This document shows, piece by piece, positions 1 to 64,000 of a stretch of DNA of 64,000 nt. Origin of the DNA: an uncultured Bacilli bacterium (lineage in GTDB: Bacteria > Bacillota_I > Bacilli_A > RF39 > UBA660); contig CAKOWI010000003.1 of assembly GCA_934122275.1 (NCBI GenBank), positions 29,952-93,951 on the forward strand, read 5' to 3'. Numbering within the stretch: the stretch's first letter is position 1; the number at the start of each line of letters is the position of its first letter. A program made the translations under genes and the position numbers. The notes under the pieces are model-generated. The model saw only the letters and a list, made by a program, of their open reading frames with translations. It had not been told where the DNA came from and did not search any database.

Positions 1-1497
1 AAATTTTAATCCAATTTTATTTAAAATTTTACTAACAATAGTCAAGTTTTTAAGACCTAAAAAGTCCATTTTTAAAAGGCCTAACTCTTCTATGTAATTC
101 ATAGTATATCCAGATAAATATGTACCATCAGAGTTCTTAAATATAGGAATATAGTCACTTAAATTTTTACTTGATATAATTATTCCAGCAGCATGCTGTG
201 AAGTATGTCTTTTAAGCCCTTCTAAATGCATCGCTATATCATACATAACCTTTAGTTTAACATCATCTCTTAAAATGTTTTTAACATAAATATTATTTAG
301 GTTCTCTCTTAAATCTTTTTTATCATCAAAATTCTTAACTAAATAATCTACCTTAGTAATACTAATATCTAATATTCTTGAAACATCTCTTACTACCTGT
401 TTTGCAAGTAAATTAGAAAACGTAATTATTCCTGATACTTTATCTTCTCCGTATTTTTTAACCACATAATTTATAACATCGTCTCTTTTTTCAGCATCAA
501 AATCTATATCAATATCAGGCATTGTTACCCTATCCGGATTTAAAAATCTTTCAAATAACAAATCATATTTAATTGGATCTATATCAGTAATACCTAAAGA
601 ATATGAAACAAGTGATGATGCAGCAGAACCTCTTCCCGGTCCAACCATTATGTTATTTTTCTTTGCATATTTAACATAGTCCCAAACAACCAAAAAATAA
701 TTAGAAAAGCCCATCTTATTTATTGTATTTAACTCATATTTTAGTCTTTCTAAGTACTTAATAGGAACTTTATCATCTAATCTTTTTCTAAGTCCTTTTA
801 TTGCTAAATCAGTTAAATATTTATCTTGATCAAAATGTACATCACTATTATACTTAGGTAATAAATCACTTCTTTTAGGTATTTCTAAATTACATAACTC
901 TGAAATAATATTTGTACTTTTTATATCAAATTCATTTAAACTTATTTCTAAACTAGTTTCTTTTCCATCATACTTTTTATCATCTATTTTATATAAATAT
1001 TCTAAATATTTATTACTTTCTTTATCTAAAGTAAGCGTCTTTTTTACATAGACTTTACTTTCTTTTATGCCACATTTTTGCTCTTCACTAGAATAACCTA
1101 TAAAAACTTCATCAGCATTTAACTTATAGCTACTAATATTTTCCATAAATTCATATGGCACTATAACAACTATATTATCTAAATACCTATTTAATACATC
1201 ATAACTTAATTCTTCTTTACTAATTAATGTATTTATATTACATAAGTTTTGATATCCTTTATAATTTTTAGCATAAAGTAGCATAGTAAACGGTATATTT
1301 ATTTCAATACCTATAATAGGCTTTATAGAGTTATTTTTACACTTATCATAAAATTCCATAGCACCAAATATATTATTATCACATATAGCACATGCTTTAA
1401 TGTTATTTTCTTTTAACTTAATAATAAGATCATCTATCTTTATCATACTAGAAAGTATTGAATAATCTGTTTTAATCCATAAAGGAACAAAGTTCAT
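1..1497 (-). CDS. dnaE: DNA polymerase III alpha subunit DnaE, N-terminal part; the gene runs off the left edge of the window
   Basis: My own minus-strand translation from the ATG at 1497 (AGGAGG RBS just upstream) gives MNFVPLWIKTDYSILSS...GPGRGSAASSLVSYSLGITDIDPIKYDLLFERFLNPDRVTMPDIDIDF. This is the PHP domain plus the start of the palm of DnaE. The frame stays open to base 1; the ORF is absent from the track because it has no stop in the window. Confidence 0.85.
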   Translation of the reverse strand, partial: MNFVPLWIKTDYSILSSMIKIDDLIIKLKENNIKACAICDNNIFGAMEFYDKCKNNSIKPIIGIEINIPFTMLLYAKNYKGYQNLCNINTLISKEELSYDVLNRYLDNIVVIVPYEFMENISSYKLNADEVFIGYSSEEQKCGIKESKVYVKKTLTLDKESNKYLEYLYKIDDKKYDGKETSLEISLNEFDIKSTNIISELCNLEIPKRSDLLPKYNSDVHFDQDKYLTDLAIKGLRKRLDDKVPIKYLERLKYELNTINKMGFSNYFLVVWDYVKYAKKNNIMVGPGRGSAASSLVSYSLGITDIDPIKYDLLFERFLNPDRVTMPDIDIDFDAEKRDDVINYVVKKYGEDKVSGIITFSNLLAKQVVRDVSRILDISITKVDYLVKNFDDKKDLRENLNNIYVKNILRDDVKLKVMYDIAMHLEGLKRHTSQHAAGIIISSKNLSDYIPIFKNSDGTYLSGYTMNYIEELGLLKMDFLGLKNLTIVSKILNKIGLKF

Positions 1498-1620
1498 AAA
1501 TATACCTCCTTCTAAGTAATATTTTACTACAAATAACCATTTTTTAATATTTTAATTTGACTATTTATCAATATTATGTTAAAGTTATTAAGCAAACACG
1601 TATTTAAGGAGGATTTAAAT

Positions 1621-1788
1621 ATGGCTAAGAAAGTATCTAATAGAAAAGGACTTACTGGTAATAACCGTTCACATGCTTTAAATGCTACTAAGAAAGTTCA
1701 AAAAGTTAATATGCAAAAAGTAAGTGTTGATGGAAAAACAGTTATAATGAGTGCTAGAGAAGCTAAAAAATTAAGAGCTAGCGAATAA
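1621..1788 (+). CDS. rpmB: 50S ribosomal protein L28
   Basis: MAKKVSNRKGLTGNNRSHALNATKK... is typical of L28. An AAGGAGG RBS precedes the ATG at 1621. The track ORF start at 1576 is an upstream extension. Confidence 0.9.
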   Translation: MAKKVSNRKGLTGNNRSHALNATKKVQKVNMQKVSVDGKTVIMSAREAKKLRASE

Positions 1789-1808
1789 AAAATACTTAAA
1801 GATTATCT

Positions 1809-2768
1809 TTAAGTATTTTTTAATTTTAAATTTAAATTTTTAAGGTATAGCCAAGTAGAATAACCTTTTTCATTACTTAATTCTTTACCTTGACCATGAG
1901 CAACTTTTATATACAAATTATATTTTAGTGAATTAGAAACACCATTTAAATTTATATTTATTTGTTTATCACGGCAGTATCTATTACTGTATACAGTAGT
2001 ATTATAATACTTTGCATTTCTTTCGTAACCATCGAATGTATCTGTAGTCACTCCAACTTTTTTACTACCATTTTCACTAATGTAGAACTCATAAACACTA
2101 GTTATACGCCTATTACCAGTTTTCGCGTTGTTACATTCTGTCACTTCAAGAACAAGTGCTTCATAATTTTTAAGGTTAATATTATTTAAACGCACTTTAG
2201 ATTCTGAATAACTTCCAACCTGTTCTACAAGTATTTTTTGATACTTAATTCCTTCACCTAAATCATCAACTGTTATATGTACATTCTTTGAATTATTACC
2301 TGAGCTATCACTTGAATCTGTCGATTCAAAATTATTTACTATCTCTTTATAATCAAAAATAGTATTACATTCTCCATCTATAGAATAACAATATCCATTA
2401 AAAGTGTAAACATTTCCATTTAAATCGTAACTTGACTGTTCTTTAGCTTCCGGAGATTTGCAAACATACTGATTGTTCATTTCAGACCTATTACTTATGT
2501 TTTTAGCATTTTCATCAGCTGGATTAGTAACATCATCATTCAAGTAATCTTCACCAATAAGCTCTGATACCTCTACACAGTTTTTATTTTTTGTATCTAA
2601 ATAAGCACTTGCTATTGCAGTAATATCTTTTGCAGCTATATATCTGGATCTTATTTTAGACTGTTTTATGCTTTTTAAAACGTTAGTTGTTGCTATAGTC
2701 ATTATAATGCCAAGTATAACTATAACAGCAAGTAATTCTATTAAAGTAAATCCCTTTTTATTTTTCAT
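1809..2768 (-). CDS. Protein with a prepilin-type N-terminal cleavage/methylation domain (pseudopilin-like) and an unknown C-terminal domain
   Basis: The N-terminus MKNKKGFTLIELLAVIVILGIIMTI is a class III (type IV pilin / ComG-like) signal. The remainder has no recognisable motif. Confidence 0.7.
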   Translation of the reverse strand: MKNKKGFTLIELLAVIVILGIIMTIATTNVLKSIKQSKIRSRYIAAKDITAIASAYLDTKNKNCVEVSELIGEDYLNDDVTNPADENAKNISNRSEMNNQYVCKSPEAKEQSSYDLNGNVYTFNGYCYSIDGECNTIFDYKEIVNNFESTDSSDSSGNNSKNVHITVDDLGEGIKYQKILVEQVGSYSESKVRLNNINLKNYEALVLEVTECNNAKTGNRRITSVYEFYISENGSKKVGVTTDTFDGYERNAKYYNTTVYSNRYCRDKQININLNGVSNSLKYNLYIKVAHGQGKELSNEKGYSTWLYLKNLNLKLKNT

Positions 2769-2846
2769 CTATCATCACCTATTTTAATATTAACATTATA
2801 ATTAATTTTAGTCAATTTAACACTTAAAAAATAGACAAATTAATGT

Positions 2847-3305
2847 CTATTTATCGGTAGAACCAAATCCTCCAGTTCTTATCCCATCAGCTTTATCATT
2901 ATCTGCAATTAAATATTTCATAAATATCGCTTGTCCAATTGCTTCACCTTTTTTTATTACTGTAGGTTCATCTTTATAATTATAAAAAGCAAACATAAAT
3001 GCACCATCATTATCAGAATTACCATAATAATCAGCATCTATTATACCTACACTATTAGCCATAATAAGACCTTTTTTCTTAGGATTAGAACTTCTATTAC
3101 AAAGCATTAAAAATTCATCATCTGGCATATATGCCTTAATTCCTGTTGGAACAAGAGTTGGATTCATACCAGGTTTAAATGGTTCAATAGTTATATCTTC
3201 TGCTGCTTCTATATCATATCCTGCTGCACCTTTTGTTTTCCTAACTGGTAAATTAATGTCTTTATCTTCAAATCCTTTAGCAATTTCAAATCCTCTAGTT
3301 TTCAT
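2847..3305 (-). CDS. dut: dUTP diphosphatase
   Basis: Contains GAAGYDI, NSVGIIDADY and RTGGFGSTD dUTPase motifs. Confidence 0.85.
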   Translation of the reverse strand: MKTRGFEIAKGFEDKDINLPVRKTKGAAGYDIEAAEDITIEPFKPGMNPTLVPTGIKAYMPDDEFLMLCNRSSNPKKKGLIMANSVGIIDADYYGNSDNDGAFMFAFYNYKDEPTVIKKGEAIGQAIFMKYLIADNDKADGIRTGGFGSTDK

Positions 3306-3823
3306 TATACTCCCACCAATTCCTTTTCTTCAAATAATACAATCTTATCTTTTTTTAGTGATTTTTTTACATCTATCACTCTTTGATTAGATGAACCTCT
3401 CCATTTTAACTTAAAATCATGTAATTCATCTTCATACCTACCATCTATTAAAACATCTATATAATTAATAACATCATTATCCTTTATATAATCATATAAG
3501 AAACCAGACCATACCCATATAGTTTTTTTAGGATATTTTTCTTTAAAAGCTTTAGCAAGTTTAGTTGTTGCCTTTATATTATTTGGATGCATAGGTTCAC
3601 CACCTAATATAGATAATCCAACAATATAATCATGACTAGCTAAAGCTAATACTTTTTCTATTGTATCAGTTGTAAACTCACTGCCACCTTTAAAGTCCCA
3701 AGTTTCTTTATTAAAACAGTTTTTACAATGAAATGAACAACCTTGCATAAATATAGAAACCCTAACACCTGGACCATTTGATATATCCATTTTTCTTATT
3801 TTATTATATCTCATACTAAGCAT
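3305..3823 (-). CDS. nrdG: Anaerobic ribonucleoside-triphosphate reductase activating protein (radical SAM)
   Basis: SNGPGVRVSIFMQGCSFHCKNCFN matches the radical-SAM cluster motif, and the gene lies immediately downstream of nrdD. An alternative ATG at 3814 has better RBS spacing. Confidence 0.85.
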   Translation of the reverse strand: MLSMRYNKIRKMDISNGPGVRVSIFMQGCSFHCKNCFNKETWDFKGGSEFTTDTIEKVLALASHDYIVGLSILGGEPMHPNNIKATTKLAKAFKEKYPKKTIWVWSGFLYDYIKDNDVINYIDVLIDGRYEDELHDFKLKWRGSSNQRVIDVKKSLKKDKIVLFEEKELVGV

Positions 3824-6005
3824 CCTTGTTATCTACATGAATAACTCTTTCTTTTATTTCTTGTGTTCTTCCTTTATTCCAAAAGTTAGTTCCTATATAT
3901 CCGCATGTTCTTCTTGCAACATTTAATTTATCATGATCTCTATTTCCACAATTTGGACAATACCATTCTAAATTATCATCTAGTAATATTTCTCCATCAT
4001 AACCACATTCTTGACAATAATCTGATTTAGTATTTAATTCTGCATACATAATATTATCATATATAAACTTAATTATTTCCATAACTGCATCTAAATTATC
4101 AGTTAAATTAGGAGTTTCTATATAACTTATTGCACCACCTGGTGAAAGTTTTTGAAATTCACTTTCTAATTTTAACTTAGTAAACGCATCAATTTCCTCA
4201 AATACAGGAACATGATATGAATTAGTTATATAATCTCTATCTGTAATACCTTTAATTTTACCAAAACGTTCTCTTAAACATTTAGCAAACTTATAAGTAG
4301 TAGATTCTATTGGAGTACCATATACACTATAATCTATATCTTCTTTTTCTTTCCATTCCTTACATTTATCATTTAATCTTTGCATTACTTTTAATCCAAA
4401 TTCTTTACCCTTACCACCATCTGTATGAGAATTTCCAGTCATATATTTAACACACTCATAAAGACCAGCATAACCAAGTGATATAGTTGAATATCCATGG
4501 TGCAATAATTCATGAATACCTTCTCCCTTATCTAGTCTTGCAAGTGCTCCATGTTGCCATAATATAGGTGCAACATCACTAGTTACTTTAGATAGTCTTT
4601 TATGTCTTATTTTAAGTGCTCTATGACATAATTCTAATCTATCATCTAATATACTCCAGAATAAATCCATATCTTTATCTGCTGATAATGCAACATCAGG
4701 TAAATTAATGGTTACAACACCTTGGTTAAATCTTCCATAATATTTACCCTTATTTGGAACATAATTTTTAGCTTTAGCAATATTTCCTAGACTAATCATT
4801 CTATCTGGTGTTAGGAAAGAACGACATCCCATACAAGGATAACAATCTCCATCACCATTTTCATTTTTCTTAAGTTCTTTCATTATTTTTTCAGAAATAT
4901 AATCTGGAACCATACGTTTTGCGGTACATTTTGCAGCAAGTTTAGTTAAGTAGTAATATTTACTCTTTTCATGAATATTATCTTCTTCAAGAACATACAA
5001 AAGTTTAGGAAATGCTGGTGTAATATATACTCCCTTTTCGTTTTTCATACCCATAATTCTTTGATTTAAAACCTCTTCAATTATCATTGCAAGTTCTTCT
5101 TTATATTCTTCTGTTTCACCTAAATACATACAAACTGATAAGAAAGGAGCTTGTCCATTAGTAGTTGTCATAGAATTTATTTGATATTGGAAAGTTTGTA
5201 CACCATCAGTTATTTCTTTTGCTAAATCTTCTTTAGCATATTTTTCACATTCTTCTTTAGTGAATTTTCTTTTCTTATATTTTTCCAAATATTTTTTATA
5301 ACTATCTCTTACGAATGGTGCTAAATGAGTAAGAGTTATAGTACATCCACCATACTGACTTGATGATACTGCAGTAATTAGCTGAGTTGCTATAGTCATT
5401 GCAGTTAAAAATCTATGAGGTTTTTCAATCATAACACCATTTATATTAGTACCATTTTGAAGCATATCTTCAAGGTTAATTAAATCACAATTATGAAGTG
5501 CATTTTGTGCAAAATAATCTGCATCATGAAAGTGAATTATACCCTCATCATGAGCTTTTACTATGTCTTCTGGAAGTAAAAATCTTCTTGTTATATCAGT
5601 AGACGTAATACCTGCTAAATAGTCTCTTTGTGTAGTAACAATTCTAGCATTTTTATTAGAGTTTTCGGTATTCCAATATTCTGATTCTCCGTCAATTAAC
5701 TCTTTAATTGAAAGGTCAGTAGTATTGCTTCTTCTAACTAATTCTCTTGTATATCTATATGTAATATACTCTTTAGCTAAATTATATTTACCAAGCGACA
5801 TAAGACGCATTTCAATAATATCTTGTATATCTTCTACTAGCATTCTTTTCTTTTTTAAGCTTTCAATATACTTAATAATATTTTTTATTTGAATATCACT
5901 TACTCTGTCTTCTTCTGTCACTTCATTATTAGCCTTTTTAACGGCATTTTCAATTTTTTCTGGACAATAATCTACTATATGTCCATCTCTTTTTACTATT
6001 TTCAT
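3816..6005 (-). CDS. nrdD: Anaerobic ribonucleoside-triphosphate reductase (class III)
   Basis: 729 aa with an N-terminal ATP-cone, a C-terminal Zn ribbon (CQECGYDG...CPNCG) and the glycyl-radical tail RRTCGYIG. Confidence 0.9.
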   Translation of the reverse strand: MKIVKRDGHIVDYCPEKIENAVKKANNEVTEEDRVSDIQIKNIIKYIESLKKKRMLVEDIQDIIEMRLMSLGKYNLAKEYITYRYTRELVRRSNTTDLSIKELIDGESEYWNTENSNKNARIVTTQRDYLAGITSTDITRRFLLPEDIVKAHDEGIIHFHDADYFAQNALHNCDLINLEDMLQNGTNINGVMIEKPHRFLTAMTIATQLITAVSSSQYGGCTITLTHLAPFVRDSYKKYLEKYKKRKFTKEECEKYAKEDLAKEITDGVQTFQYQINSMTTTNGQAPFLSVCMYLGETEEYKEELAMIIEEVLNQRIMGMKNEKGVYITPAFPKLLYVLEEDNIHEKSKYYYLTKLAAKCTAKRMVPDYISEKIMKELKKNENGDGDCYPCMGCRSFLTPDRMISLGNIAKAKNYVPNKGKYYGRFNQGVVTINLPDVALSADKDMDLFWSILDDRLELCHRALKIRHKRLSKVTSDVAPILWQHGALARLDKGEGIHELLHHGYSTISLGYAGLYECVKYMTGNSHTDGGKGKEFGLKVMQRLNDKCKEWKEKEDIDYSVYGTPIESTTYKFAKCLRERFGKIKGITDRDYITNSYHVPVFEEIDAFTKLKLESEFQKLSPGGAISYIETPNLTDNLDAVMEIIKFIYDNIMYAELNTKSDYCQECGYDGEILLDDNLEWYCPNCGNRDHDKLNVARRTCGYIGTNFWNKGRTQEIKERVIHVDNKDA

Positions 6006-6063
6006 ATAACTACCTCTTCTATTATTTTATAATTAAAGTATAACACAATAAAAAATAAGTTAC

Positions 6064-6079
6064 TGTTGCAATTGCAACA
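6064..6079. promoter_or_regulatory. Perfect 16-bp palindrome TGTTGCAATTGCAACA (TGTTG-N6-CAACA) between divergent nrdD and the Crp/Fnr-family gene; candidate operator
   Basis: Read directly from the sequence. The centre lies about 41.5 nt upstream of a transcription start inferred from the extended -10 TGTTATACT on the nrdD strand. Confidence 0.4.
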
Positions 6080-6119
6080 AGTTTAAAAAAATGTTATTAT
6101 TTTATTAGGTGAATGTAAA

Positions 6120-6749
6120 ATGCTTAGATTATTTAACAAAATAAGTGTAAACGAACAAAAAAAACTACTAAAACTATTAGAAACTAGTATATTAAGCTAC
6201 AAAAAAAATACCACAATTTTATCTACAATAGAAGGAAATATTATTGGTATTGTACTAGAAGGAAACATACAAATAATAAGAACTGATTATAACGGAAATA
6301 GAACCATTATAGAAGATTTAAAGGAAGAATCTATATTTGGTACAATAATATCCTCACTATCTAGCAACGAATATGAAGTAATAACAAAAGAGGATAGTAA
6401 AATATTAGTTATTGACTATGATTTTATTATTAAATCAAATAATAACAAATACTTATATTATAACCAGTTTATTAAAAATTTACTTGATATAACAACAAGT
6501 GAAATTGATAAAAAAAATGATAGAATAGAAATATTGACTCAAAAAAGTATTAGAGATAAATTACTTAAATACTTTGAAATATATTCTAGAAAAAGAAAAA
6601 CAAGTATAATCTATCTTCCATTTACCTTTACTGATTTAGCAGATTTTCTAGCAGTTGATAGAAGTGCAATGTCAAGAGAATTAAAAAATTTAAAAGAAGA
6701 AGGTTTTATTAATACTAAAGGAAGAAAAATAACACTTCTATATAGATAA
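6120..6749 (+). CDS. Crp/Fnr family transcriptional regulator
   Basis: cNMP-binding-like N-terminal half and a C-terminal HTH (TFTDLADFLAVDRSAMSRELKNLKEEGFI). Confidence 0.7.
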   Translation: MLRLFNKISVNEQKKLLKLLETSILSYKKNTTILSTIEGNIIGIVLEGNIQIIRTDYNGNRTIIEDLKEESIFGTIISSLSSNEYEVITKEDSKILVIDYDFIIKSNNNKYLYYNQFIKNLLDITTSEIDKKNDRIEILTQKSIRDKLLKYFEIYSRKRKTSIIYLPFTFTDLADFLAVDRSAMSRELKNLKEEGFINTKGRKITLLYR

Positions 6750-6776
6750 AAAGGAAAGCTAAAGCTTTCCCTTTTT

Positions 6777-7970
6777 TCACTCTTTAAAATTTATACTTTC
6801 TATTATTTTATCAGTTTTCTCTTCATCTAATGAACTATAACCATCTCTTTTTACATATATGTATATTTCTAACAATCTATTATTTTGTAATGGTACAAAA
6901 TACGAATTTACTATTCTAGTTTCGTCCGCATTATTTAATTTAAAATATAAAACCTTATTTTGATTAATTATTTTATCTTTTGTTAATAAAATATCATATT
7001 TACTTAACGAGTCTGTTAGTAATTCTTTAAATTCTTCATACTTAAAATCATAATCATATTTTGGGTAATAGCTAATTTCTACTACTTCAATATTAGATTT
7101 ATTAACGTTTTGTGATAAATAACTATAATAATAAGTGTCTATATCATTATTAGTATGATTTTCTTCATCTAATTTCATGCAATCAGGCATTTTAATGGTA
7201 ATATTATTATTAACTTTATACTCTACTATTTTACTATCTTCTTTTATAATAGGAGACATTATAGCATTCCAAATTACCGTTATTACTATTAAAGTATACA
7301 TAGCAAGTGCTAAACCAATTTTCGGATTTTTTTTATCCTTATGTTCAAAATACCATTTACCTTTTATACTTTTTATATAGCTAGGCTTTAAAATGTCTGT
7401 GTAAAATAATTTTTTAAATTTACTAAATTTAAGATTTGAAATATCACTTTTAATAATCTTTTTATCTACAGCACTTTCTTTTGATCTAGCATTATATTTA
7501 TCAAATATTTTTTCTAATTCATCTATATATGTTTGAATATCTGATTTACCTGTTTCTTTATTTTTAAAGTCTAATGAAAAGAATATAGAAGGTGGTAAAA
7601 CCATTAATAAAGCTAAAGTAGCATCAATCCATATTAAAGATAGAAATTCTTTATTTGTATATATTTCTTTAAATAAGTTTAATGTAACACCCGAACCATT
7701 TCTTATCATAGTTACTACTGGCATTAACACAAAAACATTTAAAAGTGCAATTAAACAAGATGATACAATAAGATATATTCTTGTTTTCTTATCATTATAT
7801 ATATCTTTATTTACTAATTTATATCCTAAAACAATCCCAAAAACTATTAAGCAATCTAAATAGCCAGACGATAGGTTAAAAAATACATAAACTAATAACC
7901 AAGGAATAGAAAATAATATACCTCCTAGTATTCCAAAAAAGTACTTTAACGTATTTTTCATATTATTCAC
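6777..7970 (-). CDS. Hypothetical multi-pass membrane protein
   Basis: Long ORF with several hydrophobic segments and no recognised motif. Confidence 0.5.
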   Translation of the reverse strand: MNNMKNTLKYFFGILGGILFSIPWLLVYVFFNLSSGYLDCLIVFGIVLGYKLVNKDIYNDKKTRIYLIVSSCLIALLNVFVLMPVVTMIRNGSGVTLNLFKEIYTNKEFLSLIWIDATLALLMVLPPSIFFSLDFKNKETGKSDIQTYIDELEKIFDKYNARSKESAVDKKIIKSDISNLKFSKFKKLFYTDILKPSYIKSIKGKWYFEHKDKKNPKIGLALAMYTLIVITVIWNAIMSPIIKEDSKIVEYKVNNNITIKMPDCMKLDEENHTNNDIDTYYYSYLSQNVNKSNIEVVEISYYPKYDYDFKYEEFKELLTDSLSKYDILLTKDKIINQNKVLYFKLNNADETRIVNSYFVPLQNNRLLEIYIYVKRDGYSSLDEEKTDKIIESINFKE

Positions 7971-9729
7971 TCTTACTCTTCTTTTCTTTTATTTCATTAA
8001 GTAATAATTCTACAAATATATCTTTTGCAGCTGAATAAGTTTTATCAGAACCATGTCTTCTATAACTTATTAATCCTTCACTTTTTTCTTTATCACCTAG
8101 TATGATATTAATAGGTATCTTCTTAACTTGTGCTTCTCTCATTTTATATCCAAGTTTTTCTTCTCTATCATCTAATTCTGCTCTTACATTTACATCTTTT
8201 AACATTTTATAAATTTCTTTTGCATAATCTAAATGATAATTATTATTAACTGGAATAATATTTACTTGTACAGGTGCAAGCCATGTTGGTAAATCACCTT
8301 TTGTTTCTTCTAAAATGTAAGCCATAAATCTATCTAATGAACCTAGTATTGCTCTATGAAGTACAACTGGTGTTTTTTTATTTCCATCTTTATCAACGTA
8401 TTTTAAGTCAAATTTAGCTGGTAAGCAAAAATCTAACTGGCAAGTTGATAAAGTATATTCAGCACCTACAGCCGGTTTAACATTAACATCTAATTTAGGT
8501 CCATAAAATGCTGCTTCTCCAATTTCTTCAGTGTAAGCTATACCTAAATCATTTAAAACCTTTCTAAGTTCACTTTCTGCTTTATTCCACATTTCATCAT
8601 CTGGATAATATTTTTCTCTATCTTCTGGATCTCTTAATGATAAAACACATCTATAATTAGTTATATTAAAGTCTTTATAAACATCAAAGATTAAATCAAC
8701 AACGTTTTTAAATTCAGACTCTATTTGCTCTGGAGTAACAAATAAATGTGCATCATTTTGACAGAAATGTCTTCCTCTTTCAATACCCTTTAAAGCTCCT
8801 GATGATTCAAATCTAAAGTCATGAGCTATTTCCCCTATTCTAATTGGTAAGTCTTTATATGAATGTAATTTATTTGAATAAATCATCATATGATGTGGAC
8901 AGTTCATAGGACGAAGTACAAACTCTTCATCTTCAACCTTCATCATAGGAAACATATTTTCTTTATAATGATCCCAATGTCCTGAAGTTTTATATAAATC
9001 AACAGTTCCAACACATGGAGTCATAACATGCATATATCCTAAATTTATTTCTTTATTTCTAATATAATTTTCAAGTTCTTGCCATATTATATAACCATTA
9101 GGTAAAAACATAGGCATTCCTTTACCAACTAAATCATGAGTCATAAATATTTCTAAATCCTTACCTAGTTTTCTATGATCTCTTTCTTTAGCATCTTCTA
9201 ATTCTTTTATGTAAGAATCTAATTCTTCTTCTGTTTCAAAGCATACTCCGTATATTCTTTGAAGCATTTTATTTTTTGAATCACCTTTAAAATATGCACC
9301 AGAGTGTTTAATTAATTTAAAGTACTTCATTTTCTTAGTAGTCTCAACGTGAGGACCACGGCAAAGATCAGTAAAGTCCCCTTGTGTATAACAAGAAATA
9401 ACAGTACTATTTTCATCCATACGACTTATTAAATCTATCTTATATGGATCATCTTTAAATCTTTCTAAAGCCTCTTCCTTAGATATTTCTTCTCTATAAA
9501 TTCTCTTATCAGCTTTAGCACATTTCTTCATTTCTTTTTCTATTTTAGGTAAGTCTTCATCAGTTAAAGTTTTATCTCCTAAATCTATATCATAATAAAA
9601 TCCATCTTCTATTACTGGTCCTACCCAAAATTTAGCTTCTGGATATAAATGTTTTACAGCTTGTGCAAGTAAATGTGCACAAGAGTGATTAAGTATATTT
9701 AATTTTTCATTTTCCTTTATATTTATCAT
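7963..9729 (-). CDS. thrS: Threonine--tRNA ligase, a short form without the N-terminal TGS domain
   Basis: HSCAHLLAQAV (second additional domain) appears about 15 aa from the start. Class II motifs are present (FRFESSGALKGIERGRHFCQNDAH, GPKLD). A Thr T-box lies upstream of the operon. Confidence 0.9.
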   Translation of the reverse strand: MINIKENEKLNILNHSCAHLLAQAVKHLYPEAKFWVGPVIEDGFYYDIDLGDKTLTDEDLPKIEKEMKKCAKADKRIYREEISKEEALERFKDDPYKIDLISRMDENSTVISCYTQGDFTDLCRGPHVETTKKMKYFKLIKHSGAYFKGDSKNKMLQRIYGVCFETEEELDSYIKELEDAKERDHRKLGKDLEIFMTHDLVGKGMPMFLPNGYIIWQELENYIRNKEINLGYMHVMTPCVGTVDLYKTSGHWDHYKENMFPMMKVEDEEFVLRPMNCPHHMMIYSNKLHSYKDLPIRIGEIAHDFRFESSGALKGIERGRHFCQNDAHLFVTPEQIESEFKNVVDLIFDVYKDFNITNYRCVLSLRDPEDREKYYPDDEMWNKAESELRKVLNDLGIAYTEEIGEAAFYGPKLDVNVKPAVGAEYTLSTCQLDFCLPAKFDLKYVDKDGNKKTPVVLHRAILGSLDRFMAYILEETKGDLPTWLAPVQVNIIPVNNNYHLDYAKEIYKMLKDVNVRAELDDREEKLGYKMREAQVKKIPINIILGDKEKSEGLISYRRHGSDKTYSAAKDIFVELLLNEIKEKKSKSE

Positions 9730-9744
9730 TTTTCTTATCTCCCT

Positions 9745-10521
9745 TTAATTATTTTTTATTTCAATTTCAAATGTTCTTATATTAAATCCACCTTGTTTTT
9801 TATAATAATAATTTATTAAACTTTCTATATTTTTATACATATTAGCTGGTTTATCAATCTCAAAACACTTTATATATAATTTAATAAACTCATCTTCTGG
9901 TAATTTAAATACATGATATTTTCTTCTATACTCCTTATCGGTGAGTATCTTATATACCTTTACTTTAGGTAATTTTGGAAGTGCTAAAAACTCAGCATAC
10001 ATATCATAAATACTATCAAGTAAAGAATAATATATTAAGTTAAACTGTGGATTATTTTCTTTTAAAGCAACCTTTAGTTTATCTAAATAATTCCATAAAT
10101 AATAATTATTTTTATCTAATCCATATGATCCTATCTCATTAAAAGGTTTATCTATATATTCTAAAGCCTTATCTTGAAGATACTTTACCGTACCATCAGT
10201 ATCATATATTATTTTCCCGTATGCAAATATCATTGCAGTAAACTGTTTATTTTCCTTAAATTCATATTCCATACAGTTAATTATTTTATATTTAGTATTC
10301 ATAAAGTACTCTACTAAATAACTATTAGAATCTATATCTCCCATTTTAGAATAATTACATCCATCTTTTAATACAAGATAAACATTTATGCTAGAAGAAT
10401 CATCATAATCATCTAATGCATAAGATCCATATAATACTGCTCCAATAATATCATCGTCTTCTTCGTACTTTTTTAAAAATTCCTTAAGTGCTAGTTTCCA
10501 CTTTTCAACCAATGTAATCAC
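9745..10521 (-). CDS. Nucleotidyltransferase-domain protein
   Basis: GAVLYGSYALDDYDDSSSINVYLVL resembles the minimal NTase GS...D.D motif. Confidence 0.45.
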   Translation of the reverse strand: MITLVEKWKLALKEFLKKYEEDDDIIGAVLYGSYALDDYDDSSSINVYLVLKDGCNYSKMGDIDSNSYLVEYFMNTKYKIINCMEYEFKENKQFTAMIFAYGKIIYDTDGTVKYLQDKALEYIDKPFNEIGSYGLDKNNYYLWNYLDKLKVALKENNPQFNLIYYSLLDSIYDMYAEFLALPKLPKVKVYKILTDKEYRRKYHVFKLPEDEFIKLYIKCFEIDKPANMYKNIESLINYYYKKQGGFNIRTFEIEIKNN

Positions 10522-11080
10522 TCCTTTCTATGATTTTTCTTATTTTATTTAAGCAATCTTTATCATTTTCGTAACTGTATGTTGTTTCATCAGTCTCTTT
10601 AATCATATAAATAAAGTCATTAAATTTTACATATTTTAAACTTTCCACTTCTTCATCTTGCTTCTTAAATTCATTAATATTTTTTCTTGTTAATACAAAG
10701 AAATTATTCTTAAAGCAATTATTATTTGGCTGATTTTGTTTAACTCTATTTATGAACCTAATATTTTTCTCTGAAATATTTAATCCAATTTCCTCCTCTA
10801 GTTCATTTTTTGCAGCACATAAAGGTGTCACCCCAGAAGAAACATGACCACCTGGCACACATAGTTTTCCTGGATTACTATCTTTGCTTAAACTTCTTCT
10901 TTCTAATAATATTTCATCACCTTTTATAACAAAAATTCTAACCTCTTCATGATATAATAAATGTTTATGCACATAATCTCTTGTTTCTACTCGATTAGTT
11001 AAATTGCCATCTTCATCTAATACTTGCAATAATTCATCACAACTTTTATAAATACAAATCACCTCCAAAATAAAAAGCAC
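10505..11080 (-). CDS. NUDIX hydrolase (start codon uncertain)
   Basis: NUDIX box GGHVSSGVTPLCAAKNELEEEIGL. The track start (GTG at 11080) lies inside the T-box terminator stem. A strong GGAGGTG RBS at 11061-11067 has no in-frame ATG, GTG or TTG at normal spacing; an in-frame ATT lies 8 nt downstream. Confidence 0.65.
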   Translation of the reverse strand: MLFILEVICIYKSCDELLQVLDEDGNLTNRVETRDYVHKHLLYHEEVRIFVIKGDEILLERRSLSKDSNPGKLCVPGGHVSSGVTPLCAAKNELEEEIGLNISEKNIRFINRVKQNQPNNNCFKNNFFVLTRKNINEFKKQDEEVESLKYVKFNDFIYMIKETDETTYSYENDKDCLNKIRKIIERSDYIG

Positions 11081-11282
11081 ATCCTATAAAAGGAGTGCTT
11101 AAAACACGGTACCATCCTTACATTTAACTTAATTTGATAACGTGTTACTTCTAACACGGAAAGTCCCATTACAGGCTTCTGCTCAAAAGTAGTAATCTTA
11201 TAATTAGTTTATCTAACTTCCACCACTTGTTAAACTCTCTTTGAAACATCATCATAAAATCTTGTCTTTATCACTGCATTTA
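11072..11282 (-). promoter_or_regulatory. T-box riboswitch leader (Thr specifier ACU) with intrinsic terminator
   Basis: The minus strand shows AGAGAG...GTGGTGGAA (stem I), a specifier-loop ACU followed by A, the T-box sequence AAATGTAAGGATGGTACCGTG, then the terminator AAGCACTCC-TTTTAT-AGGATGTGCTT plus a U-run. Confidence 0.8.
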
Positions 11283-11289
11283 TACCAAA

Positions 11290-11318
11290 ATAATACTACA
11301 AAAAAATACAGAAGTCAA
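11290..11318 (-). promoter_or_regulatory. SigA-type promoter for the T-box leader (TTGACT-17-TATTAT)
   Basis: Read on the minus strand directly upstream of the leader. Confidence 0.5.
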
Positions 11319-11449
11319 TTACCTTATATGTAATAGTATAAGCTAATAAAGGCAACACTTTTAATAAATATAATTTCAAGTCTTTTTGGCACTATTAAAG
11401 TTTGATTGAATAATTAGATCATTAATAGTATAATATTTATGGTGATTAT

Positions 11450-12340
11450 ATGAATTCTAATAACAATTATACTTTATGGATTATTTTTATAGGATACTAT
11501 ATATCCTATTTAGTTTTTGGAGGATTAGTATCTTTCCTTATAGGATTTTCCGTTTTAGCTGTAACTATTTTAATGGTTACCATAAGAAATAGAATAAGAG
11601 AGAAAAAAGCATTTCAAAAGTTAAATTTTAATTTTGAATATATAAGAGAAATCCCAAATTATATAGACGTTAATGATATTATGTTTTTAACTCATACAAG
11701 TTTTTGGAGTAGCAAAAACATTAAACTAATAATAATGCAACTATATCTTAAGGGTGTAATAGAAATTAAAAATGAAAATGATAGAACAACTATAACAAAA
11801 TCAGATAAAAAATTTATGGTTTCTTATGCAGAAAAATATATATGTGATTATATAACCAGTGAAAATAAAGATAGCTTTAATTATGCTACTTATACCAATA
11901 TGGTAAAAAAGGATATATTAAATAAAGATCTTTCATATGATGAAAATGATTTAAGCCTTTTTAAATTTTACTTCTTCTTTAGTTCATTAATATTTATAGT
12001 CTTTGCCATTTTATATTGCTGGGTATATAGGTGGGATTTAAATGTCTCGGTAATGGTAGGATTTATATTACTTAACTTTCCAAGTGTATTCTTATCACAA
12101 ATAGATAAGATAACAAAAACATTAAATTTAAAATTTTCTGATAAAGGATGGGCATATAAATATATAATAAATGCTTATAAAAAATTTCTAAAAGATTTTA
12201 CACGAATGAATGAGTTAAAAAATACTGACTATCATTTATGGCAAAAACATCTTTTGTTTGCACAAGCCCTAAACATTAACTTAGACTATAGCAATTTACC
12301 TGATATTAATATGAATATCTTTGATGATAAAGGAAAATAG
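11450..12340 (+). CDS. Hypothetical membrane protein
   Basis: Transmembrane segments at the N-terminus and in the middle; no motif recognised. Confidence 0.45.
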   Translation: MNSNNNYTLWIIFIGYYISYLVFGGLVSFLIGFSVLAVTILMVTIRNRIREKKAFQKLNFNFEYIREIPNYIDVNDIMFLTHTSFWSSKNIKLIIMQLYLKGVIEIKNENDRTTITKSDKKFMVSYAEKYICDYITSENKDSFNYATYTNMVKKDILNKDLSYDENDLSLFKFYFFFSSLIFIVFAILYCWVYRWDLNVSVMVGFILLNFPSVFLSQIDKITKTLNLKFSDKGWAYKYIINAYKKFLKDFTRMNELKNTDYHLWQKHLLFAQALNINLDYSNLPDINMNIFDDKGK

Positions 12341-12356
12341 AGACTTTCTTAAGCCT

Positions 12357-13283
12357 CTATTTTCTATTATTTTCACCAATCATTTTAGTATCTACTGTTA
12401 ATTGTTTTATTCTTTCTATTATTCTAACTGCTTTTACTCTTTCTGATTTATTATTAGTTGTAATACTTAAGTGTTCTTCTAACTCTTTTAAATCTAAATT
12501 AGATGTTATAAAAGTAGGAAGACCTTCTTGCATTCTATATTGAAGTATTGTACCAAGTATCTCATCCCTACTCCAAGAAGTAACTCCTTCTGCACCCAAA
12601 TCATCAATTAAAAGAAGTTTTGCGTATTTAACCTCATTATACTTATCTTTAAATTCATCATTACTATTAGACTGAAAACTAGCTTTTAAACTTCTTAAAT
12701 ATTCTGGCCAATATATTATTACACTTTTATAACCATTTTTAGCAAGTTCATTAAACATTGCCGCTAGAAGATAAGTTTTCCCGCATCCGAAGTTACCATG
12801 CAAATATAATCCTTTACCAAAATTTCCTTTTTTATATTCTTTTATGTAATTTAAAATCCATTTAATTACTTTTTCTCTTTGCTTATCATCAGTATAAATA
12901 TCTTTTATTCTAGCTTCCTTTATTTCTCTTGGAATATCTATACTAGTAACGTTTTTTTGATATTTAGTTTCATCTATAAGCTTATTCTTATATCTACAAG
13001 CGACATAAGAAAAACTTAGTTTTCCATCCCTTAATATAGGAAAATAACAAAAACCATTCATACTATTTTTGCAAGTAAGAAGTCCTTTACAATTTTTACA
13101 ATTTTTATATTCTTTAACACTATCTTCTATGGATGATGTATATTTCATTAATTCATCATCACTTAAATTAATACTGTTTACTATCTTTTTAAATACTTCA
13201 TCTTTTAAAGCTTCATTATATGATACTTTTAACTTATAATTTAAGTCAGATACTTCTTTAATACTTTTAGATGCTCTTTCCAA
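12357..13283 (-). CDS. dnaI: Primosomal helicase loader DnaI
   Basis: N-terminal Cys cluster (CKNCKGLLTC), Walker A GNFGCGKTYLL and Walker B LLLIDDLG. Lies downstream of a dnaB/dnaD-type gene, as in Bacillus. Confidence 0.8.
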   Translation of the reverse strand: MERASKSIKEVSDLNYKLKVSYNEALKDEVFKKIVNSINLSDDELMKYTSSIEDSVKEYKNCKNCKGLLTCKNSMNGFCYFPILRDGKLSFSYVACRYKNKLIDETKYQKNVTSIDIPREIKEARIKDIYTDDKQREKVIKWILNYIKEYKKGNFGKGLYLHGNFGCGKTYLLAAMFNELAKNGYKSVIIYWPEYLRSLKASFQSNSNDEFKDKYNEVKYAKLLLIDDLGAEGVTSWSRDEILGTILQYRMQEGLPTFITSNLDLKELEEHLSITTNNKSERVKAVRIIERIKQLTVDTKMIGENNRK

Positions 13284-13297
13284 TTTTTACACCTTCT

Positions 13298-14596
13298 TTA
13301 CGAAAATTCTTTTAACATATCCTTAAGTGATTTTTCATCATCATAACTAATTTGTTCTTTTTTTATGTTCTGATTAAACCAATCTGGTAATATATCTTCT
13401 TTTGTAGATTTACTATTTCGAACCTGATTTTCTTGTTTTATCGATTTTTTATATTCTTTTTCTGCAGCTTTCATAGCTTCTAAAACAGTTTCTATTCCAA
13501 GCCTTTTCCACTGTGATGCTATAGTTTCTATATAACTCCTAGTTAATTTTTTATTATTTATTTTAAGTACATAATCAATTAATACATTAACTACACCTGG
13601 ATTAAGTTTAAAATCAGTTAGTAAAGATTCTAATAACGATAAATCCCTACTAGATGGTTTAGCACCATTACTTCTTCCTTTTAAGAAATTATATGGAGTT
13701 GTATTTTCAAATACGTATATCATTTTAGCTCTTTTATCATCCGAGCTAATTGGATTCTTTAAGTATTCAGGTTGATTTTTATATATCAAAGATGGAAGCT
13801 TATTTTCATTTTGATATTTATAATAATTCCTAACATTTCTTCTAAGCAAATTTTTATCTATTAAACCATTTTCTTTTATAGAGTTTAATATAGAAGATTT
13901 CATCTCTAAAGCATCCATATTATATACAAATGATAATTCATTTATTAATCTTTTAACTTCTCTACTAAACGTTTTTTGAGTAATAATGCCAGATGGAACA
14001 GATGAAATTAATAAATCAAAATCAAATGACTCATCAATACTTATAATACCCGTCTTGTTTACCCTCAAGTCCTCATTTAAATTATCATATCCAGTAGCTG
14101 GAACACTTTCAAATACATCACTAAATTTACATGTTATTTCTTCATATGAAGATAAATTAATTCTTGGAACTTTAAAGTACGATAATAAATCTTCATACTC
14201 TTTTTTTCCTATATTATTATACAAAACTATATTTAATATTGGGTGATTAAAAAATTCAGATGCTGATATTGGAGAGTATAATTCATAAACATAAGAATTT
14301 GATTCACCTTTTTTTATAAATGTCTTAACTAGTCCAATTGCTTCTAACTTCTTTCTAGCTGTTATTATTGCATCCATTTTTATCCTTAAGCTTGTCATTA
14401 GATGATGATGAGTATATTCATTAGATAAAAGTTCTGACTTATTTAAATCAGCCCATAAAGTATAATATAAACTAGTAGCTATACTGCCCATTATAGGTTG
14501 ATATAACATACTTATAATTTTTCTATCGTTATCGCTTAAAATAGTTCTATTAACTACTACAAAAGTATCAGCTGGTAAAATATTAATTTCTCTCAT
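13298..14596 (-). CDS. dnaB: Replication initiation and membrane attachment protein (Bacillus-type DnaB, DnaD-domain family)
   Basis: Position upstream of dnaI plus a DnaD-like C-terminal repeat (TRSYIETIASQWKRLGIETVLEAMKA). The ATG at 14596 follows a GAGGTGA RBS; the track start is a GTG inside that RBS. Confidence 0.65.
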   Translation of the reverse strand: MREINILPADTFVVVNRTILSDNDRKIISMLYQPIMGSIATSLYYTLWADLNKSELLSNEYTHHHLMTSLRIKMDAIITARKKLEAIGLVKTFIKKGESNSYVYELYSPISASEFFNHPILNIVLYNNIGKKEYEDLLSYFKVPRINLSSYEEITCKFSDVFESVPATGYDNLNEDLRVNKTGIISIDESFDFDLLISSVPSGIITQKTFSREVKRLINELSFVYNMDALEMKSSILNSIKENGLIDKNLLRRNVRNYYKYQNENKLPSLIYKNQPEYLKNPISSDDKRAKMIYVFENTTPYNFLKGRSNGAKPSSRDLSLLESLLTDFKLNPGVVNVLIDYVLKINNKKLTRSYIETIASQWKRLGIETVLEAMKAAEKEYKKSIKQENQVRNSKSTKEDILPDWFNQNIKKEQISYDDEKSLKDMLKEFS

Positions 14597-14678
14597 AGTA
14601 GTCACCTCTTAAATATATTTTAATCTATTTATGTTATTATTTCAAGAAAAAAGACTTGAATTCATCCATCAAGTCTAG

Positions 14679-15281
14679 TTATTTTAAATCATTAATTGCT
14701 TTTCTTAAGAAACCCTTTTTTGTTTTTTTACTTTCTATTATATAAAGTATAGATACAATTATGCTACCTAAAAATGCAACTAACATATCTTCCATTGTAT
14801 CTGATACACCAGTTTCTATAGAATGCTGAACATTCATCTTTAAAAATGTATCAGCTCCATACTCTAAAAACTCCCATAAAGATGCTATCATAAGGGTAAA
14901 CGATATTATAAAAATTACGTTAAATAACTTGTTCTTATCATTATAAACCTTAAGAAAATTCATTATTACAAGAGATAATATAGCTGTTAATATACCCGAT
15001 AAAAAATGTGCGAATAAATCATACCACCAAACTTTATTGTATAAATTAACAACACTTCCAACAAAATGAGCTAATATAATAAATATTACATAAACAAACT
15101 CCATATTATCAGTTATTTTAAATTTAAATATTTTGCCAAAAATTCTAGGTAGTAGAAAAACAAGTGGAACAGTAATATCAGAAAGAAGTCTATCATTGGC
15201 ACCTATGTTTAAATCCCTAACAAAGAAACATATTGATGCTAATGAAAATATGAATATTAAAGTATTATTTATCTTTTTCAT
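14679..15281 (-). CDS. Hypothetical integral membrane protein
   Basis: Six hydrophobic segments; no confident family. Confidence 0.45.
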   Translation of the reverse strand: MKKINNTLIFIFSLASICFFVRDLNIGANDRLLSDITVPLVFLLPRIFGKIFKFKITDNMEFVYVIFIILAHFVGSVVNLYNKVWWYDLFAHFLSGILTAILSLVIMNFLKVYNDKNKLFNVIFIISFTLMIASLWEFLEYGADTFLKMNVQHSIETGVSDTMEDMLVAFLGSIIVSILYIIESKKTKKGFLRKAINDLK

Positions 15282-15293
15282 AACAAATCATCT

Positions 15294-16292
15294 CTATTTA
15301 TTATTTTTAACATAGTTATAGGCATCAAGACACATCTCTTCAATACCTTTTTTAGCCTTCCAACCTAATTTTTCATATGCATATGAAGGATCAGAATAGC
15401 AAGCATCTATATCACCTGGTCTTCTTTCTTTTATCTCATAATTTACCTTTATATCATTTACCCTCATAAACGTATTAACTAAATCTAAAACACTATATCC
15501 ATTACCAGTACCTAAATTATATGCATCACATCCACTTTCATTTAATACCTTTTTTATGGCCTTTACGTGTCCTTCTGCTAAATCAACAACATGTATATAA
15601 TCTCTTACACCAGTACCATCATGTGTATCATAATCATTTCCAAATATTCCTAAACTCTTTAATTCACCAGTTGCAACCTTTATTATGTATGGCATCAAAT
15701 TATTAGGTATACCATTTGGATTTTCTCCTATTAATCCAGATTTATGAGCTCCTATAGGATTAAAATATCTAAGTATCGCAATACTCCATTCATTATCAGA
15801 TTTATATAAATCCCTTAAAATACCCTCTATAATCAACTTAGTTGCACCATAAGGATTTGTAGTTGATAGTGGAAAATCCTCCTTTATAGGAAGCTTATGT
15901 GGCTTTCCATACACAGTAGCACTTGATGAAAATACTATTTTTTTAACATTATGTTCACCAGCAACTTCTAATAAACTTAATGTAGAATCAATATTATTTC
16001 TATAATACATTAATGGTTTCATAACAGACTCACCAACAGCCTTATATCCAGCAAAATGAATTATAGCATCTATTTTATGTTCATCAAAAATCTTATTTAA
16101 TAGATCCTTATCTCTAACATCTCCTTCATAAAAAGTTACTTTCTTACTTGTGATTTTTTCAATCATATCCACAACTTCTCTTTTGGAATTAGATAAATTA
16201 TCTATTATAACTATATCATATCCACTTTCTATTAAAGATACACAAGTATGACTACCAATATAACCAGTACCACCAGTTACTAATATTTTCAT
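15294..16292 (-). CDS. galE: UDP-glucose 4-epimerase
   Basis: MKILVTGGTGYIGSH Rossmann motif, YGATK catalytic motif, 332 aa. Confidence 0.9.
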   Translation of the reverse strand: MKILVTGGTGYIGSHTCVSLIESGYDIVIIDNLSNSKREVVDMIEKITSKKVTFYEGDVRDKDLLNKIFDEHKIDAIIHFAGYKAVGESVMKPLMYYRNNIDSTLSLLEVAGEHNVKKIVFSSSATVYGKPHKLPIKEDFPLSTTNPYGATKLIIEGILRDLYKSDNEWSIAILRYFNPIGAHKSGLIGENPNGIPNNLMPYIIKVATGELKSLGIFGNDYDTHDGTGVRDYIHVVDLAEGHVKAIKKVLNESGCDAYNLGTGNGYSVLDLVNTFMRVNDIKVNYEIKERRPGDIDACYSDPSYAYEKLGWKAKKGIEEMCLDAYNYVKNNK

Positions 16293-16362
16293 TTATTATC
16301 ACCTCTATAATAATTATATCATGAAAAAAAGATTCTTTGAGAATCTTTTTAGTTAATTTTAC

Positions 16363-18135
16363 TTATTTTATCTGATTATTTATTATATCCTGTATTTCTT
16401 TTTTGCATCCTTGTGTTATTTGTTTATAATAGCTTTCAGTTATTACCTTTTTATTTTCTGTATATGTATAGGTTTTATCCTTAATAATATTAAATTTATC
16501 TTTATTTATATTCAACTTATCCAAACTTATATTACCTTCGAACATATGTCTTATATCAATTATACTTGAGGTATCAAAATTTCTTATATCAAGTTTTTTT
16601 AATTTAGGACAGCTACTAAACATGTGTACCATGGTAGTTACTTTTGGTGTACTAAAATAATTAGGATTTAAATCACTGCCTAAATCAAGTTCTTCTAATT
16701 GGCCACAGTTATAAAACATATGTTGCATGGTAGTTACTTTTGATGTATCAAATCTTAATTTTAATGCTTTTACAGAACTAGACGAAAACATAAATCCCAT
16801 AGTTATTACATTTGACGTATCCCATCCACTTAAATCAAGCACATCATAATCAGTTAAACGCGTATCAAAAAACATTCTTCCCATACTAGTTACGTTTGAT
16901 GTATTCCAACTTTCAATGCCACTTATCTTTTTAAGATTTTTACATTCGCCAAATACATATGTCATATTAGTAACTTTTTCTGTATTAAAACTGCTTACAT
17001 CTAACTCCGTTAAGTTTGTACAAGCCCAAAACATATGTGAAATACTATTAACATTTTTTGTAATAAACTTTGTCACATCGATATTAGTTATCGTTGAACA
17101 GCCAGCAAACATTTGCACCATTCCACCTACTTTTTCTGTATTAAAAGACGTTAATCCATTTATACTTTCCACTTTACTGCAGCCATGAAACATATAACTC
17201 ATAGTTGTTACATTATTAGTTTTAAAACCGCTTACGTCTAACGACTTTATTTTAGAACAACTATCAAACATACTTTGCATAGTTATTACATTATCAGTTT
17301 TAAAATGACTTACATCAAGTGATTCTAAAACTAAATTTCCCATAAACATATACGACATATCTGTTACATTTGATGTATCTAGTGTCTCTATACGTGTAAT
17401 TTTTTTTAGACTACTGTTGTTATTTTTATTAAATGAAAATAATTTACTTGAATTAGGATTAGCATATACTTTTTTTCTATTAAATGTTATATGAAATATA
17501 TACTTTCCTCTATTATTTGGATCATCTCTCAATATTCCCCATACAGTTCCATTTCCATTTGCACTTATGTCTTCCTTAAGCACCCAATCACCGTCAGTAG
17601 GTTCTGCTGTTTCTTTATAAAATACAACCTCTGTTATATCTCCCGTATAGCCTGATAGCTTATTTTGTAAATCTGGTCCAGTTGTTAAAACTGCTATTCC
17701 AGACTTAATATATAATTTATAAGTTAATTCTTTTCCTAAATATTTACCATCTTTTAACCCGAATACTGTTGAATCACGATCTTTATATTTAAAAGTTAAT
17801 ACTGAGTACATTTCACTACCTATAGTTTGAGTGTCTTTAACTACTTTTGATACTGTAAGATTGCTTCCTATCTTCCTTAGAAAAGAATTATTAAGACTAT
17901 TTGTAGAATCTTTTTCTATACAGTTATTTAAATTTTCTTCTATTGAACAATAATCTTTAACTAACCTTAATGTATATGTGCTTTCTGTAAATTGATTAGT
18001 TTGTATTTTTGCTCTTTTATATAATTTACTTACTGTGCTTACCGTTTGATAAAAATATAACATTGCAACACTAACTAGTGCAAAACTTACTATTAATTCT
18101 ACTAACGTTAATCCCTTTTCATTTAGTTTTTTCAT
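16363..18135 (-). CDS. Surface protein with a prepilin-type N-terminal methylation leader fused to BspA/DUF285-type leucine-rich repeats
   Basis: N-terminus MKKLNEKGLTLVELIVSFALVSVAMLYF. The C-terminal half carries about 10 repeats of the pattern LD(V/T)S.F.T..VT.M..MF..C..L typical of DUF285/BspA LRRs. Confidence 0.75.
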   Translation of the reverse strand: MKKLNEKGLTLVELIVSFALVSVAMLYFYQTVSTVSKLYKRAKIQTNQFTESTYTLRLVKDYCSIEENLNNCIEKDSTNSLNNSFLRKIGSNLTVSKVVKDTQTIGSEMYSVLTFKYKDRDSTVFGLKDGKYLGKELTYKLYIKSGIAVLTTGPDLQNKLSGYTGDITEVVFYKETAEPTDGDWVLKEDISANGNGTVWGILRDDPNNRGKYIFHITFNRKKVYANPNSSKLFSFNKNNNSSLKKITRIETLDTSNVTDMSYMFMGNLVLESLDVSHFKTDNVITMQSMFDSCSKIKSLDVSGFKTNNVTTMSYMFHGCSKVESINGLTSFNTEKVGGMVQMFAGCSTITNIDVTKFITKNVNSISHMFWACTNLTELDVSSFNTEKVTNMTYVFGECKNLKKISGIESWNTSNVTSMGRMFFDTRLTDYDVLDLSGWDTSNVITMGFMFSSSSVKALKLRFDTSKVTTMQHMFYNCGQLEELDLGSDLNPNYFSTPKVTTMVHMFSSCPKLKKLDIRNFDTSSIIDIRHMFEGNISLDKLNINKDKFNIIKDKTYTYTENKKVITESYYKQITQGCKKEIQDIINNQIK

Positions 18136-18180
18136 TAATTATCACTTCCTGTTGATAACTATATTTTTTACTACTTTACT

Positions 18181-18215
18181 TGTTTATAATATCATATTAC
18201 CCCCCCCCCGGTCAA
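18181..18215 (-). promoter_or_regulatory. Candidate promoter of the pilin-LRR gene: TTGACC, an 18-nt spacer containing G10, then TGATATTAT (extended -10)
   Basis: The minus strand reads TTGACCGGGGGGGGGGTAATATGATATTATAAACA, about 45-80 nt upstream of the ATG at 18135. Confidence 0.5.
18200..18209. repeat. Homopolymeric C10 (G10 on the gene strand) tract
   Basis: Counted directly from ...attac cccccccccg.... I noticed no other long G/C homopolymer in this AT-rich window. Confidence 0.95.
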
Positions 18216-18273
18216 TGATTTTGAAAAGCTGTGGATAACTTGGTGTGAATTTTTTGCCACATGTTTATTTTGC

Positions 18274-18299
18274 AAGAAAAAAAGAGTGAATCACTCTTT
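18274..18299 (-). terminator. Intrinsic terminator after the GNAT gene
   Basis: AAAGAGTG-ATT-CACTCTTT hairpin followed by a U-run on the minus strand. Confidence 0.65.
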
Positions 18300-18889
18300 T
18301 AGTATGTAACAATTTTACTTATTTTATTAGTTCTAGATAAAAAGTCTTCTTTTGTTAGAATTGTTTTATATTCATCTAACTTATTTCCTTGTTCACTAAT
18401 ATATGAATCCTTTATGATTTTGTATGGTTTAAAACCTAGTTTATTCATAACTCTTTTAGCTTTAATGTTTCCCTCTAGATAGCTAGAAATAATATTATCA
18501 TATCCAAGAGAAAATAAATATTCTATAACTTTTAAAGAAGCTTCTGGCATAAATCCATTTCCCCAATAACTAGGATGTATATTACCTGATATTTCTATAG
18601 TTTTATTATTATAATCTTCATATGTTGTTAATATATTTCCTATAGGATTATTATTTATGTATATTATCCAATCAAACATTTTTGCTTTTTTTATCTTATT
18701 ATAGTATGACTTAGAGCCCTTTTTAAATAATTCGTTTATCTTATTGTCATCCTGTTTAACTAACTTACATATATTATCAACGTTTTTTAGTTTATTAAAG
18801 TCATACTCATAAACCTTTAAAAAATCTTCTTTATTCCCCTTTTTAATTATCAAGCGATTTGTTCTTAATTCTAATACTTCATAATTCAT
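18299..18889 (-). CDS. GNAT family N-acetyltransferase (RimJ/RimL-like)
   Basis: RLIIKKG..., WGNGFMPEA and AKRVMNKLGF match the GNAT A/B motif pattern. The ATG at 18889 follows a GGTGGTGA RBS. Confidence 0.65.
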   Translation of the reverse strand: MNYEVLELRTNRLIIKKGNKEDFLKVYEYDFNKLKNVDNICKLVKQDDNKINELFKKGSKSYYNKIKKAKMFDWIIYINNNPIGNILTTYEDYNNKTIEISGNIHPSYWGNGFMPEASLKVIEYLFSLGYDNIISSYLEGNIKAKRVMNKLGFKPYKIIKDSYISEQGNKLDEYKTILTKEDFLSRTNKISKIVTY

Positions 18890-19020
18890 AACTGTCACCA
18901 CCTACTTAATAATTAATTAATCATTGGTTATTTATTATAGCTACTAATTTTTCAATAATCAAGCATTTTTATCAATTGTTAACAAAGTTTCAACTTTTTT
19001 AATTTTTTATCAAAAAAAGC

Positions 19021-19049
19021 TTGATAATGAGAGAATTTCTTGATATTAT
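19021..19049 (+). promoter_or_regulatory. Promoter for tRNA-Met (TTGATA-17-TATTAT)
   Basis: Read directly; the -10 element ends about 17 nt before the tRNA 5' end. Confidence 0.5.
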
Positions 19050-19066
19050 ATTAGTACAAGTTTCAT

Positions 19067-19143
19067 GGCGATGTAGCTCAGCTGGCTAGAGCATCCGGTT
19101 CATACCCGGAAGGTCGTGAGTTCGATCCTCACTGTCGCTACCA
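19067..19143 (+). tRNA. tRNA-Met (anticodon CAU), elongator type
   Basis: GGCGATGTAGCTCAGCTGGCTAGAGCATCCGGTTCATACCCGGAAGGTCGTGAGTTCGATCCTCACTGTCGCTACCA folds as a cloverleaf with D-arm GCTC/GAGC, anticodon stem CCGG/CCGG flanking the loop TTCATAC, T-arm GTGAG/CTCAC and an encoded CCA. It closely resembles the Bacillus elongator tRNA-Met as I recall it. A lysidine-modified tRNA-Ile2 cannot be fully excluded. Confidence 0.85.
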
Positions 19144-19157
19144 ATTGTGAATAACTA
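19138..19157 (+). repeat. Direct repeat copy 1 (attL-like): CTACCAATTGTGAATAACTA, covering the last 6 nt of tRNA-Met and 14 nt downstream
   Basis: Matches 21998-22017 at 19 of 20 positions. Confidence 0.8.
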
Positions 19158-19181
19158 ATTCAGAAATGGATTAGTTTTTTT
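19153..19181 (+). terminator. Intrinsic terminator after tRNA-Met
   Basis: AACTAATTC-AGAAAT-GGATTAGTT hairpin followed by a T-run. Confidence 0.6.
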
Positions 19182-19643
19182 GTTGTTAGAAAATATCCTT
19201 GAAAGAAAGAATGGTATTATGTTAAATATTATTAAAGAGGAATTACCTATTGAAAAATCGTTAAAAAGGAAGTTAGAACTAATGTGTGATTTTTCTAAAA
19301 CAACACATACTATTATAACTTGGAATATTAGAAAGATAGATAAAACAGCTGAAACTCTTACCGAAAATAATAAAGCACTTACTTTAAACAATAATACCAA
19401 AGAATAGAATAATGAAATATCTTTTTTAAAATCTAAAATAAGTGGTTTAAGAAAAACGATTGAGTATCGGAAAGATAAATTTGATAAACTAATATCATTC
19501 TTATATAGTAAATTTCATAATTGACATGATAAAGACGATAAATATATTAATGTAGTTAACGATATGTATTAAAATAACGTTTTAAATGATGATGATATTA
19601 AAGAGTTAAATTTAAATAAGAAACAAGAAGATTTTAAAAGATA
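19180..19643 (+). pseudogene. Gene remnant: one reading frame of about 155 codons interrupted by TAG (19405), TGA (19522) and TAA (19570); coiled-coil-like, possibly the C-terminal part of a plasmid/ICE mobilisation or replication protein
   Basis: My conceptual translation is ...KALTLNNNTKE*NNEISFLKSKISGLRKTIEYRKDKFDKLISFLYSKFHN*HDKDDKYINVVNDMY*NNVLNDDDIKELNLNKKQEDFKR*. There are far fewer stops than random AT-rich sequence would give. The family assignment is a guess. Confidence 0.35.
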
Positions 19644-19709
19644 ATTTAAGAATTATTAATAAAATATTAGATAATGGTGATATAATAAATAATCACAAGG
19701 AGGATTAAT

Positions 19710-20408
19710 ATGGAATACAATGTTTATTGTGACGAAAGCTGTCATTTAGTAAGTAATGATAGCAATTATATGTTAATCGGTGCAATTTCTTGCCCTAAGA
19801 ACAAAGTAAAAAAAGTAAATGAATATATAGAACATTTAAAAGAAAACTATAATATTTCTAATAAAATTGAGCTAAAATGGAACAAGATTGATAAAAAAAC
19901 AGAAAAATTATATTTAGATATTATTAATTATTTCTTTAATAATGATGATTTAAAATTTCGGGTTATCGTTATAGATAAAACAAAATTAACCCACGAAAAA
20001 TATAATCAAACTGAAAACGATTTTTATCATAAAGCATATTACGAAATGCTAAAATACATTATTGTTCCAGGAAATTCATATAATATTTATCCTGATATAA
20101 AAGATACAAACTCATATTATTATCATCAAGTAATGCTTAATTATTTAAGAATTAAAATGGCAGATTATAATAAAAAGACTATTCGTAAAGTTCAACCTAT
20201 TAGATCTTATGAAGCTCCTATATTACAAATAAATGATATATTAATTGGAGCATTATCTTATTATTACAGAAATCTATCAAATAATAGTGTAAAATTAAAC
20301 ATTATATCAGAAATCAAAAAATTGTATCAAAATGACTTGAATACAACATCATATTGTAGTAATACGAAGTTTAATATATTTATGTGGAGATCAAGAAATG
20401 ATATCTAA
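19710..20408 (+). CDS. DUF3800-like protein
   Basis: The N-terminal YCDES motif and C-terminal LQINDILIGAL resemble the conserved Y.DESG and Q.AD motifs I associate with DUF3800. AAGGAGG RBS upstream. Confidence 0.6.
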   Translation: MEYNVYCDESCHLVSNDSNYMLIGAISCPKNKVKKVNEYIEHLKENYNISNKIELKWNKIDKKTEKLYLDIINYFFNNDDLKFRVIVIDKTKLTHEKYNQTENDFYHKAYYEMLKYIIVPGNSYNIYPDIKDTNSYYYHQVMLNYLRIKMADYNKKTIRKVQPIRSYEAPILQINDILIGALSYYYRNLSNNSVKLNIISEIKKLYQNDLNTTSYCSNTKFNIFMWRSRNDI

Positions 20409-20904
20409 TAAATGTGGACTGAACGGTCCATTACCTGAAACAACTACTAATGATGAATTATATGATTACTTTATAAAAAATATATACTATGGTGATTTAA
20501 AAATAAATGGAATGAGAATTAAAGTATTTACAACGCCATTTGAAGATAATAAAATGCAAGGGTTCTTTCATTTAACAACTAAAACGCAAAAAAATTCTGG
20601 AATAAAAATTCGAATGAAAGAACCAAGAGCATATTTTATAAATTATATTGTACCGATGATAAAAAACTATTTAAATTGTCCAACTTGTGATGATTCAAAA
20701 TGTAGTAAAATAAAAATTTGGACTGCTCCATATAAAAATATTAAGAGAACCAAATTATTATACTGTGATGATTTATATAGTTATATAATAATTCTCGAAA
20801 GAAGTAAGAATGATATGTATATAATTAGTTCATATTTAATTGATGAACCAGGATATTTAAAAAATGTATTAAAAGAATACGATAAATACAAAAAATCCTC
20901 TTAA
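20398..20904 (+). CDS. Hypothetical 168-aa protein, translationally coupled to the DUF3800-like gene
   Basis: Overlaps the upstream gene by 11 nt. Contains a CPTCDDSKC cluster and a C-terminal YSYIIILERSKNDMYIISSYLID strand pattern reminiscent of small RelE/barnase-like nuclease folds (weak). Confidence 0.5.
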   Translation: MISNKCGLNGPLPETTTNDELYDYFIKNIYYGDLKINGMRIKVFTTPFEDNKMQGFFHLTTKTQKNSGIKIRMKEPRAYFINYIVPMIKNYLNCPTCDDSKCSKIKIWTAPYKNIKRTKLLYCDDLYSYIIILERSKNDMYIISSYLIDEPGYLKNVLKEYDKYKKSS

Positions 20905-20928
20905 ATTAATTTAAGAAGATTTTAAATT

Positions 20929-21000
20929 AAAAAAAACGGATAACGCAACTAATAAAAGTTGCGTCTCCAGGACTCATATAACCCTTGGTCATTGAGTAAC
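20929..21000 (-). ncRNA. Candidate ~72-nt small RNA, convergent with the DUF3800 operon
   Basis: A consensus promoter (TTGACA-17-TACAAT) lies just upstream. The predicted RNA has a 5' hairpin (ACUCAAUGACC-AAG-GGUUAUAUGAGU) and a terminator hairpin (ACGCAACU-UUUAUU-AGUUGCGU) followed by U8. It contains no ORF. Confidence 0.5.
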
Positions 21001-21003
21001 TAG

Positions 21004-21032
21004 ATTGTAGCACAAATTACATTTAATGTCAA
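21004..21032 (-). promoter_or_regulatory. Near-consensus SigA promoter: TTGACA (21032-21027), 17-nt spacer, TACAAT (21009-21004)
   Basis: Read directly on the minus strand; the spacer ends in TGC. Confidence 0.6.
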
Positions 21033-21277
21033 TCCATGGAAATTTTTGCACCACATTATATATTATTCCTCATATTATATTAATATACATAGATATGAAT
21101 AACATTTATTAGCAATCTGTATAGTAATAATGAACTGTTAATTTCCGTTTCCTAATTCTGTTTTATATTCGTTTTAACCAATTTAACAGAGAACATTGAA
21201 AAAAAACATCATTTAGTATATAATAAATCTCACATTTTTATGAGATATTTTATATTCAAATTTATGGAAGTGGTTTT

Positions 21278-21952
21278 ATGCTATTAAAGGATAAATATTT
21301 TCATAGCATTCACTCATATATTGATACATCCTATAGACACATAATGCTAGATGATATTATTGATAAAATGGAAAAAATATTTCGTTGTGGTTTTATCTTA
21401 CCATATAAAGATATAGTAAGAATTTATGGTAATGTTATATCAAGAAATAATTATGTAACTTTAAATGGATCAGATTATATTTCAATATCACTTCACGAAT
21501 CTAATCCACAAAAAATTGATATTGAATATAAAGAAAAAATATCGAATTGCGAAAATGCTTTTCAAAGTTTTATCATACAAGAACCATCAATTGTTTTAGA
21601 ACCTAATATAGCGAAAGATTTAAAGTTTTTAAATTATAACGGAATATATCTTGAAAGATTAGTGGCTGAACCCGTTTCATTAGAATATATGAGTGCAATT
21701 TCAATATTTGCACCTGGAATGTTAGAACCATTTTTTAACAATATACCCGAAACACAATATTATAATTGTTTTAATGATTCATCGTTTAGAATAATAACTA
21801 TAGAATATTTAGATAAGATTATAGAATTAATTAAAAAATATGGGTATGATATTCCGGTTGTTGATATATGTACAGGTAATTCATATAAAGAAAATGAAAA
21901 ATACAGAGAATATGTAAAAACTTTAAAAAGACACTATATTTCTAGAGATTAG
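21278..21952 (+). CDS. Hypothetical protein (island cargo, no recognisable domain)
   Basis: 224-aa ORF preceded by a long 373-bp intergenic region. Confidence 0.45.
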   Translation: MLLKDKYFHSIHSYIDTSYRHIMLDDIIDKMEKIFRCGFILPYKDIVRIYGNVISRNNYVTLNGSDYISISLHESNPQKIDIEYKEKISNCENAFQSFIIQEPSIVLEPNIAKDLKFLNYNGIYLERLVAEPVSLEYMSAISIFAPGMLEPFFNNIPETQYYNCFNDSSFRIITIEYLDKIIELIKKYGYDIPVVDICTGNSYKENEKYREYVKTLKRHYISRD

Positions 21953-21997
21953 TTATTTATTAACTAATTACTTAGGTTCCGGATATACTATATCCTC

Positions 21998-22017
21998 CTA
22001 CCAATTGTAAATAACTA
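21998..22017 (+). repeat. Direct repeat copy 2 (attR-like): CTACCAATTGTAAATAACTA
   Basis: Matches 19138-19157 at 19 of 20 positions. It is preceded by ATCCTC, which also occurs in the tRNA T-arm. Confidence 0.8.
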
Positions 22018-22040
22018 GATGATTTTCATCTAGTTTTTAT
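22013..22040 (+). terminator. Terminator hairpin homologous in position to the one after tRNA-Met
   Basis: AACTAGATG-ATTTT-CATCTAGTT followed by a T-run. The outer bases are the same as in the 19153 hairpin, and the inner stem differs with compensatory changes. Confidence 0.55.
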
Positions 22041-22151
22041 TTTTTATAGACAGCCTTTCTTATTAATTAGAACAGACTTCTTATATAAATGATCTTAATT
22101 TCATACACTAATTTTAAAAAAAGTATTATAATTTAAACAGAGGTAAATATT

Positions 22152-22514
22152 ATGACTTATGGTGATATTTTAAACAATTTATCAAAATCAAAATTTAGAA
22201 GTAGTTTTCATTTAAGAAAGTATATGATAGATTATATAGACAATAAAGGTTATATAGAAATTAAAAAGCATGCGTATGATTTTATAACAAAAAGACTTGC
22301 TCCGAAAGAAATACCAAACGATGGTAGGCAAACACCTATGAAAGGACATCCCGTTTTTATAGCACAACATGCTTGTGCATGTTGCTGCAGAAATTGCCTT
22401 TATAAGTGGCATAAGATACCAAAAAATAAAGATTTAAGTGAAAAAGAAATAGACTATATAGTAAATCTTTTAATGCTGTGGATAAAAAAAGAATATGAAA
22501 ATGCAAAAAAGTAA
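22152..22514 (+). CDS. DUF4186-like protein
   Basis: HPVFIAQHACACCCRNCLYKWHKIP matches the conserved Cys-rich core I associate with DUF4186. Confidence 0.55.
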   Translation: MTYGDILNNLSKSKFRSSFHLRKYMIDYIDNKGYIEIKKHAYDFITKRLAPKEIPNDGRQTPMKGHPVFIAQHACACCCRNCLYKWHKIPKNKDLSEKEIDYIVNLLMLWIKKEYENAKK

Positions 22515-22529
22515 CAAAAGTTACTTTTT

Positions 22530-23810
22530 TTACGATATCATATTAATAAATTCTTGAAGAGTTATAGATTTTTGAATTGGATACCTAGGAATTTTATATT
22601 TATTAGAACTTCTAGTTGCTTTTCTACTACCACCTACAAATGCTAGTTTAAATCCAGTTTGTTTTAATAGTTCTATAGCATTATCTGAATATGCATAAAA
22701 TGGATAAGCAAATGCTAAATTAGAATTCAAAATTTCCACTGATTTCTTTAAATCTTTTAATACTTCATCATTACTTAAGCAAAGCATTTTAGCACCCCTT
22801 GTAACTCCTTTACAGAAACTTTCAGTATGCATATCATTGGTATGAGACTCAATACCTAAATTTTTTGATACATAGTTTGACTTATCCCACCAACCTGTTA
22901 TTAAAAATAATGTTGCATTAATGTCATACTTTTCCAAAAGCGGAATTAGTTTATTTCCATTATGAAACCCGGTACCAGCTGCTCCATCATCAACTGTTAT
23001 TAATACACTTCTTGCAGGTAAATCAATTTCACCATAAATCCATTGTTTAAACTCCCACATCGTTAATGTTTTATAATTATTATCTTTTAAGTATTTTAAT
23101 TGTTCTTCAAACTTTTTTGTACTTATAAATATGCTTTGATTACCACGTTCTGTGTTCTCATCATAGAAAAAATGATAATTTAAAACAGCAATTTTATTTG
23201 CATGACTTCCAATACTAGGAAGACTCTTAACCTTATCTTTATACTCAACTACTCTTTTTACCTCAGTAAAATTATTGCTAGAATCACTTACTTTATATAC
23301 AACCTCATAAACTCCCTTTTTAGTATTATCTATATTATTAGTTACAGAAACATTTTTAGTTATATCCCCATCATAATTATCTGACGATTTATATCCTGGT
23401 TCTTTATATTCATCACCAACAGTTAAAACTATTTTACTTTCACCTTCTAATGTTATAACTGGTTTTTCATCATCAATAACTTTAACTTTTCTTTCTACAC
23501 ATTTAGATAGTTTGGTTCCGATTCCTTTTTTTATAACCTTATATTTTATATTATATTCTCCTACTTTATTGGTATTAACATTACCACTTATAATTATATT
23601 ATTAATGTTTTTACCTCTAAAGTCTGCTATTGCACCTTCTTCTTTATATACATCTTTATACTTTAATGTAATATTTTTTTCACCCTTAAGCTTAATATTA
23701 AGATTTTTCTTAGTAAAATATACTTCTCTATATAATATATATGAACTTAATATAACAACTATAGTAATTAATAATACCAGTAAAATAATAAACCTTTTTT
23801 TCTTCATCAT
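22530..23810 (-). CDS. Membrane-anchored polysaccharide deacetylase with two Ig-like (DUF5011-type) domains
   Basis: N-terminal transmembrane segment, two repeats of the form DD.KPVITL.G......G..Y.EPG, and a C-terminal NodB-like region (ITVDDGAAGTG...ESHTNDMH). Confidence 0.7.
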   Translation of the reverse strand: MMKKKRFIILLVLLITIVVILSSYILYREVYFTKKNLNIKLKGEKNITLKYKDVYKEEGAIADFRGKNINNIIISGNVNTNKVGEYNIKYKVIKKGIGTKLSKCVERKVKVIDDEKPVITLEGESKIVLTVGDEYKEPGYKSSDNYDGDITKNVSVTNNIDNTKKGVYEVVYKVSDSSNNFTEVKRVVEYKDKVKSLPSIGSHANKIAVLNYHFFYDENTERGNQSIFISTKKFEEQLKYLKDNNYKTLTMWEFKQWIYGEIDLPARSVLITVDDGAAGTGFHNGNKLIPLLEKYDINATLFLITGWWDKSNYVSKNLGIESHTNDMHTESFCKGVTRGAKMLCLSNDEVLKDLKKSVEILNSNLAFAYPFYAYSDNAIELLKQTGFKLAFVGGSRKATRSSNKYKIPRYPIQKSITLQEFINMIS

Positions 23811-23860
23811 GCACTCTCCAATATAAATATATATTTATTTTACTAATTTGTAAAGATTAA

Positions 23861-24196
23861 TCATAAATCATTTTTTATATTATTTATTTCTTGTTCTATT
23901 GCCTTTACCATTTTTTCTAACATATTTATAGTATCTTGTGGATCTCTATTTTTAAACCCACTCATTCCTGAAAAAGTATCAGCATTATTTCTACCCGTTT
24001 CAGTAGAACCGGAAGGTTCTAACCCTCTTTCTTGCATAACAGCTCTATAAAAAGCATTAGTAGATAAAACTTGTGCAACTAACATAAGCCAGTTTCCTAC
24101 CGCATTTTGCTCATTAGCAGTCATATCGTCAATTAATAAATATCCAACTACGATAGCTGATAAAGAAAAAAGTTTAGGAGGAACATTTGGTAACAA
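23861..24196 (-). CDS. Hypothetical small protein
   Basis: A TTG start at 24196 follows a GGAGTGA RBS; no motif recognised. Confidence 0.4.
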   Translation of the reverse strand: MLPNVPPKLFSLSAIVVGYLLIDDMTANEQNAVGNWLMLVAQVLSTNAFYRAVMQERGLEPSGSTETGRNNADTFSGMSGFKNRDPQDTINMLEKMVKAIEQEINNIKNDL

Positions 24197-24247
24197 AAAG
24201 ATCACTCCTTCATATAGAATTATATTCAATATATCATCTTAATTTAA

Positions 24248-24631
24248 CTAATTAAATGCTAGTTCAACATCTAAATTCTCATTTTGAATAGCTATATATA
24301 AAAATATTACACCACTAATTAAAATAAGTAATGAACCTAAAAATGATAGATAAGTTAAGTTTTTCTTTCCATCAGAATCATCTTTATTTAATTCTATAAC
24401 ATCATCAAGTGATGTTTTTGCAAAATACATATATACTATAAGTAATATAGTAAATATAATTATCATTATATTTGTGTATTTTCTTCTACTATCAACATCA
24501 TTATTTATAAAATATTTTCTTTCTAAATTATTAGAATAAAAACTTAAAATGATTATACCTATATAAACTATCCAAACTATCTCTTCTGCTTTAAGTTCTT
24601 TTAATTTCTTATTTAACTCATTAACATTCAT
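24248..24631 (-). CDS. Hypothetical membrane protein
   Basis: Three hydrophobic segments. Confidence 0.4.
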   Translation of the reverse strand: MNVNELNKKLKELKAEEIVWIVYIGIIILSFYSNNLERKYFINNDVDSRRKYTNIMIIIFTILLIVYMYFAKTSLDDVIELNKDDSDGKKNLTYLSFLGSLLILISGVIFLYIAIQNENLDVELAFN

Positions 24632-24648
24632 ACTAAATTATATGCTTA

Positions 24649-25419
24649 TTATTTAAACATACTATATAATTTAACTAACTTAGACTGAATATATGGTGCT
24701 GTATAAATTTTTTTAGGTTTTTCATCTTCTACAGCTCTTACGATCTTTATAACTATAGAGTCCAATTTCTTTACTTCTCCTAGTTTAAGTATAGCATGCT
24801 CTAAATTATATAATTCACCTTTTATATCTTCAAAATATTTTCCATCATTATATTTACTATCTATAAAAACATTATTAAATCCAGTATGATATAATCCAGG
24901 TTCTATTATTATTACATTAACGTTTGAACCTTGCAAAAACAATTCTTTTTGAAGACAAGATGCCATACATGAAATACTAGCTTTTGTTGCTGAATATATA
25001 CCAGTAAATGGTAAAGATAAATGTCCTATTAAAGATGACATAACAATAATTCTTCCCTTATCTTTTTCCATCATTTGCTTTAGTACAAGTTTTAATAATC
25101 TAAATGATGAAAAAACGTTTATTTCAAAATTCTTTCTCATATCATCAATATCTGTTTCAATTATGGAACCTCCAACTGCAATTGCTGCATTATTAATTAA
25201 AACATCTATATTTAAATCTAATACCTTTTTTATATCCTGTTTTTTTGTAATATCTATTTTCATGATAATTATATTTTCTAGATCATCTATCTTTTCTTTA
25301 AGATTACTTACTTCTTTATCCGCATGGCATGTTAAATACACAGTATTACCCCTTTTTGCAAGAGTTAATGCAGTTAAATATCCTATACCTGATGCTGCAC
25401 CTGTTATTAAAATATTCAT
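24649..25419 (-). CDS. SDR family oxidoreductase
   Basis: ILITGAASGIGY Rossmann motif, NNAA, and the YSATK catalytic motif. Confidence 0.8.
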   Translation of the reverse strand: MNILITGAASGIGYLTALTLAKRGNTVYLTCHADKEVSNLKEKIDDLENIIIMKIDITKKQDIKKVLDLNIDVLINNAAIAVGGSIIETDIDDMRKNFEINVFSSFRLLKLVLKQMMEKDKGRIIVMSSLIGHLSLPFTGIYSATKASISCMASCLQKELFLQGSNVNVIIIEPGLYHTGFNNVFIDSKYNDGKYFEDIKGELYNLEHAILKLGEVKKLDSIVIKIVRAVEDEKPKKIYTAPYIQSKLVKLYSMFK

Positions 25420-25460
25420 AAAAAAAATCACCATTTATATGATGATCTTTTATAATAAAA

Positions 25461-26765
25461 TTATTCAGATAATAGTTTTTGATAAGCTTCTAATATCTCA
25501 TATATGTTTGTACAACTCATAAAACAAATTGCAGCATTTTTATGTCTTAATAATTTATCTACTGTATCTATAGAGATTTTTTCAGCACCTGGTATGTTTT
25601 TTATTAATTCATCACTTGATACATTAGGATAATCTTCTTTTCTTTCTCTATCACAATGTATATCCATAACATATGCTTTATCAGCTAACTTTAAAACATC
25701 TATAAAATCATTCATTAAAGCTTTTGTTCTAGAATAAGTATTAGGTAAAAAAACTGCTACTATTTCCTTATCTGGATATTTTTGTCTTGCTGACTCTATC
25801 GTAACTTTTATTTCAGTTGGATGATGTGCATAATCATCAATAGTAACTATGTCTTTAAATACTTTTTCTTTAAATCTTCTTTTAGCATTAGTAAACGTAT
25901 GAAATAATCTATGTATTTCCTCTTTATCTATTTTTTGCAAATTACATACAGTAATACATGCTAAAGAATTTAATACCATATGATTACCAAATACAGGTAT
26001 TTCAAAATGACCATAGAATTTTTCATTCATATAAACATCAAATGAACTGCCTTCTTTACTTAGTTTAACGTTTTTTGCAACAACATCATTATTATCATTA
26101 AATCCATAATAAATAACTTTATTATTAAGTTTCATTTTTCTAACATTTAAATCATCACCACATGCAATTACTTCTTTTGCTTTATTTGAAAATTCTTCAA
26201 ACGTTTTAATTATCTCATCAATATCTTTATAACATTCTGTGTGTTCTAATTCAATATTAGTAACTACTGCATAATAAGGACTATACGATAAAAAATGTTT
26301 TTTATATTCACATGATTCTAAAACAAATAATTCATTTTTTTTATTTGCATGACCTGATCCATCACCTATAAAATAATTACATCCAATAGTATTATTTAAT
26401 ATATTAGATATCATCTTACAAGTTGTTGTTTTACCATGCGTTCCGCACACACTAATAGTTTTAAACTCTCTACTTAACATTCCTAATAATTCATTATATT
26501 CAATAAATTTTAGATTCATATTCTTAGCTCTAACTATTTCTGGATGTTCTAAACTAAATGCTTTAGAATAAGTAACTATTGTATCTTTATCTATATCATG
26601 ATTACTATCATAATATATTTTTATATCTCTCTTATCTAATCCATCCTCAGTAAATTTATAGTCTTTATAATCATCATATCCAGAAACTTCATTTCCTAAA
26701 TCGAAAAGTATTTCTGCTAGTGTTGCCATACCAGAACCTTTTATACCTATACAATAATATTTCAT
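25461..26765 (-). CDS. murC: UDP-N-acetylmuramate--L-alanine ligase
   Basis: GIKGSGMATLAEIL and GTHGKTTT motifs of the Mur ligase family, with length and architecture of MurC. The ATG at 26765 follows an AGAGGTGA RBS. Confidence 0.85.
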   Translation of the reverse strand: MKYYCIGIKGSGMATLAEILFDLGNEVSGYDDYKDYKFTEDGLDKRDIKIYYDSNHDIDKDTIVTYSKAFSLEHPEIVRAKNMNLKFIEYNELLGMLSREFKTISVCGTHGKTTTCKMISNILNNTIGCNYFIGDGSGHANKKNELFVLESCEYKKHFLSYSPYYAVVTNIELEHTECYKDIDEIIKTFEEFSNKAKEVIACGDDLNVRKMKLNNKVIYYGFNDNNDVVAKNVKLSKEGSSFDVYMNEKFYGHFEIPVFGNHMVLNSLACITVCNLQKIDKEEIHRLFHTFTNAKRRFKEKVFKDIVTIDDYAHHPTEIKVTIESARQKYPDKEIVAVFLPNTYSRTKALMNDFIDVLKLADKAYVMDIHCDRERKEDYPNVSSDELIKNIPGAEKISIDTVDKLLRHKNAAICFMSCTNIYEILEAYQKLLSE

Positions 26766-26851
26766 GGATCTCACCTCTTTATAATTATATCACTTTTTAA
26801 TAAAAAACTGTATGAAATTATTATCATTTATGTTATAATCTTTTTGTAATT

Positions 26852-26938
26852 GCCGGTATGGCGGAATTGGTAGACGCGCTGGACTCAAAATCCAGTGATA
26901 GCAATATCGTATCGGTTCGACCCCGATTACCGGCACCA
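26852..26938 (+). tRNA. tRNA-Leu (anticodon CAA)
   Basis: GCCGGTATGGCGGAATTGGTAGACGCGCTGGACTCAAAATCCAGTGATAGCAATATCGTATCGGTTCGACCCCGATTACCGGCACCA has a long variable arm, the anticodon loop CTCAAAA and an encoded CCA. Confidence 0.9.
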
Positions 26939-26950
26939 ATATTTAATAAT

Positions 26951-26976
26951 AAATCCTAGTTTAGGATTTTTATTTT
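26951..26976 (+). terminator. Intrinsic terminator after tRNA-Leu
   Basis: AAATCCTA-GTT-TAGGATTT followed by a T-run. Confidence 0.65.
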
Positions 26977-26994
26977 ATATAAAAGGTGATTAAA

Positions 26995-27603
26995 ATGAAC
27001 AATGAAAATCATTTATACAATGATGATGAAAACAAATTAAATAAGAGTTTAGAAGAATTTAATAAACTTAAAAATGATGTATTTCTTATAGTAGAATCAA
27101 AAAGAAAAAGATCGTCAAAAAAACCAATTGATATATTTGAAGAAGTATTTGATGATAAAAAATATAATAAATACACACAAGATGAAATACAAAAAATGTT
27201 GGATTACTTATGTCTTGAATATAGTATAAATTATTTAGATAATAAAGATGATAAGTATAAAAAAATTTTATTAAAAAAGCTACTTAAAGATTTAAAAGAA
27301 TTTGAAAGTAATAGCAAGCAAAAATATACTGATAATTTATATAATACCCAACTTGCTGACCTAACATTTTCAGAAGCAATAATAACCAATCAAAGAAAAA
27401 AATGGTGGAAAGTTTATAACAAATATTATATCTTATTATTAAAGAAGTTATATGAACTAAATCTTGATTCTGATATTATAAGAAATCCTGAGCATTATTT
27501 TTCTACACCAAGAGATATCTATGAAACTTGTAAAAAATATTATAATATGTCCCAAGATGAGATAAAAGATGCTCTTGAAAAATTAGAAAAAATTAAGAAA
27601 TAG
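26995..27603 (+). CDS. Hypothetical protein
   Basis: ATG at 26995 after an AAAGGTGA RBS; Lys/Asp-rich with no motif. Confidence 0.4.
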   Translation: MNNENHLYNDDENKLNKSLEEFNKLKNDVFLIVESKRKRSSKKPIDIFEEVFDDKKYNKYTQDEIQKMLDYLCLEYSINYLDNKDDKYKKILLKKLLKDLKEFESNSKQKYTDNLYNTQLADLTFSEAIITNQRKKWWKVYNKYYILLLKKLYELNLDSDIIRNPEHYFSTPRDIYETCKKYYNMSQDEIKDALEKLEKIKK

Positions 27604-27620
27604 CACTAGCTATTTCTTTT

Positions 27621-28178
27621 TTATTGCTCTTTATATTTAGATTCAAATAAATCCTTTTCTTCGTCTTCTATTTCTATATTTTCCTTTAATTTTGGAAGTT
27701 CATCTAATGATGATAAATTAAAATAATCTAAGAATTTATCAGTAGTTTTATAAAGCATTGGTTTACCTGGCATCTCGCTTCTACCAGCTAAATCAATTAG
27801 TCCTCTATAAAGTAATTTTCTTACTATATCGCGGCTTGACACACCTCTTATTTCATCAATCATACCAACCGATATAGGACCATTATATGCTATTATAGCA
27901 AGTGTTTCTAGTGCTGATTGTGAAAAGGTAGATAATATAGATTTATCTACTAATGATTCATAATATTTTTTATGTTCTTCTTTTGTTGTTAGTTTATATT
28001 TATTTCCTAAATAAACTAACTTTAGTCCTCTTTTTTCATCTTCTAAACTAATTTTATATTCCTCGAGTAAATTTAATGCTTCTTCTTCAGTAATATCTAA
28101 AACCCTAGCTATATCCTCTTTAGATATTCCATCTTCTCCAGTAACAAAAAGCAAACCTTCTAAAACACCAATTTTCAT
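27621..28178 (-). CDS. scpB: Segregation and condensation protein B
   Basis: GLLFVTGEDGIS...ALETLAIIAYNGPISVGMIDEIRGV is typical of ScpB; directly downstream of scpA. Confidence 0.85.
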   Translation of the reverse strand: MKIGVLEGLLFVTGEDGISKEDIARVLDITEEEALNLLEEYKISLEDEKRGLKLVYLGNKYKLTTKEEHKKYYESLVDKSILSTFSQSALETLAIIAYNGPISVGMIDEIRGVSSRDIVRKLLYRGLIDLAGRSEMPGKPMLYKTTDKFLDYFNLSSLDELPKLKENIEIEDEEKDLFESKYKEQ

Positions 28179-28179
28179 A

Positions 28180-28905
28180 CTACTCACCTTCTTTTAATGA
28201 AATTAATATATTGTTAAAATTACTTTCTTGAGTAATTAATATTTCATTTTTTTTAGCTAATTCTAATATAGATAAAAAGTTAACAATTACTTCTTCTTTT
28301 GTTTCTACGTCAAATAGTTCTATAAAAGATACTTTTTTCTTCCTTTTTAATATATTTCTTATATTATTAACTCTTTCAGCAACAGATAATTCTTTTTTAG
28401 TTATTTTAGTTGATAATGGCTTATCTAACTCTTTTCTCTTAATAAGCTCATTAAATGCATTTATTAGATCATTAACACCAAGGTTATTTTCATTTTTCTC
28501 TTCTTTTACAAAGTAATTTAAATTAAATGGTTCTTTTGTAAAAATCATTTTACGTGAAGATTCTAATTCTTTAAACTCAGATGTAACTTCTTTATATCTT
28601 TTATATATAAGTAATTTTTCTATTAAAACTTCTCTTGGATCTTCTTCATATTCATCAGTTTCTTCTAATTGTTTCTTTGGTAGCAATAACTTTGATTTCA
28701 TCTCTATTAATTCAGCTGCCATAACAAGATATTCACTAGCTACTGATAGATTAAGTTCTTTCATACTTTCTATATAATCTAAATATTGTTTCGTAATAGT
28801 TTCTATTTTAATATCATATATGTCTATATTATCTTCTTTTATTAAATGCAATAAAAGGTCTAGTGGACCTTCAAATTTATCAATCATAACTTTATAACTA
28901 TTCAA
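28180..28905 (-). CDS. scpA: Segregation and condensation protein A
   Basis: FEGPLDLLLHLIKEDNIDIYDIKI...YLVMAAELIEMKSKLLLP is typical of the ScpA kleisin. Confidence 0.85.
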   Translation of the reverse strand: MNSYKVMIDKFEGPLDLLLHLIKEDNIDIYDIKIETITKQYLDYIESMKELNLSVASEYLVMAAELIEMKSKLLLPKKQLEETDEYEEDPREVLIEKLLIYKRYKEVTSEFKELESSRKMIFTKEPFNLNYFVKEEKNENNLGVNDLINAFNELIKRKELDKPLSTKITKKELSVAERVNNIRNILKRKKKVSFIELFDVETKEEVIVNFLSILELAKKNEILITQESNFNNILISLKEGE

Positions 28906-28982
28906 AATAAATCACCTATTTCCTAAATTATTATAACATAATAACTTAAAAAAACTAAGAATTATTCTTAGTTTAAATAGTA

Positions 28983-30203
28983 TTATACTGGTTTAACAAC
29001 AATAGAACTATAAATATACGTCTTATTTCTTTTGGATTTATGTTTTTTATATGAGTAATAATACTTATATCCAAAATAAAGATTAGTATTTGAGCAATCC
29101 AAATACTTGCCATTTACTTTTGTATTTTTAGGAAAATCTTCACACTTAACCTTATTATCAAGCACACTTATGTTTATACCATTTTCATCTTTTGAAACTG
29201 TTTCCGCATAAACTTCCATATTATTATTTAATTTAGTCCAAGTAACATAATTTTTTCCTTTATGTCCCACTAATTTCAAATAATTTTTATCATTTACAAT
29301 CATATATTTATCATCTATATAATATATCTTATTGTATTTCTTTCCCACATACACTTCTTTATTTTCAAAATCATATATATGTATTCTATTTCCCTTATTA
29401 ATAGCTAAAAATTTATCATTAACTATATGTGCAGTATATCCTTCATATTCATCAATACTTGATACTTTTCTTAAGTTTTGATCATACACATAATTATTTG
29501 TTATAAAATAACTATTTTTAGTATTACCAATTACATTTAATACACCTGATAGTTTAAATTTCCCACTATTTATATCTAAAATACGTTTTGCATCATTTTC
29601 ATAATTACTATGAAATAAAATATAATTGGTGTTAATTAACTCTTTCGAATAATAAAGGTTATAAATATCATAATCAACAATATACTTTTTTAACTTTAAG
29701 TCATAATATGCACTTTCAATACCACTTTTTAGTATAACTCCTTTAAGTCTATTATTGTTATATACAGGTTCTATATACCAATATTTATTATCATCTATAT
29801 CAAACTCATATATATTTTTATTCTTTTTATAATCATAAAGAAAATATTTATAATTATCATAAACAACTAAATAATCTTCAGTAACATCAAGTCTAAAAAC
29901 GTTACATCCATCATTTTTGCATATATATTTTCCTAACTTTTCTGATTTCAAATCTTTTTCATCTATTATTTTTTTATATACACCATCTATCTTTTTATTA
30001 TAGATATATGTTACATCACCCTTTTTTCCATCATAAACAGTTTCATATTTTTTATTGACATAGTTAGGTTCTATTACTATATTATAATTCTTACTATTAG
30101 AACTCTTCTTGTTAAAAAATGAAATTGACACAGTCGTAATTATTAATAATACTAGTACTAATTTAAACGTATTGTTAAACCTACTTTCTTTAGCTATATC
30201 CAT
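28983..30203 (-). CDS. Hypothetical membrane-anchored protein
   Basis: N-terminal transmembrane segment followed by a Tyr/Asn/Lys-rich, probably beta-rich ectodomain. No family recognised. Confidence 0.4.
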   Translation of the reverse strand: MDIAKESRFNNTFKLVLVLLIITTVSISFFNKKSSNSKNYNIVIEPNYVNKKYETVYDGKKGDVTYIYNKKIDGVYKKIIDEKDLKSEKLGKYICKNDGCNVFRLDVTEDYLVVYDNYKYFLYDYKKNKNIYEFDIDDNKYWYIEPVYNNNRLKGVILKSGIESAYYDLKLKKYIVDYDIYNLYYSKELINTNYILFHSNYENDAKRILDINSGKFKLSGVLNVIGNTKNSYFITNNYVYDQNLRKVSSIDEYEGYTAHIVNDKFLAINKGNRIHIYDFENKEVYVGKKYNKIYYIDDKYMIVNDKNYLKLVGHKGKNYVTWTKLNNNMEVYAETVSKDENGINISVLDNKVKCEDFPKNTKVNGKYLDCSNTNLYFGYKYYYSYKKHKSKRNKTYIYSSIVVKPV

Positions 30204-30313
30204 ATTAATCACCTATCCTAGTTAAATATTAACATGAGAACAAACACTAGTCAATATAAATAAACAGTTGTTAATCTATCTTATATTTGATACAATTTAT
30301 AAAGGTGATTGCT

Positions 30314-30616
30314 TTGAAAAAGTTTACTATGAAAGATGAAGAGTTTATTTGTGAAAATTGTGGAAATAAGGTTGATAAATTAAATTATACTGCTAGAGAT
30401 CATTGTCCATACTGTTTATATTCAAAACACGTAGATATAAATCCTGGAGATAGATTAAATAAATGTAAGGGTCTACTAAAACCAATTGATATAGAAAAAT
30501 TTAAGAATACATATAAAATAATATATAAATGTGAAAAATGCGGGAAATTACATAAAAACATAATGGCAAGTGATGATAATATTGATGCCATAATTGAACT
30601 ATCAAAAAAGAATTAA
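30314..30616 (+). CDS. RNHCP-domain zinc-ribbon protein
   Basis: CENCG...ARDHCPYCLYSKHVD...CEKCG matches the RNHCP pattern. A TTG at 30314 lies 5 nt after AAAGGTGA; an alternative ATG is at 30329. Confidence 0.6.
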   Translation: MKKFTMKDEEFICENCGNKVDKLNYTARDHCPYCLYSKHVDINPGDRLNKCKGLLKPIDIEKFKNTYKIIYKCEKCGKLHKNIMASDDNIDAIIELSKKN

Positions 30617-30636
30617 CGAGTGTTAGTTAATTCTTT

Positions 30637-30894
30637 TTATTTTTTATAGAAAGTTACAGATTCAGTATAGTTTATTCCGTCATCAAAATAATGATTATAT
30701 GTTTCTATTTCTCCATACTTACCACAACCTATAACTAAGTTTTTAATCACATTAAGTTTTGATTTAAGTGTAACATCACTACCCTTATCACTGCCGGATG
30801 CAACTGCGACAAAAAAATCACCATTTGTTAAAGCATTATCTAAATTAACACCAAACATTGGATCACTAACGTGACATAAAAAATCATTTTTCAT
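30637..30894 (-). CDS. Hypothetical small protein
   Basis: 85-aa ORF with no motif. Confidence 0.35.
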   Translation of the reverse strand: MKNDFLCHVSDPMFGVNLDNALTNGDFFVAVASGSDKGSDVTLKSKLNVIKNLVIGCGKYGEIETYNHYFDDGINYTESVTFYKK

Positions 30895-30995
30895 AGTACC
30901 ATCCTTTCATTATATTTTTACAACAGCCCTTTTTAATGCGGGTAATTAAAATGATAGCACTATATATTATGTTTGTCAAACATTTTTATATTAAA

Positions 30996-32066
30996 TTATT
31001 CATCTGTGTTAGTTAGATTTTTTGTATCAACATTATTAATTGCATCAAATCTCTTAGATATTTTATCAGTAGTAATATGAATATCATTAGCATCACGACT
31101 TACTGCATCAATACTTCTAGATAATTTATCCCATCTTTCTTTATATCTTTTAAAGTCAATCGATAATTTATTTAATTCTTCATGAATTACACTAGTATAT
31201 TTATCTTTTTCAATATTCTTAATAATTAATTCTATAGTAGTTAATGTACTCATTAAAGTAGTTGGAGATGCTATCCATACTCTTTTTTTATAAGCATATT
31301 CTATTATATCTGAATGATATGCATTTAGCTCTGCAAATATAGCTTCTGCTGGTAAAAACATTATAGCTTGATTACTTGTTACACCATCTATTATATATTT
31401 ATCTGCTATCGCATCTATGTGTTTTTTAACATCCATTTTAAACATTTTTTCAGCATTTTGTCTTTCTACTATACCAGCTTTTTTATCTATCATTAATCTA
31501 TAATTATCAAGTGGAAATTTTGAATCTATCGCTATAGTACCTAATGGTTCTGGTGCAAACAAAACACAATCAGCAATAACACCAGTATTAAATGTATATT
31601 GTAGTTTGTATATTTTATCATTATTATCACCAAATACACTAACTAAAATATGTTTTAAATTTACTTCACCAAATATACCTCTAGTTTTCTTATCTGTAAG
31701 AATAGATTGTAGTGAAATTATATCAGTAGACAAACTATCTATTTTCTTTTGAGCTTCATCTATTTTTGATAATCTTTCTAATACCGAAGTAAAAGTTTTA
31801 TTAGTTTTTTCAAAATTAACGTCTAATCTTTCATTAACATGATCATTTATTAAGTTTAATTTTTTTTCTATTCTATCATTTAACCTTTCAAAATCAGCAT
31901 TTAAATTATTATTTACGCCTTCTTTAAATTCACCAAGTTCTTTTATCATACTAGTTTCTAATCTTCCTAAACGCTCCGTAATATTGCTTTCATTTATGTT
32001 TTTAGATATAGAAAAGATAACTAATATTACTATCAAGATAAGTAATCCAATTATTATATATTCCAT
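30996..32066 (-). CDS. rmuC: DNA recombination protein RmuC
   Basis: N-terminal transmembrane segment, coiled coil, and a C-terminal nuclease-like core (IAIDSKFPL...MFLPAEAIF...VWIASPTTLM) typical of RmuC. Confidence 0.8.
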   Translation of the reverse strand: MEYIIIGLLILIVILVIFSISKNINESNITERLGRLETSMIKELGEFKEGVNNNLNADFERLNDRIEKKLNLINDHVNERLDVNFEKTNKTFTSVLERLSKIDEAQKKIDSLSTDIISLQSILTDKKTRGIFGEVNLKHILVSVFGDNNDKIYKLQYTFNTGVIADCVLFAPEPLGTIAIDSKFPLDNYRLMIDKKAGIVERQNAEKMFKMDVKKHIDAIADKYIIDGVTSNQAIMFLPAEAIFAELNAYHSDIIEYAYKKRVWIASPTTLMSTLTTIELIIKNIEKDKYTSVIHEELNKLSIDFKRYKERWDKLSRSIDAVSRDANDIHITTDKISKRFDAINNVDTKNLTNTDE

Positions 32067-32131
32067 ACTGTACCTCCTACAAATAATTATACATCATAAC
32101 TAGTTTTATTAGTATATTATAAATTAAAACT

Positions 32132-32407
32132 TTACATATATTTCTTTATTTTTTCTATACCACCATTTATACTGTAGCAACTATAGCCCATAGCATTTAA
32201 AATTTTTGCACAAAATAAGCTAATTTCCCCTTTACTACAAATAAGATAATACGTTTTATTTTTATCTAAATATTTTTCTGGATTTTTAAGTAAAACTAAT
32301 CTTGGTATATTTGTTCCACTATTTAAATTAACTTTTTGATACTCACTTTTTGTTCTTACATCAATTATATTTTCTCTATCTTTAACATCACCAAATTCTA
32401 TTTGCAT
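32132..32407 (-). CDS. Rhodanese-like domain protein
   Basis: IDVRT..EY......G..NIP...YYLICSKGEIS matches the single-domain rhodanese pattern with an active-site Cys loop. Confidence 0.65.
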   Translation of the reverse strand: MQIEFGDVKDRENIIDVRTKSEYQKVNLNSGTNIPRLVLLKNPEKYLDKNKTYYLICSKGEISLFCAKILNAMGYSCYSINGGIEKIKKYM

Positions 32408-32428
32408 ATTATCACCATAATAACTTAT

Positions 32429-32459
32429 GAAAAAAAGTACTTTTTGAAAAGTACTTTTT
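32429..32459 (-). terminator. Terminator at the end of the coupling-protein gene
   Basis: AAAAAGTAC...GTACTTTTT (two copies of the palindrome AAAAGTACTTTT) followed by a U-run. It overlaps the TAA stop. Confidence 0.5.
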
Positions 32460-34803
32460 ACTCAAAGAAATCATCAAAAAGGTCTGAATCATCATCTTTT
32501 TCATTCATGATTTTATTAATCTCTTCTTTATTTGTATATATTTCTTCTTTCTTATTATCCTCTTTAGGAGGTTCCTTAGTTTCTGGTTTATTACTTTTTT
32601 CTTCTTTAGGTTCTATAACATCATCAGCTGATATATCTTCCATGAAATCATCCATCATGTCATAATCGTTAGAAACCGGTTTAACACTTGATTTATCATC
32701 AATTTTTATTTTATTACTAGATAACACAGAACTATTAGAAGATAATTCTTCTTTTGCAAGTTCATCCTTTAATTTATTATCTTCTTTTTCTTCATTTTCA
32801 AGTTCTTGTATTTTAGCATCAATCTTCTTTATTATACTATCTATGTCTAAATCGTCATCATCAGTATCACTAGCTGGTATATTAGAAATTCCACTTGTAC
32901 TTCCGCCAAAGGGATTAGGTGATGGAGCTGCATTTAAAAATGGATTTGAAGACTGATTACTACCACCAAAAGGATTAGATGGTCCAAACGGGTTTGCATT
33001 ATTTACAAACGGATTTCCACCGCCAAACGGGTTATTTCCGTTAAACATTTCATTTCTCTTTTCTTCCTTTTTCTTTTTAACAAATTCTCTTATGTCAAAC
33101 AACTTAATTGATCTTTGTTCATGAGTAGGAAGCTCTGCTTTTGGAATACTACTATTATTCTTTCCATAACCAAAATCGGTATTCCAAAATGGTAAAAATT
33201 TTGTTCTTAATGGTGGAAGACGATGTTTAAGTACCAATACTTCATCTTGCTTAAATCTTTGAAGTTCAGTAACAGTAATAAGCGGCCTTGTTTCTTCTTT
33301 CTTATCTTTACCAACCTTTACAATCTTATCACCACAAAGTTTACTAATTTCTTCAAGTGCTGACAATTCACCAGTAAGTAAATATAAAATGTTTCCACAG
33401 TTACCACGAATAGTTTCGGCATCTTCATTACCATAAACTTGCTTTAACTGTGCAAAGTTTTGAATTATCATGGTCATTCTTATTTGTCTCGAACGAGCTG
33501 CTGTAATCATTGTTGTAATATCTTTGAACTTTGGCATATTTGCAAACTCATCAAGTAAAAAGTTAGTTCTAATTGGAAGCTTACCACCATGTCTTTGTGC
33601 AACTGCAATCAGTGATTCATAACATTGCTTTACAAAGATTGTTGCAAGTGCATGATAAGTAGTTTTTTCATCTTGTATTATCATAAACACAGCAGTTTTT
33701 CTCTCACCTATCGTTTCCATATCAAAATCACTTCTTGATAGCATTTCTGATAAATTCCTTGTAACCGCAAATACCTTTATTTTTTGTTTTAAAACCGAAT
33801 CAATAGAGTTTTTAGTATCTTGTGGTGCATTTACTGTACCCAATGCATTAATTGCAGCAGGGCTTGCAGGATCTTTCATCTTAAAGTACTCTTTCATATA
33901 AGTTGAAGCTCCAACTTTTTCATCACCAACAGTCATCATTAAGTTTACAGTTGAAATACTTATCTCATCTTCTTTTGCATCCTCAAACATTCCAAGTGAA
34001 AGACCTGTTAAAAAGTCTGCAGCAGAATTAGTCCAGAATGGATCATTTGATTTTTCATCAGTTGCAATATTAATTGCCATATCGTTTAAAAGTTCATTTG
34101 CTTTGTCTTGATTACCTTCTTTATAATACTTATAAGGAAGTGTATATGGATTCCAGCAACTACCATTTTTAGGATCACGAAAATTAACAACTATTACATC
34201 ATATCCTAAGTTTTTTAACATTTCTCCATTTTTTTCATAGATTTCACCCTTAGGGTCAGTAATAACCATTGATTCACCCTTTTTAGCTAATAAATTAACT
34301 AATGGATTAATAACCATCTGAGTTTTACCAGAACCAGTAGCACCAATAACAAGTGAGTGTGCTTCACCATTATCTACATATACTAAGTTTTTCTTTTTAT
34401 CATAAACAAGAGGAAATCCAGCTGCTGTTGATTCTTTAGCACTTATTTCAACTGGTTCAACATCTTTAAACTTCTTATATTCATCTTCTTTAGCAAATCT
34501 ACCAAAACCCTCTTCTTTCTTTCCTTCAACAAAACCAATTCCCTTTTCAGTACTAAAAAAGTGACTTGAAACACTAGCAACTAAAGCTATTATTGAAACT
34601 ATCCAAAATAAAAGTGTATATTTTAACATTGGAGGAAAAAATGCCTGTACAAAATTAAAAGTAAACTTAAAATCTGAACCAACTTCATCATAAGTAAAAT
34701 GATAAAAATTATTCACACAAATAGCAATAACTACGAGCAACAAAAGACATGCCCATAAAAAAGCAACAACGTCTTTTTTCTCTGCCCTAAATTTTAATTT
34801 CAT
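32458..34803 (-). CDS. Type IV coupling protein (VirD4/TraG family) with a long NPF-repeat and acidic C-terminal tail
   Basis: N-terminal transmembrane segments, Walker A VIGATGSGKTQ, Walker B-like FLLDEFANM and RSRQIRMTMIIQNFAQL. The tail carries about 8 NPF motifs and then a D/E-rich end. Confidence 0.8.
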   Translation of the reverse strand: MKLKFRAEKKDVVAFLWACLLLLVVIAICVNNFYHFTYDEVGSDFKFTFNFVQAFFPPMLKYTLLFWIVSIIALVASVSSHFFSTEKGIGFVEGKKEEGFGRFAKEDEYKKFKDVEPVEISAKESTAAGFPLVYDKKKNLVYVDNGEAHSLVIGATGSGKTQMVINPLVNLLAKKGESMVITDPKGEIYEKNGEMLKNLGYDVIVVNFRDPKNGSCWNPYTLPYKYYKEGNQDKANELLNDMAINIATDEKSNDPFWTNSAADFLTGLSLGMFEDAKEDEISISTVNLMMTVGDEKVGASTYMKEYFKMKDPASPAAINALGTVNAPQDTKNSIDSVLKQKIKVFAVTRNLSEMLSRSDFDMETIGERKTAVFMIIQDEKTTYHALATIFVKQCYESLIAVAQRHGGKLPIRTNFLLDEFANMPKFKDITTMITAARSRQIRMTMIIQNFAQLKQVYGNEDAETIRGNCGNILYLLTGELSALEEISKLCGDKIVKVGKDKKEETRPLITVTELQRFKQDEVLVLKHRLPPLRTKFLPFWNTDFGYGKNNSSIPKAELPTHEQRSIKLFDIREFVKKKKEEKRNEMFNGNNPFGGGNPFVNNANPFGPSNPFGGSNQSSNPFLNAAPSPNPFGGSTSGISNIPASDTDDDDLDIDSIIKKIDAKIQELENEEKEDNKLKDELAKEELSSNSSVLSSNKIKIDDKSSVKPVSNDYDMMDDFMEDISADDVIEPKEEKSNKPETKEPPKEDNKKEEIYTNKEEINKIMNEKDDDSDLFDDFFE

Positions 34804-34864
34804 ATTAAGTCCTCCCTTTTTAAAGGTCTATTACAAGAGATATTATATCAAATATTTAATGTTT

Positions 34865-35590
34865 TTAATACTCTAATTTATTATTTTTATATTTATCATA
34901 TAAAACCTTGCCAACAATTACTATAACTAATGCCAAAATAACAAATATAAATATGTATGAATTGTTTTTAATCCCACTAATAACCTTGTTTTTATTTTCC
35001 TCTTTTTTTGCATTTTTTTCAAAATCATTTTTATTTATTTTTATATATAATCCCTTATCATCACTAGTTGTAGAATCAAACTTCCAAGTATAAGTTTTTT
35101 TATTAACACTATCTGCATTATTTTCTTCTGCATTTATAGGAAGCGTTAGGTTAAACTCTACCTTATCAAGAACAGGCCAAGTATTACAATCAGAACAGTA
35201 TGCAATATGACCTGTTTCATTTTTTATTTCATAATAATTTTCTGTTTCGGTACAACTAATATGTTTATATATATACTGACTAAAAACTGTTTTATTAATA
35301 AATTCACAAATATTATCAAAACTATTAGTTAGTACCACACTACCGTTTTCTTTTCCATATATTATACTACTTTTATACTTTCTAGTATCTAATGCATCTT
35401 TATAATACTTTAAAGTCATATTATATCTATTATTAAAATCACTTTCTGAAAGTCCAGAAGAAGGTGCTTTAAAAGTTACTTTTTCAGATACTTTTCCATC
35501 ATAATTAACTACAACATCAGATTTAACCGTACATCCAGATAAAATAATTAATAAAACTATAATACTAATTATGCATTTAATCTTTTTCAT
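34865..35590 (-). CDS. Lipoprotein with an additional C-terminal transmembrane anchor (paralogue 1)
   Basis: Lipobox LSGC. The C-terminal transmembrane segment and tail VLYDKYKNNKLEY are paralogous to the next gene, which also shares a TYTWKFD motif. Confidence 0.6.
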   Translation of the reverse strand: MKKIKCIISIIVLLIILSGCTVKSDVVVNYDGKVSEKVTFKAPSSGLSESDFNNRYNMTLKYYKDALDTRKYKSSIIYGKENGSVVLTNSFDNICEFINKTVFSQYIYKHISCTETENYYEIKNETGHIAYCSDCNTWPVLDKVEFNLTLPINAEENNADSVNKKTYTWKFDSTTSDDKGLYIKINKNDFEKNAKKEENKNKVISGIKNNSYIFIFVILALVIVIVGKVLYDKYKNNKLEY

Positions 35591-35601
35591 AGCAACCTCC
35601 T

Positions 35602-36285
35602 TTAATATTCCATCTTATTACTCTTATACTTATCATATAATATTTTACATATGAAAGCTATTACAAGTATTAATAAAACAATTATAGCAATCGATAACTT
35701 TGTATCCTTACTATTCTTATCACCTTTTTGTTTATCGATTGTCTTATTACTATATTTTTTAATCTTTAGTTCTAATTTACTTTCTTTTCCATCATCAAAC
35801 TTCCAAGTATATGTATTTTCATTTACTTCATTAGCATTACTTGAAACAGCTTTATCAGGAAGAGTTATATTTAAACTTAGGCTTTGTAATTCATTTTCAC
35901 CAGAACTTAAATACTTTGAACTAGCTACAACTTCATATGTATTATTTGATTCAGTACACGTTATATCATCAAAATAATCTTTAAATACAGATTCCTTAAA
36001 TAAGATACAAATATTATTATAACTATTAGAATATTTTCTCATTATGTTTTCGTTATCATCTAATATATCAACTTTGTAATTAGGAAGATTATTACTACCT
36101 AACTGAATCTCATATTCATCATTAACATATTTTGAAACACCATATCCTTCTAATTCAGCTATATTTTGTGAAAGTAAAACTTCTTCTGTTACAGAGTTAT
36201 TTTTATCAACATTTATATTTACATTTGCTGTGCATCCTGTAAAAAGGAAACATATAAGTAAAATAATTAAAGTTTTCTTTTTCAT
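35602..36285 (-). CDS. Lipoprotein with an additional C-terminal transmembrane anchor (paralogue 2)
   Basis: Lipobox FTGC; C-terminal transmembrane segment plus ILYDKYKSNKMEY; NTYTWKFDD motif. Confidence 0.6.
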   Translation of the reverse strand: MKKKTLIILLICFLFTGCTANVNINVDKNNSVTEEVLLSQNIAELEGYGVSKYVNDEYEIQLGSNNLPNYKVDILDDNENIMRKYSNSYNNICILFKESVFKDYFDDITCTESNNTYEVVASSKYLSSGENELQSLSLNITLPDKAVSSNANEVNENTYTWKFDDGKESKLELKIKKYSNKTIDKQKGDKNSKDTKLSIAIIVLLILVIAFICKILYDKYKSNKMEY

Positions 36286-36297
36286 AATATTCCCTTT

Positions 36298-39200
36298 CTA
36301 CTGTGTTTGACCAACATAAGATACATTTTTATTTATGTATAGTGTAGCATTCATAAGTCCAGCACCTTTATGTGACTTTGCATAATCTCTTGATGGTTTA
36401 TAAGGAGGATTTTGTAACTCTATATGTAGGTGTGGTCCAGAAGATGAACCGGTATTTCCAACTTTTCCAATTAATTGTCCTTTAGATATCTTATCACCCT
36501 CATTAACAAGTCTCTGACTAAAGTGAGCATAAAGTGTTTTATATCCATTACCATGATCTATTGTAACAAATATCCCGTAAGAATTATATCCCACGTCACA
36601 AATACCCATTCCATAGCAATTTGAAGAATAATCACCTACTTTTGATACTATACCACCATCCATAGCATAAACATTATTACCAGAAACCACATTATCTTTT
36701 TTATTCAAATCTACTGCACCATGATCCTTACCATACTGTCCTCCATTCTTACAGTAAAACGGAAAACAACTTGCATTACCAGAATTTGAAAAGTCTCGAG
36801 TTGTATCACTTGGATCTACTGGATTTCCTAAAAAACCAGTTGCACTTCCATCTCCTACACTACAATAATTTTTAACGATATCAGCTGATTTGTTACTTGT
36901 GAATAAGAAGAAACTTCTGCCATCTGTCATGTAATTTATTATTTCTTCTATATTTAAATAAGTAAAGTCAGGTCTTTCGTTATATTTATTATCCATAGGA
37001 TCTGCTATTATTAATTTACCATCTTGAGTTACTCCTTTTATTACTAAGTAATGGCCACTAGATCCTTTCCATCCAAGTCCAACACTTGCTATAACAAGTC
37101 CTCCAGAATTAAGTGTCTTCTTAACCTTTTCTTCTGCATCTTTAGCTGTTGCTAAAACAGAATCATATGTTAAACCGTGCTTATTTGCTGCATATTTTAA
37201 ATATCCAGGTGCAGTACCAGAAATTCCATCTCCACAGTATCCTGCTTGTCTTGCTTCCTCATTAGTATCAAGTGGTGTTGTACCTTCACCAGTTAAATTT
37301 GCTAAAACCATTGACATAGAAGTTACACCACATCCACTACTAGAAATAGATGAGTTATCACTTCTACCACAAAATGTTTGTTTATAACTTCTTTGTGAAT
37401 AATAAGTAAATTTATCTTCTGGTATTTCACAGCCTCCTACTGAACTTACTCCAACACAAGAACCTGATACTTTAGCTAGTGAACTAGTACTAGCATCATA
37501 TTCAGCAAATCTTGATTCACTATAAGCTCCATTTGTACCATATAAAATAGATTTATAATCCTCTCCTGATGAAGCTAAATTAGCTGCTTTAGTTTGTGAA
37601 AGACAAGAACCAACAGTACATGAACCAATTCCATAATCACTAGCATAACTACCACCAAAAGCTTCATTATCACTATCATAGATATATTCATCTTTTATCT
37701 CATCAAACCATTTTTCATAATTTGCCAATCTTTCTGCAGGTAATTTAGGTTTATTACTACAACCATCATACACATCACAGTAAACTTGATCATTGGTACT
37801 AGATGCCATATGAAAAACTATTTTATCTCCATAATCATCGTATTTTCTACCCATTCCAACAATTCCCGGAACACTACTACCACTTTGAGTTCTACCTAAT
37901 GTAAAACTCTTTGCAGCAATCATTTGTGCTTTTACGTATGCTTCAACATCTGAATCAATTTCTGCATATGTAACACCCATAATATAATCTTTAAAAGACA
38001 ATTCTGATTTGTAAATATCACTAGGAGATAAACTACTGCTATTATACACAGTTACATACATTTCATTTCTTATTAAGTTTCCTCCATCTGAATAGCCTAA
38101 ACTAGTAGATGCAGTAGAACATATTATATTTGTATACACATATTCTAAAAATAAATCCTTTTTCGCATATAATTCTTCTATTATAGCATCTGCAAATTCA
38201 TCTCTTAACTCATTTTTAACAGAGTCAAACATTTCTTTATATCCGTTATATGCTTCAAAAGAATCATCAAATCCAGAATATCCTTTATCTTTTTTAAAGT
38301 AGTTATCTTTAAGATATTCTTTAAATTGTTCTTCAGTAGAACCATTTAGCTCTTTCAAGATTTTTTTCAATTTTCTTCTAATCTTACTTTTTCTAAGTGG
38401 CTGAAGATACATATCATTTTCCTCTTTATCATTTGCATCGTCATCAACATCTTCGGTATCATTATCAGCATCAATCTCTTCAGTATCATCATCAATATCT
38501 ATCGGTGTTTCATCTGTTGCATCCTTTTCTAAATAACTTAAAACATTTCCATCATGTAACGTACCAAAATAAGGATACAAAACCGTTATCATTGCAAGAG
38601 AACCATCAGCATTAGGATACTTTGCAAAAAGTTTTCTCATCTTTTGAAGCGTTTTTTGGTCTGCTTTTGAATAATTGCTTGTATTATCACTATCATTTAC
38701 ATCACCACCAGGACCTGGTTGAAGTGTTACTATAATAAATATTATTACTAATGTAACTATAAGTATAGCTAATACTGCAACAACAATATACCAGTAATTA
38801 ACAACAAATTCAATAATTTTTTGGATTGCTTTAACCGTTTTTTTAGCCTTATCAACTTTATCTTTAACATTATTAACTGCTTGACCTGTCTTTGTTTTAT
38901 TTGCAGCTTGTTTAGCTAAATTTTTTGGATTTGCTTTATTTTTAATCCTATCTTTTAAACTTCCCTTATTATCAGAATTATTATTGTTATTATTTCTATT
39001 TCTATTATTTTCTTGCTTATTTTTAGCTTCTTGCCTTTTTTCATCTGAACTAGATTTTGGTTTTTTGTTATCTTTTTGATTATTTTTATCACTTTTGTTA
39101 TTTTTTTGATTATCATGATTGCTTTTAGGATTTTCTTGTGGTTTATTTTCTTGTGGCTGATTTTTATTTCCATCATTATTTTTTTCTTGATTTTCATTAT

Positions 39201-39798
39201 TTTTGTTAGAATTTTCTCCATTTTTATTCTCATCTTTTTTATCAGAATTTTTCCCATCCTGATTTTCATCTTTTTTATCAAGGTTTTCTTTATCTCGATT
39301 CTCATCTTTTTTATCAGGATTTTTCTCATCCTCATTCTCATCTTTTTTATCAAGGTTTTCTTTATCTTGATTCTCATCTTTTTTATCAGGATTTTCCTCA
39401 TCTTGATTCTCATCTTTTTTATCAGGATTTTCCTCATCTTGATTCTCATCTTTTTTATCAAGGTTTTCTTCACCTTGATTTTCATCATTTTCGTTACTTT
39501 TAGTTTCATTTTTGATGGAATCTGCTATTTCTTGGTCATTATTATCTGACAAATCTTCCATATAATCATCTAGAACACTTTCACTTTCTTCAGTATTTGA
39601 AGATGGTAATTCTTCAAATTTAATATCTGCTTTACCAGATATTTTTACATTTGTTGGTTCAACTTCTATATCTTTTATTTCAAATTCTATTTCATCGTTC
39701 CCACTTTTATTTTCTGCATTAGTATTATTTACATTATTCTTACTAGCATTTTCAACATTACTCTTTTTTTCATTATTGTATCTATCGTTTGTATTCAT
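36298..39798 (-). CDS. Giant T4SS-associated cell-wall hydrolase: acidic repeat region, transmembrane segment, SpoIID/LytB-like domain, C39-like/papain-like cysteine peptidase domain, and M23 metallopeptidase domain
   Basis: Transmembrane segment IVVAVLAILIVTLVIIFIIVTL. YIMGVTYAEIDSDVEAYVKAQMIAAKSFTL is SpoIID-like. SSSGCGVTSMSMVLANL...GHYLVIKG is C39-like. DHGAVDL...GYKTLYAHFS...GNTGSSSGPHLHIELQ matches the M23 HxxxD and HxH motifs. Confidence 0.7.
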   Translation of the reverse strand: MNTNDRYNNEKKSNVENASKNNVNNTNAENKSGNDEIEFEIKDIEVEPTNVKISGKADIKFEELPSSNTEESESVLDDYMEDLSDNNDQEIADSIKNETKSNENDENQGEENLDKKDENQDEENPDKKDENQDEENPDKKDENQDKENLDKKDENEDEKNPDKKDENRDKENLDKKDENQDGKNSDKKDENKNGENSNKNNENQEKNNDGNKNQPQENKPQENPKSNHDNQKNNKSDKNNQKDNKKPKSSSDEKRQEAKNKQENNRNRNNNNNNSDNKGSLKDRIKNKANPKNLAKQAANKTKTGQAVNNVKDKVDKAKKTVKAIQKIIEFVVNYWYIVVAVLAILIVTLVIIFIIVTLQPGPGGDVNDSDNTSNYSKADQKTLQKMRKLFAKYPNADGSLAMITVLYPYFGTLHDGNVLSYLEKDATDETPIDIDDDTEEIDADNDTEDVDDDANDKEENDMYLQPLRKSKIRRKLKKILKELNGSTEEQFKEYLKDNYFKKDKGYSGFDDSFEAYNGYKEMFDSVKNELRDEFADAIIEELYAKKDLFLEYVYTNIICSTASTSLGYSDGGNLIRNEMYVTVYNSSSLSPSDIYKSELSFKDYIMGVTYAEIDSDVEAYVKAQMIAAKSFTLGRTQSGSSVPGIVGMGRKYDDYGDKIVFHMASSTNDQVYCDVYDGCSNKPKLPAERLANYEKWFDEIKDEYIYDSDNEAFGGSYASDYGIGSCTVGSCLSQTKAANLASSGEDYKSILYGTNGAYSESRFAEYDASTSSLAKVSGSCVGVSSVGGCEIPEDKFTYYSQRSYKQTFCGRSDNSSISSSGCGVTSMSMVLANLTGEGTTPLDTNEEARQAGYCGDGISGTAPGYLKYAANKHGLTYDSVLATAKDAEEKVKKTLNSGGLVIASVGLGWKGSSGHYLVIKGVTQDGKLIIADPMDNKYNERPDFTYLNIEEIINYMTDGRSFFLFTSNKSADIVKNYCSVGDGSATGFLGNPVDPSDTTRDFSNSGNASCFPFYCKNGGQYGKDHGAVDLNKKDNVVSGNNVYAMDGGIVSKVGDYSSNCYGMGICDVGYNSYGIFVTIDHGNGYKTLYAHFSQRLVNEGDKISKGQLIGKVGNTGSSSGPHLHIELQNPPYKPSRDYAKSHKGAGLMNATLYINKNVSYVGQTQ
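39211..39489. repeat. In-frame 36-bp tandem repeat, about 8 copies, encoding DKKDENQDEENP-type units
   Basis: The unit ctcatcttttttatcaggattttcctcatcttgatt recurs, with two adjacent perfect copies around 39370-39441. It encodes aa ~104-196 of the hydrolase. Confidence 0.85.
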
Positions 39799-39871
39799 AT
39801 CAGCACCACCAAAACTTTAGTATTAACATAATCATATTGTAACAAATTTTTTAACATTTAACAATATCAGT

Positions 39872-39902
39872 GAAAAATAAAAAGACGGATTTCCCGTCTT
39901 TT
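39872..39902 (-). terminator. Intrinsic terminator between VirB4 and the hydrolase gene
   Basis: AAAGACGG-GAAAT-CCGTCTTT followed by TTTATTTTT on the minus strand. Confidence 0.65.
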
Positions 39903-39905
39903 ATA

Positions 39906-41702
39906 TTATAATCCACCACCAGATCCAAATGAATCTAGTTCTGCTTCTGTAACAGTTACATCAACACGCATTCTTCTACTTCCACAAACTAATAGAGCTT
40001 CACCTTGATTGTACTTTTTAATACTTTCTTTTTCTTGTTCATTAAGGTCTATTAATTTTGCTAAATCTTCAGCACCTTGCTTTTTAAGACCCATAACTAA
40101 GTAATACGAAGCATTATCAAAAATTGCTTTGCCCTGTGTTATTACTGATGGTTCAGCAAAGTCACTTGGCTGTTGTGTAATTATTAAAGTACCACTGTTG
40201 TACTTTCTAGCACGTCTTTGAATTTGTGCTAAAAAGTCAGCACCTATAGTATTATTACCAGAAAGTAAAATATGAGCTTCATCTACCATTAATACTGTAT
40301 TTGTAGAGCGATCTAAGCAATGACTCCATGCATACTTTAATATATTAAAGAATAAAGCATTTCTAATATTTTCATCTGCATTCATCAAATCCCTAATATT
40401 AAATACTATAAATTTAGACATAGGTTTTATAGTTGTATGATTATCAAAATAATACTTTAACTCTTTTGTAAGCGGTCTTATTTTAAGTTCTAGTTTTTCT
40501 AATATATCTCTTTCATGAGTTATTTGATCACCAAATGCCTCAAGTCTTCTAACTAAAGTTTCATAAAGGTCAGAAAATGTTGGATATTCATTAGAACTTA
40601 AATTTGAAAAATCTGTTTCAAAAGATATACCAAAACGTTGATAAGTTAATTGTGCCATTTCACTAAACATAGTTAATACATCTTCGGTAATGGTTGGATC
40701 ATAATATTTCATAAATGCTTTTAAGAACTGTAATGTTTTAGTTAAAACAGTATATCCCAAACCATTTCTTAATTCTTCCTCATCAGCTTCTAATATAACT
40801 TCAAGTGGATTTATCATGCCAAATTCTCCGCCTTTACCAAGGTCAATAAAGTCTCCACCCATTCTAGATGCCATTTCCTCTAATTCACCTTCAGGATCTA
40901 TTACAACTGTCTTATAACCATTTCTTATATAGTTTCTAACAAGTAATTTAGCCGCTGTTGATTTACCACTACCTGTAGTACCAAGTATGATCATATTAGC
41001 ATTATTTCTATTAAACTCTTTTCTTATTTGATATAAGAATTGATTAAATAATATAACACCACCAGAGAAATCTGTTCCAAGAAGACAAGATGGACCTGGA
41101 TCCTTTAAGCTGTCAAAGATAAATGGATACATTGCCGCTATTGTAGGAGATGCAATTGGTGTACCTATTTGATCTTCTATATCTTGCTTTGGAAATAATG
41201 GAATTATAGATTTAAGTACTTTTCTTTGTTCAAATCTTAATGGAATTGCTCTAATTTCCATAGTTGATAAAAAGTTTTTAACTTGTAGTTTCTTTTGATT
41301 TAGTTCCTCTTTACTATCAGCTGAAACAACTAAATGCATTTGAAAATCAAATATTTTAGATTGATTAGTTGTAATCATTTGAATAAAATCATTTAATGAT
41401 TCAGAATCCTGTCTTATCTGTTCTTGAGCTGTTTTATCATTTTCCTTTTCATATTGAGCTTTTAAATCCGCTAATTGTTTATTAAGCATCTTAGTCATTA
41501 CATCAAAAGGAAGAGGAATATGTTTAATAACTACTTTTACACCAGGTGTACTGGTTATATCAGAAAGAAAACCTGGACTTATCCACTTTGGATAAGAAAC
41601 CACAGTTAGTATAGTACACCATTTATCACTAATTATAAACTCTGAAGGCTTAAATTCTAACCCTTTAGGTGCTAATTCTTTTTTTATACTAATATTTCCC
41701 AT
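39906..41702 (-). CDS. VirB4/TraE-family conjugal ATPase, ATPase portion of a split gene
   Basis: Walker A ILGTTGSGKSTAAKLL, Walker B VLMVDEAHILL, and GTLIITQQPSDF. The start ATG shares one nt with the upstream stop (TAATG). Confidence 0.8.
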   Translation of the reverse strand: MGNISIKKELAPKGLEFKPSEFIISDKWCTILTVVSYPKWISPGFLSDITSTPGVKVVIKHIPLPFDVMTKMLNKQLADLKAQYEKENDKTAQEQIRQDSESLNDFIQMITTNQSKIFDFQMHLVVSADSKEELNQKKLQVKNFLSTMEIRAIPLRFEQRKVLKSIIPLFPKQDIEDQIGTPIASPTIAAMYPFIFDSLKDPGPSCLLGTDFSGGVILFNQFLYQIRKEFNRNNANMIILGTTGSGKSTAAKLLVRNYIRNGYKTVVIDPEGELEEMASRMGGDFIDLGKGGEFGMINPLEVILEADEEELRNGLGYTVLTKTLQFLKAFMKYYDPTITEDVLTMFSEMAQLTYQRFGISFETDFSNLSSNEYPTFSDLYETLVRRLEAFGDQITHERDILEKLELKIRPLTKELKYYFDNHTTIKPMSKFIVFNIRDLMNADENIRNALFFNILKYAWSHCLDRSTNTVLMVDEAHILLSGNNTIGADFLAQIQRRARKYNSGTLIITQQPSDFAEPSVITQGKAIFDNASYYLVMGLKKQGAEDLAKLIDLNEQEKESIKKYNQGEALLVCGSRRMRVDVTVTEAELDSFGSGGGL

Positions 41703-42241
41703 TATGATAACACCGTCCCAAATTCAGTTTTTTTACCCCCGTTTAAGAAATTATCTAATATACTTCTTAAATCACCATCATTAGCTTGACTGCCCACCAT
41801 ACCAGCATTAGCAAGCCCACTTATTATAAGTCTTAACTTCTTTTGAATCATATCAACACTTTTGTCCCTAAATAGAAAATAGAATTCTATATCAGATACA
41901 TTATCACTAAAGTCCTCAGCCTTATTTAAATCTTGATTTATTAGTTTTCTTCTTACTGGATCATTTATTTGATTATACATCATCTGCATCTCTGCTATAT
42001 AAACTGATATATCAACTGGTCTGTCTGCAATAACAAGCCAGAATTCAAAAGTAAGCGAGTTATATAAATCCTTAAGTCCATCAATTACTCTAAATTGATC
42101 GTTTTCATCCATAATGAATATATTCTTTGGTGCAACTTTTACTCCTGCAACCTTATATCCATTATCAAGCTCTATCATGCTATTTGCTATATTCCTTATA
42201 GGAACAAAACTTTCTGTTGTTACTCTATTCGTTGTACTCAT
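41702..42241 (-). CDS. VirB4 N-terminal domain encoded as a separate ORF
   Basis: FVPIRNIANSMIELDNGYKVAGVKVAPKNIF...FWLVIADRPVDIS resembles the N-terminal region of Gram-positive VirB4 homologues (Tn916 Orf16, TcpF, PrgJ) as I recall them. The combined length of 777 aa is typical of full-length VirB4. Confidence 0.55.
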   Translation of the reverse strand: MSTTNRVTTESFVPIRNIANSMIELDNGYKVAGVKVAPKNIFIMDENDQFRVIDGLKDLYNSLTFEFWLVIADRPVDISVYIAEMQMMYNQINDPVRRKLINQDLNKAEDFSDNVSDIEFYFLFRDKSVDMIQKKLRLIISGLANAGMVGSQANDGDLRSILDNFLNGGKKTEFGTVLS

Positions 42242-42542
42242 CTTTTACACGCCATCCTTTCCATACTAATTCATTTTTATCCTTCATATAAAAATTATAT
42301 ATATTTTGTAATATGCATAACACATTATGATAATTGGGTATCGGTAAAACAAGAAATGCACTTATTAAGATAGGCAGTAAAACAATTACACCAAGAACCA
42401 TTGAAGATGGTTGAAATATTAAAAATAGTATAAATGTAACTAATGAACCAACCGATAAAATTATTAAATCAATAGGTCTAAAGGCACTAAATATAAGCTG
42501 TCCTTTTTTAGTATTTGCTGCAATTAAATATTGATTATTCAC
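42225..42542 (-). CDS. PrgI/TcpE-like (VirB3-like) small membrane protein
   Basis: 105 aa with two transmembrane helices, immediately upstream of and overlapping VirB4-N. The position and topology match VirB3 analogues. Confidence 0.5.
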   Translation of the reverse strand: MNNQYLIAANTKKGQLIFSAFRPIDLIILSVGSLVTFILFLIFQPSSMVLGVIVLLPILISAFLVLPIPNYHNVLCILQNIYNFYMKDKNELVWKGWRVKDEYNE

Positions 42543-42558
42543 TTATATCATCCCCTTT

Positions 42559-45147
42559 TTATTTTTTTTCTTCTTTTTCTTCTATACTTTTAATTTTATC
42601 ATCAATTTTTTTAGCAGAAATAGCTAATTGATTAACCTTATCAGCTAGAGTGCCTCCTGGAAGCTTATCAATTACTAGTTTCAATTCTTTTTGCGCATCA
42701 TTAATTTCAGTTATAACTTGTATATTTTCCGTCATAGTTGAATAAAATTGTTGTTCTTCATCAGATATTTTTGTAGCTTCATCCTTGTCTAACAATTCTC
42801 CACTTGTACTATCTGCATATTCTTTAGCATTTTTTTCCATTTTTTCTAATTGATCAATTTGTCTTTCTAGTGTTGCTTTTTCTTCGTCACTTGCAATAGC
42901 CATTCTTTTTGTCGCATCTGAAATAGCATTTTCAATATTCTTTATATTTTGAGATATGCTATCACCTATCGATAAATTAACAAGTGCAGAACCAAAATCA
43001 AATCCACTCATAGCTTGCATCAAACCGTTTCTAATATTTAACGAACTCAAACTTTCATCACTAATATTTTGTTTTGCAGCATTATATGCTGACACAGCTT
43101 GCTGCATAGTATCATTATTTTGACTATAATTATTAATTGCAGTTGTTTGGTAAGAGTTAATAAGTTTTTCTTGATTTTGCATAGCAGAAGAATCTCTGTT
43201 AAATATTCCACCGCAATCTTTTGATATGCTCTCACCAGTAACAGTTTTTCCGTTATCAAACTTTACATTTTCTATTTTACCATCGCTTGTAAGAGAAATC
43301 CCACTCGCAGATAGTCCAGAAATTTTTCCATTTTCTAACTTTATCATTCCCTGATTTAATCCGTACTGAACAGCACCAAAAGTATCGTTATTTATATCTA
43401 TTTTAGATTTAGTCATAGCATCCATTATCTTATTTGCATCGCCTTGTCCAGCAACAACCTTTCCTTGCCCTATTCCGACTTCTTGAATTCCATAATTTCC
43501 GCCTTTGGTCCAACTTTCAACCTTTTTCTGCTTATTAATTGCATCCCTCTTATCGGCCAAAGAAGATGGTGTACCATATACATTTTCCATTGCTCCGGGC
43601 AATCTCATTATTTTTGCTAGTGCTCTATCATAAATACCATTTTTATTATTCATTCCTACTCTGCCAGCAAAATTATCAGTAGCAGTTTTTGCCGCGTTTA
43701 AGGCTCCTTTTATATTATCCGCTTTAAAGCCTAAACTAGCTGAGTTTATAATACCGGAAGCCGTGGACGCAAGCAATCTTTTAGCATTTGAACGATTTGA
43801 TATACCAGCATCACCATATGCTTCTTTTCTCGCTTCATTCAAATGTTTTCTCTGATTAAAATAGCCCTTGATACCACTAGCACCGTCGGTACTATATGAT
43901 TGTCTTGCTTTACGAGTATGCTGAAGATTTTCATTTTTATCTCTTACTGCCTTTTTCTCAGCACGTCTATTCTTATTCTCGTTGATGAATCCTCGAACCC
44001 CACCAGCTCCAGCAGCTGCGGCTGTATTTGCCACCTTATGTCCAACTTTTGTTAAGGCTCCTCCTATTAAGGCAGCAGAACCTAATTTCTTACCAATTCC
44101 TAAGCCACCTAAACCAGCATCAATTCCTATTAATTTTCCAATCCACTCTGGTGCTTTTTTTGCGAAAATAAGAATAGATATTAATACAGTTAACTTTCCT
44201 ATACCTTTTTCATACCATTCGGAGAAATTAATTTTAGGTATAAGACTAATGAGCAAAAGGGTTAAGGAAATGATTGCTAATTTTATAAATAAACTAGCAT
44301 AAGTTTTTAAGGTTGTAGTTACCCAGTTTTTAAATGGTCCAGATTTAGCTGATTTTGGATCTACATATGTTGCAATAAATAATGGTGCTACAATTTGAAG
44401 AACTGCTAGCTCAACAGTTCTAATACCTATATCAATCGCAAAACTAAATAATATATACGTTAAGAAAATTCCAACCACAAACGTAAGCATCGCTTTATAA
44501 ATATACACAAATTCTTTTTCGCCATTTACCGTTTCTTGTACAGAGGCATATTTTGCAAGAGAAGTCATCTTAAATCCGCCATTTTCAGGGTCATCTTCAC
44601 CAGTCATTGTTTTTCCAGCCGCCATGTTTTCATAAGCGGTTTTTGCATCTTGACATTTACCAGAACAAGATGTTATATTTTCATTCCAAGTAATTAAAGC
44701 TCCTATTGCAATGCTTTGCATGGCTCTACCCGGATTAGTCTTTTCTAAAGTTTCAGTATTCAAAAATAGCCTATCCACGACATGATTTTTTACTATAAGT
44801 GCTTGAATGTCATAAGCTTTTTCAAACACTTTTGGAACTGCTATTAGCATAGCAAACATAATTAATATATTTATTCCGACGTTTGCTATTCCATTTCCTT
44901 TTTCTGTTAACTTATCCGGATTAATCATAGCATTGACCAAAATAATGGCAACCCTAAAAAACGCAAATAATCCCATGACAACATATAAATTTTTCATAAC
45001 TGTCTCTATAGTATCTGTACTAAACAACGGATTTTTTGCCATATCATTAATTAAATTGTATGCATTATCAACTAAACCAAAAACTACAGAATCTAAGGCC
45101 ATCCCAATCGTTCTTAATATACCAATAAAATTTATTAATATTTCCAT
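42559..45147 (-). CDS. VirB6-like polytopic membrane protein with a long C-terminal Gly/Ala-rich and coiled-coil extension
   Basis: About 6-7 transmembrane segments in the first ~380 aa, then GAALIGGALTKVGHKVANTAAAAGAGGV and a soluble ~450-aa tail. The position equals Tn916 Orf15, TcpH or PrgH. Confidence 0.55.
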   Translation of the reverse strand: MEILINFIGILRTIGMALDSVVFGLVDNAYNLINDMAKNPLFSTDTIETVMKNLYVVMGLFAFFRVAIILVNAMINPDKLTEKGNGIANVGINILIMFAMLIAVPKVFEKAYDIQALIVKNHVVDRLFLNTETLEKTNPGRAMQSIAIGALITWNENITSCSGKCQDAKTAYENMAAGKTMTGEDDPENGGFKMTSLAKYASVQETVNGEKEFVYIYKAMLTFVVGIFLTYILFSFAIDIGIRTVELAVLQIVAPLFIATYVDPKSAKSGPFKNWVTTTLKTYASLFIKLAIISLTLLLISLIPKINFSEWYEKGIGKLTVLISILIFAKKAPEWIGKLIGIDAGLGGLGIGKKLGSAALIGGALTKVGHKVANTAAAAGAGGVRGFINENKNRRAEKKAVRDKNENLQHTRKARQSYSTDGASGIKGYFNQRKHLNEARKEAYGDAGISNRSNAKRLLASTASGIINSASLGFKADNIKGALNAAKTATDNFAGRVGMNNKNGIYDRALAKIMRLPGAMENVYGTPSSLADKRDAINKQKKVESWTKGGNYGIQEVGIGQGKVVAGQGDANKIMDAMTKSKIDINNDTFGAVQYGLNQGMIKLENGKISGLSASGISLTSDGKIENVKFDNGKTVTGESISKDCGGIFNRDSSAMQNQEKLINSYQTTAINNYSQNNDTMQQAVSAYNAAKQNISDESLSSLNIRNGLMQAMSGFDFGSALVNLSIGDSISQNIKNIENAISDATKRMAIASDEEKATLERQIDQLEKMEKNAKEYADSTSGELLDKDEATKISDEEQQFYSTMTENIQVITEINDAQKELKLVIDKLPGGTLADKVNQLAISAKKIDDKIKSIEEKEEKK

Positions 45148-45156
45148 ATAATCCTC

Positions 45157-45930
45157 CTAAAAACAAAGTGAATCTTCTAGACCAAACCATGTAAAGATTA
45201 TTCTTATAAGTAGTGGTAAATACATTAGTATGCAAAGTGCTATTACTCTTTTAATAAAATTTACACTGCTTTTCTTAATAGCATCACTATCATTGTTTCC
45301 TACTGCTTTTACAAAATCAATAGTTCCCATAACCATTACTAATATTGGTGTTAATAATATAAGATATCCCCATAATTCTTTTACTATTTCTCTAATTGAA
45401 TCATCACATGCAAGATTCTTGGTAGGTGTAAGATTTCCCATAGAACTAGTATTTCCACCAGAAGAACTAGAAGAATTTGATGATTTTACATTAGCCGCGT
45501 CAGTTTGAACATCTATTATTTCCGGAGTTATATCATCAATCTTAGTTTTCTTTATATCAGATGCATTAACGGTTATACTTTTAGTATTATTTCTGTCAAC
45601 TTCTAATTCAAAAATCACATTTCCATAGGTTCCAAAATCAGAACTACTTAAACTTTTACTGCACGTTGTACCATCATTATTAGTAATTAAATAATCTATT
45701 GTATGAACAGTACTAGTTTTTCTTGCTCTAACATCAATTTTATAAATTAAAGTGCTATCAGTACTTTTTTCCTTATCAACTTTCTGTTCTATATTACCAC
45801 CAAAATCTGTATTATTACCGTGATCAGATAAAGTATATTTTCCACACTCATCAGCTTTAACACCTGCTATTCCAACCAAAAAAGGAATAATAAGTAAAAG
45901 CATAAACAATAATTTTTTAACTTTTCTCAT
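45157..45930 (-). CDS. Secreted protein with a C-terminal VirB2/pilin-like two-helix domain (large paralogue)
   Basis: Signal peptide, beta-rich domain, Ser-rich linker, then PILVMVMGTIDFVKAVGNNDSDAIKKSSVNFIKRVIALCILMYLPLL, which aligns with the 108-aa protein. ATG at 45930 after an AAAGGATGA RBS. Confidence 0.55.
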   Translation of the reverse strand: MRKVKKLLFMLLLIIPFLVGIAGVKADECGKYTLSDHGNNTDFGGNIEQKVDKEKSTDSTLIYKIDVRARKTSTVHTIDYLITNNDGTTCSKSLSSSDFGTYGNVIFELEVDRNNTKSITVNASDIKKTKIDDITPEIIDVQTDAANVKSSNSSSSSGGNTSSMGNLTPTKNLACDDSIREIVKELWGYLILLTPILVMVMGTIDFVKAVGNNDSDAIKKSSVNFIKRVIALCILMYLPLLIRIIFTWFGLEDSLCF

Positions 45931-46013
45931 AATAAATATCATCCTTTAAACAAATTTTAACTATTATCATAATAAGAATAACATTTTTTTGTAAAAATTA
46001 AAACCCTTTTTAT

Positions 46014-46044
46014 CAAATAAAAAAAGAAACTAATCTTAGTTTCT
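46014..46044 (-). terminator. Intrinsic terminator directly after the small pilin-like gene
   Basis: AGAAACTAA-GA-TTAGTTTCT followed by TTTTTTT on the minus strand. Confidence 0.6.
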
Positions 46045-46049
46045 ATTTA

Positions 46050-46376
46050 CTATTGAAGTTTGCTACTAAAAATATTACTTATATCAGATGATGTACTATT
46101 CCAACATTCTTTCCATTCATCATTACCAATCCATCCCATTACTATTGAAACTATAAGTGGAACGGCAAAAACTATAACAGCAGCTATTACTCTTTTTATT
46201 AAAACTTTCTGATTTTTCTTTATATCTTCTTCTTTACCAGCAATGACAGCTTTAACCAAGTCAATTGTTCCTAATACTATAAGAATAATTGGAACAACCC
46301 ATTGAATTATTTTAAGTATAAATTTTACTATAGCAACAACATCGCCTAACCCTTCACAATCAGCAAGTACGAACAT
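46050..46376 (-). CDS. Small VirB2/TrbC-like (pilin-like) two-helix membrane protein
   Basis: PIILIVLGTIDLVKAVIAGKEEDIKKNQKVLIKRVIAAVIVFAVPLIV forms a hydrophobic helix, a charged loop and a second hydrophobic helix. GGAGGAG RBS, first gene of the cluster. Confidence 0.55.
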   Translation of the reverse strand: MFVLADCEGLGDVVAIVKFILKIIQWVVPIILIVLGTIDLVKAVIAGKEEDIKKNQKVLIKRVIAAVIVFAVPLIVSIVMGWIGNDEWKECWNSTSSDISNIFSSKLQ

Positions 46377-46402
46377 ATTATCTCCTCCAATCTTATATTA
46401 GT

Positions 46403-46431
46403 ATTCTAAAACATTTTTACGTCTTTGTCAA
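46403..46431 (-). promoter_or_regulatory. Near-consensus promoter for the small pilin-like gene (TTGACA-17-TAGAAT)
   Basis: Read on the minus strand: TTGACAaagacgtaaaaatgtttTAGAAT. Confidence 0.55.
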
Positions 46432-46514
46432 TTTGTATTTATAAATAATTTATTTTTTTACATTTTATTTGTATTAATTAATAATAAGTGATAGAATTAT
46501 TTTGGGTGATATAT

Positions 46515-46931
46515 ATGAAAAAAGGATTAAAAATATTAGTTTCAGTATTAATTATGTGTTTTATACTTTCAGGATGTTCTGAAAGTAAAAACATAAAAAG
46601 TATTAGTTTAAATGAATTTAAACAAAAAATAGAAAATAAAGAAACATTTGTAGTATACGTTGGTAATAAAGACTGTGTTCATTGTAATAATTATATGCCT
46701 ACATTAAAAAAAGTACTAAAAAATTATAACATTACAATATATCAAATTGATAACAGTAAATTAACTGAAGAAGAATATGGTAATTTTAAAACTTATGTAA
46801 GTATTTCTGGAACTCCAACTATAGCATTCATAAAAAACGGTGAAGAAGAATCAACTTTAGATAGAATAGTTGGTGAAACAGATGAAGAAACTACAATAAA
46901 AAAATTTAAGTCTAACGGTTATATTAAATAA
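46515..46931 (+). CDS. Thioredoxin-fold lipoprotein (CxxC = CVHC)
   Basis: Lipobox LSGC and VVYVGNKDCVHCNNYMPTL...ISGTPT (cis-Pro loop) indicate an extracytoplasmic thioredoxin-like protein. Confidence 0.7.
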   Translation: MKKGLKILVSVLIMCFILSGCSESKNIKSISLNEFKQKIENKETFVVYVGNKDCVHCNNYMPTLKKVLKNYNITIYQIDNSKLTEEEYGNFKTYVSISGTPTIAFIKNGEEESTLDRIVGETDEETTIKKFKSNGYIK

Positions 46932-46940
46932 CCTTTAGAC

Positions 46941-47648
46941 TTATTTTTTTACATTTCCAAATCTTCTATCCCTTTTATTAAATGATTCAAGTGCTTTATC
47001 AAATTCTTTTTCATCAAAATCTGGCCATAAAGTATCAGTAAAATATAATTCAGCATAAGCCATTTGCCATAACATAAAATTACTTACTCTATACTCTCCA
47101 CTTGTTCTTATCATTAAATCTATAGGTGGTAAATCATTAAACAAATATTTACTATACATATTAGAATTAATGTCTTCTATGTTTAATTCTCCATTTTTTA
47201 CCTCGTTACATATTTTTTTAGTAGCTTCTACTATTTCATCTTGACCACCATAATTTAAACATATATTAAATATACCATTTTGATTATTTTCCGTTTCTAA
47301 AGTCATTTCATTCATTTGCTTTATTACTTTATCACTTAATCTATCTTTAACTCCAGAAAAAATAACTTTAACTCCTTTTTTCTTTACTAGCTCAAAATTT
47401 TCTTTAAAAGCTTTTATGAAAAGATCCATTAAGTAGTCAACTTCTTCTTTATCCCTTTTCCAATTTTCAGTTGAAAATGCAAATACACTCAAAACCTTAA
47501 CATTTTTATCATAAACATACTCAGATATCTTTTTTAATGCTTGAGCTCCCTTTTGATGTCCTTTTGTACGTTTTAATCCTCTTTTAGTAGCCCATCTACC
47601 ATTACCATCCATTATGATAGCTACATGATTTGGTACTTTATAATCCAT
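46941..47648 (-). CDS. uppS: Undecaprenyl diphosphate synthase
   Basis: HVAIIMDGNGRWA...AFSTENW...RTSGEYRVSNFMLWQ motifs. The ATG at 47648 follows a GGAGGTAA RBS; the track ORF is over-extended. Confidence 0.9.
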   Translation of the reverse strand: MDYKVPNHVAIIMDGNGRWATKRGLKRTKGHQKGAQALKKISEYVYDKNVKVLSVFAFSTENWKRDKEEVDYLMDLFIKAFKENFELVKKKGVKVIFSGVKDRLSDKVIKQMNEMTLETENNQNGIFNICLNYGGQDEIVEATKKICNEVKNGELNIEDINSNMYSKYLFNDLPPIDLMIRTSGEYRVSNFMLWQMAYAELYFTDTLWPDFDEKEFDKALESFNKRDRRFGNVKK

Positions 47649-47767
47649 ATTTACCTCCAAACAACTAAAACGAGTATAACATAAATATTTGTATAAACAC
47701 AACACATAGTAATATATTATTGTCAAAATTAACTTTATATCATCTAATTTAGTAGGAGTGATAATGT

Positions 47768-47890
47768 ATGTGGTGTATACTTTTATTTTTATTTATATTA
47801 CTAGTACCAATATTTGTAATATTCTTTGTTATACTATTTCCTATATTTATAATATTCTGGATACTAAATAACTGTTTCTGTAAAAAATAA
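47768..47890 (+). CDS. Possible 40-aa hydrophobic micropeptide (MWCILLFLFILLVPIFVIFFVILFPIFIIFWILNNCFCKK)
   Basis: My own translation. An AGGAG sequence lies about 10 nt upstream. AT-rich DNA readily produces such Phe/Ile/Leu ORFs, so support is weak. Confidence 0.2.
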   Translation: MWCILLFLFILLVPIFVIFFVILFPIFIIFWILNNCFCKK

Positions 47891-47899
47891 AACATTCTA

Positions 47900-48910
47900 T
47901 TAATTAGAATGTTCTAAACTTTCATATATACTTTTTAATTCTTTACCAATTATTTTAAGATCTCTTTCTTTAGCCACTTTATATGCTTCCTTAGTTACAT
48001 CTTTTAACTTTCCATCAAAAAATAATTTTATCTTTTCTTCAAACTCATCTAAATCTTTAGCCTTATACACATTCTTACCATCAGTAAGCCATCCATCAAA
48101 TATTGGAATATCTCTTATAATTGCATTTTGCATACATGCACAAGCTTCTATTATAGGAATTCCTTCTGTTTCTTCTAATGTAGGAAATAAATATAAATCT
48201 GCTCCATTCATAGCACCTTTAATTATATCTTGTTCTACATAACCTGCAAATACTAAATTATCCAACTTAGTATTTACTGCATCTCTAACCTTTTTAGTAG
48301 TTGCAGATAAAGGACTATAACCAAACCATATAAATTTATACTGTGGAAATCTTTTTGCCAGTGAAACAAAATCCACAATTCCCTTTCTTTCTATATAAAG
48401 ACCAACACCAAATATAACTTTGTCATCATCTTTATAGCCATAATCTTTTCTAAACTTTTTGCCTAATTTTTCATCCTTTTTAAAAAAATCAAGTTCAATA
48501 CCATTTGATACTGCATATATTTTTTTATTTTCTAATCCCTTATAATTTTCTAATAATTTTTTAGAATATAAAGTTGGAGTTACTATAACATCTCCTAAAC
48601 TATAACATTTTATAAGCCATTTTTTAAATAGCTTAGATGTTTGTTTAGATAAAATAAATCCATTTTTATAATCTTCTTCTGTAGAATGTGCATGGTATAC
48701 TATCTTTTTACCCTTCTTTTTAGCTCTTTTAGCCATTAAATAGGACTTAGGAAAATATGTATTTATATGTAAAATATCATAATCATCTTTTGGATTTAAT
48801 GTATATGGTACATTAGCATAAGTAAGAGCTTTCATTTGATGCTTTATAGCTTTTCCAAGTCCTGATTTACCAACTAACTTTTCATTTTCAGTATATAATA
48901 ATACTTTCAT
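47900..48910 (-). CDS. Glycosyltransferase family 4 (GT-B)
   Basis: The GT4 C-terminal motif EETEGIPIIEACACMQ (E-x7-E). Confidence 0.7.
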   Translation of the reverse strand: MKVLLYTENEKLVGKSGLGKAIKHQMKALTYANVPYTLNPKDDYDILHINTYFPKSYLMAKRAKKKGKKIVYHAHSTEEDYKNGFILSKQTSKLFKKWLIKCYSLGDVIVTPTLYSKKLLENYKGLENKKIYAVSNGIELDFFKKDEKLGKKFRKDYGYKDDDKVIFGVGLYIERKGIVDFVSLAKRFPQYKFIWFGYSPLSATTKKVRDAVNTKLDNLVFAGYVEQDIIKGAMNGADLYLFPTLEETEGIPIIEACACMQNAIIRDIPIFDGWLTDGKNVYKAKDLDEFEEKIKLFFDGKLKDVTKEAYKVAKERDLKIIGKELKSIYESLEHSN

Positions 48911-48925
48911 TTTTCACCTCTATAA

Positions 48926-49453
48926 TTACTCTTTATTCATATAAAAACTTATTGTTCTTTCTAAAGGATCTTCTTCTTTTTCTTCCTTCTTTTCTTCAGT
49001 ATCATAAAGGTCTTCTGTTTCTTCTATATTATTATTTCTTTTTTTTAACATTTCATATTCAGTTTTAACAGAATTAATGTTATCTTGATATCTATTAAGT
49101 TCTTCTATTACTTCATCATAAGTTTTTATTTTTTCTTTCTTTTCTCTTTTATTAGAAGTAAATATACCTATTTTAATGCTTGCTTTTTCCATAATTAAAT
49201 CATTTATTTTATCCGCAATTAAATTTATTAATTCATCAATGTTTTGAACACCATATTTTTTATCTAAAGAAAATACAATTCCACATTTACTAAAACTAGT
49301 AATAATATTTAAAATTATTTTATTTATTTTTTCATCTAATGCTCTAACATCTTTTTCTAAGACTGTTTTTAATGCATCATCAAATTCTTTATTTAAAGTA
49401 TCGTTATCTTCTGTATTATTATCATTTATACTATAAAATTTAATATCTTGCAT
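48926..49453 (-). CDS. Hypothetical coiled-coil protein
   Basis: ATG at 49453 after a GGAGG RBS; acidic C-terminus; no family recognised. Confidence 0.4.
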   Translation of the reverse strand: MQDIKFYSINDNNTEDNDTLNKEFDDALKTVLEKDVRALDEKINKIILNIITSFSKCGIVFSLDKKYGVQNIDELINLIADKINDLIMEKASIKIGIFTSNKREKKEKIKTYDEVIEELNRYQDNINSVKTEYEMLKKRNNNIEETEDLYDTEEKKEEKEEDPLERTISFYMNKE

Positions 49454-49521
49454 GTATATACCTCCCATATATATCTTATTATCATTAATACAATAATAAC
49501 ACAAAAGACAAATAAATCAAA

Positions 49522-50598
49522 CTATTTGTCTTTTTTCTTATTTGTTTTATCAAATGGTTTTATAAGATTTCTTGCCTTATCTGTTAATATGTCAGTAGTT
49601 AATATTACCCAAATAATAAGTATCATTAATATTATATAAATTATCATACCTAGTTTTTGATCTTTTAAAACAAACAAAATTGATGCTATTGAAAATAAAA
49701 TACTAACACAATATATTATTAAAACAGTACTTCTTTGACTGAATTTTTTATTTAATAACTGATGATGTAAGTGCTGTTTATCAGCTTCGTATATAGGTTT
49801 ATGATGTATTATTCTTCTTAATATTGCAAATAAAGTATCAAGTATAGGTATACCTAAAATAAGCATTGGAACAACAAGAGAAGTTAATGTTACAGCTTTA
49901 AAGCCTAATAAACATACAACTGCTATCATATATCCTAAAAACATAGAACCTATCTCACCCATAAATATTTTAGCAGGATTAAAATTAAATATTAAAAATC
50001 CAAGACAAGCTCCAAGCATTATAAAAGTAAGAGTTATCTCTAAACTACCTATATTATGCATTATAAAGGCAATAATACCTATAGTTGCAAAAAATATACT
50101 TGAAATACCTGCAGCTAATCCATCTAATCCATCTATAAAATTAATACAGTTCATTAATGACACTATAAATATTATTGTAAGTGGATATGAAAGCCATCCA
50201 AAGTTAAAGTAAAAACCAAAAGCTGTAATATCATTAAGTAAAATCTTACCATAAAAAGTTATTACAAGTGCTGCTGCTACTTGACCAACCATTTTTTCTT
50301 TAGCTTTAAGAGGCTCTATTACATCTAATATACCAGTTAATACAACAATAAAACCACCTATTAATATTGCAAGCATTTGAGTACTTTGTGGTGCAAAAAG
50401 CATATACCCAAATAAAAAACCTAAGAAAATCATAAGTCCACCCATTACTGGCATTGGTTTTTTATGAATCTTTCTTTCGTTTGGATAATCAAGTGCACCA
50501 ACATGAAATGATATCCACCTTACTATTGGAAAAAGTGCTGCAGTAAATACCATTACAAATATAACTATTTTTAAAACTGCTATAATTTTTTCATTCAT
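49522..50598 (-). CDS. MraY/WecA/TagO-family polyprenyl-phosphate N-acetylhexosamine-1-phosphate transferase
   Basis: About 10-11 transmembrane segments, NCINFIDGLDGLA and NPAKIFMGEIGS motifs. Confidence 0.75.
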   Translation of the reverse strand: MNEKIIAVLKIVIFVMVFTAALFPIVRWISFHVGALDYPNERKIHKKPMPVMGGLMIFLGFLFGYMLFAPQSTQMLAILIGGFIVVLTGILDVIEPLKAKEKMVGQVAAALVITFYGKILLNDITAFGFYFNFGWLSYPLTIIFIVSLMNCINFIDGLDGLAAGISSIFFATIGIIAFIMHNIGSLEITLTFIMLGACLGFLIFNFNPAKIFMGEIGSMFLGYMIAVVCLLGFKAVTLTSLVVPMLILGIPILDTLFAILRRIIHHKPIYEADKQHLHHQLLNKKFSQRSTVLIIYCVSILFSIASILFVLKDQKLGMIIYIILMILIIWVILTTDILTDKARNLIKPFDKTNKKKDK

Positions 50599-50614
50599 AT
50601 TAAATCACTCTCTT

Positions 50615-51511
50615 CTACTTACTAAATCCTATTTTTTCTCTTATTATATAACAAGGTCTAGCCAAACTATTTTTATACATTTTGCAAACATATAAAGCTA
50701 TTATTCCAACTGATAACATTATAAAAGAGATAAATAATATAATTGTTCTAAAAGATAAATTTCCCATTAACAAAAAGTTAATAAGTCCTATTAAAAATAT
50801 TATTATACCAACTATAAATATAAATGTAAGTGGCATAGTCGAAAATGATATAATACCATCTAATGAATATTTAGTTAATTTAATTAAACTCCATTTAGAT
50901 GTTCCATACTTTCTTTTTTCTGGTATATATGGAACATAAATTGTATTAAATCCTACAAAACTAAACATTCCCTTTAAAAACCTTGTTTTTTCCTTCATAG
51001 AGACAATTGCATCTCTAACGCTTCTTTTAAATACCCTAAAGTCTCCAGCACCTGGTAATAATTTTATTTCAGAAACATTATTAATAACTTTATAAAATAA
51101 AGCCGTTAAAGTTCTTTTAATTGTTCCTTCATCTTTTCTATTTTCTCTATATGCACATACAACATCATAATTTTTATTATCAAGTAATTTTTTGTACATT
51201 TCAATTAAAGTACTAGGATTATGTTGCATATCTGCATCCATTATAGAAATATACTTACCAGAACTATTTTCTAATCCCGCAAGCATCGCTGCTTCTTTAC
51301 CAAAATTTCTAGAAAAACTAATTACTTTAACGTTTTTATCCTTACCATTTAATTCTTTTAATCTCTCCAAAGTATCATCACTACTACCATCATCTACCAT
51401 GATTAGTTCATAGCTTATCTTATTTAAACTAAGAAGAGAAGAAATAGAATCATAAAACTCATTTACAGATTTAGACTCATTATAGCAAGGAACAACAATT
51501 GATAATTCCAT
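50615..51511 (-). CDS. Glycosyltransferase family 2 (GtrB/CsbB-like, two C-terminal transmembrane segments)
   Basis: LSIVVPCYNE, VDDGSSD and MDADMQH motifs. Confidence 0.8.
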   Translation of the reverse strand: MELSIVVPCYNESKSVNEFYDSISSLLSLNKISYELIMVDDGSSDDTLERLKELNGKDKNVKVISFSRNFGKEAAMLAGLENSSGKYISIMDADMQHNPSTLIEMYKKLLDNKNYDVVCAYRENRKDEGTIKRTLTALFYKVINNVSEIKLLPGAGDFRVFKRSVRDAIVSMKEKTRFLKGMFSFVGFNTIYVPYIPEKRKYGTSKWSLIKLTKYSLDGIISFSTMPLTFIFIVGIIIFLIGLINFLLMGNLSFRTIILFISFIMLSVGIIALYVCKMYKNSLARPCYIIREKIGFSK

Positions 51512-51520
51512 ATAAATATC

Positions 51521-52651
51521 CTACTTTCTTTTCTTTATTAATTTATTCCACTTTTCTAAAACAATATCTCCACTATATTCTTTAGATTTAGTCTTAGCAT
51601 TTTTACCTAATGATTTTCTTAGATTTTCATCATTTATTAAATCACTTATTTTCTCTATCATTTCATCTTCATTTCTATCTTTTATTAAATAACCATCTAC
51701 ACCATCACTAATTATTTCATTAGCACCTTGAGCAGAAGTATATGCTAAACATGGAACTCCAGCACTCATTGCTTCTATTAAAACCAATCCAAAACTTTCT
51801 GTATGTGATGTCATAACATAAATAGAACTATCACATAATAACTCATTAATACTTTCTTTATCTTGATATCCATGAAAAATAACTTTATCACCTAATTTTA
51901 GCTCTTTAGCTAAATCTAAAAGGTTATTTCTCTCCATTCCATCACCAATTATATTAAGACGCCATTCTGGATATTTAAAGGTTAATTTTTTAAATAATCT
52001 AAGTAAATCATCAAATCCTTTTTCTTTTGATAATCTACCAACAGAAATAATATTAGTCATATCTAATTTAGAAGTCTTTTTTGGAGCACTATCCAAACAA
52101 TTAGGAATATATACAGCCTTTTTATCTAAATATGATTGATAAAAATCTTTTAATTCTTTAGATACCAATACTAAATAATCCATATTCTCACAAGATTTTA
52201 CTAAATTATTAATGTATTTTTGATCATTATTATGATGATTATGTTCCCAAGCTATTTTTTTACAATTCTTATTAGCATATTTTGAAACCCAATTGTTATG
52301 CAAAGTTCTTGTAGAGATAAGTACATCTGTATCTAATTTTTTTATTGAATCAATCATTAACTTTCTTCTTAAATGTAATACCTTTATACTTTTAAAGCAC
52401 TCTTTAATAAACATAGAATAATTCTTATTCTTTTTGTAATAATCTAATTCTTTTTTATTAGGCTTTATATTTTCCATTAAGTAAGTTATTTTAACATTAT
52501 CATTTATTTTAAATACAGGCTCACTATATAATTTATAAGTTGATATTATTTCAACCTCATAATCTTTAGATAAAAGATTTGCTAGTGTTGCTATAGCATT
52601 TTCTATTCCACCATAACCTAAATGCAATGCTAGTATTGTTATTTTCTTCAT
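51521..52651 (-). CDS. Glycosyltransferase family 4
   Basis: HTESFGLVLIEAMSAGVPCLAY motif. Confidence 0.75.
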   Translation of the reverse strand: MKKITILALHLGYGGIENAIATLANLLSKDYEVEIISTYKLYSEPVFKINDNVKITYLMENIKPNKKELDYYKKNKNYSMFIKECFKSIKVLHLRRKLMIDSIKKLDTDVLISTRTLHNNWVSKYANKNCKKIAWEHNHHNNDQKYINNLVKSCENMDYLVLVSKELKDFYQSYLDKKAVYIPNCLDSAPKKTSKLDMTNIISVGRLSKEKGFDDLLRLFKKLTFKYPEWRLNIIGDGMERNNLLDLAKELKLGDKVIFHGYQDKESINELLCDSSIYVMTSHTESFGLVLIEAMSAGVPCLAYTSAQGANEIISDGVDGYLIKDRNEDEMIEKISDLINDENLRKSLGKNAKTKSKEYSGDIVLEKWNKLIKKRK

Positions 52652-52741
52652 ATTATTTCCTTCTTTTTTATAATTACTATCAAAACAATTATACTAAAAT
52701 TTAAAAAACTCGTCAAATAAACGAGTCTTACATGTAAAGTA

Positions 52742-53218
52742 TTATGAATTAATGTATTTTCTTATACTTTCTTTAAAGTTTTCACTATTAGATTCATACT
52801 TTTTTGGTTTAAACTTTTTAATATCTTCTAGTGCTTTACCTAGTTTTTTTATATCATAAACTGGTAATATATATTCTTTAGCAGCAAATTCTTTAGTTAT
52901 TTGAACTTGATGATCATTTGCATGCTCTTTATATTTCTTTAGTCTTGGAATAACTATTACCTTTTTTCCGTTTTCTATACATTCAGTAATCGTTCCAACT
53001 CCAGCATGTGATATAACTATTCTAGCTTTATTTATATAGTTTTGTATCTCATCTTTAGAACAAAAATCAAACATCTCTATCTTATCATCTGTATATTTTG
53101 TACATCCAACTTGTGCTACTACCTTTTCTTTTATTACTTTATTTTTTATTAATTTAGAAGTTTCTTTTAAAACCCTTTCAAATGGTTGATCTTGAGTTCC
53201 TAACAATATAAGTATCAT
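52742..53218 (-). CDS. Alg13-like glycosyltransferase subunit (GT28 C-terminal domain; PssE/EpsF-like)
   Basis: ILLGTQDQPFERV...ISHAGVGTI motif. The ATG at 53218 shares one nt with the upstream stop. Confidence 0.65.
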   Translation of the reverse strand: MILILLGTQDQPFERVLKETSKLIKNKVIKEKVVAQVGCTKYTDDKIEMFDFCSKDEIQNYINKARIVISHAGVGTITECIENGKKVIVIPRLKKYKEHANDHQVQITKEFAAKEYILPVYDIKKLGKALEDIKKFKPKKYESNSENFKESIRKYINS

Positions 53219-53688
53219 TAAAATATCCACCCTTCATATTTAGCTTTTGGATAAAGTTTAAGCATAGATTTCCATTGCACAATAAATACATCTGCAATAG
53301 GATATACTAGCCTACCAGTTAACGTTTTAGTTTCTATATTAGCAAAGGATTCTATATATATAACCTTCTTCTTAAAAATCTTTGCAATATAGCACATAGC
53401 AACACACGTATGTGCACCAGTTGTTACTATAACATCAGGTTTAAACTTTAAAAATATGACTAAACTCTTAATTACATTATATGGAATAACAAAAATATAT
53501 TTAAGCAAATGCTTTCTATTTCCAGTTAATAAATAATCTATTTTACTTTTATATATGTTTTTAAGCTTTGATGTTGATTTATGTTTTTCTGTTACTATTT
53601 TATAATCAAATTCTTTAAACATACTCTTTAATTGCATCATTTCGGTTAGATGCCCACCCATACTAGATATAAAAATTACTTTCTTCAT
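53218..53688 (-). CDS. Alg14-like glycosyltransferase membrane subunit (PssD/EpsE-like)
   Basis: SSMGGHLTEM...VVTTGAHTCV pattern, paired with the Alg13-like gene. Confidence 0.6.
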   Translation of the reverse strand: MKKVIFISSMGGHLTEMMQLKSMFKEFDYKIVTEKHKSTSKLKNIYKSKIDYLLTGNRKHLLKYIFVIPYNVIKSLVIFLKFKPDVIVTTGAHTCVAMCYIAKIFKKKVIYIESFANIETKTLTGRLVYPIADVFIVQWKSMLKLYPKAKYEGWIF

Positions 53689-53758
53689 AACTATCTCCTA
53701 AACAGATTATAACAAATTAAAAATAAATTGTATACAAATTTTAGTTATAGTTAAATGT

Positions 53759-53809
53759 AACTATTACCAAATATTTTGTCAAAAAAGAAAAACAGCACTA
53801 TGCTATTTA
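53759..53809. repeat. 51-bp direct repeat, copy 1 (terminator hairpin plus a TTGACA element)
   Basis: aactattaccaaatattttgtcaaaaaagaaaaacagcactatgctAttta matches 55111-55161 at 50 of 51 positions. Confidence 0.9.
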
Positions 53810-53982
53810 CCTTTTCCCACTATGTTAAACTTAGCTTTTTAAATTTTTCGATATTTGTTCACTTGGCTGCACTCGGTTAAACTTTTGGCAAAATGTATTC
53901 AAATCAGTATCTAAGTTGCATTTCTTTAAATATCTAAAATTATATTTAATTTCATAAATAGTCAAATTGACTTTTACAATCA

Positions 53983-54861
53983 CTATAATAAATATTTTTC
54001 ATTATTCATTTGTTCTTGTAGCTTTTCTAATTCATGTAAATTTTTATTATTTTGCAACGATTTCATTTGTCTTCTAGCAGAATTATTTAATCTAATCAAT
54101 CTTTCACTTTGTGGAACATTGTTTTCAATCAACTCTGCATTTGTGTTTTGCAAATTGTTTAAAATGACTAGATGAAGCAAATCTGTATAATCTCTAATGT
54201 TACCTTTTTGGGAAAGTTCTGGATTGTTATCTCTCCATTCTTTAGCAGTCATTCCAAATAATGCAACATTTAAAACCTCTGCTTCTTCTGCATAAATAAA
54301 TTTAATTTGTCTTTCGGTTAATGTTGGTACTATATATTCTTTTATTGCATCAGTATGAACAATATAATTTACTTTAGATAAAAGTCTAGTCGCACTCCAC
54401 TCTATTTTTTGTTGATATGCTTCATTATATTTTAGTCTTTCAAATTCTTTTATTAAATACAATTTAAATTCTGGTGAAAGCCAACTAGCAAATTCAAATG
54501 CTATGTCTGGATGTGCAAAAGTTCCACTATTATATCTACCTTGTTTTGAAATTATTCCAATTGCATTAGTTGCTTTAATCCACTTTTTAGGAGTCATAAT
54601 AAAAGCATTAGTTCCAGATTCATTTTTAAACCCATCGAATTCGATGGAATTAAAATTTTCATTATTTAGATACTCCCATGTACCCAAAAACAACAAGCTG
54701 TTAGTTGTTCTCATCCAGTTTTGAATAATATAATCTGTTCTATTTTTATCTTTATAATGTGCTAAATCCGTGATTGATATATAATCAACATTTCCTACTC
54801 GCATTATTCCAATTTTGTTATTTATTACATTCAATTCAGTTTTTATTAACTCTTGTTTCAA
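53983..54861 (-). CDS. KilA-N domain protein
   Basis: GNVDYISITDLAHYK...WMRTTNSLLFLGTWE...AFEFASWLSPEFKLYLIKEF is typical of KilA-N-type DNA-binding proteins. TTG start after an AAGGAGGAA RBS. Confidence 0.65.
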   Translation of the reverse strand: MKQELIKTELNVINNKIGIMRVGNVDYISITDLAHYKDKNRTDYIIQNWMRTTNSLLFLGTWEYLNNENFNSIEFDGFKNESGTNAFIMTPKKWIKATNAIGIISKQGRYNSGTFAHPDIAFEFASWLSPEFKLYLIKEFERLKYNEAYQQKIEWSATRLLSKVNYIVHTDAIKEYIVPTLTERQIKFIYAEEAEVLNVALFGMTAKEWRDNNPELSQKGNIRDYTDLLHLVILNNLQNTNAELIENNVPQSERLIRLNNSARRQMKSLQNNKNLHELEKLQEQMNNEKYLL

Positions 54862-54884
54862 AGATATTCCTCCTTATAAAAATA

Positions 54885-54989
54885 CTACCATTCCAAATAA
54901 TTTACTTTTTTACCTATATTTTTTGTATACTCTATTTCTGATTTTGTTGATTTACAAAAAGTTATTATCTTATAATTTTTAATCATCAT
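54885..54989 (-). CDS. Possible 34-aa ORF upstream of the KilA-N gene (MMIKNYKIITFCKSTKSEIEYTKNIGKKVNYLEW)
   Basis: My own translation, with a GAGGAGAAA RBS directly upstream. It ends 23 nt before the KilA-N start. No homology is known to me. Confidence 0.25.
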   Translation of the reverse strand: MMIKNYKIITFCKSTKSEIEYTKNIGKKVNYLEW

Positions 54990-55110
54990 TTTCTCCTCTC
55001 AATCATCATTTTTTATACTTAGGAAGACATTACCCATAGCAATCTGTGATACAGTGCTATTTTACAAAATAGTTCATATATTATCTCCTCCTTAGAAAAG
55101 ATATTATACA

Positions 55111-55161
55111 AACTATTACCAAATATTTTGTCAAAAAAGAAAAACAGCACTATGCTGTTTA
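55111..55161. repeat. 51-bp direct repeat, copy 2; it contains the stop codon and terminator of the cohesin-like gene
   Basis: See copy 1. On the minus strand the hairpin AAACAGCA-TAG-TGCTGTTT is followed by TTTCTTTTTT. Confidence 0.9.
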
Positions 55162-56664
55162 ATCATCTTCATCTAAAGATACCCTTTTTATTTTTTCCTT
55201 GTCATTATCAAGAATTTCTTTAGCTTTTCTTAGTTCTTCTTTCTTTTGTCTTCTTGATTTTTTTGGAACAGAAATATCTTCATCTTCTATTTTATTTATT
55301 TCTGGTTTTTCATCTATATCATCTAATTCATAATAGTAATCAGACTTTTCTTCTTTTCTTAGTTTAGATATTTTTCTTTCTAATCTCTTAATTTTCCTTT
55401 CCTTTGAAGCAAAAGACTTTATTATTTTTACTATTATAATTAGCATGCAAAGTGATAAAAATCCTAGTATTATATAGTTTCTTATTTTTATTTCTTTTTG
55501 TCTTACATTATCTAATTCATCAAAATACTTTTGAAAACTAGAATCTTTTGTGTCATATAGATAATATCCTTTATTACCATTTTCCAAGTTTTGAGCATAA
55601 ACCAAATAATAATTATAGTCACTACTATCCTTTACTTTATAACCATTAATGGTTTTATTCTCATACTTAAATGATGCTTTTTCAAAACCGTCTGGAACTT
55701 TTTCGCCATTTAATATAATTAGATTTATAGAATTACCTTTAAGTTCATTAAATTCTTCAAATGACTTATTACTTTCATTATATATGTATAATTCAATTAA
55801 TCCATCTTTATCTTTAAGTGCTAATAACGTTATTTTAGTTATTTCACTTTTGTATGCAACTACATCTTGGTCTTCATATTTTAACGTAGTTTCAGAAAAT
55901 CCTTCTGGAATATTTTCAACTTGTCCTTTTTTTCTAACAATAAAATATTCACCCTTACCAACTTTTACCTTAATAGGATCAAGTTCTTGGACCGTTAGAT
56001 TAATGGTATACGTCTTTTTTTCACCGTGTTGTGCAGTTACAACTATTTCAACTTTATTAAGACCATCTACAACGTCTATTTCACCTGCACCTGATATCTG
56101 CGCTGTTTTATCTTCTGCAGTTGCTGTGACCACAGCCTTAGTAGTATCAACTGGTAATGTTGCAGAGTACTCAGTTACATCAGGATTAAATGCTGGTGAA
56201 AGTTCAGCATTAGCTACTTGAAGACCTGATAAATTATTATTTCTACTATAACTTGCTTCTATTTCAGCTTGTGTTTTCATAATAACAGATGCAGAGCCTG
56301 ATGATGCAGAGCAAGCTTTATTTGTACTATTACTAGCTAAAGCAGTATTAACAACACTAAAATTAGCAGTTCCTGATCTTAAAGCTTTAAAGGTATAGGT
56401 ATTTGTTTTTCCATCACCTATTACACCTACTACTTTTGGATTACCACTTATTAATTGAACCTTTGAAGAATCATAGCTTAATACATAATACCATGAACCT
56501 ACATCAGATGAAACAGTTGTTGATACTTTAAATGTATTACCTACAATTACATTCCTTGTTGTTGATACACTAACAGAACATGCAGCAGATACTTTATCCA
56601 CATTTACTAATAACGTTATAAATAACAAAGAAAATCCTAGTAATATTTTTTTGATATTTTTCAT
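55159..56664 (-). CDS. Membrane-anchored surface protein: signal peptide, cohesin-like domain, cadherin-like beta-sandwich domain, C-terminal transmembrane segment and charged tail
   Basis: WYYVLSYDSSKVQLISG resembles the cohesin core. LSGLQVANAELSPAFNPDVTEYSATLP...KKTYTINL matches the cadherin-like beta-sandwich repeat. Transmembrane segment ILGFLSLCMLIIIVKII. Confidence 0.55.
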   Translation of the reverse strand: MKNIKKILLGFSLLFITLLVNVDKVSAACSVSVSTTRNVIVGNTFKVSTTVSSDVGSWYYVLSYDSSKVQLISGNPKVVGVIGDGKTNTYTFKALRSGTANFSVVNTALASNSTNKACSASSGSASVIMKTQAEIEASYSRNNNLSGLQVANAELSPAFNPDVTEYSATLPVDTTKAVVTATAEDKTAQISGAGEIDVVDGLNKVEIVVTAQHGEKKTYTINLTVQELDPIKVKVGKGEYFIVRKKGQVENIPEGFSETTLKYEDQDVVAYKSEITKITLLALKDKDGLIELYIYNESNKSFEEFNELKGNSINLIILNGEKVPDGFEKASFKYENKTINGYKVKDSSDYNYYLVYAQNLENGNKGYYLYDTKDSSFQKYFDELDNVRQKEIKIRNYIILGFLSLCMLIIIVKIIKSFASKERKIKRLERKISKLRKEEKSDYYYELDDIDEKPEINKIEDEDISVPKKSRRQKKEELRKAKEILDNDKEKIKRVSLDEDD

Positions 56665-56673
56665 TTCTACCTC

Positions 56674-58431
56674 CTACTGAGTTATACTATATTCTTGCAA
56701 TAAATATTTCTTTAATAATAATAAATCTACAACATCTACTCTTCCGTCTTTATTAATATCAGCAGCTTCCTTATTAGCACCACTTAAGGATATATCTCCT
56801 AAAATACTCTTTTTAATGTATAACAAATCCACAACCGATATATTAGAGTCACCATCTATATCACCATATATAACTGTTGAATATCTTTCTTTAGAATCTA
56901 TTTCTATTATGTCTCCTGTTGCAATTGCTCCTGATGTTTTAGAACTCCATGCACTATTTAATGATGCAACTACAGCTCCGGCATTAGTTAGTTTATCTCT
57001 TAACGTACTCATATCAGTTCCAAGGGCAATATTAGTTAAATATCCAGATGTAATTTTATATCCTGATTTTGCAATCTTTTCTTGTACAGAAACTACTGTT
57101 TCTCCCTTATTATCATCACTTTTATTTTCTGTATTATCACCATTATCAGTTTCATTACCACCTACAGTATCAGTTCTAGATACCTTATATGCATTTTTCG
57201 TCATAGAATTATATACTGGAATTTTAAATGAAAAGGCATCATTTAGTCTTCCTTTATTTAAATATGAATTATATATACTAACAGATTCTGAGGATGGAGC
57301 CATAATATTAGTCATATATTCATAAGTATAAGGTGCTGTTTTTCTACTAGACGAAACGTTAAATTTTTGGAAATATAACGTATCTTTACCATTATTAACA
57401 TAATTAGAACTTATAAACTTTGCACCACCGGTTATTGCTTTTTGTCTTGTGTTCCAGCCTTCCTTAACAGCTCTTTGTAATCCTAATATGTAGTTATTCT
57501 CACCAGAATAAGCTCCTATATTATAAAAATTATAGTATCCTTCATAGCCTGGAACTGTTCCAGATGCTGCTGATGACATTTTATATCCCATTTCTTGAAG
57601 TGCTCTTGATGCTAAATGTGTTGATGAAACACCTGATTCTTTTGCGGCTTCTATAAAGGCATTCGAATATGTCTTTGTATATCCGTCTTCAGTAAATGTA
57701 GAATCCATAAAACTACCCTTTAATATTCCATTAACAAGTGCATCTTGGTTAGCATTATATATTAAGCTTTCAAACATAAATATGTTTTTCTCAGTTAAAA
57801 AGTTTCTAGGATCAAGATAATATGCAACTGCATCAAAGCATGGTGCATACCAACTTTTTCCATCAACTATTATGCCGTTAGGATTATCCTTGTCCCTATA
57901 AAATAAAGATGGATACAAATATGATATTGCACTTTGATATTTTTGACTTTCTGCTGAAATTGAAGCATAAAAATCTAAATTAGTAAAATCTGGTTTGAAA
58001 TTCCAGTTTGGATGAATAGCATGAAGTCTTCTTAAAAAAGGTTTATAGCTATCTGGGAAACTTTTTACAGACTCTTCAAATGAACTATCATCATTATATG
58101 AATAAGTTTTTTTATTAAAACATGCAGATACAACGTAACCCGTATACTCTCTTGCAGCATAATCAAACTTAATGGCATACCAAGTAGTTTTCTTACCATT
58201 ATTATATCCTTCTTTAGAGCCTAAATAATCTACTGTTTGATTAGCATATACATAAACCTTATCATTACCATTTAATATGATGTTATTATCTGTTCCAGCA
58301 CCACTTCTTACCGGACAATCTTTCTTTGCCATACTGCTTTTTACCGTATAAATATCAAATGAAGCAGCTTTAATCTTTGGTACAAACAATACACATAAAA
58401 TAATTAATAATATAATAACCCTTTTTTTCAT
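56674..58431 (-). CDS. Secreted peptidoglycan hydrolase (GH73-like N-acetylglucosaminidase) with an N-terminal SH3-like domain and a C-terminal type I dockerin
   Basis: Signal peptide; a central region ending ...HLASRALQEMGYKMS...YNFYNIGAY (glucosaminidase-like); and C-terminal GDIDGDSNISVVDLLYIKKSIL...ADINKDGRVDVVDLLLLKKYLL, which are two dockerin Ca-binding repeats. Confidence 0.6.
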   Translation of the reverse strand: MKKRVIILLIILCVLFVPKIKAASFDIYTVKSSMAKKDCPVRSGAGTDNNIILNGNDKVYVYANQTVDYLGSKEGYNNGKKTTWYAIKFDYAAREYTGYVVSACFNKKTYSYNDDSSFEESVKSFPDSYKPFLRRLHAIHPNWNFKPDFTNLDFYASISAESQKYQSAISYLYPSLFYRDKDNPNGIIVDGKSWYAPCFDAVAYYLDPRNFLTEKNIFMFESLIYNANQDALVNGILKGSFMDSTFTEDGYTKTYSNAFIEAAKESGVSSTHLASRALQEMGYKMSSAASGTVPGYEGYYNFYNIGAYSGENNYILGLQRAVKEGWNTRQKAITGGAKFISSNYVNNGKDTLYFQKFNVSSSRKTAPYTYEYMTNIMAPSSESVSIYNSYLNKGRLNDAFSFKIPVYNSMTKNAYKVSRTDTVGGNETDNGDNTENKSDDNKGETVVSVQEKIAKSGYKITSGYLTNIALGTDMSTLRDKLTNAGAVVASLNSAWSSKTSGAIATGDIIEIDSKERYSTVIYGDIDGDSNISVVDLLYIKKSILGDISLSGANKEAADINKDGRVDVVDLLLLKKYLLQEYSITQ

Positions 58432-58599
58432 ATGCTCACCTACTATAAAGATTATATCATAAATAATAGATTTTTGTATATATTAATGTTATTTTGTCAA
58501 TATATGTAAATACTATAAAATAAGAAATAGTAGTTTTATCACATAATTTGTATTTTATTACTATTTATTGTATAATTTAGGAAGTTATGAGGTGATTAT

Positions 58600-60225
58600 T
58601 TGAAAAATAAGAACAAAAAGAAAATAAAAAAAGGAGCATTATTTTTACTTCCTCTATTAATTATATATTACATTTCAAGTATATATTTTTCATGCGAAAT
58701 ATTTTATTACAATTCTACCTTAAGTGTAGTTACTTATTTAGTATATGGTGCATTATTCTTAACTTGCTTACTGATGGTTATTTTTACCGTTAGTGTATTT
58801 AAAAGCATAAAGAAAAATAAGACCAAAAAATACGTAATATTATCAATAATATTAATAGTTATAATATGTATCCAAGTGTTTGTTACTTTTAATTTAAACA
58901 AAGTAAGTAGTTCAATAAAAAAAGTCACAAATAATTTTGATACATATGAAACAAGCCTAATAGTTATGAATAGCTCTAATTATAATAGCACTAATGATTT
59001 AAATCAGGAAAAAATTGGAATAATAAGTGATACAGAGAATATTGAAGGATATGTAATTGCAAAAGAAATTGTTGATGATGAAAAAATAAATACAAAAAAC
59101 TTAGAATATTATGATGACTTTCCTACTATGTTAAGTGATTTATATAATGGTAATATAAAAGCTGCCTTTGTAAGTAGTAACTATGCATCTATGTTTTCAA
59201 ATTTAAATGATTTTGAAGATATAAATAGTAAAGTAAAATCTATAAAAAAGAAAACTAAAGTAGTAAAAAAGAAAAAGAATACTACAAAAAAAACATTAAC
59301 AGAACCATTTACAGTACTTATATTAGGAGTTGATAGTGAATCTGGCTCGCTTTCTAAATCATCTTCTTTAAATGGTGATACTATAATGCTAATAACTTTT
59401 AATCCTAAAACATCTAATGCAACTATATTAAGTATTCCAAGAGATACTTATACACAAATAACTTGTAATAAGAATAGATTAAATAAAATAAATTCTGCAG
59501 CTTATAGTGGAACAGACTGTATGATTAATACTGTAAAAAAACTAACTGGTATTGATATAGACTATTGGGTAAAAATAAACTTTGCAGGTGCTGTCTCATT
59601 AGTTGATGCACTAGGTGGTGTTGATATAGATGTTCCTTATTCATTCTGTGAACAAGATAGTAAAAGAAGATTTGGAAAATACACTATATATATAGAAAAA
59701 GGAAGACAAACTTTAAATGGTGAACAAGCTTTAGCTTTTGCTAGAAATAGACACACCTGGCCACAATACTGTGGAAAAAAATATTCTAATTATGTAAGTA
59801 ATGATTTTATAAGAGGTCAAAACCAGCAACAAATAGTTAATGCTTGCTTAAATAAATTAAAGAACATCAATAAGTTTTCACAAGTATATAGTTTACTTGA
59901 TGTAGTTGGAGATAATATTGATACTAATATTGAAAAAGATACTATGATAACTGGATTTGATACTTTTACTACCCTACTTAAAAATTCAAAAAATATAAAC
60001 AGTGAAGACTTTATTGGAACACAAAGATTATATTTAAGTGGTTACGATAGCTATATAAATAAGATTTATTATTTTAAATATTCAGAACAAAGTTTAAAAG
60101 AAATAACTGATGCTATGAAAATAAACTTAGGAATTAAAGAACCAAAACTATATAAAGATTTTGAATTTTCAATTAACAGTCCTTATGAGGATAAACAAAT
60201 TGGTAAAGGAACATATAAATACTAA
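58600..60225 (+). CDS. LytR-CpsA-Psr (LCP) family protein
   Basis: N-terminal transmembrane segments and the LCP core FTVLILGVDS...GDTIMLITFNP...ILSIPRDTY...ALAFARNRH. TTG start after a GAGGTGA RBS. Confidence 0.8.
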   Translation: MKNKNKKKIKKGALFLLPLLIIYYISSIYFSCEIFYYNSTLSVVTYLVYGALFLTCLLMVIFTVSVFKSIKKNKTKKYVILSIILIVIICIQVFVTFNLNKVSSSIKKVTNNFDTYETSLIVMNSSNYNSTNDLNQEKIGIISDTENIEGYVIAKEIVDDEKINTKNLEYYDDFPTMLSDLYNGNIKAAFVSSNYASMFSNLNDFEDINSKVKSIKKKTKVVKKKKNTTKKTLTEPFTVLILGVDSESGSLSKSSSLNGDTIMLITFNPKTSNATILSIPRDTYTQITCNKNRLNKINSAAYSGTDCMINTVKKLTGIDIDYWVKINFAGAVSLVDALGGVDIDVPYSFCEQDSKRRFGKYTIYIEKGRQTLNGEQALAFARNRHTWPQYCGKKYSNYVSNDFIRGQNQQQIVNACLNKLKNINKFSQVYSLLDVVGDNIDTNIEKDTMITGFDTFTTLLKNSKNINSEDFIGTQRLYLSGYDSYINKIYYFKYSEQSLKEITDAMKINLGIKEPKLYKDFEFSINSPYEDKQIGKGTYKY

Positions 60226-60256
60226 CAAAAAAATAGGTTTTTGATAAACCTATTTT

Positions 60257-60919
60257 TTAATCCATTTCTACTATATAAAGTTTATTTTCTTTTTCTATAA
60301 TTATTATGTTAGCTTCTTTTTCATATCCTAAATCTTCACTATAATCCCAAGTAATATTAACTTTATATGCATCTATTGTAGTACCCTTTTTAGATGTTAT
60401 TGTTTTATATCTTTTAGTAGTTGTTGTAGTCGTTTTATCATATATAGTAAAAGTAGTATTCTCTATGGTTACATCCTTAATCTCACTAACAGTTGGTAGC
60501 GATTGTGTTCTTTTTTCAACATCACTTTCTATATATTTATATATTGTACTTCTTGCCTTTTCAATAAAATTATCTTTTATTTCAGGATATACAAACTCTG
60601 ATCCACCAACATCATTTTTGCTTTTTTTATTACTTAATGTATAAAAATCTATTATAAACAACTTAGAAATACACTTAGCATAATCTTCTTTAGAAACATC
60701 TTTTTCATTTAAAATATTTACTAACTCATCAAAGTTTTCTTTATATAATTTAGTTTCATTTTCCTTTAAGGTATATCCATAATTATCAATACTTTTAATT
60801 ACTTTAACTTCAGTATCATCTTTCTTATCATATAAATAGTTATACATAACAAATGCTACAATCCCAATTATTATTAATATAAGTAGTACTATTAATATTC
60901 TTTTTAATATCTTATTCAT
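60257..60919 (-). CDS. Hypothetical membrane-anchored protein
   Basis: ATG at 60919 after a GGAGAG RBS; a single N-terminal transmembrane segment. Confidence 0.4.
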   Translation of the reverse strand: MNKILKRILIVLLILIIIGIVAFVMYNYLYDKKDDTEVKVIKSIDNYGYTLKENETKLYKENFDELVNILNEKDVSKEDYAKCISKLFIIDFYTLSNKKSKNDVGGSEFVYPEIKDNFIEKARSTIYKYIESDVEKRTQSLPTVSEIKDVTIENTTFTIYDKTTTTTTKRYKTITSKKGTTIDAYKVNITWDYSEDLGYEKEANIIIIEKENKLYIVEMD

Positions 60920-62957
60920 TAATACTCTCCTTACTATTTTCATTTAGTAAATTATATATTATAAGCGAATCAGATACATCTAATAATTTATTGGCATACT
61001 TTTTATTCTCGTCTATCTCTCCTTCGGTTACAACACTATCTTTAATTAATAGATATTCTTCTTTTTGTGCATTGTAATACATTTTATCAGTTAACCAGTT
61101 TCCATTTGGAAATACAACTATATTTTGATCTATACTAAATATATCATGTCCTAAAGCATACTTAGTATCAAAATTAAACATATTACCAAGTGTTGGCATA
61201 ACATCATACATACCCATTACTTTGTTTATTTTCTTATTAAGTAATTTATTATTTTTACTATCTTTTGTCCAAATAATTAAAGGTACCCTTCTATTTAATT
61301 CATAATCATAATAGTCTACATTTCTATAATTTGGTGAACTACTATCTAATTGCTCACCAGTTGCTAAATCATAATTATAAAAGTATGAATACTCTTTTTT
61401 AGAAAGTTTAGCATCATGATCACCATATATTACTACAACCGTATTTTCTAGTAAACCTGCTTCATCAAGTTCAGCAAAGAATTCACCAATGGCTTGATCT
61501 GCATAATGTACAGACTTAAAGTATTTTCCTAGTTTTGTACCTTCCATATAGTCTCTTGTCTTTTCGGTAGTATTACCATTTTCATCCGTTTCTGTATACT
61601 TATAATCAACAGTATAATCATCAAATAATTCTGACTCATCAAAAGGAGTATGATTAGACAACATCAAAAGTGTTACATAAAAGTTCTGATTTTTTTGACT
61701 TATATTTTTAAGTTTCTCAGTAGATTGTTTGAAAAATGATTTATCAGATAATCCTAATCCTATTACTTCATCTATGTTATAAGAATCTTTGGCATAAAAC
61801 TTTTTATATCCTAGTGTTTTATGCATTACATTTCTATTCCAAAATGATGCATTATTAGCATGCATACTAGCAGTATAATAACCCTTATTTTGTAATATAG
61901 ATGGTATTGCATCATATGTTCTGTTCCAATAATTTACAAATACAGTACCACTAGATACTGGAAGAAGAGATGTATTAAATGTAAATTCTGAATCACTACT
62001 AGTACCCACACTAACTTGTGAATAAAAATTAGTAAAATATAATCCTTCACTGGCTATTCTATTTAAATTTGGTGTTAATTCTTGATTATTAAATGATAAA
62101 GTCATATTCTGCTGCATCATACTTTCAGCATGAATAACAATAACGTTTTTTCCTTCAAAAATGTTTGTATACCCATTACTTACTTTTGTTTCTCTTTCCT
62201 TTTCTGAATAAAAATCTCTAAACGTTTTAGATGCTTTATCATATCCAAATAAATTATTAAATTTAGGTTCTAGGCTCCTTATTAAATCATTAACTTGATA
62301 TACATATATACCAAATCTATTAACTAAGTATTCTCTATTCCATTGCTTTTTTAACCTACTATAATCAGATGGAACCATAAGTATTAAAGTAAAAATAAGA
62401 AGAGAAAATCCAAGAACTATAGTATTTAAAAATCTTTTCTTCCCCCTCTCTATTTTTTCCACATACTTATAATAATTCTTTTTTTTCAAAACACTGTGGA
62501 CAATTAATAAAACAAATGGTGGAAAGATTAAAATAACATCTTTAATGTGGATAAGTGTAGTTACAACAGAACCATCCATATCACCTAAAAATGATGCTGT
62601 GGATAACAATGAAAATGATGCAAAAGATACATAGTTTTCATAATATATTGCATTTATTACACATATAAGAGTCATAAGTAAAGTTAATCCAAATAAAGTT
62701 CTAATCTGATTTTTAGGCTTAAGTAAATATGCTAAAGAACCAAATAAAAGTATAAATACTAAATCAGATATAATAGCTTTTACGGAAAAATATGATCCCA
62801 TTGTAACTATTCTAAGTAACATCGAATTAATTAAATTTATAATTACATATGTTATAAATAGTATATTAGTTTTTATGTATAACTTTATACTAATTTCTTT
62901 TAATCTACTTTTTAATTTATTTATATATTGTAAAAAGTTTTTCTTACATTTATTCAT
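60912..62957 (-). CDS. ltaS: Lipoteichoic acid synthase family (LtaS-type sulfatase-fold) protein
   Basis: Five N-terminal transmembrane segments plus an extracellular sulfatase-like domain (VIVIHAESM...GTSSDSEF...LSNHTPF...IYGDHD). Confidence 0.75.
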   Translation of the reverse strand: MNKCKKNFLQYINKLKSRLKEISIKLYIKTNILFITYVIINLINSMLLRIVTMGSYFSVKAIISDLVFILLFGSLAYLLKPKNQIRTLFGLTLLMTLICVINAIYYENYVSFASFSLLSTASFLGDMDGSVVTTLIHIKDVILIFPPFVLLIVHSVLKKKNYYKYVEKIERGKKRFLNTIVLGFSLLIFTLILMVPSDYSRLKKQWNREYLVNRFGIYVYQVNDLIRSLEPKFNNLFGYDKASKTFRDFYSEKERETKVSNGYTNIFEGKNVIVIHAESMMQQNMTLSFNNQELTPNLNRIASEGLYFTNFYSQVSVGTSSDSEFTFNTSLLPVSSGTVFVNYWNRTYDAIPSILQNKGYYTASMHANNASFWNRNVMHKTLGYKKFYAKDSYNIDEVIGLGLSDKSFFKQSTEKLKNISQKNQNFYVTLLMLSNHTPFDESELFDDYTVDYKYTETDENGNTTEKTRDYMEGTKLGKYFKSVHYADQAIGEFFAELDEAGLLENTVVVIYGDHDAKLSKKEYSYFYNYDLATGEQLDSSSPNYRNVDYYDYELNRRVPLIIWTKDSKNNKLLNKKINKVMGMYDVMPTLGNMFNFDTKYALGHDIFSIDQNIVVFPNGNWLTDKMYYNAQKEEYLLIKDSVVTEGEIDENKKYANKLLDVSDSLIIYNLLNENSKESINE

Positions 62958-63048
62958 ATCAACACCTCTTTAAGTATTTTTTAATACTAGTAGTAGTATA
63001 ACATATATTTTATTAAACATAAAGTTTTTTATAAGTTAAAAAAGAATC

Positions 63049-63882
63049 CTAAACGGATTCTTTATTACCTTTATTTGTTAAATTATATTCATTAAATGTC
63101 ATTCCAAATACAAACACATAACATAACCAGTATATCCAAATCATAACTATTATAAGATTTGATAAATTACCATAAAACTTAGAATAATTAGCTATATTAG
63201 TTACATAAAATGAAAACATAAACGTTGAAACAACCCAAATTACAGTAGTTAACAATGCACCTTTATTTACACTTTTACTTGGAATAGCAACATTTGGTGA
63301 TATAGTGTATACAACCTTTACTACAAAAAATATCATAAAGAATACTAATGGATATTTAAGTATTTCATATATATGTACCCAAATTGGTATCATATTATCA
63401 TTTACTTTACCTAAATAATTTACTATTCTACCACCAACTGTTAATATACCAATTAATGAAATAACCAATATAACAAGTATTATAAGCATTATAATTGCCT
63501 TTACTCTTGTTCTAATAAAGTCAGTTTGTTTTCCATTATAAATTGTAGTTGATGCAACTATTATAGAATGTGTTGCTTTAGATGCTAAATAAAATGCTGT
63601 AATTATAAAGAATATATCCGCTGCTCCAACTCTTTGTTGTTCAAATATAGAAAATACGATACTAGATATACCAGTTGGCAAACAACTATCTATAACATAA
63701 CCTACCATTTCAAAACTAAATGATAATTTAGAAATTATCATAGCTAAAATACTTAAAAGCGGAACAACAGATAATATAACAAAGAATGATATTTGACCTG
63801 GTAATATAGACATAAGTGGGATATGCATTATGTCTAAGTTTTTTCTTATCATCGTCATTAACTTATTTTTTTGTTTTTCCAT
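63049..63882 (-). CDS. YihY/BrkB family membrane protein
   Basis: Six transmembrane segments and the family-typical C-terminal pattern YGNLSNLIIVMIWIYW. Confidence 0.6.
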   Translation of the reverse strand: MEKQKNKLMTMIRKNLDIMHIPLMSILPGQISFFVILSVVPLLSILAMIISKLSFSFEMVGYVIDSCLPTGISSIVFSIFEQQRVGAADIFFIITAFYLASKATHSIIVASTTIYNGKQTDFIRTRVKAIIMLIILVILVISLIGILTVGGRIVNYLGKVNDNMIPIWVHIYEILKYPLVFFMIFFVVKVVYTISPNVAIPSKSVNKGALLTTVIWVVSTFMFSFYVTNIANYSKFYGNLSNLIIVMIWIYWLCYVFVFGMTFNEYNLTNKGNKESV

Positions 63883-63889
63883 ATATACC

Positions 63890-64000
63890 CTACTTACTCT
63901 TATTTTTCATTTCCTTATTAGCTCTTATTTCAAGTACTGCTTCATTAATAGCATCATCAATTGACTTTATATCATCCAAAATCATACTATATCCTAAAGT
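63890..64000 (-). CDS. C-terminal 36 codons of an unidentified gene that runs off the right edge
   Basis: My own translation is ...TLGYSMILDDIKSIDDAINEAVLEIRANKEMKNKSK*, open to the window end. Confidence 0.3.
   Translation of the reverse strand, partial: TLGYSMILDDIKSIDDAINEAVLEIRANKEMKNKSK

Follow-up and report, generated by a model that had tools for sequence, protein, structure and literature searches.

A poly-G tract in the predicted promoter spacer of a pilin-LRR gene from an uncultured RF39-like gut bacterium: a candidate contingency element

Introduction

Does a run of ten G's between the predicted -35 and -10 hexamers of a surface-protein gene act as a contingency element in an uncultured gut bacterium? 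The question is raised by a 64-kb stretch of DNA (the window, by which we mean the whole stretch analysed), for which a preliminary description, made from the letters alone, had proposed a phase-variable promoter. For human-gut commensals, surveys of phase variation have dealt mostly with invertible promoters, and repeat-slippage promoters are known chiefly from pathogens, namely Neisseria, Haemophilus, Treponema and the mycoplasmas.

Precedents for such tracts fall close to the present case in position or in gene family. Poly-G or poly-C tracts in the -35/-10 spacer control porA and fetA (PMC5320596; PMC7864442). In T. pallidum, tp0126 has a poly-G tract between its -35 and -10 elements and is transcribed best at a spacing of 17 nt, and poly-G tracts in this species take lengths of 7-11 that differ within isolates as well as between them (PMC7864442). 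In M. capricolum, contingency loci consist of homopolymer or dinucleotide repeats in the 5' flank of surface lipoprotein genes of the PARCEL/DUF285 family (PMC2996958), and a poly-G tract lies 5' of each spma gene in M. agalactiae (PMC2824730). For the locus described here, we think it probable that the G run is a contingency element in a sigma-A-type promoter, in which slippage would alter the spacer and thereby tune the transcription and display of a pilin-adhesin.

Results

A lone poly-G tract in a predicted promoter spacer

The tract lies in 163 nt of intergenic DNA that separate a GNAT acetyltransferase gene (18299-18901) from a 590-aa ORF (16363-18135). The elements of this region are as follows.

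18280-18300, minus strand: predicted intrinsic terminator hairpin and T-run between the GNAT gene and the promoter; fold -8.2 kcal/mol
18216-18262, minus strand: conserved block of ~45 nt 5' of the -35, from the alignment; common to the second-locus homologue L007
18210-18215, minus strand: -35 hexamer TTGACC, predicted by promoter scan
18200-18209, minus strand: G10 homopolymer (plus strand: C10), the first 10 nt of the predicted spacer
18192-18199, minus strand: remainder of the spacer, TAATATGA, with a TG extension at 18194-18193
18186-18191, minus strand: -10 hexamer TATTAT, predicted by promoter scan
18136-18179, minus strand: predicted 5'UTR of ~44 nt, its start placed near 18179 from the promoter
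18143-18150, minus strand: RBS AGGAAGTG, within the predicted leader
16363-18135, minus strand: gene for a predicted 590-aa modular type IV pilin (Pfam N_methyl, DUF285; NCBIfam PARCEL)
16324-16350, minus strand: terminator-like hairpin and T-run between the pilin gene and galE; -8.7 kcal/mol

With the G10 of the window sequence the -35/-10 spacer is 18 nt long, and the tract, TTGACC and the extended -10 all lie where they had been placed in the preliminary description. Purely on promoter prediction, this is a homopolymer of at least about 7 nt between -35 and -10 hexamers. The tract-spanning site has 10 of 12 consensus positions (5/6 and 5/6) plus TG and is the top minus-strand score of a consensus scan of the 163-nt gap, under sigma-A promoter rules for RF39 that were taken over from the Bacillota generally and may not be the host's own. 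The -10 and its TG do not vary among the seven aligned sequences, which include homologues with 77-88% protein identity, and the 5'UTR is 100% identical across the same seven. The TTGAC part of the -35 is kept in every contig that reaches that far, the hexamer reading TTGACG in the L007 homologue. The ATG at 18135 follows 51 nt 3' of the -10.

Such a tract is conspicuous in DNA of this composition. A homopolymer census of the window (64 kb, 26.3% GC) returned the C10/G10 tract as the sole G/C run of at least 6, so that the earlier remark on the lack of any other long G/C homopolymer proved correct. Even at a length of at least 5, the only G/C runs in the window are two C5 and the C10 tract, and the plus strand has no G5. 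C runs of at least 10 are expected only 8e-4 times per 64 kb with independent bases and 1.8e-3 times under a first-order Markov model. Scans of JGI metagenomes and of viral contigs with a pattern combining tract, -10 and leader each gave 0 matches.

The host

By exact-protein look-ups, the locus occurs in human-gut metagenomes of the Hadza and of other cohorts. The threonyl-tRNA synthetase (ThrRS) encoded in the window shares 85% identity with its counterpart in Candidatus Aphodocola excrementigallinarum, and an exact ThrRS protein look-up returned no additional strain. NCBI places Candidatus Aphodocola in Bacilli incertae sedis. Judged by this protein, the host belongs to a Bacilli lineage close to Candidatus Aphodocola in the order RF39, a phylogenetic neighbour of the Mollicutes. 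In GTDB terms Candidatus Aphodocola is genus CAG-594, family CAG-433, order RF39 (PMC8035907).

The downstream gene encodes a predicted pilin fused to a leucine-rich solenoid

The gene had been read in the preliminary description as a pilin leader joined to a DUF285/BspA-type LRR protein, and profile matches bear this out. It begins with a class III (prepilin) signal peptide, MKKLNEKG/LTLVE (MKKLNEKG/LTLVELIVSFALVSVAMLYF), and matches Pfam N_methyl (PF07963) at 22.3 bits against a cut-off of 21.2. It was further assigned to DUF285/PARCEL by tandem repeats of ~25 residues that match PF03382 or TIGR02167 above the curated cut-off: DUF285 (PF03382) scores 262 bits against a cut-off of 25 (E 5.9e-79), and PARCEL (TIGR02167) scores 232.6 bits against a cut-off of 30 (E 1e-70), with 9 repeats. 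The protein thus carries an extra non-pilin module, the DUF285/PARCEL solenoid, fused C-terminally. Homologues in the databases bear the name BspA family LRR surface protein.

In an AlphaFold model (mean pLDDT 82.5), an N-terminal helix (4-63) is followed by a small beta-sheet, a beta domain and then the solenoid, which spans residues 240-545 with pLDDT above 90. The pilin-like part, that is helix 4-63 and strands 93-144, reaches a pLDDT of only 50-75. Foldseek against the PDB gave no significant match, to pilins or otherwise, the top entry being the LRR domain of TLR9 (E 2.6e-3).

The first ~60 residues are common to pilin-like proteins, typically of 160-390 aa, that have unrelated C-terminal parts. 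The pilin-module genes of these relatives lie directly behind another pilin gene, in the manner of operonic minor pilins, and in one case (L079) a gene with the same N-terminal module stands beside T2SSF, Peptidase_A24 and T2SSE, a type IV filament locus. Within the 64-kb window itself, type IV filament machinery is absent. Taken together, the predicted protein fits a modular pilin design with an LRR module. We also considered that a poly-G promoter might be widespread among relatives that share the pilin N-terminus. This was rejected: these are operonic minor pilins, and no G/C run of at least 7 occurs in 358 kb of their sequence.

The window contains a second orphan pilin-like gene (1809-2768, minus strand), which encodes 319 aa with the N_methyl motif MKNKKGFTLIE and no other domain. 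It adjoins genes for dUTPase and nrdD/nrdG, apart from pilus machinery.

Tract length differs among near-identical assemblies

The tract was compared across human-gut assemblies that contain the locus.

window: G10, spacer 18 nt
ERZ4567885: G9, spacer 17 nt
ERZ4560092: G9, spacer 17 nt
ERZ28614138: G9, spacer 17 nt
ERZ4561457: G9, spacer 17 nt; contig starts 5 nt before the tract
ERZ27287303: G8, spacer 16 nt

A tract of constant length among isolates would, according to the preliminary description, have spoken against its proposal. Instead, G8, G9 and G10 occur between conserved flanks, as consensus lengths of metagenome assemblies of which several are thinly covered (2.5x, 4.4x, 4.5x and 6.8x according to the record names; one contig is at 12x). 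In pairwise alignments of the window with these five contigs (99.7-100% identical, 3.4-7.8 kb), the tract is the sole indel. A/T runs of at least 7, of which each aligned region holds 5-16, none as long as the tract, are unchanged in the same five contigs. The alignment with ERZ4567885 runs for 19,730 nt without a mismatch and has a single gap, at the tract. It had also been noted that losing one G would give the optimal 17-nt spacing, and G9 is indeed the commonest allele among these assemblies.

The tract is kept in more distant genes as well. The homologue L007 (88% protein identity) has G9, L005 (80%) at least G9 and L006 (77%) G8, and each has kept the TG, the -10 and an identical leader. 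The upkeep of the tract in homologues of 77-88% identity, in a genome of 26% GC, argues for selection for a mutable tract, as far as conservation can indicate it.

The most serious alternative is that the tract is a fixed spacer and that G8, G9 and G10 are sequencing or assembly errors at a homopolymer, with no phase variation. Illumina indel error is elevated at G runs, several of the contigs have the low coverage given above, and the window and ERZ4567885, otherwise identical over 19.7 kb, may be one strain assembled twice. Three of nine contigs (L004, L005 and L006) begin at the tract or within 5 nt of it, the contigs with the diverged alleles L005 and L006 starting exactly there. These breaks are suggestive, being the expected effect of mixed lengths within a sample on an assembly graph, but poor sequencing through poly-G could give the same breaks. 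An origin in error fits less well with three consensus lengths, the 12x contig among them, and with a tract kept across diverged homologues where G runs are otherwise absent; moreover, G/C runs of at least 8 are hypermutable in every organism measured (PMC7864442). We consider error to be an unlikely explanation, and retain a tract that varies in length among strains as the preferred one.

Clearly OFF alleles, that is G7 or shorter and G11 or longer, were not seen among the assemblies compared; OFF-like alleles may be present as minorities that consensus assemblies hide. In a separate observation on contig ends, the L002/L059 and L058 contigs start at one and the same position, inside the upstream terminator hairpin. 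Contig starts that coincide with repeat structures of the cassette described below look like assembly breakpoints.

The gene is flanked by terminators and appears to rely on the tract-spanning promoter

Since terminator hairpins lie on both sides of the gene, it would be monocistronic, and its expression should hang on the poly-G promoter alone. The hairpin at 18280-18300 is predicted to insulate this promoter from read-through out of the GNAT gene. We considered co-transcription with galE, by which the tract would also control surface-glycan synthesis, and rejected it, as a hairpin, a T-run and a TG-extended -10 stand between both genes. We also discarded reiterative transcription that would start at a promoter lying upstream of the tract: when the sequence there was checked by eye, no credible -10/-35 pair was present.

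A further alternative is that transcription starts from another promoter, such as TAAACA-17-TATAGT (18186-18158), in which case the tract would be an upstream regulator-binding or DNA-structure element, or else neutral. The promoter scan does place this site, with 9 of 12 consensus positions, downstream of the tract, and the ~45 conserved nt upstream of the -35, with their DnaA-box-like 9-mer, hint at regulator binding. Moreover, tracts act outside a simple spacer in the tpr genes of T. pallidum and in opc (PMC7864442). However, TAAACA-17-TATAGT is the weaker site: its -35 has 4/6 positions, it lacks a TG, and the leader would be just ~15 nt long, whereas the tract-spanning site combines 5/6, 5/6 and TG with a commonest allele of exactly 17 nt. 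A start elsewhere is thus improbable in our estimation, and we proceed with the tract-spanning site as the promoter.

The leader can form a hairpin (18120-18180, minus strand; fold -7.4 kcal/mol, z = -2.97) with the RBS in its loop and a stem that ends one base before the ATG. An Rfam search gave no match in the leader or promoter, two tRNAs being the only matches in the window.

The perfect DnaA-box-like 9-mer, TTATCCACA, lies at 18230-18238 inside the conserved block, 15 nt upstream of the -35, and varies only within the box consensus (TTATGCACA in L002, TTTTCCACA in L007). A single perfect 9-mer could be a chance occurrence and is not significant alone. One-mismatch matches to the DnaA box number 40 in the window against 24.7 expected, a count that 2 of 100 shuffles reach. 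Inside the ORF 60912-62957, five DnaA-box-like 9-mers lie close together, within ~150 nt (62455-62606).

The promoter and gene form a strain-variable cassette

The gene, its promoter and its own upstream terminator make up a cassette of 1,956 bp (16372-18327), bounded by two copies of a direct repeat.

18311-18327, minus strand: direct repeat copy 1, ATAAAATAAGTAAAATT, 17 nt; 3' end of the GNAT gene and left edge of the cassette
16355-16371, minus strand: direct repeat copy 2, 17 nt; overlaps the pilin stop codon; right edge of the cassette

The two copies of ATAAAATAAGTAAAATT in the window compare with 0.04 expected. The cassette is precisely missing from L063, L064 and L072, in which GNAT is followed directly by galE; these strains are conspecific in having ThrRS 99-100% identical and flanks 98.7% identical. 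The hairpin at 16324-16350 is the GNAT terminator in cassette-free strains.

Homologues occur at a second locus. The surroundings of L007 and L006 differ from those in the window, the genes upstream of L007 being SirA and UPF0154, and the two have one common 3' flank, unlike that of the window. Because the promoter, tract and leader are kept there, this block travels with the gene. A scan of GTDB species representatives with the protein returned only distant DUF285 proteins (at most 44% identity) and no orthologous locus. In a plasmid collection, the only matches were short ones, at the LRR level, to BspA-like genes of Enterococcus, and they give no sign that the cassette is plasmid-borne.

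Identity along the gene is uneven. From the tract to ~330 nt into the coding region, the window is 92-99% identical per 100-nt bin to L005, L006 and L007, whereas nucleotide identity drops to 63-85% in the 3' halves of the gene and in parts of its LRR region (16363-18208 against L005-L007). The gene is therefore a mosaic, a pattern that points to replacement of alleles or to diversifying selection acting on the LRR module. Identity returns to 98% in the galE flank of L005. At the left junction of the window, the repeat followed by GTTACATACTAAAAGAG... is similar to the 3' tail of the second-locus homologue (L007 and L006), a likeness that suggests recombination via tandem or circular forms of the cassette.

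That the tract is a by-product of cassette movement, a recombination or insertion scar with no role in expression, we regard as very improbable, for although the cassette is present or absent among conspecific strains, has the 17-nt repeat at both ends and has a homologous gene at a second locus, the tract sits ~100 nt within the cassette and away from its edge, the homology between the two loci reaches ~45 nt upstream of the -35, and no recombinase gene is adjacent.

Discussion

The observations above can be assembled into a mechanism in which slipped-strand mispairing at replication would add or remove G's and thereby shift the spacer to 16 nt (G8), 17 nt (G9, the optimum) or 18 nt (G10), and presumably further. 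Single cells would then transcribe the gene at differing levels, heritably yet reversibly. The modular pilin would be processed by prepilin peptidase and shown on a type IV filament, probably at its tip, with the filament machinery encoded elsewhere in the genome, and tract length would thus vary the amount of adhesin or antigen displayed. The effect of tract length on expression, its reversibility within a population and the incorporation of the protein into a pilus are all steps that we infer.

What kind of control would this be? The earlier proposal of a phase-variable promoter is supported, as far as comparative sequence can reach, by the length polymorphism and the conserved tract, and of the two forms that it named, on/off and volume control, spacers of 16-18 nt fit volume control better. 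Graded control is expected over strict on/off switching because only these spacers, all normally functional, were seen, and because the -10 is TG-extended. A TG-extended -10 can reduce reliance on the -35 and on spacer length, and the effect of tract length on transcription could be small, given this extension.

Promoter-spacer contingency is a mechanism already known, and no new mechanism is proposed here. As in porA of N. meningitidis (poly-G) and fetA of N. gonorrhoeae (poly-C), a surface-protein gene here has a G/C homopolymer of strain-variable length in its (predicted) -35/-10 spacer; in porA and fetA the spacing sets the level of transcription, and it would do so in the present gene. 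The host differs, being an uncultured monoderm gut Bacilli, and the product is a pilin-fused LRR protein rather than a porin or receptor. The likeness to tp0126 extends to the spacing, the commonest allele here, G9, giving the 17 nt that is the tp0126 optimum. T. pallidum is nevertheless another organism with another protein family, and its tpr tracts lie just upstream of the transcription start and not in a clean spacer. The Mollicutes loci match in the PARCEL/DUF285 family, very low GC and a conspicuous poly-G in the 5' flank of a surface gene. They differ in that the mycoplasma proteins are lipoproteins, in place of the prepilin (class III) leader found here, and in that the position of the PARCEL and spma tracts relative to -35 and -10 is mostly undefined, whereas here the tract falls within the predicted spacer.

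With respect to the protein, modular type IV pilins have been catalogued as more than 1,200 proteins in 264 architectures (PMC8179133). PilB (vWA) and PilC (lectin) of S. sanguinis combine, like the protein described here, a class III signal peptide, a small pilin module and a bulky binding module, which in pilins of this type is probably at the pilus tip (PMC8179133). Unlike them, the present gene has a DUF285/PARCEL LRR module, a class for which (as for leucine-rich modules) there is no mention in PMC8179133, and is an orphan cassette outside a pilus locus with its own poly-G promoter.

Neisseria PilC1/PilC2 offers another comparison, as a pilus-associated adhesin with a poly-G tract; for the present gene, control of amount is proposed. 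Phase variation of PilC by poly-G frameshift was reportedly described by Jonsson et al. in 1991. The PilC tract is coding, and so a translational on/off switch, and PilC is no pilin, whereas the tract here is transcriptional and the product a pilin fusion. PilC is a tip-located pilus adhesin (PMC3960869).

What sets the locus apart is the host (uncultured and RF39-like), the gene class (pilin plus PARCEL LRR) and the presence/absence and mosaicism of the cassette. The locus points to use of a mycoplasma-style poly-G trick in a very AT-rich genome by a gut lineage near RF39 that is uncultured and has a small genome. This trick would vary how much of a pilus-borne LRR adhesin is displayed, an adhesin that in turn differs among strains and is mosaic. 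The case also flags homopolymer length as a cause of assembly breaks and of hidden population heterogeneity in such MAGs.

More speculatively, the 1,956-bp unit might be a portable, self-regulating plug-in adhesin cassette that moves between sites and strains of RF39-like gut bacteria through recombination at its terminal repeats. The promoter and pilin-module block would then serve as the recombination handle and the LRR as the diversifying payload, giving an existing type IV filament interchangeable, switchable tip modules. We offer this as a doubtful but conceivable extension.

Elsewhere in the window, a 2,860-bp segment (19149-22008) that directly adjoins tRNA-Met (19067-19143) is lacking in conspecific strains. 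It holds a candidate defence pair assigned by PADLOC, PDC-M04A (DUF3800, 19710-20408, E 5e-74) and PDC-M04B (20398-20904, E 7e-24), and one further ORF (21278-21952).

Further G/C runs came to light in other genomes. In a Lachnospiraceae MAG contig (L017:4701-4860), G11 and C52 runs lie ~100 nt apart and may have arisen as an artefact of assembly. An Alloprevotella sp. genome (L034:9902) has a C8 ~100 nt upstream of the point where a DUF285/BspA match begins, and among the distant DUF285 loci from the GTDB scan this is the only one with a C8 within ~100 nt upstream.

Follow-up and report, generated by a model that had tools for sequence, protein, structure and literature searches.

Layout of the tRNA-Met locus

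The window, i.e. the whole 64,000-nt stretch of DNA analysed here, contains a tRNA-Met (CAT) gene (19067..19143; ARAGORN, 62.7 bits with the Rfam tRNA model) that is the target of an integration and is followed by a terminator, a pseudogene, the genes M04A and M04B, a convergent small-RNA gene, the accessory gene ORF3, a conserved right end and a second terminator, before the conserved right-hand chromosomal flank with its DUF4186 gene is reached (22152..22514; Pfam E 4e-49 and synteny). All of these features lie on the forward strand except the small-RNA gene, which is on the reverse strand. CTACCA, the last bases of the tRNA gene, forms the start of the left copy (attL side) of a direct repeat, CTACCAATTGTGAATAACTA, located by sequence scan at 19138..19157; the right copy, with one mismatch, occupies 21998..22017. 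This 20-bp repeat, which had been proposed from the sequence alone to bound the islet, is unique: no further match exists in the 64 kb at ≤3 mismatches, so that it is not a common motif in the window, and two repeat matches occurred in 0/100 shuffles. In strain L151, position 12 of the left copy is A rather than G.

Both copies run into hairpins with the same outer bases and different, compensating inner stems, an earlier observation that folding confirmed. The left hairpin, AACTA-ATTC..GGAT-TAGTTTTT, has a folding energy of -9.7 kcal/mol (z -3.3) and the right one, AACTA-GATG..CATC-TAGTTTTT, of -12.3 kcal/mol (z -5.6); the frame AACTA..TAGTTTTT occurs only three times in the window. The left terminator, AATAACTAATTCAGAAATGGATTAGTTTTTTTG (19149..19183), is element-borne and stands in for the native tRNA-Met terminator, while folding and relatives identify the right one (GATG/CATC stem; 22013..22045) as the ancestral tRNA-Met terminator, displaced by the insertion. 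The hexamer ATCCTC, said to precede the right copy as it does in the tRNA T arm, is indeed directly 5′ of that copy (21992-21997), but its counterpart in the tRNA sits 7 nt 5′ of CTACCA and is out of register; we treat the match as coincidence because other members of the element family carry TTTGTCC at this place.

Empty sites and chromosomal flanks

The order GNAT - tRNA-Met - DUF4186 is kept in ten related species. The expected empty site, consisting of tRNA-Met, a single trailer with its terminator and DUF4186, was found in such relatives (L008, L009 and L015); in L009 and L015 the tRNA and DUF4186 are 126-187 nt apart, and in the window the distal copy is 149 nt from DUF4186. Native terminators at the relatives' sites are of the GATG/CATC or GATA/TATC type, with the GATG/CATC type directly 3′ of tRNA-Met in L008 and L009. 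The L008 trailer CTACCAATTGTAAATAACTAGATGACTTCCATCTAG matches the distal copy in the window, and the right repeat copy is the start of the ancestral tRNA-Met trailer (89% identity over 66 nt to the L008 empty site). The resemblance of the empty sites to the distal copy marks the distal trailer and terminator as ancestral, and it was the insert that brought the proximal pair. In line with this, AATAACTAATTCAGAAATGGATTAGTTTTTTTG is identical after tRNA-Met in L088, L094 and L138 and after a partial tRNA in L090.

Among the 34 contigs of the same species that were looked up (13 + 21) there was no empty site; all contigs of sufficient length carry the islet or another allele of it. Other, unrelated inserts occupy the same tRNA-Met site in relatives. 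The T arm of the window tRNA (GTGAG/CTCAC, U66) is unlike that of all related species, and the 5′ half equals that of L138. We considered an element origin of this T arm and rejected it, because it is absent from element-linked tRNAs and shared by all alleles of the species, L148-150 included.

Intact relatives and decay forms of the element family

Searching with the cargo for intact versions that retain a recombinase, as the sequence-only reading had recommended, was successful, and these versions lie at tRNA-Met. The intact order is tRNA-Met, element terminator, a 90-aa gene (p90), a large serine recombinase (LSR), a Mob_Pre (MobV) relaxase, cargo, conserved right end, and TACCA with the native trailer. 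The proposal of a tRNA-targeting integrative element is thus supported, with the amendment that the recombinase of the intact relatives is a large serine recombinase adjoining a MobV/Mob_Pre relaxase and not a tyrosine integrase. With a 617-aa LSR, a 448-aa Mob_Pre protein and no conjugation pore, L088 falls under the definition of an integrative mobilizable element (IME), which brings its own integrase and relaxase. The recombinase is present in L088 and L089, and Resolvase, Recombinase and Zn-ribbon domains were recognised in the relatives' LSRs. Cargo in the intact relatives shows 92-97% nucleotide identity to that of the window in unrelated hosts and contexts, and >100 M04A homologues reach 89-98% identity, whereas the flanking DUF4186 gene reaches only 70-84% in relatives. 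The LSR and Mob of the family show ≤35% identity to anything among 72,556 plasmids; blastn with the defence module found nothing in these plasmids or in 50,697 phage genomes, and a scan of IMG/VR with the 20-nt repeat was likewise empty. A scan of JGI metagenomes with the right-end motif returned 12 loci, of which L112 and L113 are relevant and the others chance matches. L113 has the same backbone with an OLD/GajA-like nuclease as cargo.

Six decay forms were distinguished: the window; L148-150, from the same species; L094, in which the Mob tail has been joined to LSR 1-206; L138, with p90 fused to M04B; L152; and L089, where Mob is broken up into two ORFs. The window, L089, L094 and L152 have an intact M04AB, which is not visible in the short L148-150 contigs and is destroyed in L138, so cargo can be lost too.

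Loss of the mobility genes

In the pseudogene (19219..19644), tblastn and the junction nucleotides revealed codons 1-42 of the 90-aa gene fused in frame to Mob_Pre residues ~344-448, i.e. a relaxase remnant of 105 codons. The junction is an 8-nt microhomology, GATAAAAC (19339-19346). With L088 proteins as tblastn queries, p90 matched at 72% and Mob at 64% identity; nucleotide identity to the L088 mob gene is 82%, and the L113 Mob C-terminus matches as well. Judged from these sequences, the fusion deletion cost the element its serine recombinase and the greater part of its relaxase. Reading through the fusion passes three in-frame stops (TAG, TGA, TAA), in agreement with the description of this gene as nonsense-riddled. 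The statement that no integrase remains also held: there is no recombinase ORF between the repeats, tblastn with the relatives' serine recombinase was empty over the whole window, and neither the window nor any related element has a tyrosine recombinase.

That the element is fixed and decayed is borne out by L151, which has diverged by 2.6% (97.4% identical overall) and shares the deletion junction and all three stops with the window; between the two, the cargo is 98.7-99.3% identical and the flanking host genes 96.5-97.5%. The three cargo ORFs of the window are intact, as reported before, and dN/dS values of 0.05-0.23, together with the higher cargo identity between strains, indicate purifying selection, where selection on the cargo had been suspected.

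Ends of the element

The conserved right end (P arm, ..GATTAGTTATTTATTAACTAATTACTTAGGTTCCGGATATACTATATCCTC; 21935..21997) was recognised by comparison with relatives. It is 94% identical to L113 over 69 nt and is also kept in L089-L093, L094, L112, L138 and L152, whichever cargo precedes it. TACCA(A/T) is the sole identity between the ends in four other family members, giving 6-8 bp in L088/L090, L094, L138 and L152 compared with 20 bp in the window; this means that the 20-bp identity arose secondarily and does not represent the recombination core. Its sources are a left arm that is itself a terminator resembling a tRNA-Met trailer and the absence from the window of a ~34-nt hairpin segment, (T/A)A(A/G)GGAA.TCTGCTCGA.., which follows TACCA in L088, L094, L138 and L152. 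Given this lack, integration by the family recombinase requires a secondary change or a variant attP. Large serine recombinases have a very short crossover identity (about 2 bp) and attP and attB sites of imperfect dyad symmetry; a search of the reconstructed attP and attB detected no such symmetry. Of the replacement tRNA 3′ end and terminator that had been ascribed to the element, the terminator stands and the tRNA part amounts to the last 5-6 nt only.

The PDC-M04 genes and a convergent small RNA

M04A (19710..20408) encodes a DUF3800 protein (PF12686, E 1e-10, 42.8 bits against a cutoff of 21) and matches the model PDLC04353 of the PADLOC candidate system PDC-M04 over its full length (E 5e-74). 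It has its own extended -10 element, TGATATAAT (19678-19686), and a dN/dS of 0.05-0.06. Its N-terminal D8-E9 and C-terminal Q173-I-N-D176 (Q173xxD176) correspond to the N-terminal DE and C-terminal QxxD motifs described for DUF3800 (PMC7736814). M04B (20398..20904), which overlaps M04A by 11 nt, is the PDC-M04 partner protein (PDLC04355, E 7e-24, full-length); it has the invariant residues H58, C94, C97 and C102, a dN/dS of 0.07-0.13 and a structural model of pLDDT 87 with no PDB neighbour. Sequence searches of PDB chains with M04A and M04B yielded nothing useful. The pairing of the two genes persists down to 30-47% identity, phage loci included.

Promoter, hairpins and conservation define a small-RNA gene (sRNA, ~70 nt; 20926..21032) convergent to this pair. 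A -35 element, TTGACA (21032-21027), is separated by a 17-nt spacer with TG from the -10 element TACAAT (21009-21004), and the predicted start near 20997 is followed by a 5′ hairpin, a CCUGGAG linker, a terminator hairpin (20965-20942) and a U-run that extends to about 20926. Despite a dS of ~0.8, the window, L089 and L094 types do not differ at any of the 63 nt at 20937-20999. The sRNA is also found in L132, L135 and L138, where its stems show compensatory changes. It occurs only together with M04AB, and analogous RNAs were seen in phage loci. The sRNA core had no match in IMG/VR; Rfam, its DUF3800 motifs included, gave no match at E ≤ 10 for 20880-21290 and none at the gathering score for eight loci. 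Predicted pairing of the sRNA with the translation-initiation region of M04A was no better than that of shuffles (18/60). We also considered the conserved stretch after M04B as an oriT or backbone site and rejected this, because L113, with the same backbone and other cargo, lacks the stretch, which travels with M04AB to non-element contexts.

The 1.35-kb module of M04A, M04B and sRNA is autonomous and kept by selection, and ORF3 is kept as well. Most likely the module is an anti-phage or abortive-infection device whose RNA regulates or neutralises the proteins. PADLOC defines PDC-M04 by two proteins, both matched here over their full length by the window genes, whereas here a third, RNA component is conserved alongside; our literature search retrieved no experimental or published work on PDC-M04, whose defence role is that of a database candidate.

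Origin of the islet

We consider it probable, at roughly 80%, that an integrative mobilizable element at tRNA-Met left 19158-21997 as its remnant, with the defence cargo retained. The element entered at the 3′ end of tRNA-Met, leaving the tRNA to use the terminator supplied by the element, and the native terminator, pushed 2.9 kb downstream, now closes the cargo transcripts ahead of DUF4186. Integration was presumably carried out by the serine recombinase with crossover within TACCA(A/T), and repair or gene conversion involving both trailer-like terminators may later have lengthened the identity to 20 bp. The 90-aa gene was joined to the relaxase C-terminus, with loss of the recombinase, by a deletion between two GATAAAAC microhomologies, and three stop codons have gathered in the remnant since. 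As the left end of the window copy is without the conserved element-side sequence, it can probably no longer recombine, and the islet would be locked.

Quite unlikely, by comparison, is an arrival of the islet within a larger segment, acquired by homologous recombination from a related species together with its own tRNA 3′ half and both repeats. The distinctive T arm next to an L138-like 5′ half and the missing element-side hairpin at the left end would fit such a transfer, but the nearest relatives have a similar distal trailer and DUF4186 leader, and a T arm common to all alleles of the species is expected for simple lineage divergence. We regard as about equally unlikely an element with a tyrosine (P4-like) integrase for which all 20 bp of the repeat served as the core site and which lost the integrase later. 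Tyrosine integrases typically go with tRNA 3′ ends and repeats of 15-50 bp (PMC5704250), and the 47-nt partial tRNA-Met 3′ half in L090, which begins in the anticodon loop, is the pattern that they leave; however, the large serine recombinase is the only recombinase between the ends in any related element, and the short end identity of the four other family members argues against such a core. The reading without any insertion, in which the repeat is a local trailer/terminator duplication or a common terminator motif and relatives have lost what were ancestral genes, draws on AAATAACTAG..CTAGTTTTT, common to all tRNA-Met terminators of the clade and a sign that similar terminators can arise by descent, but it is effectively refuted by the deletion junction and by the mobility of the cargo, which is found in unrelated hosts with recombinase and relaxase attached, and is further opposed by the uniqueness of the repeat, the rarity of its hairpin frame, the right end kept with different cargo and the unrelated inserts at this site in relatives.

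Relation to known systems

The remnant of an integrative mobilizable element thus favoured can be compared with several known systems. The Tn4451/Tn4453 family comprises serine-recombinase IMEs of Firmicutes with a large serine recombinase and a Mob/Pre-type mobilization protein. The window family shares with these elements small size, a single LSR, a Mob_Pre/MobV relaxase, the lack of a conjugation pore, accessory cargo and very short end identity. For serine-recombinase IMEs, the insertions described lie within dispensable genes or are of low specificity, with a 2-bp overlap (PMC5704250), whereas the window family sits at the tRNA-Met 3′ end and supplies a terminator, and the window copy has lost LSR and Mob. 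Tyrosine-integrase IMEs at tRNA genes (e.g. IME_Sag2603_tRNAlys; PMC5704250) likewise display gene-sparing insertion at the tRNA 3′ end, a tRNA-end repeat, accretion and decay, and variable cargo, but belong to another recombinase family, and the repeat is 6-8 bp in other members of the window family. [quoted passage not shown]

The islet is most probably a decayed integrative mobilizable element of a known kind, in which the pairing of a serine recombinase with a tRNA gene is unusual and departs from the roles into which serine and tyrosine integrases are usually divided. Its fate is an ordinary one, in which a mobile element at a tRNA gene decays and useful cargo stays; the six decay forms of one element family make it a well-documented case from an uncultured small-genome gut lineage of low-GC Bacilli, with a 1.35-kb defence module held by selection while the mobility genes decay.

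DUF3800-associated RNA motifs were described as DUF3800-I to -XI, drum and skipping-rope (Weinberg et al. 2017, PMC5737381). Like these, the window RNA is a structured conserved RNA beside a DUF3800 gene, on the opposite strand and with a Rho-independent terminator, but at ~70 nt it is short and is made up of a single 5′ hairpin and the terminator; the comparison with these motifs was made via the Rfam models. PDC-M04 may consist of a DUF3800 RNase H-like protein, M04B with its His/Cys cluster, and an sRNA with an invariant 5′ hairpin and linker; by analogy with type I/III toxin-antitoxin systems, this sRNA may be a nuclease regulator or antidote. We tentatively put forward, at a little under even odds, the joint reading that PDC-M04 is a three-part system whose sRNA regulator or antidote is a twelfth, minimal DUF3800-RNA class and that its carrier is the first serine-recombinase IME family to be described that targets the 3′ end of a tRNA gene and brings a terminator of its own for it. 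The module offers a small experimental handle on the frequent association of DUF3800 with structured RNAs, a question since 2017.

ORF3, an accessory protein of mobile elements

ORF3 (21278..21952) encodes a 224-aa protein that homologues and predicted structure assign to the accessory proteins of mobile elements. It belongs to no Pfam family, and searches of Pfam and PDB, even by profile, gave no sequence match. Foldseek matched its model (pLDDT 87) to Tpt1 and DarT chains with E 3e-4 to 7e-3 and probability 0.98-1.0 but TM of only 0.33-0.47, so an ADP-ribosyltransferase-like fold is a possible, weakly supported assignment from the model. DarT has the antitoxin DarG as a partner, whereas no gene for a DarG-like macrodomain partner lies near ORF3. 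The dN/dS of ORF3 is 0.23, and its homologues, only 24 in number, were found in an ICE-like locus and adjoining a tyrosine integrase.

The decayed element and its empty site

Our comparisons support the view that the islet between tRNA-Met and the DUF4186 gene (19138-22040) is an integrative mobilizable element (IME) that has decayed and become fixed at tRNA-Met, and in which selection maintains a defence-type cargo. The tRNA-Met(CAT) gene (19067-19143) leads into the first copy of a 20-nt direct repeat, CTACCAATTGTGAATAACTA, which comprises the final 6 tRNA bases plus 14 nt and recurs with one mismatch at 21998-22017. No further copy with up to 3 mismatches was present in the 64-kb window, whose GC content is low (~25%), and two matches appeared in 0 of 100 shuffles. 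Both copies run into a hairpin (-9.7 kcal/mol, z -3.3 for the proximal and -12.3 kcal/mol, z -5.6 for the distal one) with a common frame, AACTA...TAGTTTTT, found at just three places in the window, and with inner stems that differ but are self-consistent. The repeat and paired hairpins of the sequence-only reading are thereby confirmed, and the repeat is not a common motif elsewhere in the window. As that reading also had it, no recombinase is left between the repeats, one gene is riddled with stops (three in frame at 19219-19644) and three ORFs of 232, 168 and 224 aa are whole. The tRNA itself has an unusual T arm, GTGAG/CTCAC with a G7-U66 wobble (19115-19139), common to all alleles of the window's species and not seen in 10 related species.

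An empty site in related genomes and a replacement terminator carried by the element had likewise been predicted. A scan with the DUF4186 flank, limited to a single genome for each species, led to uncultured gut Bacilli with 70-84% DUF4186 identity to the window, and the order epimerase, GNAT, tRNA-Met, ..., DUF4186 is kept in 10 related species. Empty sites were found in L009 and L015, where tRNA-Met and DUF4186 are 187 and 126 nt apart, respectively, against 149 nt from the distal repeat copy to DUF4186 in the window. An empty or excised site in the window's species would be expected to read tRNA-Met directly followed by GATGATTTTCATC. The trailer of another relative, L008, reads CTACCAATTGTAAATAACTAGATGACTTCCATCTAGTTTTT and corresponds, at 89% identity over 66 nt, to the distal copy of the window, GATG/CATC terminator included. 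From this match and the short empty-site spacing it follows that the distal copy is the original trailer and that the proximal ATTC/GGAT terminator arrived with the insert.

The tRNA-Met-DUF4186 interval is a variable spot, as relatives carry other, unrelated inserts there (a 1194-aa protein, an IS with DHDPS, an AAA ATPase). A further contig (L145, 1-2338) encodes the identical GNAT protein, but from 48 nt ahead of the tRNA its sequence turns to methyltransferase and radical-SAM genes. Coverage is 2x and tRNA-Met is missing, so this contig is either rearranged or an assembly chimera.

Intact relatives and the recombination core

Of the cargo proteins M04A (19710-20408, plus strand) and M04B (20398-20904, plus strand), M04A has more than 100 homologues at 89-98% identity, much closer than the host flanks between species, as expected of recently mobile DNA. 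Among them, the suggested search for intact versions with an integrase succeeded: contigs L088-L093, with a 97% identical cargo copy, show an intact element whose recombinase is of the large serine type. From the left, tRNA-Met and the window's terminator AATAACTAATTCAGAAATGGATTAGTTTTTTTG precede a 90-aa gene and two mobility genes, one for a 617-aa large serine recombinase with Resolvase, Recombinase and zinc-ribbon domains and one for a 448-aa Mob_Pre relaxase; M04A, M04B, more cargo and the right end ...CGGATATACTATATCCTC come next, then GTACCA and a host-type terminator. This gene order matches IME architecture (review PMC5704250), and recombinase and relaxase share at most 35% identity with plasmid-borne relatives. 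The window aligns with the intact element over the terminator and the start of the 90-aa gene (19150-19346, 92%), the relaxase C-terminus, M04A and M04B (19338-21096, 92%) and the right end (21909-22038, 81%).

Another contig (L113, 1-3540) joins the same IME backbone, with Mob_Pre and the identical right end, to a cargo of a 300-aa protein and an OLD/GajA-like ATPase-TOPRIM protein; the IME family thus appears to swap defence cargo. Downstream of the element's right end in L090 (4680-5100), a partial tRNA-Met 3′ half that begins in the anticodon loop precedes another copy of the element terminator and 90-aa gene, apparently what is left of an earlier tandem copy.

The proposed insertion of a tRNA-targeting element stood, with a refinement on its ends: those of other family members share only a TACCA-type identity: TACCAT in L088/L090, TACCAA(T) in L094 and TACCA(T) in L138 and L152. 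Beyond TACCA, the left ends of these loci are conserved, with (T/A)A(A/G)GGAA.TCTGCTCGA... forming a hairpin ahead of the AATAACTAATTC terminator, and the right ends are varied host trailers. The attP reconstructed for the L088 recombinase contains ..CGGATATACTATATCCTCGTACCATAAGGAAATCTGCTCGAAC.., and the attB is the tRNA-Met 3′ end plus trailer. So short an identity between the ends fits a serine recombinase (PMC5704250), and the 20-bp repeat is not the recombination core. No dyad symmetry was detected in the reconstructed att sites, so the crossover point is not fixed. The serine-recombinase IMEs described so far insert inside genes (PMC5704250); one that targets a tRNA 3′ end is unusual.

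The longer identity of the window's ends arises from its left end, in which the ~34-nt hairpin is missing and host-like ATTGTG stands instead. The element terminator is a diverged tRNA-Met terminator that has AAATAACTA...TAGTTTTT in common with native ones, and this likeness makes templated repair or gene conversion between the ends a plausible source of the 20-bp identity. When L151, a second strain, was compared with the window (581-660 and 3400-3540 versus 19127-19206 and 21939-22078), the repeat mismatch was found swapped (window, G left and A right; L151, A left and G right), which hints either at G-to-A substitutions that happened twice in parallel or at an exchange between the repeat copies.

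Repeated decay and selection on the cargo

In tblastn with the L088 proteins, the pseudogene frame at 19219-19344 matches the 90-aa protein over residues 1-42 (72% identity) and runs on as relaxase residues ~344-448 (64% identity); its stops, TAG, TGA and TAA, replace K, W and K/E of the relatives. The fusion junction lies within GATAAAAC, a sequence shared by the two parental genes; a single microhomology-mediated deletion thus took out the recombinase together with the remainder of the 90-aa gene and three quarters of the relaxase. Decay is repeated in the family, and the cargo is usually spared. The 211-aa 'resolvase' of L094-L101 fuses recombinase residues 1-206 to the final five relaxase residues, in L138 the 90-aa gene runs into the C-terminal portion of M04B, so that M04A is lost, the left end of L152 passes straight into the relaxase tail, and the relaxase of L089 is broken into two ORFs. 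Contigs L148-L150, from the window's species and with the same GNAT protein, tRNA and left end, lack only the 90-aa gene and run on into the recombinase-upstream region.

L151 (97.4% identity over 8.4 kb) has the same junction and three stops as the window, so integration and decay are older than the strain split and the element is fixed, as had been supposed. The claim of selection on the cargo also held: between these strains, M04A and M04B (99.0%), the RNA region (99.3%) and ORF3 (98.7%) are closer than the flanking host genes (96.5-97.5%), with the pseudogene at 97.2%, and pairwise dN/dS is 0.05-0.06 for M04A, 0.07-0.13 for M04B and 0.23 for ORF3.

The 224-aa ORF3 (21278-21952, plus strand) has 24 homologues in mobile contexts, beside a tyrosine integrase or in an ICE-like locus that also encodes TraG/VirD4 and a serine recombinase. 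Its model (pLDDT 87) matched Tpt1 and DarT ADP-ribosyltransferase folds in Foldseek (E 3e-4 to 7e-3), with TM-scores of only 0.33-0.47 despite high probability. Sequence-level support for an ADP-ribosyltransferase and an antitoxin-like neighbour at the locus were sought and not found, and the predicted fold serves as a lead only.

The M04AB module and its convergent small RNA

The 232-aa M04A, a DUF3800 protein, and the 168-aa M04B match both components of the PADLOC candidate PDC-M04 over their full length (E 5e-74 and 7e-24). M04AB also occurs outside any element, adjoining uvrB in L132 and between a LysR gene and ezrA in L135, and the homology of the window with these loci is limited to ~19667 to 21032, which defines an autonomous module; it has its own extended -10. 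In L132-L134 (5813-9750), M04A, M04B and the sRNA lie directly upstream of uvrB, after a 111-aa ResIII fragment, and the module may have inserted in the 5′ end of uvrB, duplicating its start. M04B belongs to a small family (167 representative clusters) with invariant H58, C94, C97 and C102, and its confident AlphaFold model (pLDDT 87, pTM 0.83) has no structural neighbour in the PDB (best E 0.12).

The most interesting by-product of the islet study is a conserved small RNA. Just downstream of M04B, on the minus strand (20926-21032), a candidate gene has a promoter close to consensus (TTGACA and TACAAT, 11 of 12 positions, around a 17-nt spacer that includes TG), followed by ~70 nt that run from a predicted start near 20997 to a canonical terminator. 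In the predicted fold (-25.3 kcal/mol, z -5.7), a CCUGGAG linker joins the 5′ hairpin to that of the terminator. A stretch of 63 nt (20937-20999) shows no difference between the types of the window, L089 and L094, at a synonymous divergence (dS) of ~0.8 in neighbouring genes, and the promoter hexamers are conserved around a variable spacer. Where M04B identity is 62-79%, the 5′ hairpin and linker are unchanged, and in L135 two pairs of the terminator stem have changed in a compensatory way. Phage-borne M04AB loci (30-47% identity) differ in sequence and keep the layout of promoter, 5′ hairpin from RCUC/G, short linker and terminator; RNAalifold recovers their 5′ hairpin, in which both partners differ in 4 of 8 pairs. 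The motif accompanies M04AB in every context and is not seen apart from it; L113, with the same backbone and OLD/GajA-like cargo, lacks it.

No Rfam family matched the sRNA, and its pairing with the M04A start region was not notable. The plus-strand hairpin at the locus has no U-run, so M04AB transcripts may read into the sRNA gene, and antisense control between the two is conceivable. An RNase H-like fold and links to retrons and Cas12a2/a3 loci have been described for DUF3800, which is accompanied by eleven unexplained RNA motifs (PMC5737381); the sRNA looks like a further, minimal example of DUF3800-associated RNAs. In L126, a phage-borne M04A homologue is preceded, ~3 kb upstream, by two FuFi-1 RNAs (2269-3198; Rfam RF02986 at 82 and 115 bits).

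Follow-up and report, generated by a model that had tools for sequence, protein, structure and literature searches.

Sequence comparison indicates that two overlapping genes in a 64,000-nucleotide stretch of DNA (the window, always meant at its full length) are the gut-bacterial version, from RF39-like Bacilli, of the rlfA-rlfB gene pair of phage P1, and that this pair is PADLOC system PDC-M04 (multi-gene phage defence candidate no. 04). The genes are followed by a conserved element that we interpret as a small RNA gene, apparently undescribed, and as the third component of a cassette of 1.36 kb (Table 1). We give about even chances to the interpretation that the cassette is a three-part conflict module, in which protein B and the RNA would control a nuclease, protein A.

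Table 1. Features of the A-B cassette and its tRNA neighbor, in window coordinates.
Feature	Position	Strand	Remarks
tRNA-Met (CAT)	19067..19143	+	ARAGORN; context, outside the cassette; preferred upstream neighbor
Extended -10 promoter of the A-B operon (predicted), TGATATAAT	19678..19686	+	Conserved TGnTATAAT; left edge of the cassette
Shine-Dalgarno site of A, AAGGAGG	19697..19703	+	Read directly from the sequence
ORF A	19710..20408	+	232 aa; RlfA-type DUF3800 protein, predicted RNase HII-like fold
ORF B	20398..20904	+	168 aa; RlfB-type partner protein with its own GGAG site
Small RNA gene (predicted), ~70 nt	20927..21000	-	Covariance model, conservation, fold; RNA itself about 20999 to 20930
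Small RNA terminator hairpin	20965 to 20942	-	Terminator-like site found; a U-tract follows
Small RNA 5' hairpin	about 20997 to 20970	-	Highest conservation within the cassette
Small RNA promoter (predicted)	21004..21032	-	TTGACA (21032-21027), 17-nt spacer, TG, TACAAT (21009-21004)
Palindrome TCCATGGA followed by a T-run	21033..21040		Right edge of the cassette, partly conserved

Homology to P1 rlfA-rlfB and PDC-M04

The link to P1 is seen in both proteins. A is 40% identical to P1 RlfA over the full length (tblastn, E 8e-52), with P7 RapA and the 'RlfA' of Bbif-1 also among the tblastn matches, and the B-family profile aligns with P1 RlfB at an hhalign probability of 99.9 (E 1.7e-33). The PADLOC model PDC-M04A (PDLC04353) matched residues 1-229 of the 232 residues of A at E 4.6e-74, nine PDC-M04B models matched B (the best being PDLC04355, E 7.3e-24), and P1 RlfA and RlfB matched PDC-M04A and PDC-M04B at 1e-95 and 1e-51, respectively. 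The original prediction, made from the sequence of the window, knew of no described system with this exact pair. By these comparisons the pair is the one carried by P1, and the PADLOC scan that the prediction had proposed assigned both proteins to a phage-defence candidate. The P1 genes (and P7 rapA with its partner) encode homologs of both proteins in the order A then B, their stop and start codons overlap as in the window, and B is followed, on the other strand, by a small structured RNA unit that has a promoter and a terminator. P1 RlfB differs from the window protein in lacking the Cys cluster described below, and the 5' hairpin of the RNA reads ACUCAAUGACC...GGUUAUAUGAGU in RF39 and CUCAUCUAC...GUAGAAAGAG in P1. 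The likeness to PDC-M04 extends to full-length matches of both subunit models and to adjacent genes. In the HMM library, however, PDC-M04 consists of two proteins, and the RNA found here would be an addition to it. PDC-M04 is an unvalidated candidate that the literature searched did not mention, and the PDC systems are described as unpublished candidates.

The first gene had been placed in DUF3800 on the strength of its motifs, and this placement stands. YCDESCH occupies residues 6-12 of A and QINDILIG residues 173-180, the Pfam DUF3800 profile (PF12686) matched with 42.8 bits against a gathering threshold of 21 (E 1.1e-10), and positions 1-148 of its 149 positions are covered. A carries the DUF3800 signature, an N-terminal DE (D8-E9) and a C-terminal QxxD (Q173...D176), and D8, E9, E54, D129, D132, Q173 and D176 are invariant among 32 diverse clade members. 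The accompanying statement that the family has no established function was too modest, as an RNase H2-like fold is described for DUF3800 (PMC7736814, PMC10910872) and is also seen in our model of A (AF2, pLDDT 89.9). All 21 PDB matches of this model at E <= 1e-3 were type 2 RNases H (RNase HII, H2 or HIII), the best being 1eke (E 4.9e-6, TM 0.53). A shares with RNase HII and H2A the fold (TM 0.45-0.55, probability 1.0) and, on the first strand, a neighboring Asp and Glu, whereas sequence identity is ~10-14% and A is accessory, mobile and paired with B and an RNA. Judging from the model, A is probably a nuclease with a type 2 RNase H (RNase HII-like) fold and conserved carboxylates. The invariant residues D8, E9, D129/D132 and D176 follow one another as expected for DEDD, and we infer from order and motif, not from superposition, that they correspond to the DEDD site of RNase HII.

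In B, H58 is invariant across the family, and R77 and residue 144 nearly so. The predicted CPTCDDSKC cluster is present at residues 94-102. Among close relatives C94 and C97 are invariant and C102 is nearly invariant, and several distant family members are missing the cluster. The idea that B diverges much faster than A was rejected, since paired loci show similar identities (73-93% for A, 71-89% for B).

A small RNA gene as third component

The two reading frames, their 11-nt overlap and the AAGGAGG site of the original prediction are all in place. The overlap has the letters ATGATATCTAA, and a GGAG lies 9 nt ahead of the start codon of B, both as read from the sequence. The letters AAAGGAGG at the Shine-Dalgarno site of A are kept across cassettes, and TGnTATAAT is present in nearly all of the 31 distinct cassettes, which are unrelated in sequence further upstream. 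We take this extended -10 to be the probable promoter of A-B. DNA homology between loci starts on the left at ~19660-19700, and the homology blocks end on the right at 21033-21111. Column identity is 0.71 at the palindrome TCCATGGA and ~0.5 past 21070. The palindrome and its T-run may, at a guess, act as a weak terminator for read-through from A-B. Both frames are under purifying selection, with identities for A and B of 0.70 and 0.69 at codon position 3, and of 0.93 and 0.92 at codon position 2 (31 distinct cassettes). The unit had been described as one of two genes ending at 20904. That coordinate omits a conserved non-coding part of the cassette, which reaches ~21040 and contains the small RNA gene, so that the parts are three: A, B and the RNA.

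Across the 31 distinct cassettes the small RNA is better conserved than the proteins are at the DNA level, with a mean column identity of 0.918 (0.971 in the 5' hairpin) as compared with 0.83-0.84 for the two coding sequences. Its minus-strand fold (-25.7 kcal/mol, z -5.9) is stronger than that of the plus strand. In the minus-strand reading, pairing in helix 2 reaches 99.8%, with G-U variants that the plus strand would read as A.C, and double changes amount to only 2 compensatory pairs in the RF39 RNA alignment. The wobble-compatible variants and the two compensatory pairs thus support the minus-strand reading. In the phage RNAs one outer-stem pair covaries (CUC/GAG to CUG/CAG). Formal covariation is thin since the RNA is nearly invariant within lineages, and the loop and unpaired bases are near-invariant as well. 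The covariance model R1 found exactly one copy per cassette and zero elsewhere in the window, and the copy is kept even where A is deleted.

The U-tract ends ~25 nt from the stop codon of B. The promoter has 11 of 12 consensus matches in addition to the extended -10 TG, and its hexamers are conserved at 0.94 as against 0.72 in the spacer, which is fixed in length, and ~0.5 in the flanks. However, hexamers resembling promoters abound in AT-rich DNA (23 found versus 22.6 expected), and it is consequently the conservation pattern that carries the promoter call. The RNA is presumably transcribed. No Rfam family was matched by the window or by P1 in four scans, one of which was restricted to the element at E <= 10, and the top score on the 171-nt element, 28.7 bits for ncr1575, is below the gathering score of 60.

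The same plan of promoter, 5' hairpin and terminator follows rlfB in P1, in Bbif-1 and at the locus L054, and the architecture is also found after rlfB in Bifidobacterium prophages and Bacteroidetes-type phages. Among protein-sampled viral loci, 36 of 38 distinct post-B sequences contain the motif. It occurred 78 times in 935,722 nt, and hence essentially only after B. A blind search with the RNA motif gave 80 matches, 26 of them with RlfB in the exact geometry and 54 with neither protein. The RNA is convergent with A-B in 33 of 36 distinct sequences, and three lineages have it on the same strand. In other lineages its promoters are adapted to the host, including the Bacteroidetes-type TAnnTTTG. 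In P1 the predicted RNA would occupy about 52907-52977 of NC_005856 on the minus strand, with its promoter at 52983-53011 and its terminator at 52915-52946, but the terminator hairpin could merely be part of the upstream pmgF transcript. Across phyla the RNA element is conserved, structured and specifically placed, with a shared motif in Proteobacteria, Actinobacteria, Bacteroidetes-type and Firmicutes lineages.

Genomic setting and mobility

The co-occurrence of the two families, which had been proposed as a check, is pronounced: B is immediately preceded by A in 34 of 38 species genomes, and likewise in 76 of 77 viral loci that were sampled by protein. Scanning viral contigs with an alignment of close B relatives found nothing. 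The cassette flanks differ in almost every species, and the locus L005 carries a cassette that is 100% identical behind a different upstream gene. Variable flanks, the differently placed identical cassette and the sharp edges of homology support that A-B is a conserved, tightly coupled unit which moves between unrelated genomic contexts.

The pair had been described as the cargo of a tRNA islet, and part of this description survives. A tRNA-Met is present and is a frequent neighbor: 21 of 36 related loci have one upstream, on the same strand. Its distance to the start of A is ~107-570 nt in the window and in 10 of the 21 loci (A is truncated in one of these), and the remaining tRNA-Met loci have it at 0.85 to 9 kb. 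The repeats analysis, however, found no att-type repeat that would bound an islet; the 3' end of the tRNA is not repeated, and a single direct repeat of 14 nt is, on a rough estimate, close to what chance would give. No integrase ORF was found by the tRNA. With neither an integrase nor a direct repeat of the tRNA 3' end, a tRNA-integrated genomic island is not supported.

An enrichment near defence genes, which the original prediction had made a point of, is not evident in the RF39 clade. The 145 neighboring proteins scanned in bulk, taken within three genes in this clade, are mostly housekeeping proteins with only few clear defence genes among them, and many of their PADLOC matches are probably generic matches to ATPase domains. 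This is weak evidence against an enrichment. The original interpretation is supported in part, by a conserved, coupled and mobile pair and by its status as a PADLOC candidate, but not by an association with defence islands.

Proposed function and alternative explanations

According to our hypothesis, the extended -10 promoter would drive an operon of nuclease A and the translationally coupled B, and the small RNA would be transcribed separately from its own promoter to its own terminator, usually convergent with the operon. A would be the effector, with RNA or RNA-DNA hybrids as its target, and B and the small RNA would bind A and either restrain it or make it specific. In this view the RNA would be a protein-bound component, in the fashion of type III toxin-antitoxin systems or retron ribonucleoproteins, rather than a simple antisense regulator. 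A purely antisense function is disfavored because three lineages have the RNA on the same strand and because its loop and unpaired bases are near-invariant. The module could serve in phage exclusion, abortive infection or addiction. We infer a complex of the three parts and a biological role in defence or addiction, whereas the placement by a lytic replicon in P1 suggests a different role. We propose more tentatively, and at somewhat less than even chances, that RlfA, RlfB and the small RNA make up an undescribed, phylum-spanning conflict system that contains RNA, in which the RNA, as protein-bound antidote, sensor of RNA-DNA hybrids or cofactor, would control or target the nuclease. Its carriers would be phages such as P1 as well as compact cassettes on the chromosomes of gut bacteria.

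Several known systems combine similar parts. DUF3800 has been reported in the effector position of type VII retrons and as a companion of Cas12a2 and Cas12a3 (PMC7736814, PMC10910872, PMC13594972). The type VII retron, a presumed defence module of reverse transcriptase, msr/msd RNA and DUF3800, resembles the cassette in joining an RNase H2-like protein to a dedicated RNA (PMC7736814). The cassette, in contrast, has an RlfB-type partner in place of the reverse transcriptase, no such domain was found among its neighbors, and the window clade keeps Q173 and D176 whereas the retron DUF3800 is without the Q of QxxD. Weinberg et al. described the RNA motifs DUF3800-I to DUF3800-XI, structured RNAs beside a DUF3800 gene in either orientation and often with a Rho-independent terminator, as in the window RNA (PMC5737381). 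The window RNA matched none of these at E <= 10 in a comparison that covered only the motifs in Rfam, of which RF02969 and RF02968 were confirmed.

Toxin-antitoxin systems offer a second set of parallels. ToxIN-like type III systems share with our proposal a nuclease held by a co-encoded small RNA. In ToxIN, however, tandem RNA repeats precede the toxin gene on its own strand and are processed by the toxin itself, whereas the window RNA consists of one unit, has a promoter to itself, lies downstream and is usually convergent, and is accompanied by an extra protein and a different nuclease fold. The repeats analysis saw no tandem repeat array in the window. Type I systems share the convergent RNA, but they encode a small hydrophobic peptide, in contrast to the soluble-looking proteins of 232 and 168 aa found here, and to the same-strand RNA of three lineages.

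The P1 genome invites another explanation, in which A together with B would process an RNA-DNA hybrid of the small RNA, and thereby prime or regulate the replication of a mobile replicon. The ColE1 RNA II primer, for instance, is processed by RNase H. The P1 genes, uncharacterised and named "replication-linked" by position, directly follow repL and oriL behind the C1 operator and are annotated 'possibly associated with lytic replication'. The RNase H2-like fold of A, and a dedicated small RNA beside an RNase H-type enzyme, would suit hybrid processing. However, the window holds a free-standing chromosomal cassette past tRNA-Met, and no adjacency to a replicon (repL/oriL) or other replication gene was found in the window and its relatives, where the flanks are housekeeping genes. 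The cassettes of RF39 occur in single copy on the chromosome, and neither a replication initiator nor an origin is nearby. The Bbif-1 pair lies near an integrase and an antirepressor, not near a replicon. In P1 itself, rlfA and rlfB are non-essential and dispensable for lytic growth (PMC10695390), and P1-like plasmids have lost both or carry other cargo in their place (PMC6906374). We consider a replication-linked function unlikely.

The element after B could also be cis-regulatory only, i.e. an antisense RNA, or a bidirectional terminator with a promoter, that tunes the stability of the rlfAB mRNA without binding protein. The functional module would then be the two proteins alone. The type I toxin-antitoxin pairs TxpA/RatA and BsrG/SR4 overlap at their 3' ends in this way, and overlapping transcripts are predicted here too, since the geometry is usually convergent, with the RNA terminator abutting the stop codon of B, and a plus-strand terminator is absent ahead of the RNA gene. 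Yet a cis-antisense RNA, complementary by construction, needs no sequence conservation, and the 5' hairpin (0.97) is conserved above codon position 2. A motif common to four groups of lineages likewise speaks against this explanation, and the RNAs encoded on the same strand cannot be antisense. Complementarity to the translation-initiation regions of A or B was not found, with duplexes no better than those of shuffled RNAs in 7 of 8 tests, and on these grounds an action in trans on the ribosome-binding regions of A and B was also rejected. We judge a purely cis-regulatory element to be improbable.

A classical two-protein toxin-antitoxin system, with B as an RNase toxin of the RelE/barnase type and A as its partner, follows from the vague resemblance of B to such nucleases noted in the original prediction. 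The genes are indeed small, overlapping and mobile, and the invariant His and the conserved Arg, Glu and Thr of B could form an active site. But the model of B is confident (AF2, pLDDT 86.3, pTM 0.82), and Foldseek searches with it gave no significant fold match in PDB (best E 0.14, TM ~0.2) and no annotated match in BFVD. HigB1 was matched at E 0.7 and TM 0.24-0.33, and barnase not at all. No sequence relatives of B were found in PDB or in Pfam, a nuclease fold with putative catalytic carboxylates is recognisable in A and not in B, and neither protein contains a DNA-binding antitoxin-like domain. Decayed copies, moreover, have lost A first and kept B and the RNA, which fits A as the harmful part. 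There is very little chance, in our estimate, that B is the toxin of such a pair. The notion that the element after B is a DNA recombination or attachment site (attC-like or similar) which moves the cassette is just as hard to uphold, although the cassette is mobile without a recombinase and has the element, with its inverted repeats, at the right end, because the -35 and -10 hexamers are conserved around a spacer that drifts at fixed length, the promoter type matches the host in each lineage, the hairpin is followed by a U-tract, wobble-compatibility of the variants is confined to one strand, neither an integron integrase nor a cassette array was found nearby, and cassette homology runs ~30-70 nt past the element.

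In conclusion, our results link PADLOC PDC-M04, the P1 gene pair and a conserved small RNA with predicted ends in one concrete three-component hypothesis, which is directly testable in E. coli with P1. To our knowledge, rlfA and rlfB have remained unexplained since the annotation of the genome of P1, one of the best-studied phages, and we know of no activity for DUF3800, which recurs beside retrons, Cas12a2/Cas12a3 and eleven orphan RNA motifs. If the RNA is an integral component, catalogues of defence systems that list proteins only would miss part of the PDC-M04/rlfAB system, and the puzzle of the DUF3800-associated RNAs would gain an experimental handle. The RNA described here would then join those unexplained RNAs, and P1 would provide a tractable model for all of them.

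Identity and mobility of the gene pair

Reading the sequence confirmed what the original prediction had described for gene A (a DUF3800 protein) and gene B (its partner): the ORF positions, the 11-nt overlap, the AAGGAGG 5' of A, and the motifs YCDESCH, QINDILIG and CPTCDDSKC. A GGAG also lies 9 nt ahead of the B start codon. Both are real, selected genes, since among 31 distinct related cassettes the third codon position varies far more than the second (identity 0.70 versus 0.93 in A, 0.69 versus 0.92 in B).

Protein A scores above the Pfam DUF3800 threshold, matches PADLOC model PDC-M04A over its full length (E 4.6e-74), and shares ∼40% identity along its whole length with P1 phage RlfA, P7 RapA and "RlfA" of Bifidobacterium prophage Bbif-1 (tblastn, annotated phage genomes). 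Protein B belongs to no Pfam family. It is matched by nine PDC-M04B models (best E 7.3e-24), and P1 RlfB aligns with a profile of 111 B-family sequences at a probability of 99.9. The P1 proteins themselves match PDC-M04A (RlfA, 1e-95) and PDC-M04B (RlfB, 1e-51). Because A and B each match their P1 and PDC-M04 counterparts, the pair is by homology rlfA-rlfB, alias PDC-M04; in P1, rlfA likewise precedes rlfB with overlapping stop and start codons. The proposed PADLOC check gave a match for both proteins. The pair is not new, contrary to the claim that no system with this exact pair had been described: the locus joins a known yet uncharacterised kind.

The RlfA clade comprises 5,464 clusters from many phyla, and the source names among those listed are DUF3800 domain protein or hypothetical protein, nothing else. 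The AlphaFold model of A, computed from a diverse alignment, is confident (pLDDT 89.9, pTM 0.89), and all 21 of its 21 significant PDB matches are type 2 RNases H (archaeal RNase HII; human and mouse RNase H2A), with which published statements on DUF3800 are consistent (PMC7736814, PMC10910872). Residues D8-E9, E54, D129, D132, Q173 and D176 are invariant clade-wide, which by sequence comparison fits a metal-dependent nuclease site. A is RNase HII-like in its model and has its acidic residues intact.

The B family (∼169 clusters at 50% identity) consists mostly of stand-alone proteins of 160-185 aa, fragments aside, with the motifs F-H-T, R-ER-W, K-W, VILE-R and LITAYY; not every member has the Cys cluster. 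The B model is also confident (pLDDT 86.3, pTM 0.82). The PDB offers it no significant match (best E 0.14), and its sole match in a viral structure library is one uncharacterised siphovirus protein. The suggested likeness of B to RelE/barnase-type nucleases was rejected, as RelE-type HigB1 reached only E 0.7 in the PDB fold search. Tested for membership, the locus fell outside the RelE/barnase toxins, type I and type III toxin-antitoxin systems, type VII retrons and tRNA-integrated islands. Not every DUF3800 subfamily uses B: in Moorella phage MCACPph1 (L055, 4040-4711), a more remote DUF3800 gene with 28% identity to A adjoins the integrase and has no RlfB-type partner beside it.

In one-genome-per-species data the pair is present in 38 species, all metagenome-assembled gut "Bacilli", "Tenericutes", CAG:321 or CAG:822 type, whose genomes we take to be RF39-like. 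A lies directly upstream of B in 34 of them, the other four copies being decayed or truncated. Eighty viral contigs were picked through protein A alone, and B follows directly in 76 of the 77 with enough sequence. Flanking genes are unlike in almost every species, and a 100%-identical cassette in another sample has a different upstream gene, so the pair moves as a unit. These counts, the varying flanks and the PADLOC listing uphold the original view of a conserved, mobile candidate defence pair. No defence-island enrichment was seen in the RF39-like clade on raw neighbour counts: the three genes on either side mostly have housekeeping roles (FTHFS, topoisomerase, SMC, aminotransferase), and clear defence genes are few (one PDC-S06/AAA_13, one C5 methylase, one PDC-S22).

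In 21 of 36 loci the pair is preceded by a tRNA-Met (CAT) of the same orientation; its distance to the A start is ∼107-570 nt in the window and in 10 of these loci, one with a truncated A. As the window locus has neither an integrase nor a repeat of the tRNA end, the "tRNA islet" survives as a preferred address only, with no demonstrable integrated element. An exact 14-nt direct repeat, AAGAAGATTTTAAA, occurs just left of the cassette and again shortly after the B stop; its rough chance expectation is ∼0.25 in such AT-rich DNA. A 2026 bioRxiv preprint on a tRNA-derived messenger (10.64898/2026.08.25.746378) reportedly mentions DUF3800. DUF3800, as TPR-DUF3800, accompanies the tRNA-cleaving Cas12a3 (PMC13594972), and the preferred neighbour of the cassette is tRNA-Met; this common tRNA theme may be coincidence.

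Features of the cassette and its surroundings in the window
Feature	Position	Strand	Remarks
590-aa protein	16363-18135	-	two genes upstream of tRNA; N-terminal pilin-like hydrophobic segment, DUF285/LRR repeats
tRNA-Met	19067-19143		upstream of cassette
∼500-nt module	19150-19650		between tRNA-Met and cassette
75-aa ORF	19180-19407		within ∼500-nt module
Direct repeat, first copy	19625-19638		outside cassette left edge
Predicted extended -10 promoter	19678-19686		TGnTATAAT; conserved, cassette left edge; Shine-Dalgarno site next
Gene A	19710-20408	+	232 aa; mean pairwise identity 0.84
Gene B	20398-20904	+	168 aa; mean pairwise identity 0.83
Direct repeat, second copy	20913-20926		after B stop
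Predicted RNA	20930-20999		mean pairwise identity 0.92
Terminator-like stem and U-tract	20965 to 20942	-	second hairpin
Predicted RNA 5' hairpin	20970-20997		mean pairwise identity 0.97
Predicted RNA promoter	21032 to 21004	-	TTGACA, 17-nt spacer, TG-TACAAT
Palindrome and T-run	21033-21040		directly beyond RNA -35 box
224-aa ORF	21278-21952	+	just downstream of cassette
DUF4186 protein	22152-22514	+	next after 224-aa ORF

A predicted small RNA gene 3' of B

In cassettes with unrelated flanks, DNA homology begins ∼30-50 nt 5' of A and runs on 130-200 nt past the end of B. Conservation within the unit peaks beyond a poorly conserved 25-nt spacer (0.48) that follows the B stop. Here a predicted minus-strand promoter, with both hexamers conserved (0.94) and a drifting spacer (0.72), precedes a two-hairpin region that folds more strongly on the minus strand (-25.7 kcal/mol, z -5.9) than on the plus strand (-19.9 kcal/mol, z -4.3). 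Across 32 distinct sequences read on the minus strand, pairing in the terminator helix reaches 99.8%, with variants GU/AU, AU/GC, CG/UG/UA and AU/GU and two pairs changed on both sides; read on the plus strand, its G-U versions become A.C mismatches. A covariance model found a single copy in each cassette, in every case after B and kept where A is deleted, and no further copy elsewhere in the 64-kb window. The "two-gene" description thus falls short, the conserved, predicted small RNA gene being a third component. Most RF39 cassettes conserve the palindrome TCCATGGA (0.71), which may weakly terminate read-through from A-B.

The same plan lies 3' of rlfB in P1, Bbif-1 and a faecal phage contig (L054), loci found by protein homology: a 5' hairpin opening (A/G)CUCA and closing GAG, then a terminator hairpin and U-tract. 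All three share CUCAUCUAY-loop-RUAGAARGAG, and the RNAs of P1 and Bbif-1 follow a promoter-like site on the minus strand. The predicted, unannotated P1 RNA lies between rlfB and pmgF (L014, 6150-6254; NC_005856 ∼52907-53011, minus strand), with a promoter-like TTGAAA-17-TAGATT, the hairpin CUCAUCUACC...GUAGAAAGAG and a 14-bp terminator that could also serve the upstream pmgF gene.

In a blind test, viral contigs were searched with the short motif shared by these three loci alone. Among 80 matches, 26 lie opposite an RlfB gene encoded on the other strand, whose stop codon is 34-49 nt away, and RlfA is present too in 24 of these; both proteins are absent at the remaining 54, in line with chance by a rough estimate for so short a pattern. 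In an unbiased test on viral loci sampled by protein (935,722 nt), the structured motif occurs in 36 of 38 distinct post-B sequences, convergent with the operon in 33 and on the same strand in three phage lineages (viral contigs L178, L184, L185). It occurs 78 times in total, about once per locus, at the post-B site wherever examined. The outer stem covaries (CUC/GAG to CUG/CAG) and the inner stem varies (CUAC/GUAG, CUGC/GUAG, CUAU/AUAG); formal covariation is thin because the RNA hardly varies within each lineage. In the lineages of P1, Bifidobacterium and RF39 its predicted promoters are of sigma-70 type. In L054 and two other viral contigs (L059, L061) it is preceded by TAnnTTTG boxes (TACCTTTG, TATATTTG), which resemble the Bacteroidetes -7 promoter element. 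These sequences suggest a promoter adapted to the host.

The small RNA appears to be new. It matches no Rfam family, though Rfam includes DUF3800-associated motifs, it is unannotated in four annotated P1 and P7 GenBank/RefSeq records, and no description of it was found in the papers examined that mention rlfA, rlfB or DUF3800. It could equal a DUF3800-associated motif of 2017 if that motif is missing from Rfam.

Surroundings and decayed copies

The ∼500-nt module recurs whole or in pieces, at varied positions, in related loci L012, L019, L020, L023, L024 and L027. Its 75-aa ORF has no Pfam match; in protein P0109 the N-terminus of this ORF is fused to B's C-terminal half, a fusion that points to loss of A by deletion. 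The decayed cassettes L027, L050, L053 and L046 lack A wholly or for the most part, and L050 also lacks the first 48 residues of B; the small RNA gene is intact wherever sequence is available. Decay seems to run from the A (tRNA-proximal) side. The Pfam tags of the 590-aa protein were taken from an identical gene in related locus L001. The 224-aa ORF, without a match in Pfam, PADLOC, PHROGs or NCBIfam, and the DUF4186 gene lie outside the cassette, since no locus beyond the window's own species context (L001-L003) has them.

A possible conflict module

The cassette is a compact mobile unit that encodes an RNase HII-like protein, an obligately co-encoded partner and a co-inherited, sequence-constrained predicted small RNA gene, and we infer that A, B and the RNA work together. 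We favor a conflict module in which A would be a nuclease, and B and the small RNA would control it. This reading is based on several observations: P1 can do without rlfA and rlfB in lytic growth (PMC10695390), P1-like plasmids have other cargo in place of their region (PMC6906374), DUF3800 holds an effector-like position in type VII retrons and beside Cas12a2 and Cas12a3 (PMC7736814, PMC10910872, PMC13594972), and PADLOC counts the pair among phage-defence candidates. Moreover, A is lost first in decayed copies while B and the RNA are kept, the order expected if A were the harmful part, as seen in only three or four loci. The main rival, a replication-linked role of rlfAB, is suggested by the P1 context, but the chromosomal cassettes, lacking a replicon, speak against it.

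Within the conflict module, the RNA would act bound to protein rather than as a plain antisense regulator: it is the most conserved element of the cassette, whereas cis-antisense action needs no sequence conservation, three lineages carry it on the operon strand, and no complementarity to the translation-initiation regions of A or B was found. The analysis brings two puzzles, a long-standing one of P1 and that of the DUF3800 RNAs, together in one concrete, testable three-part system, and its interest rests on that tie rather than on the novelty of the pair.
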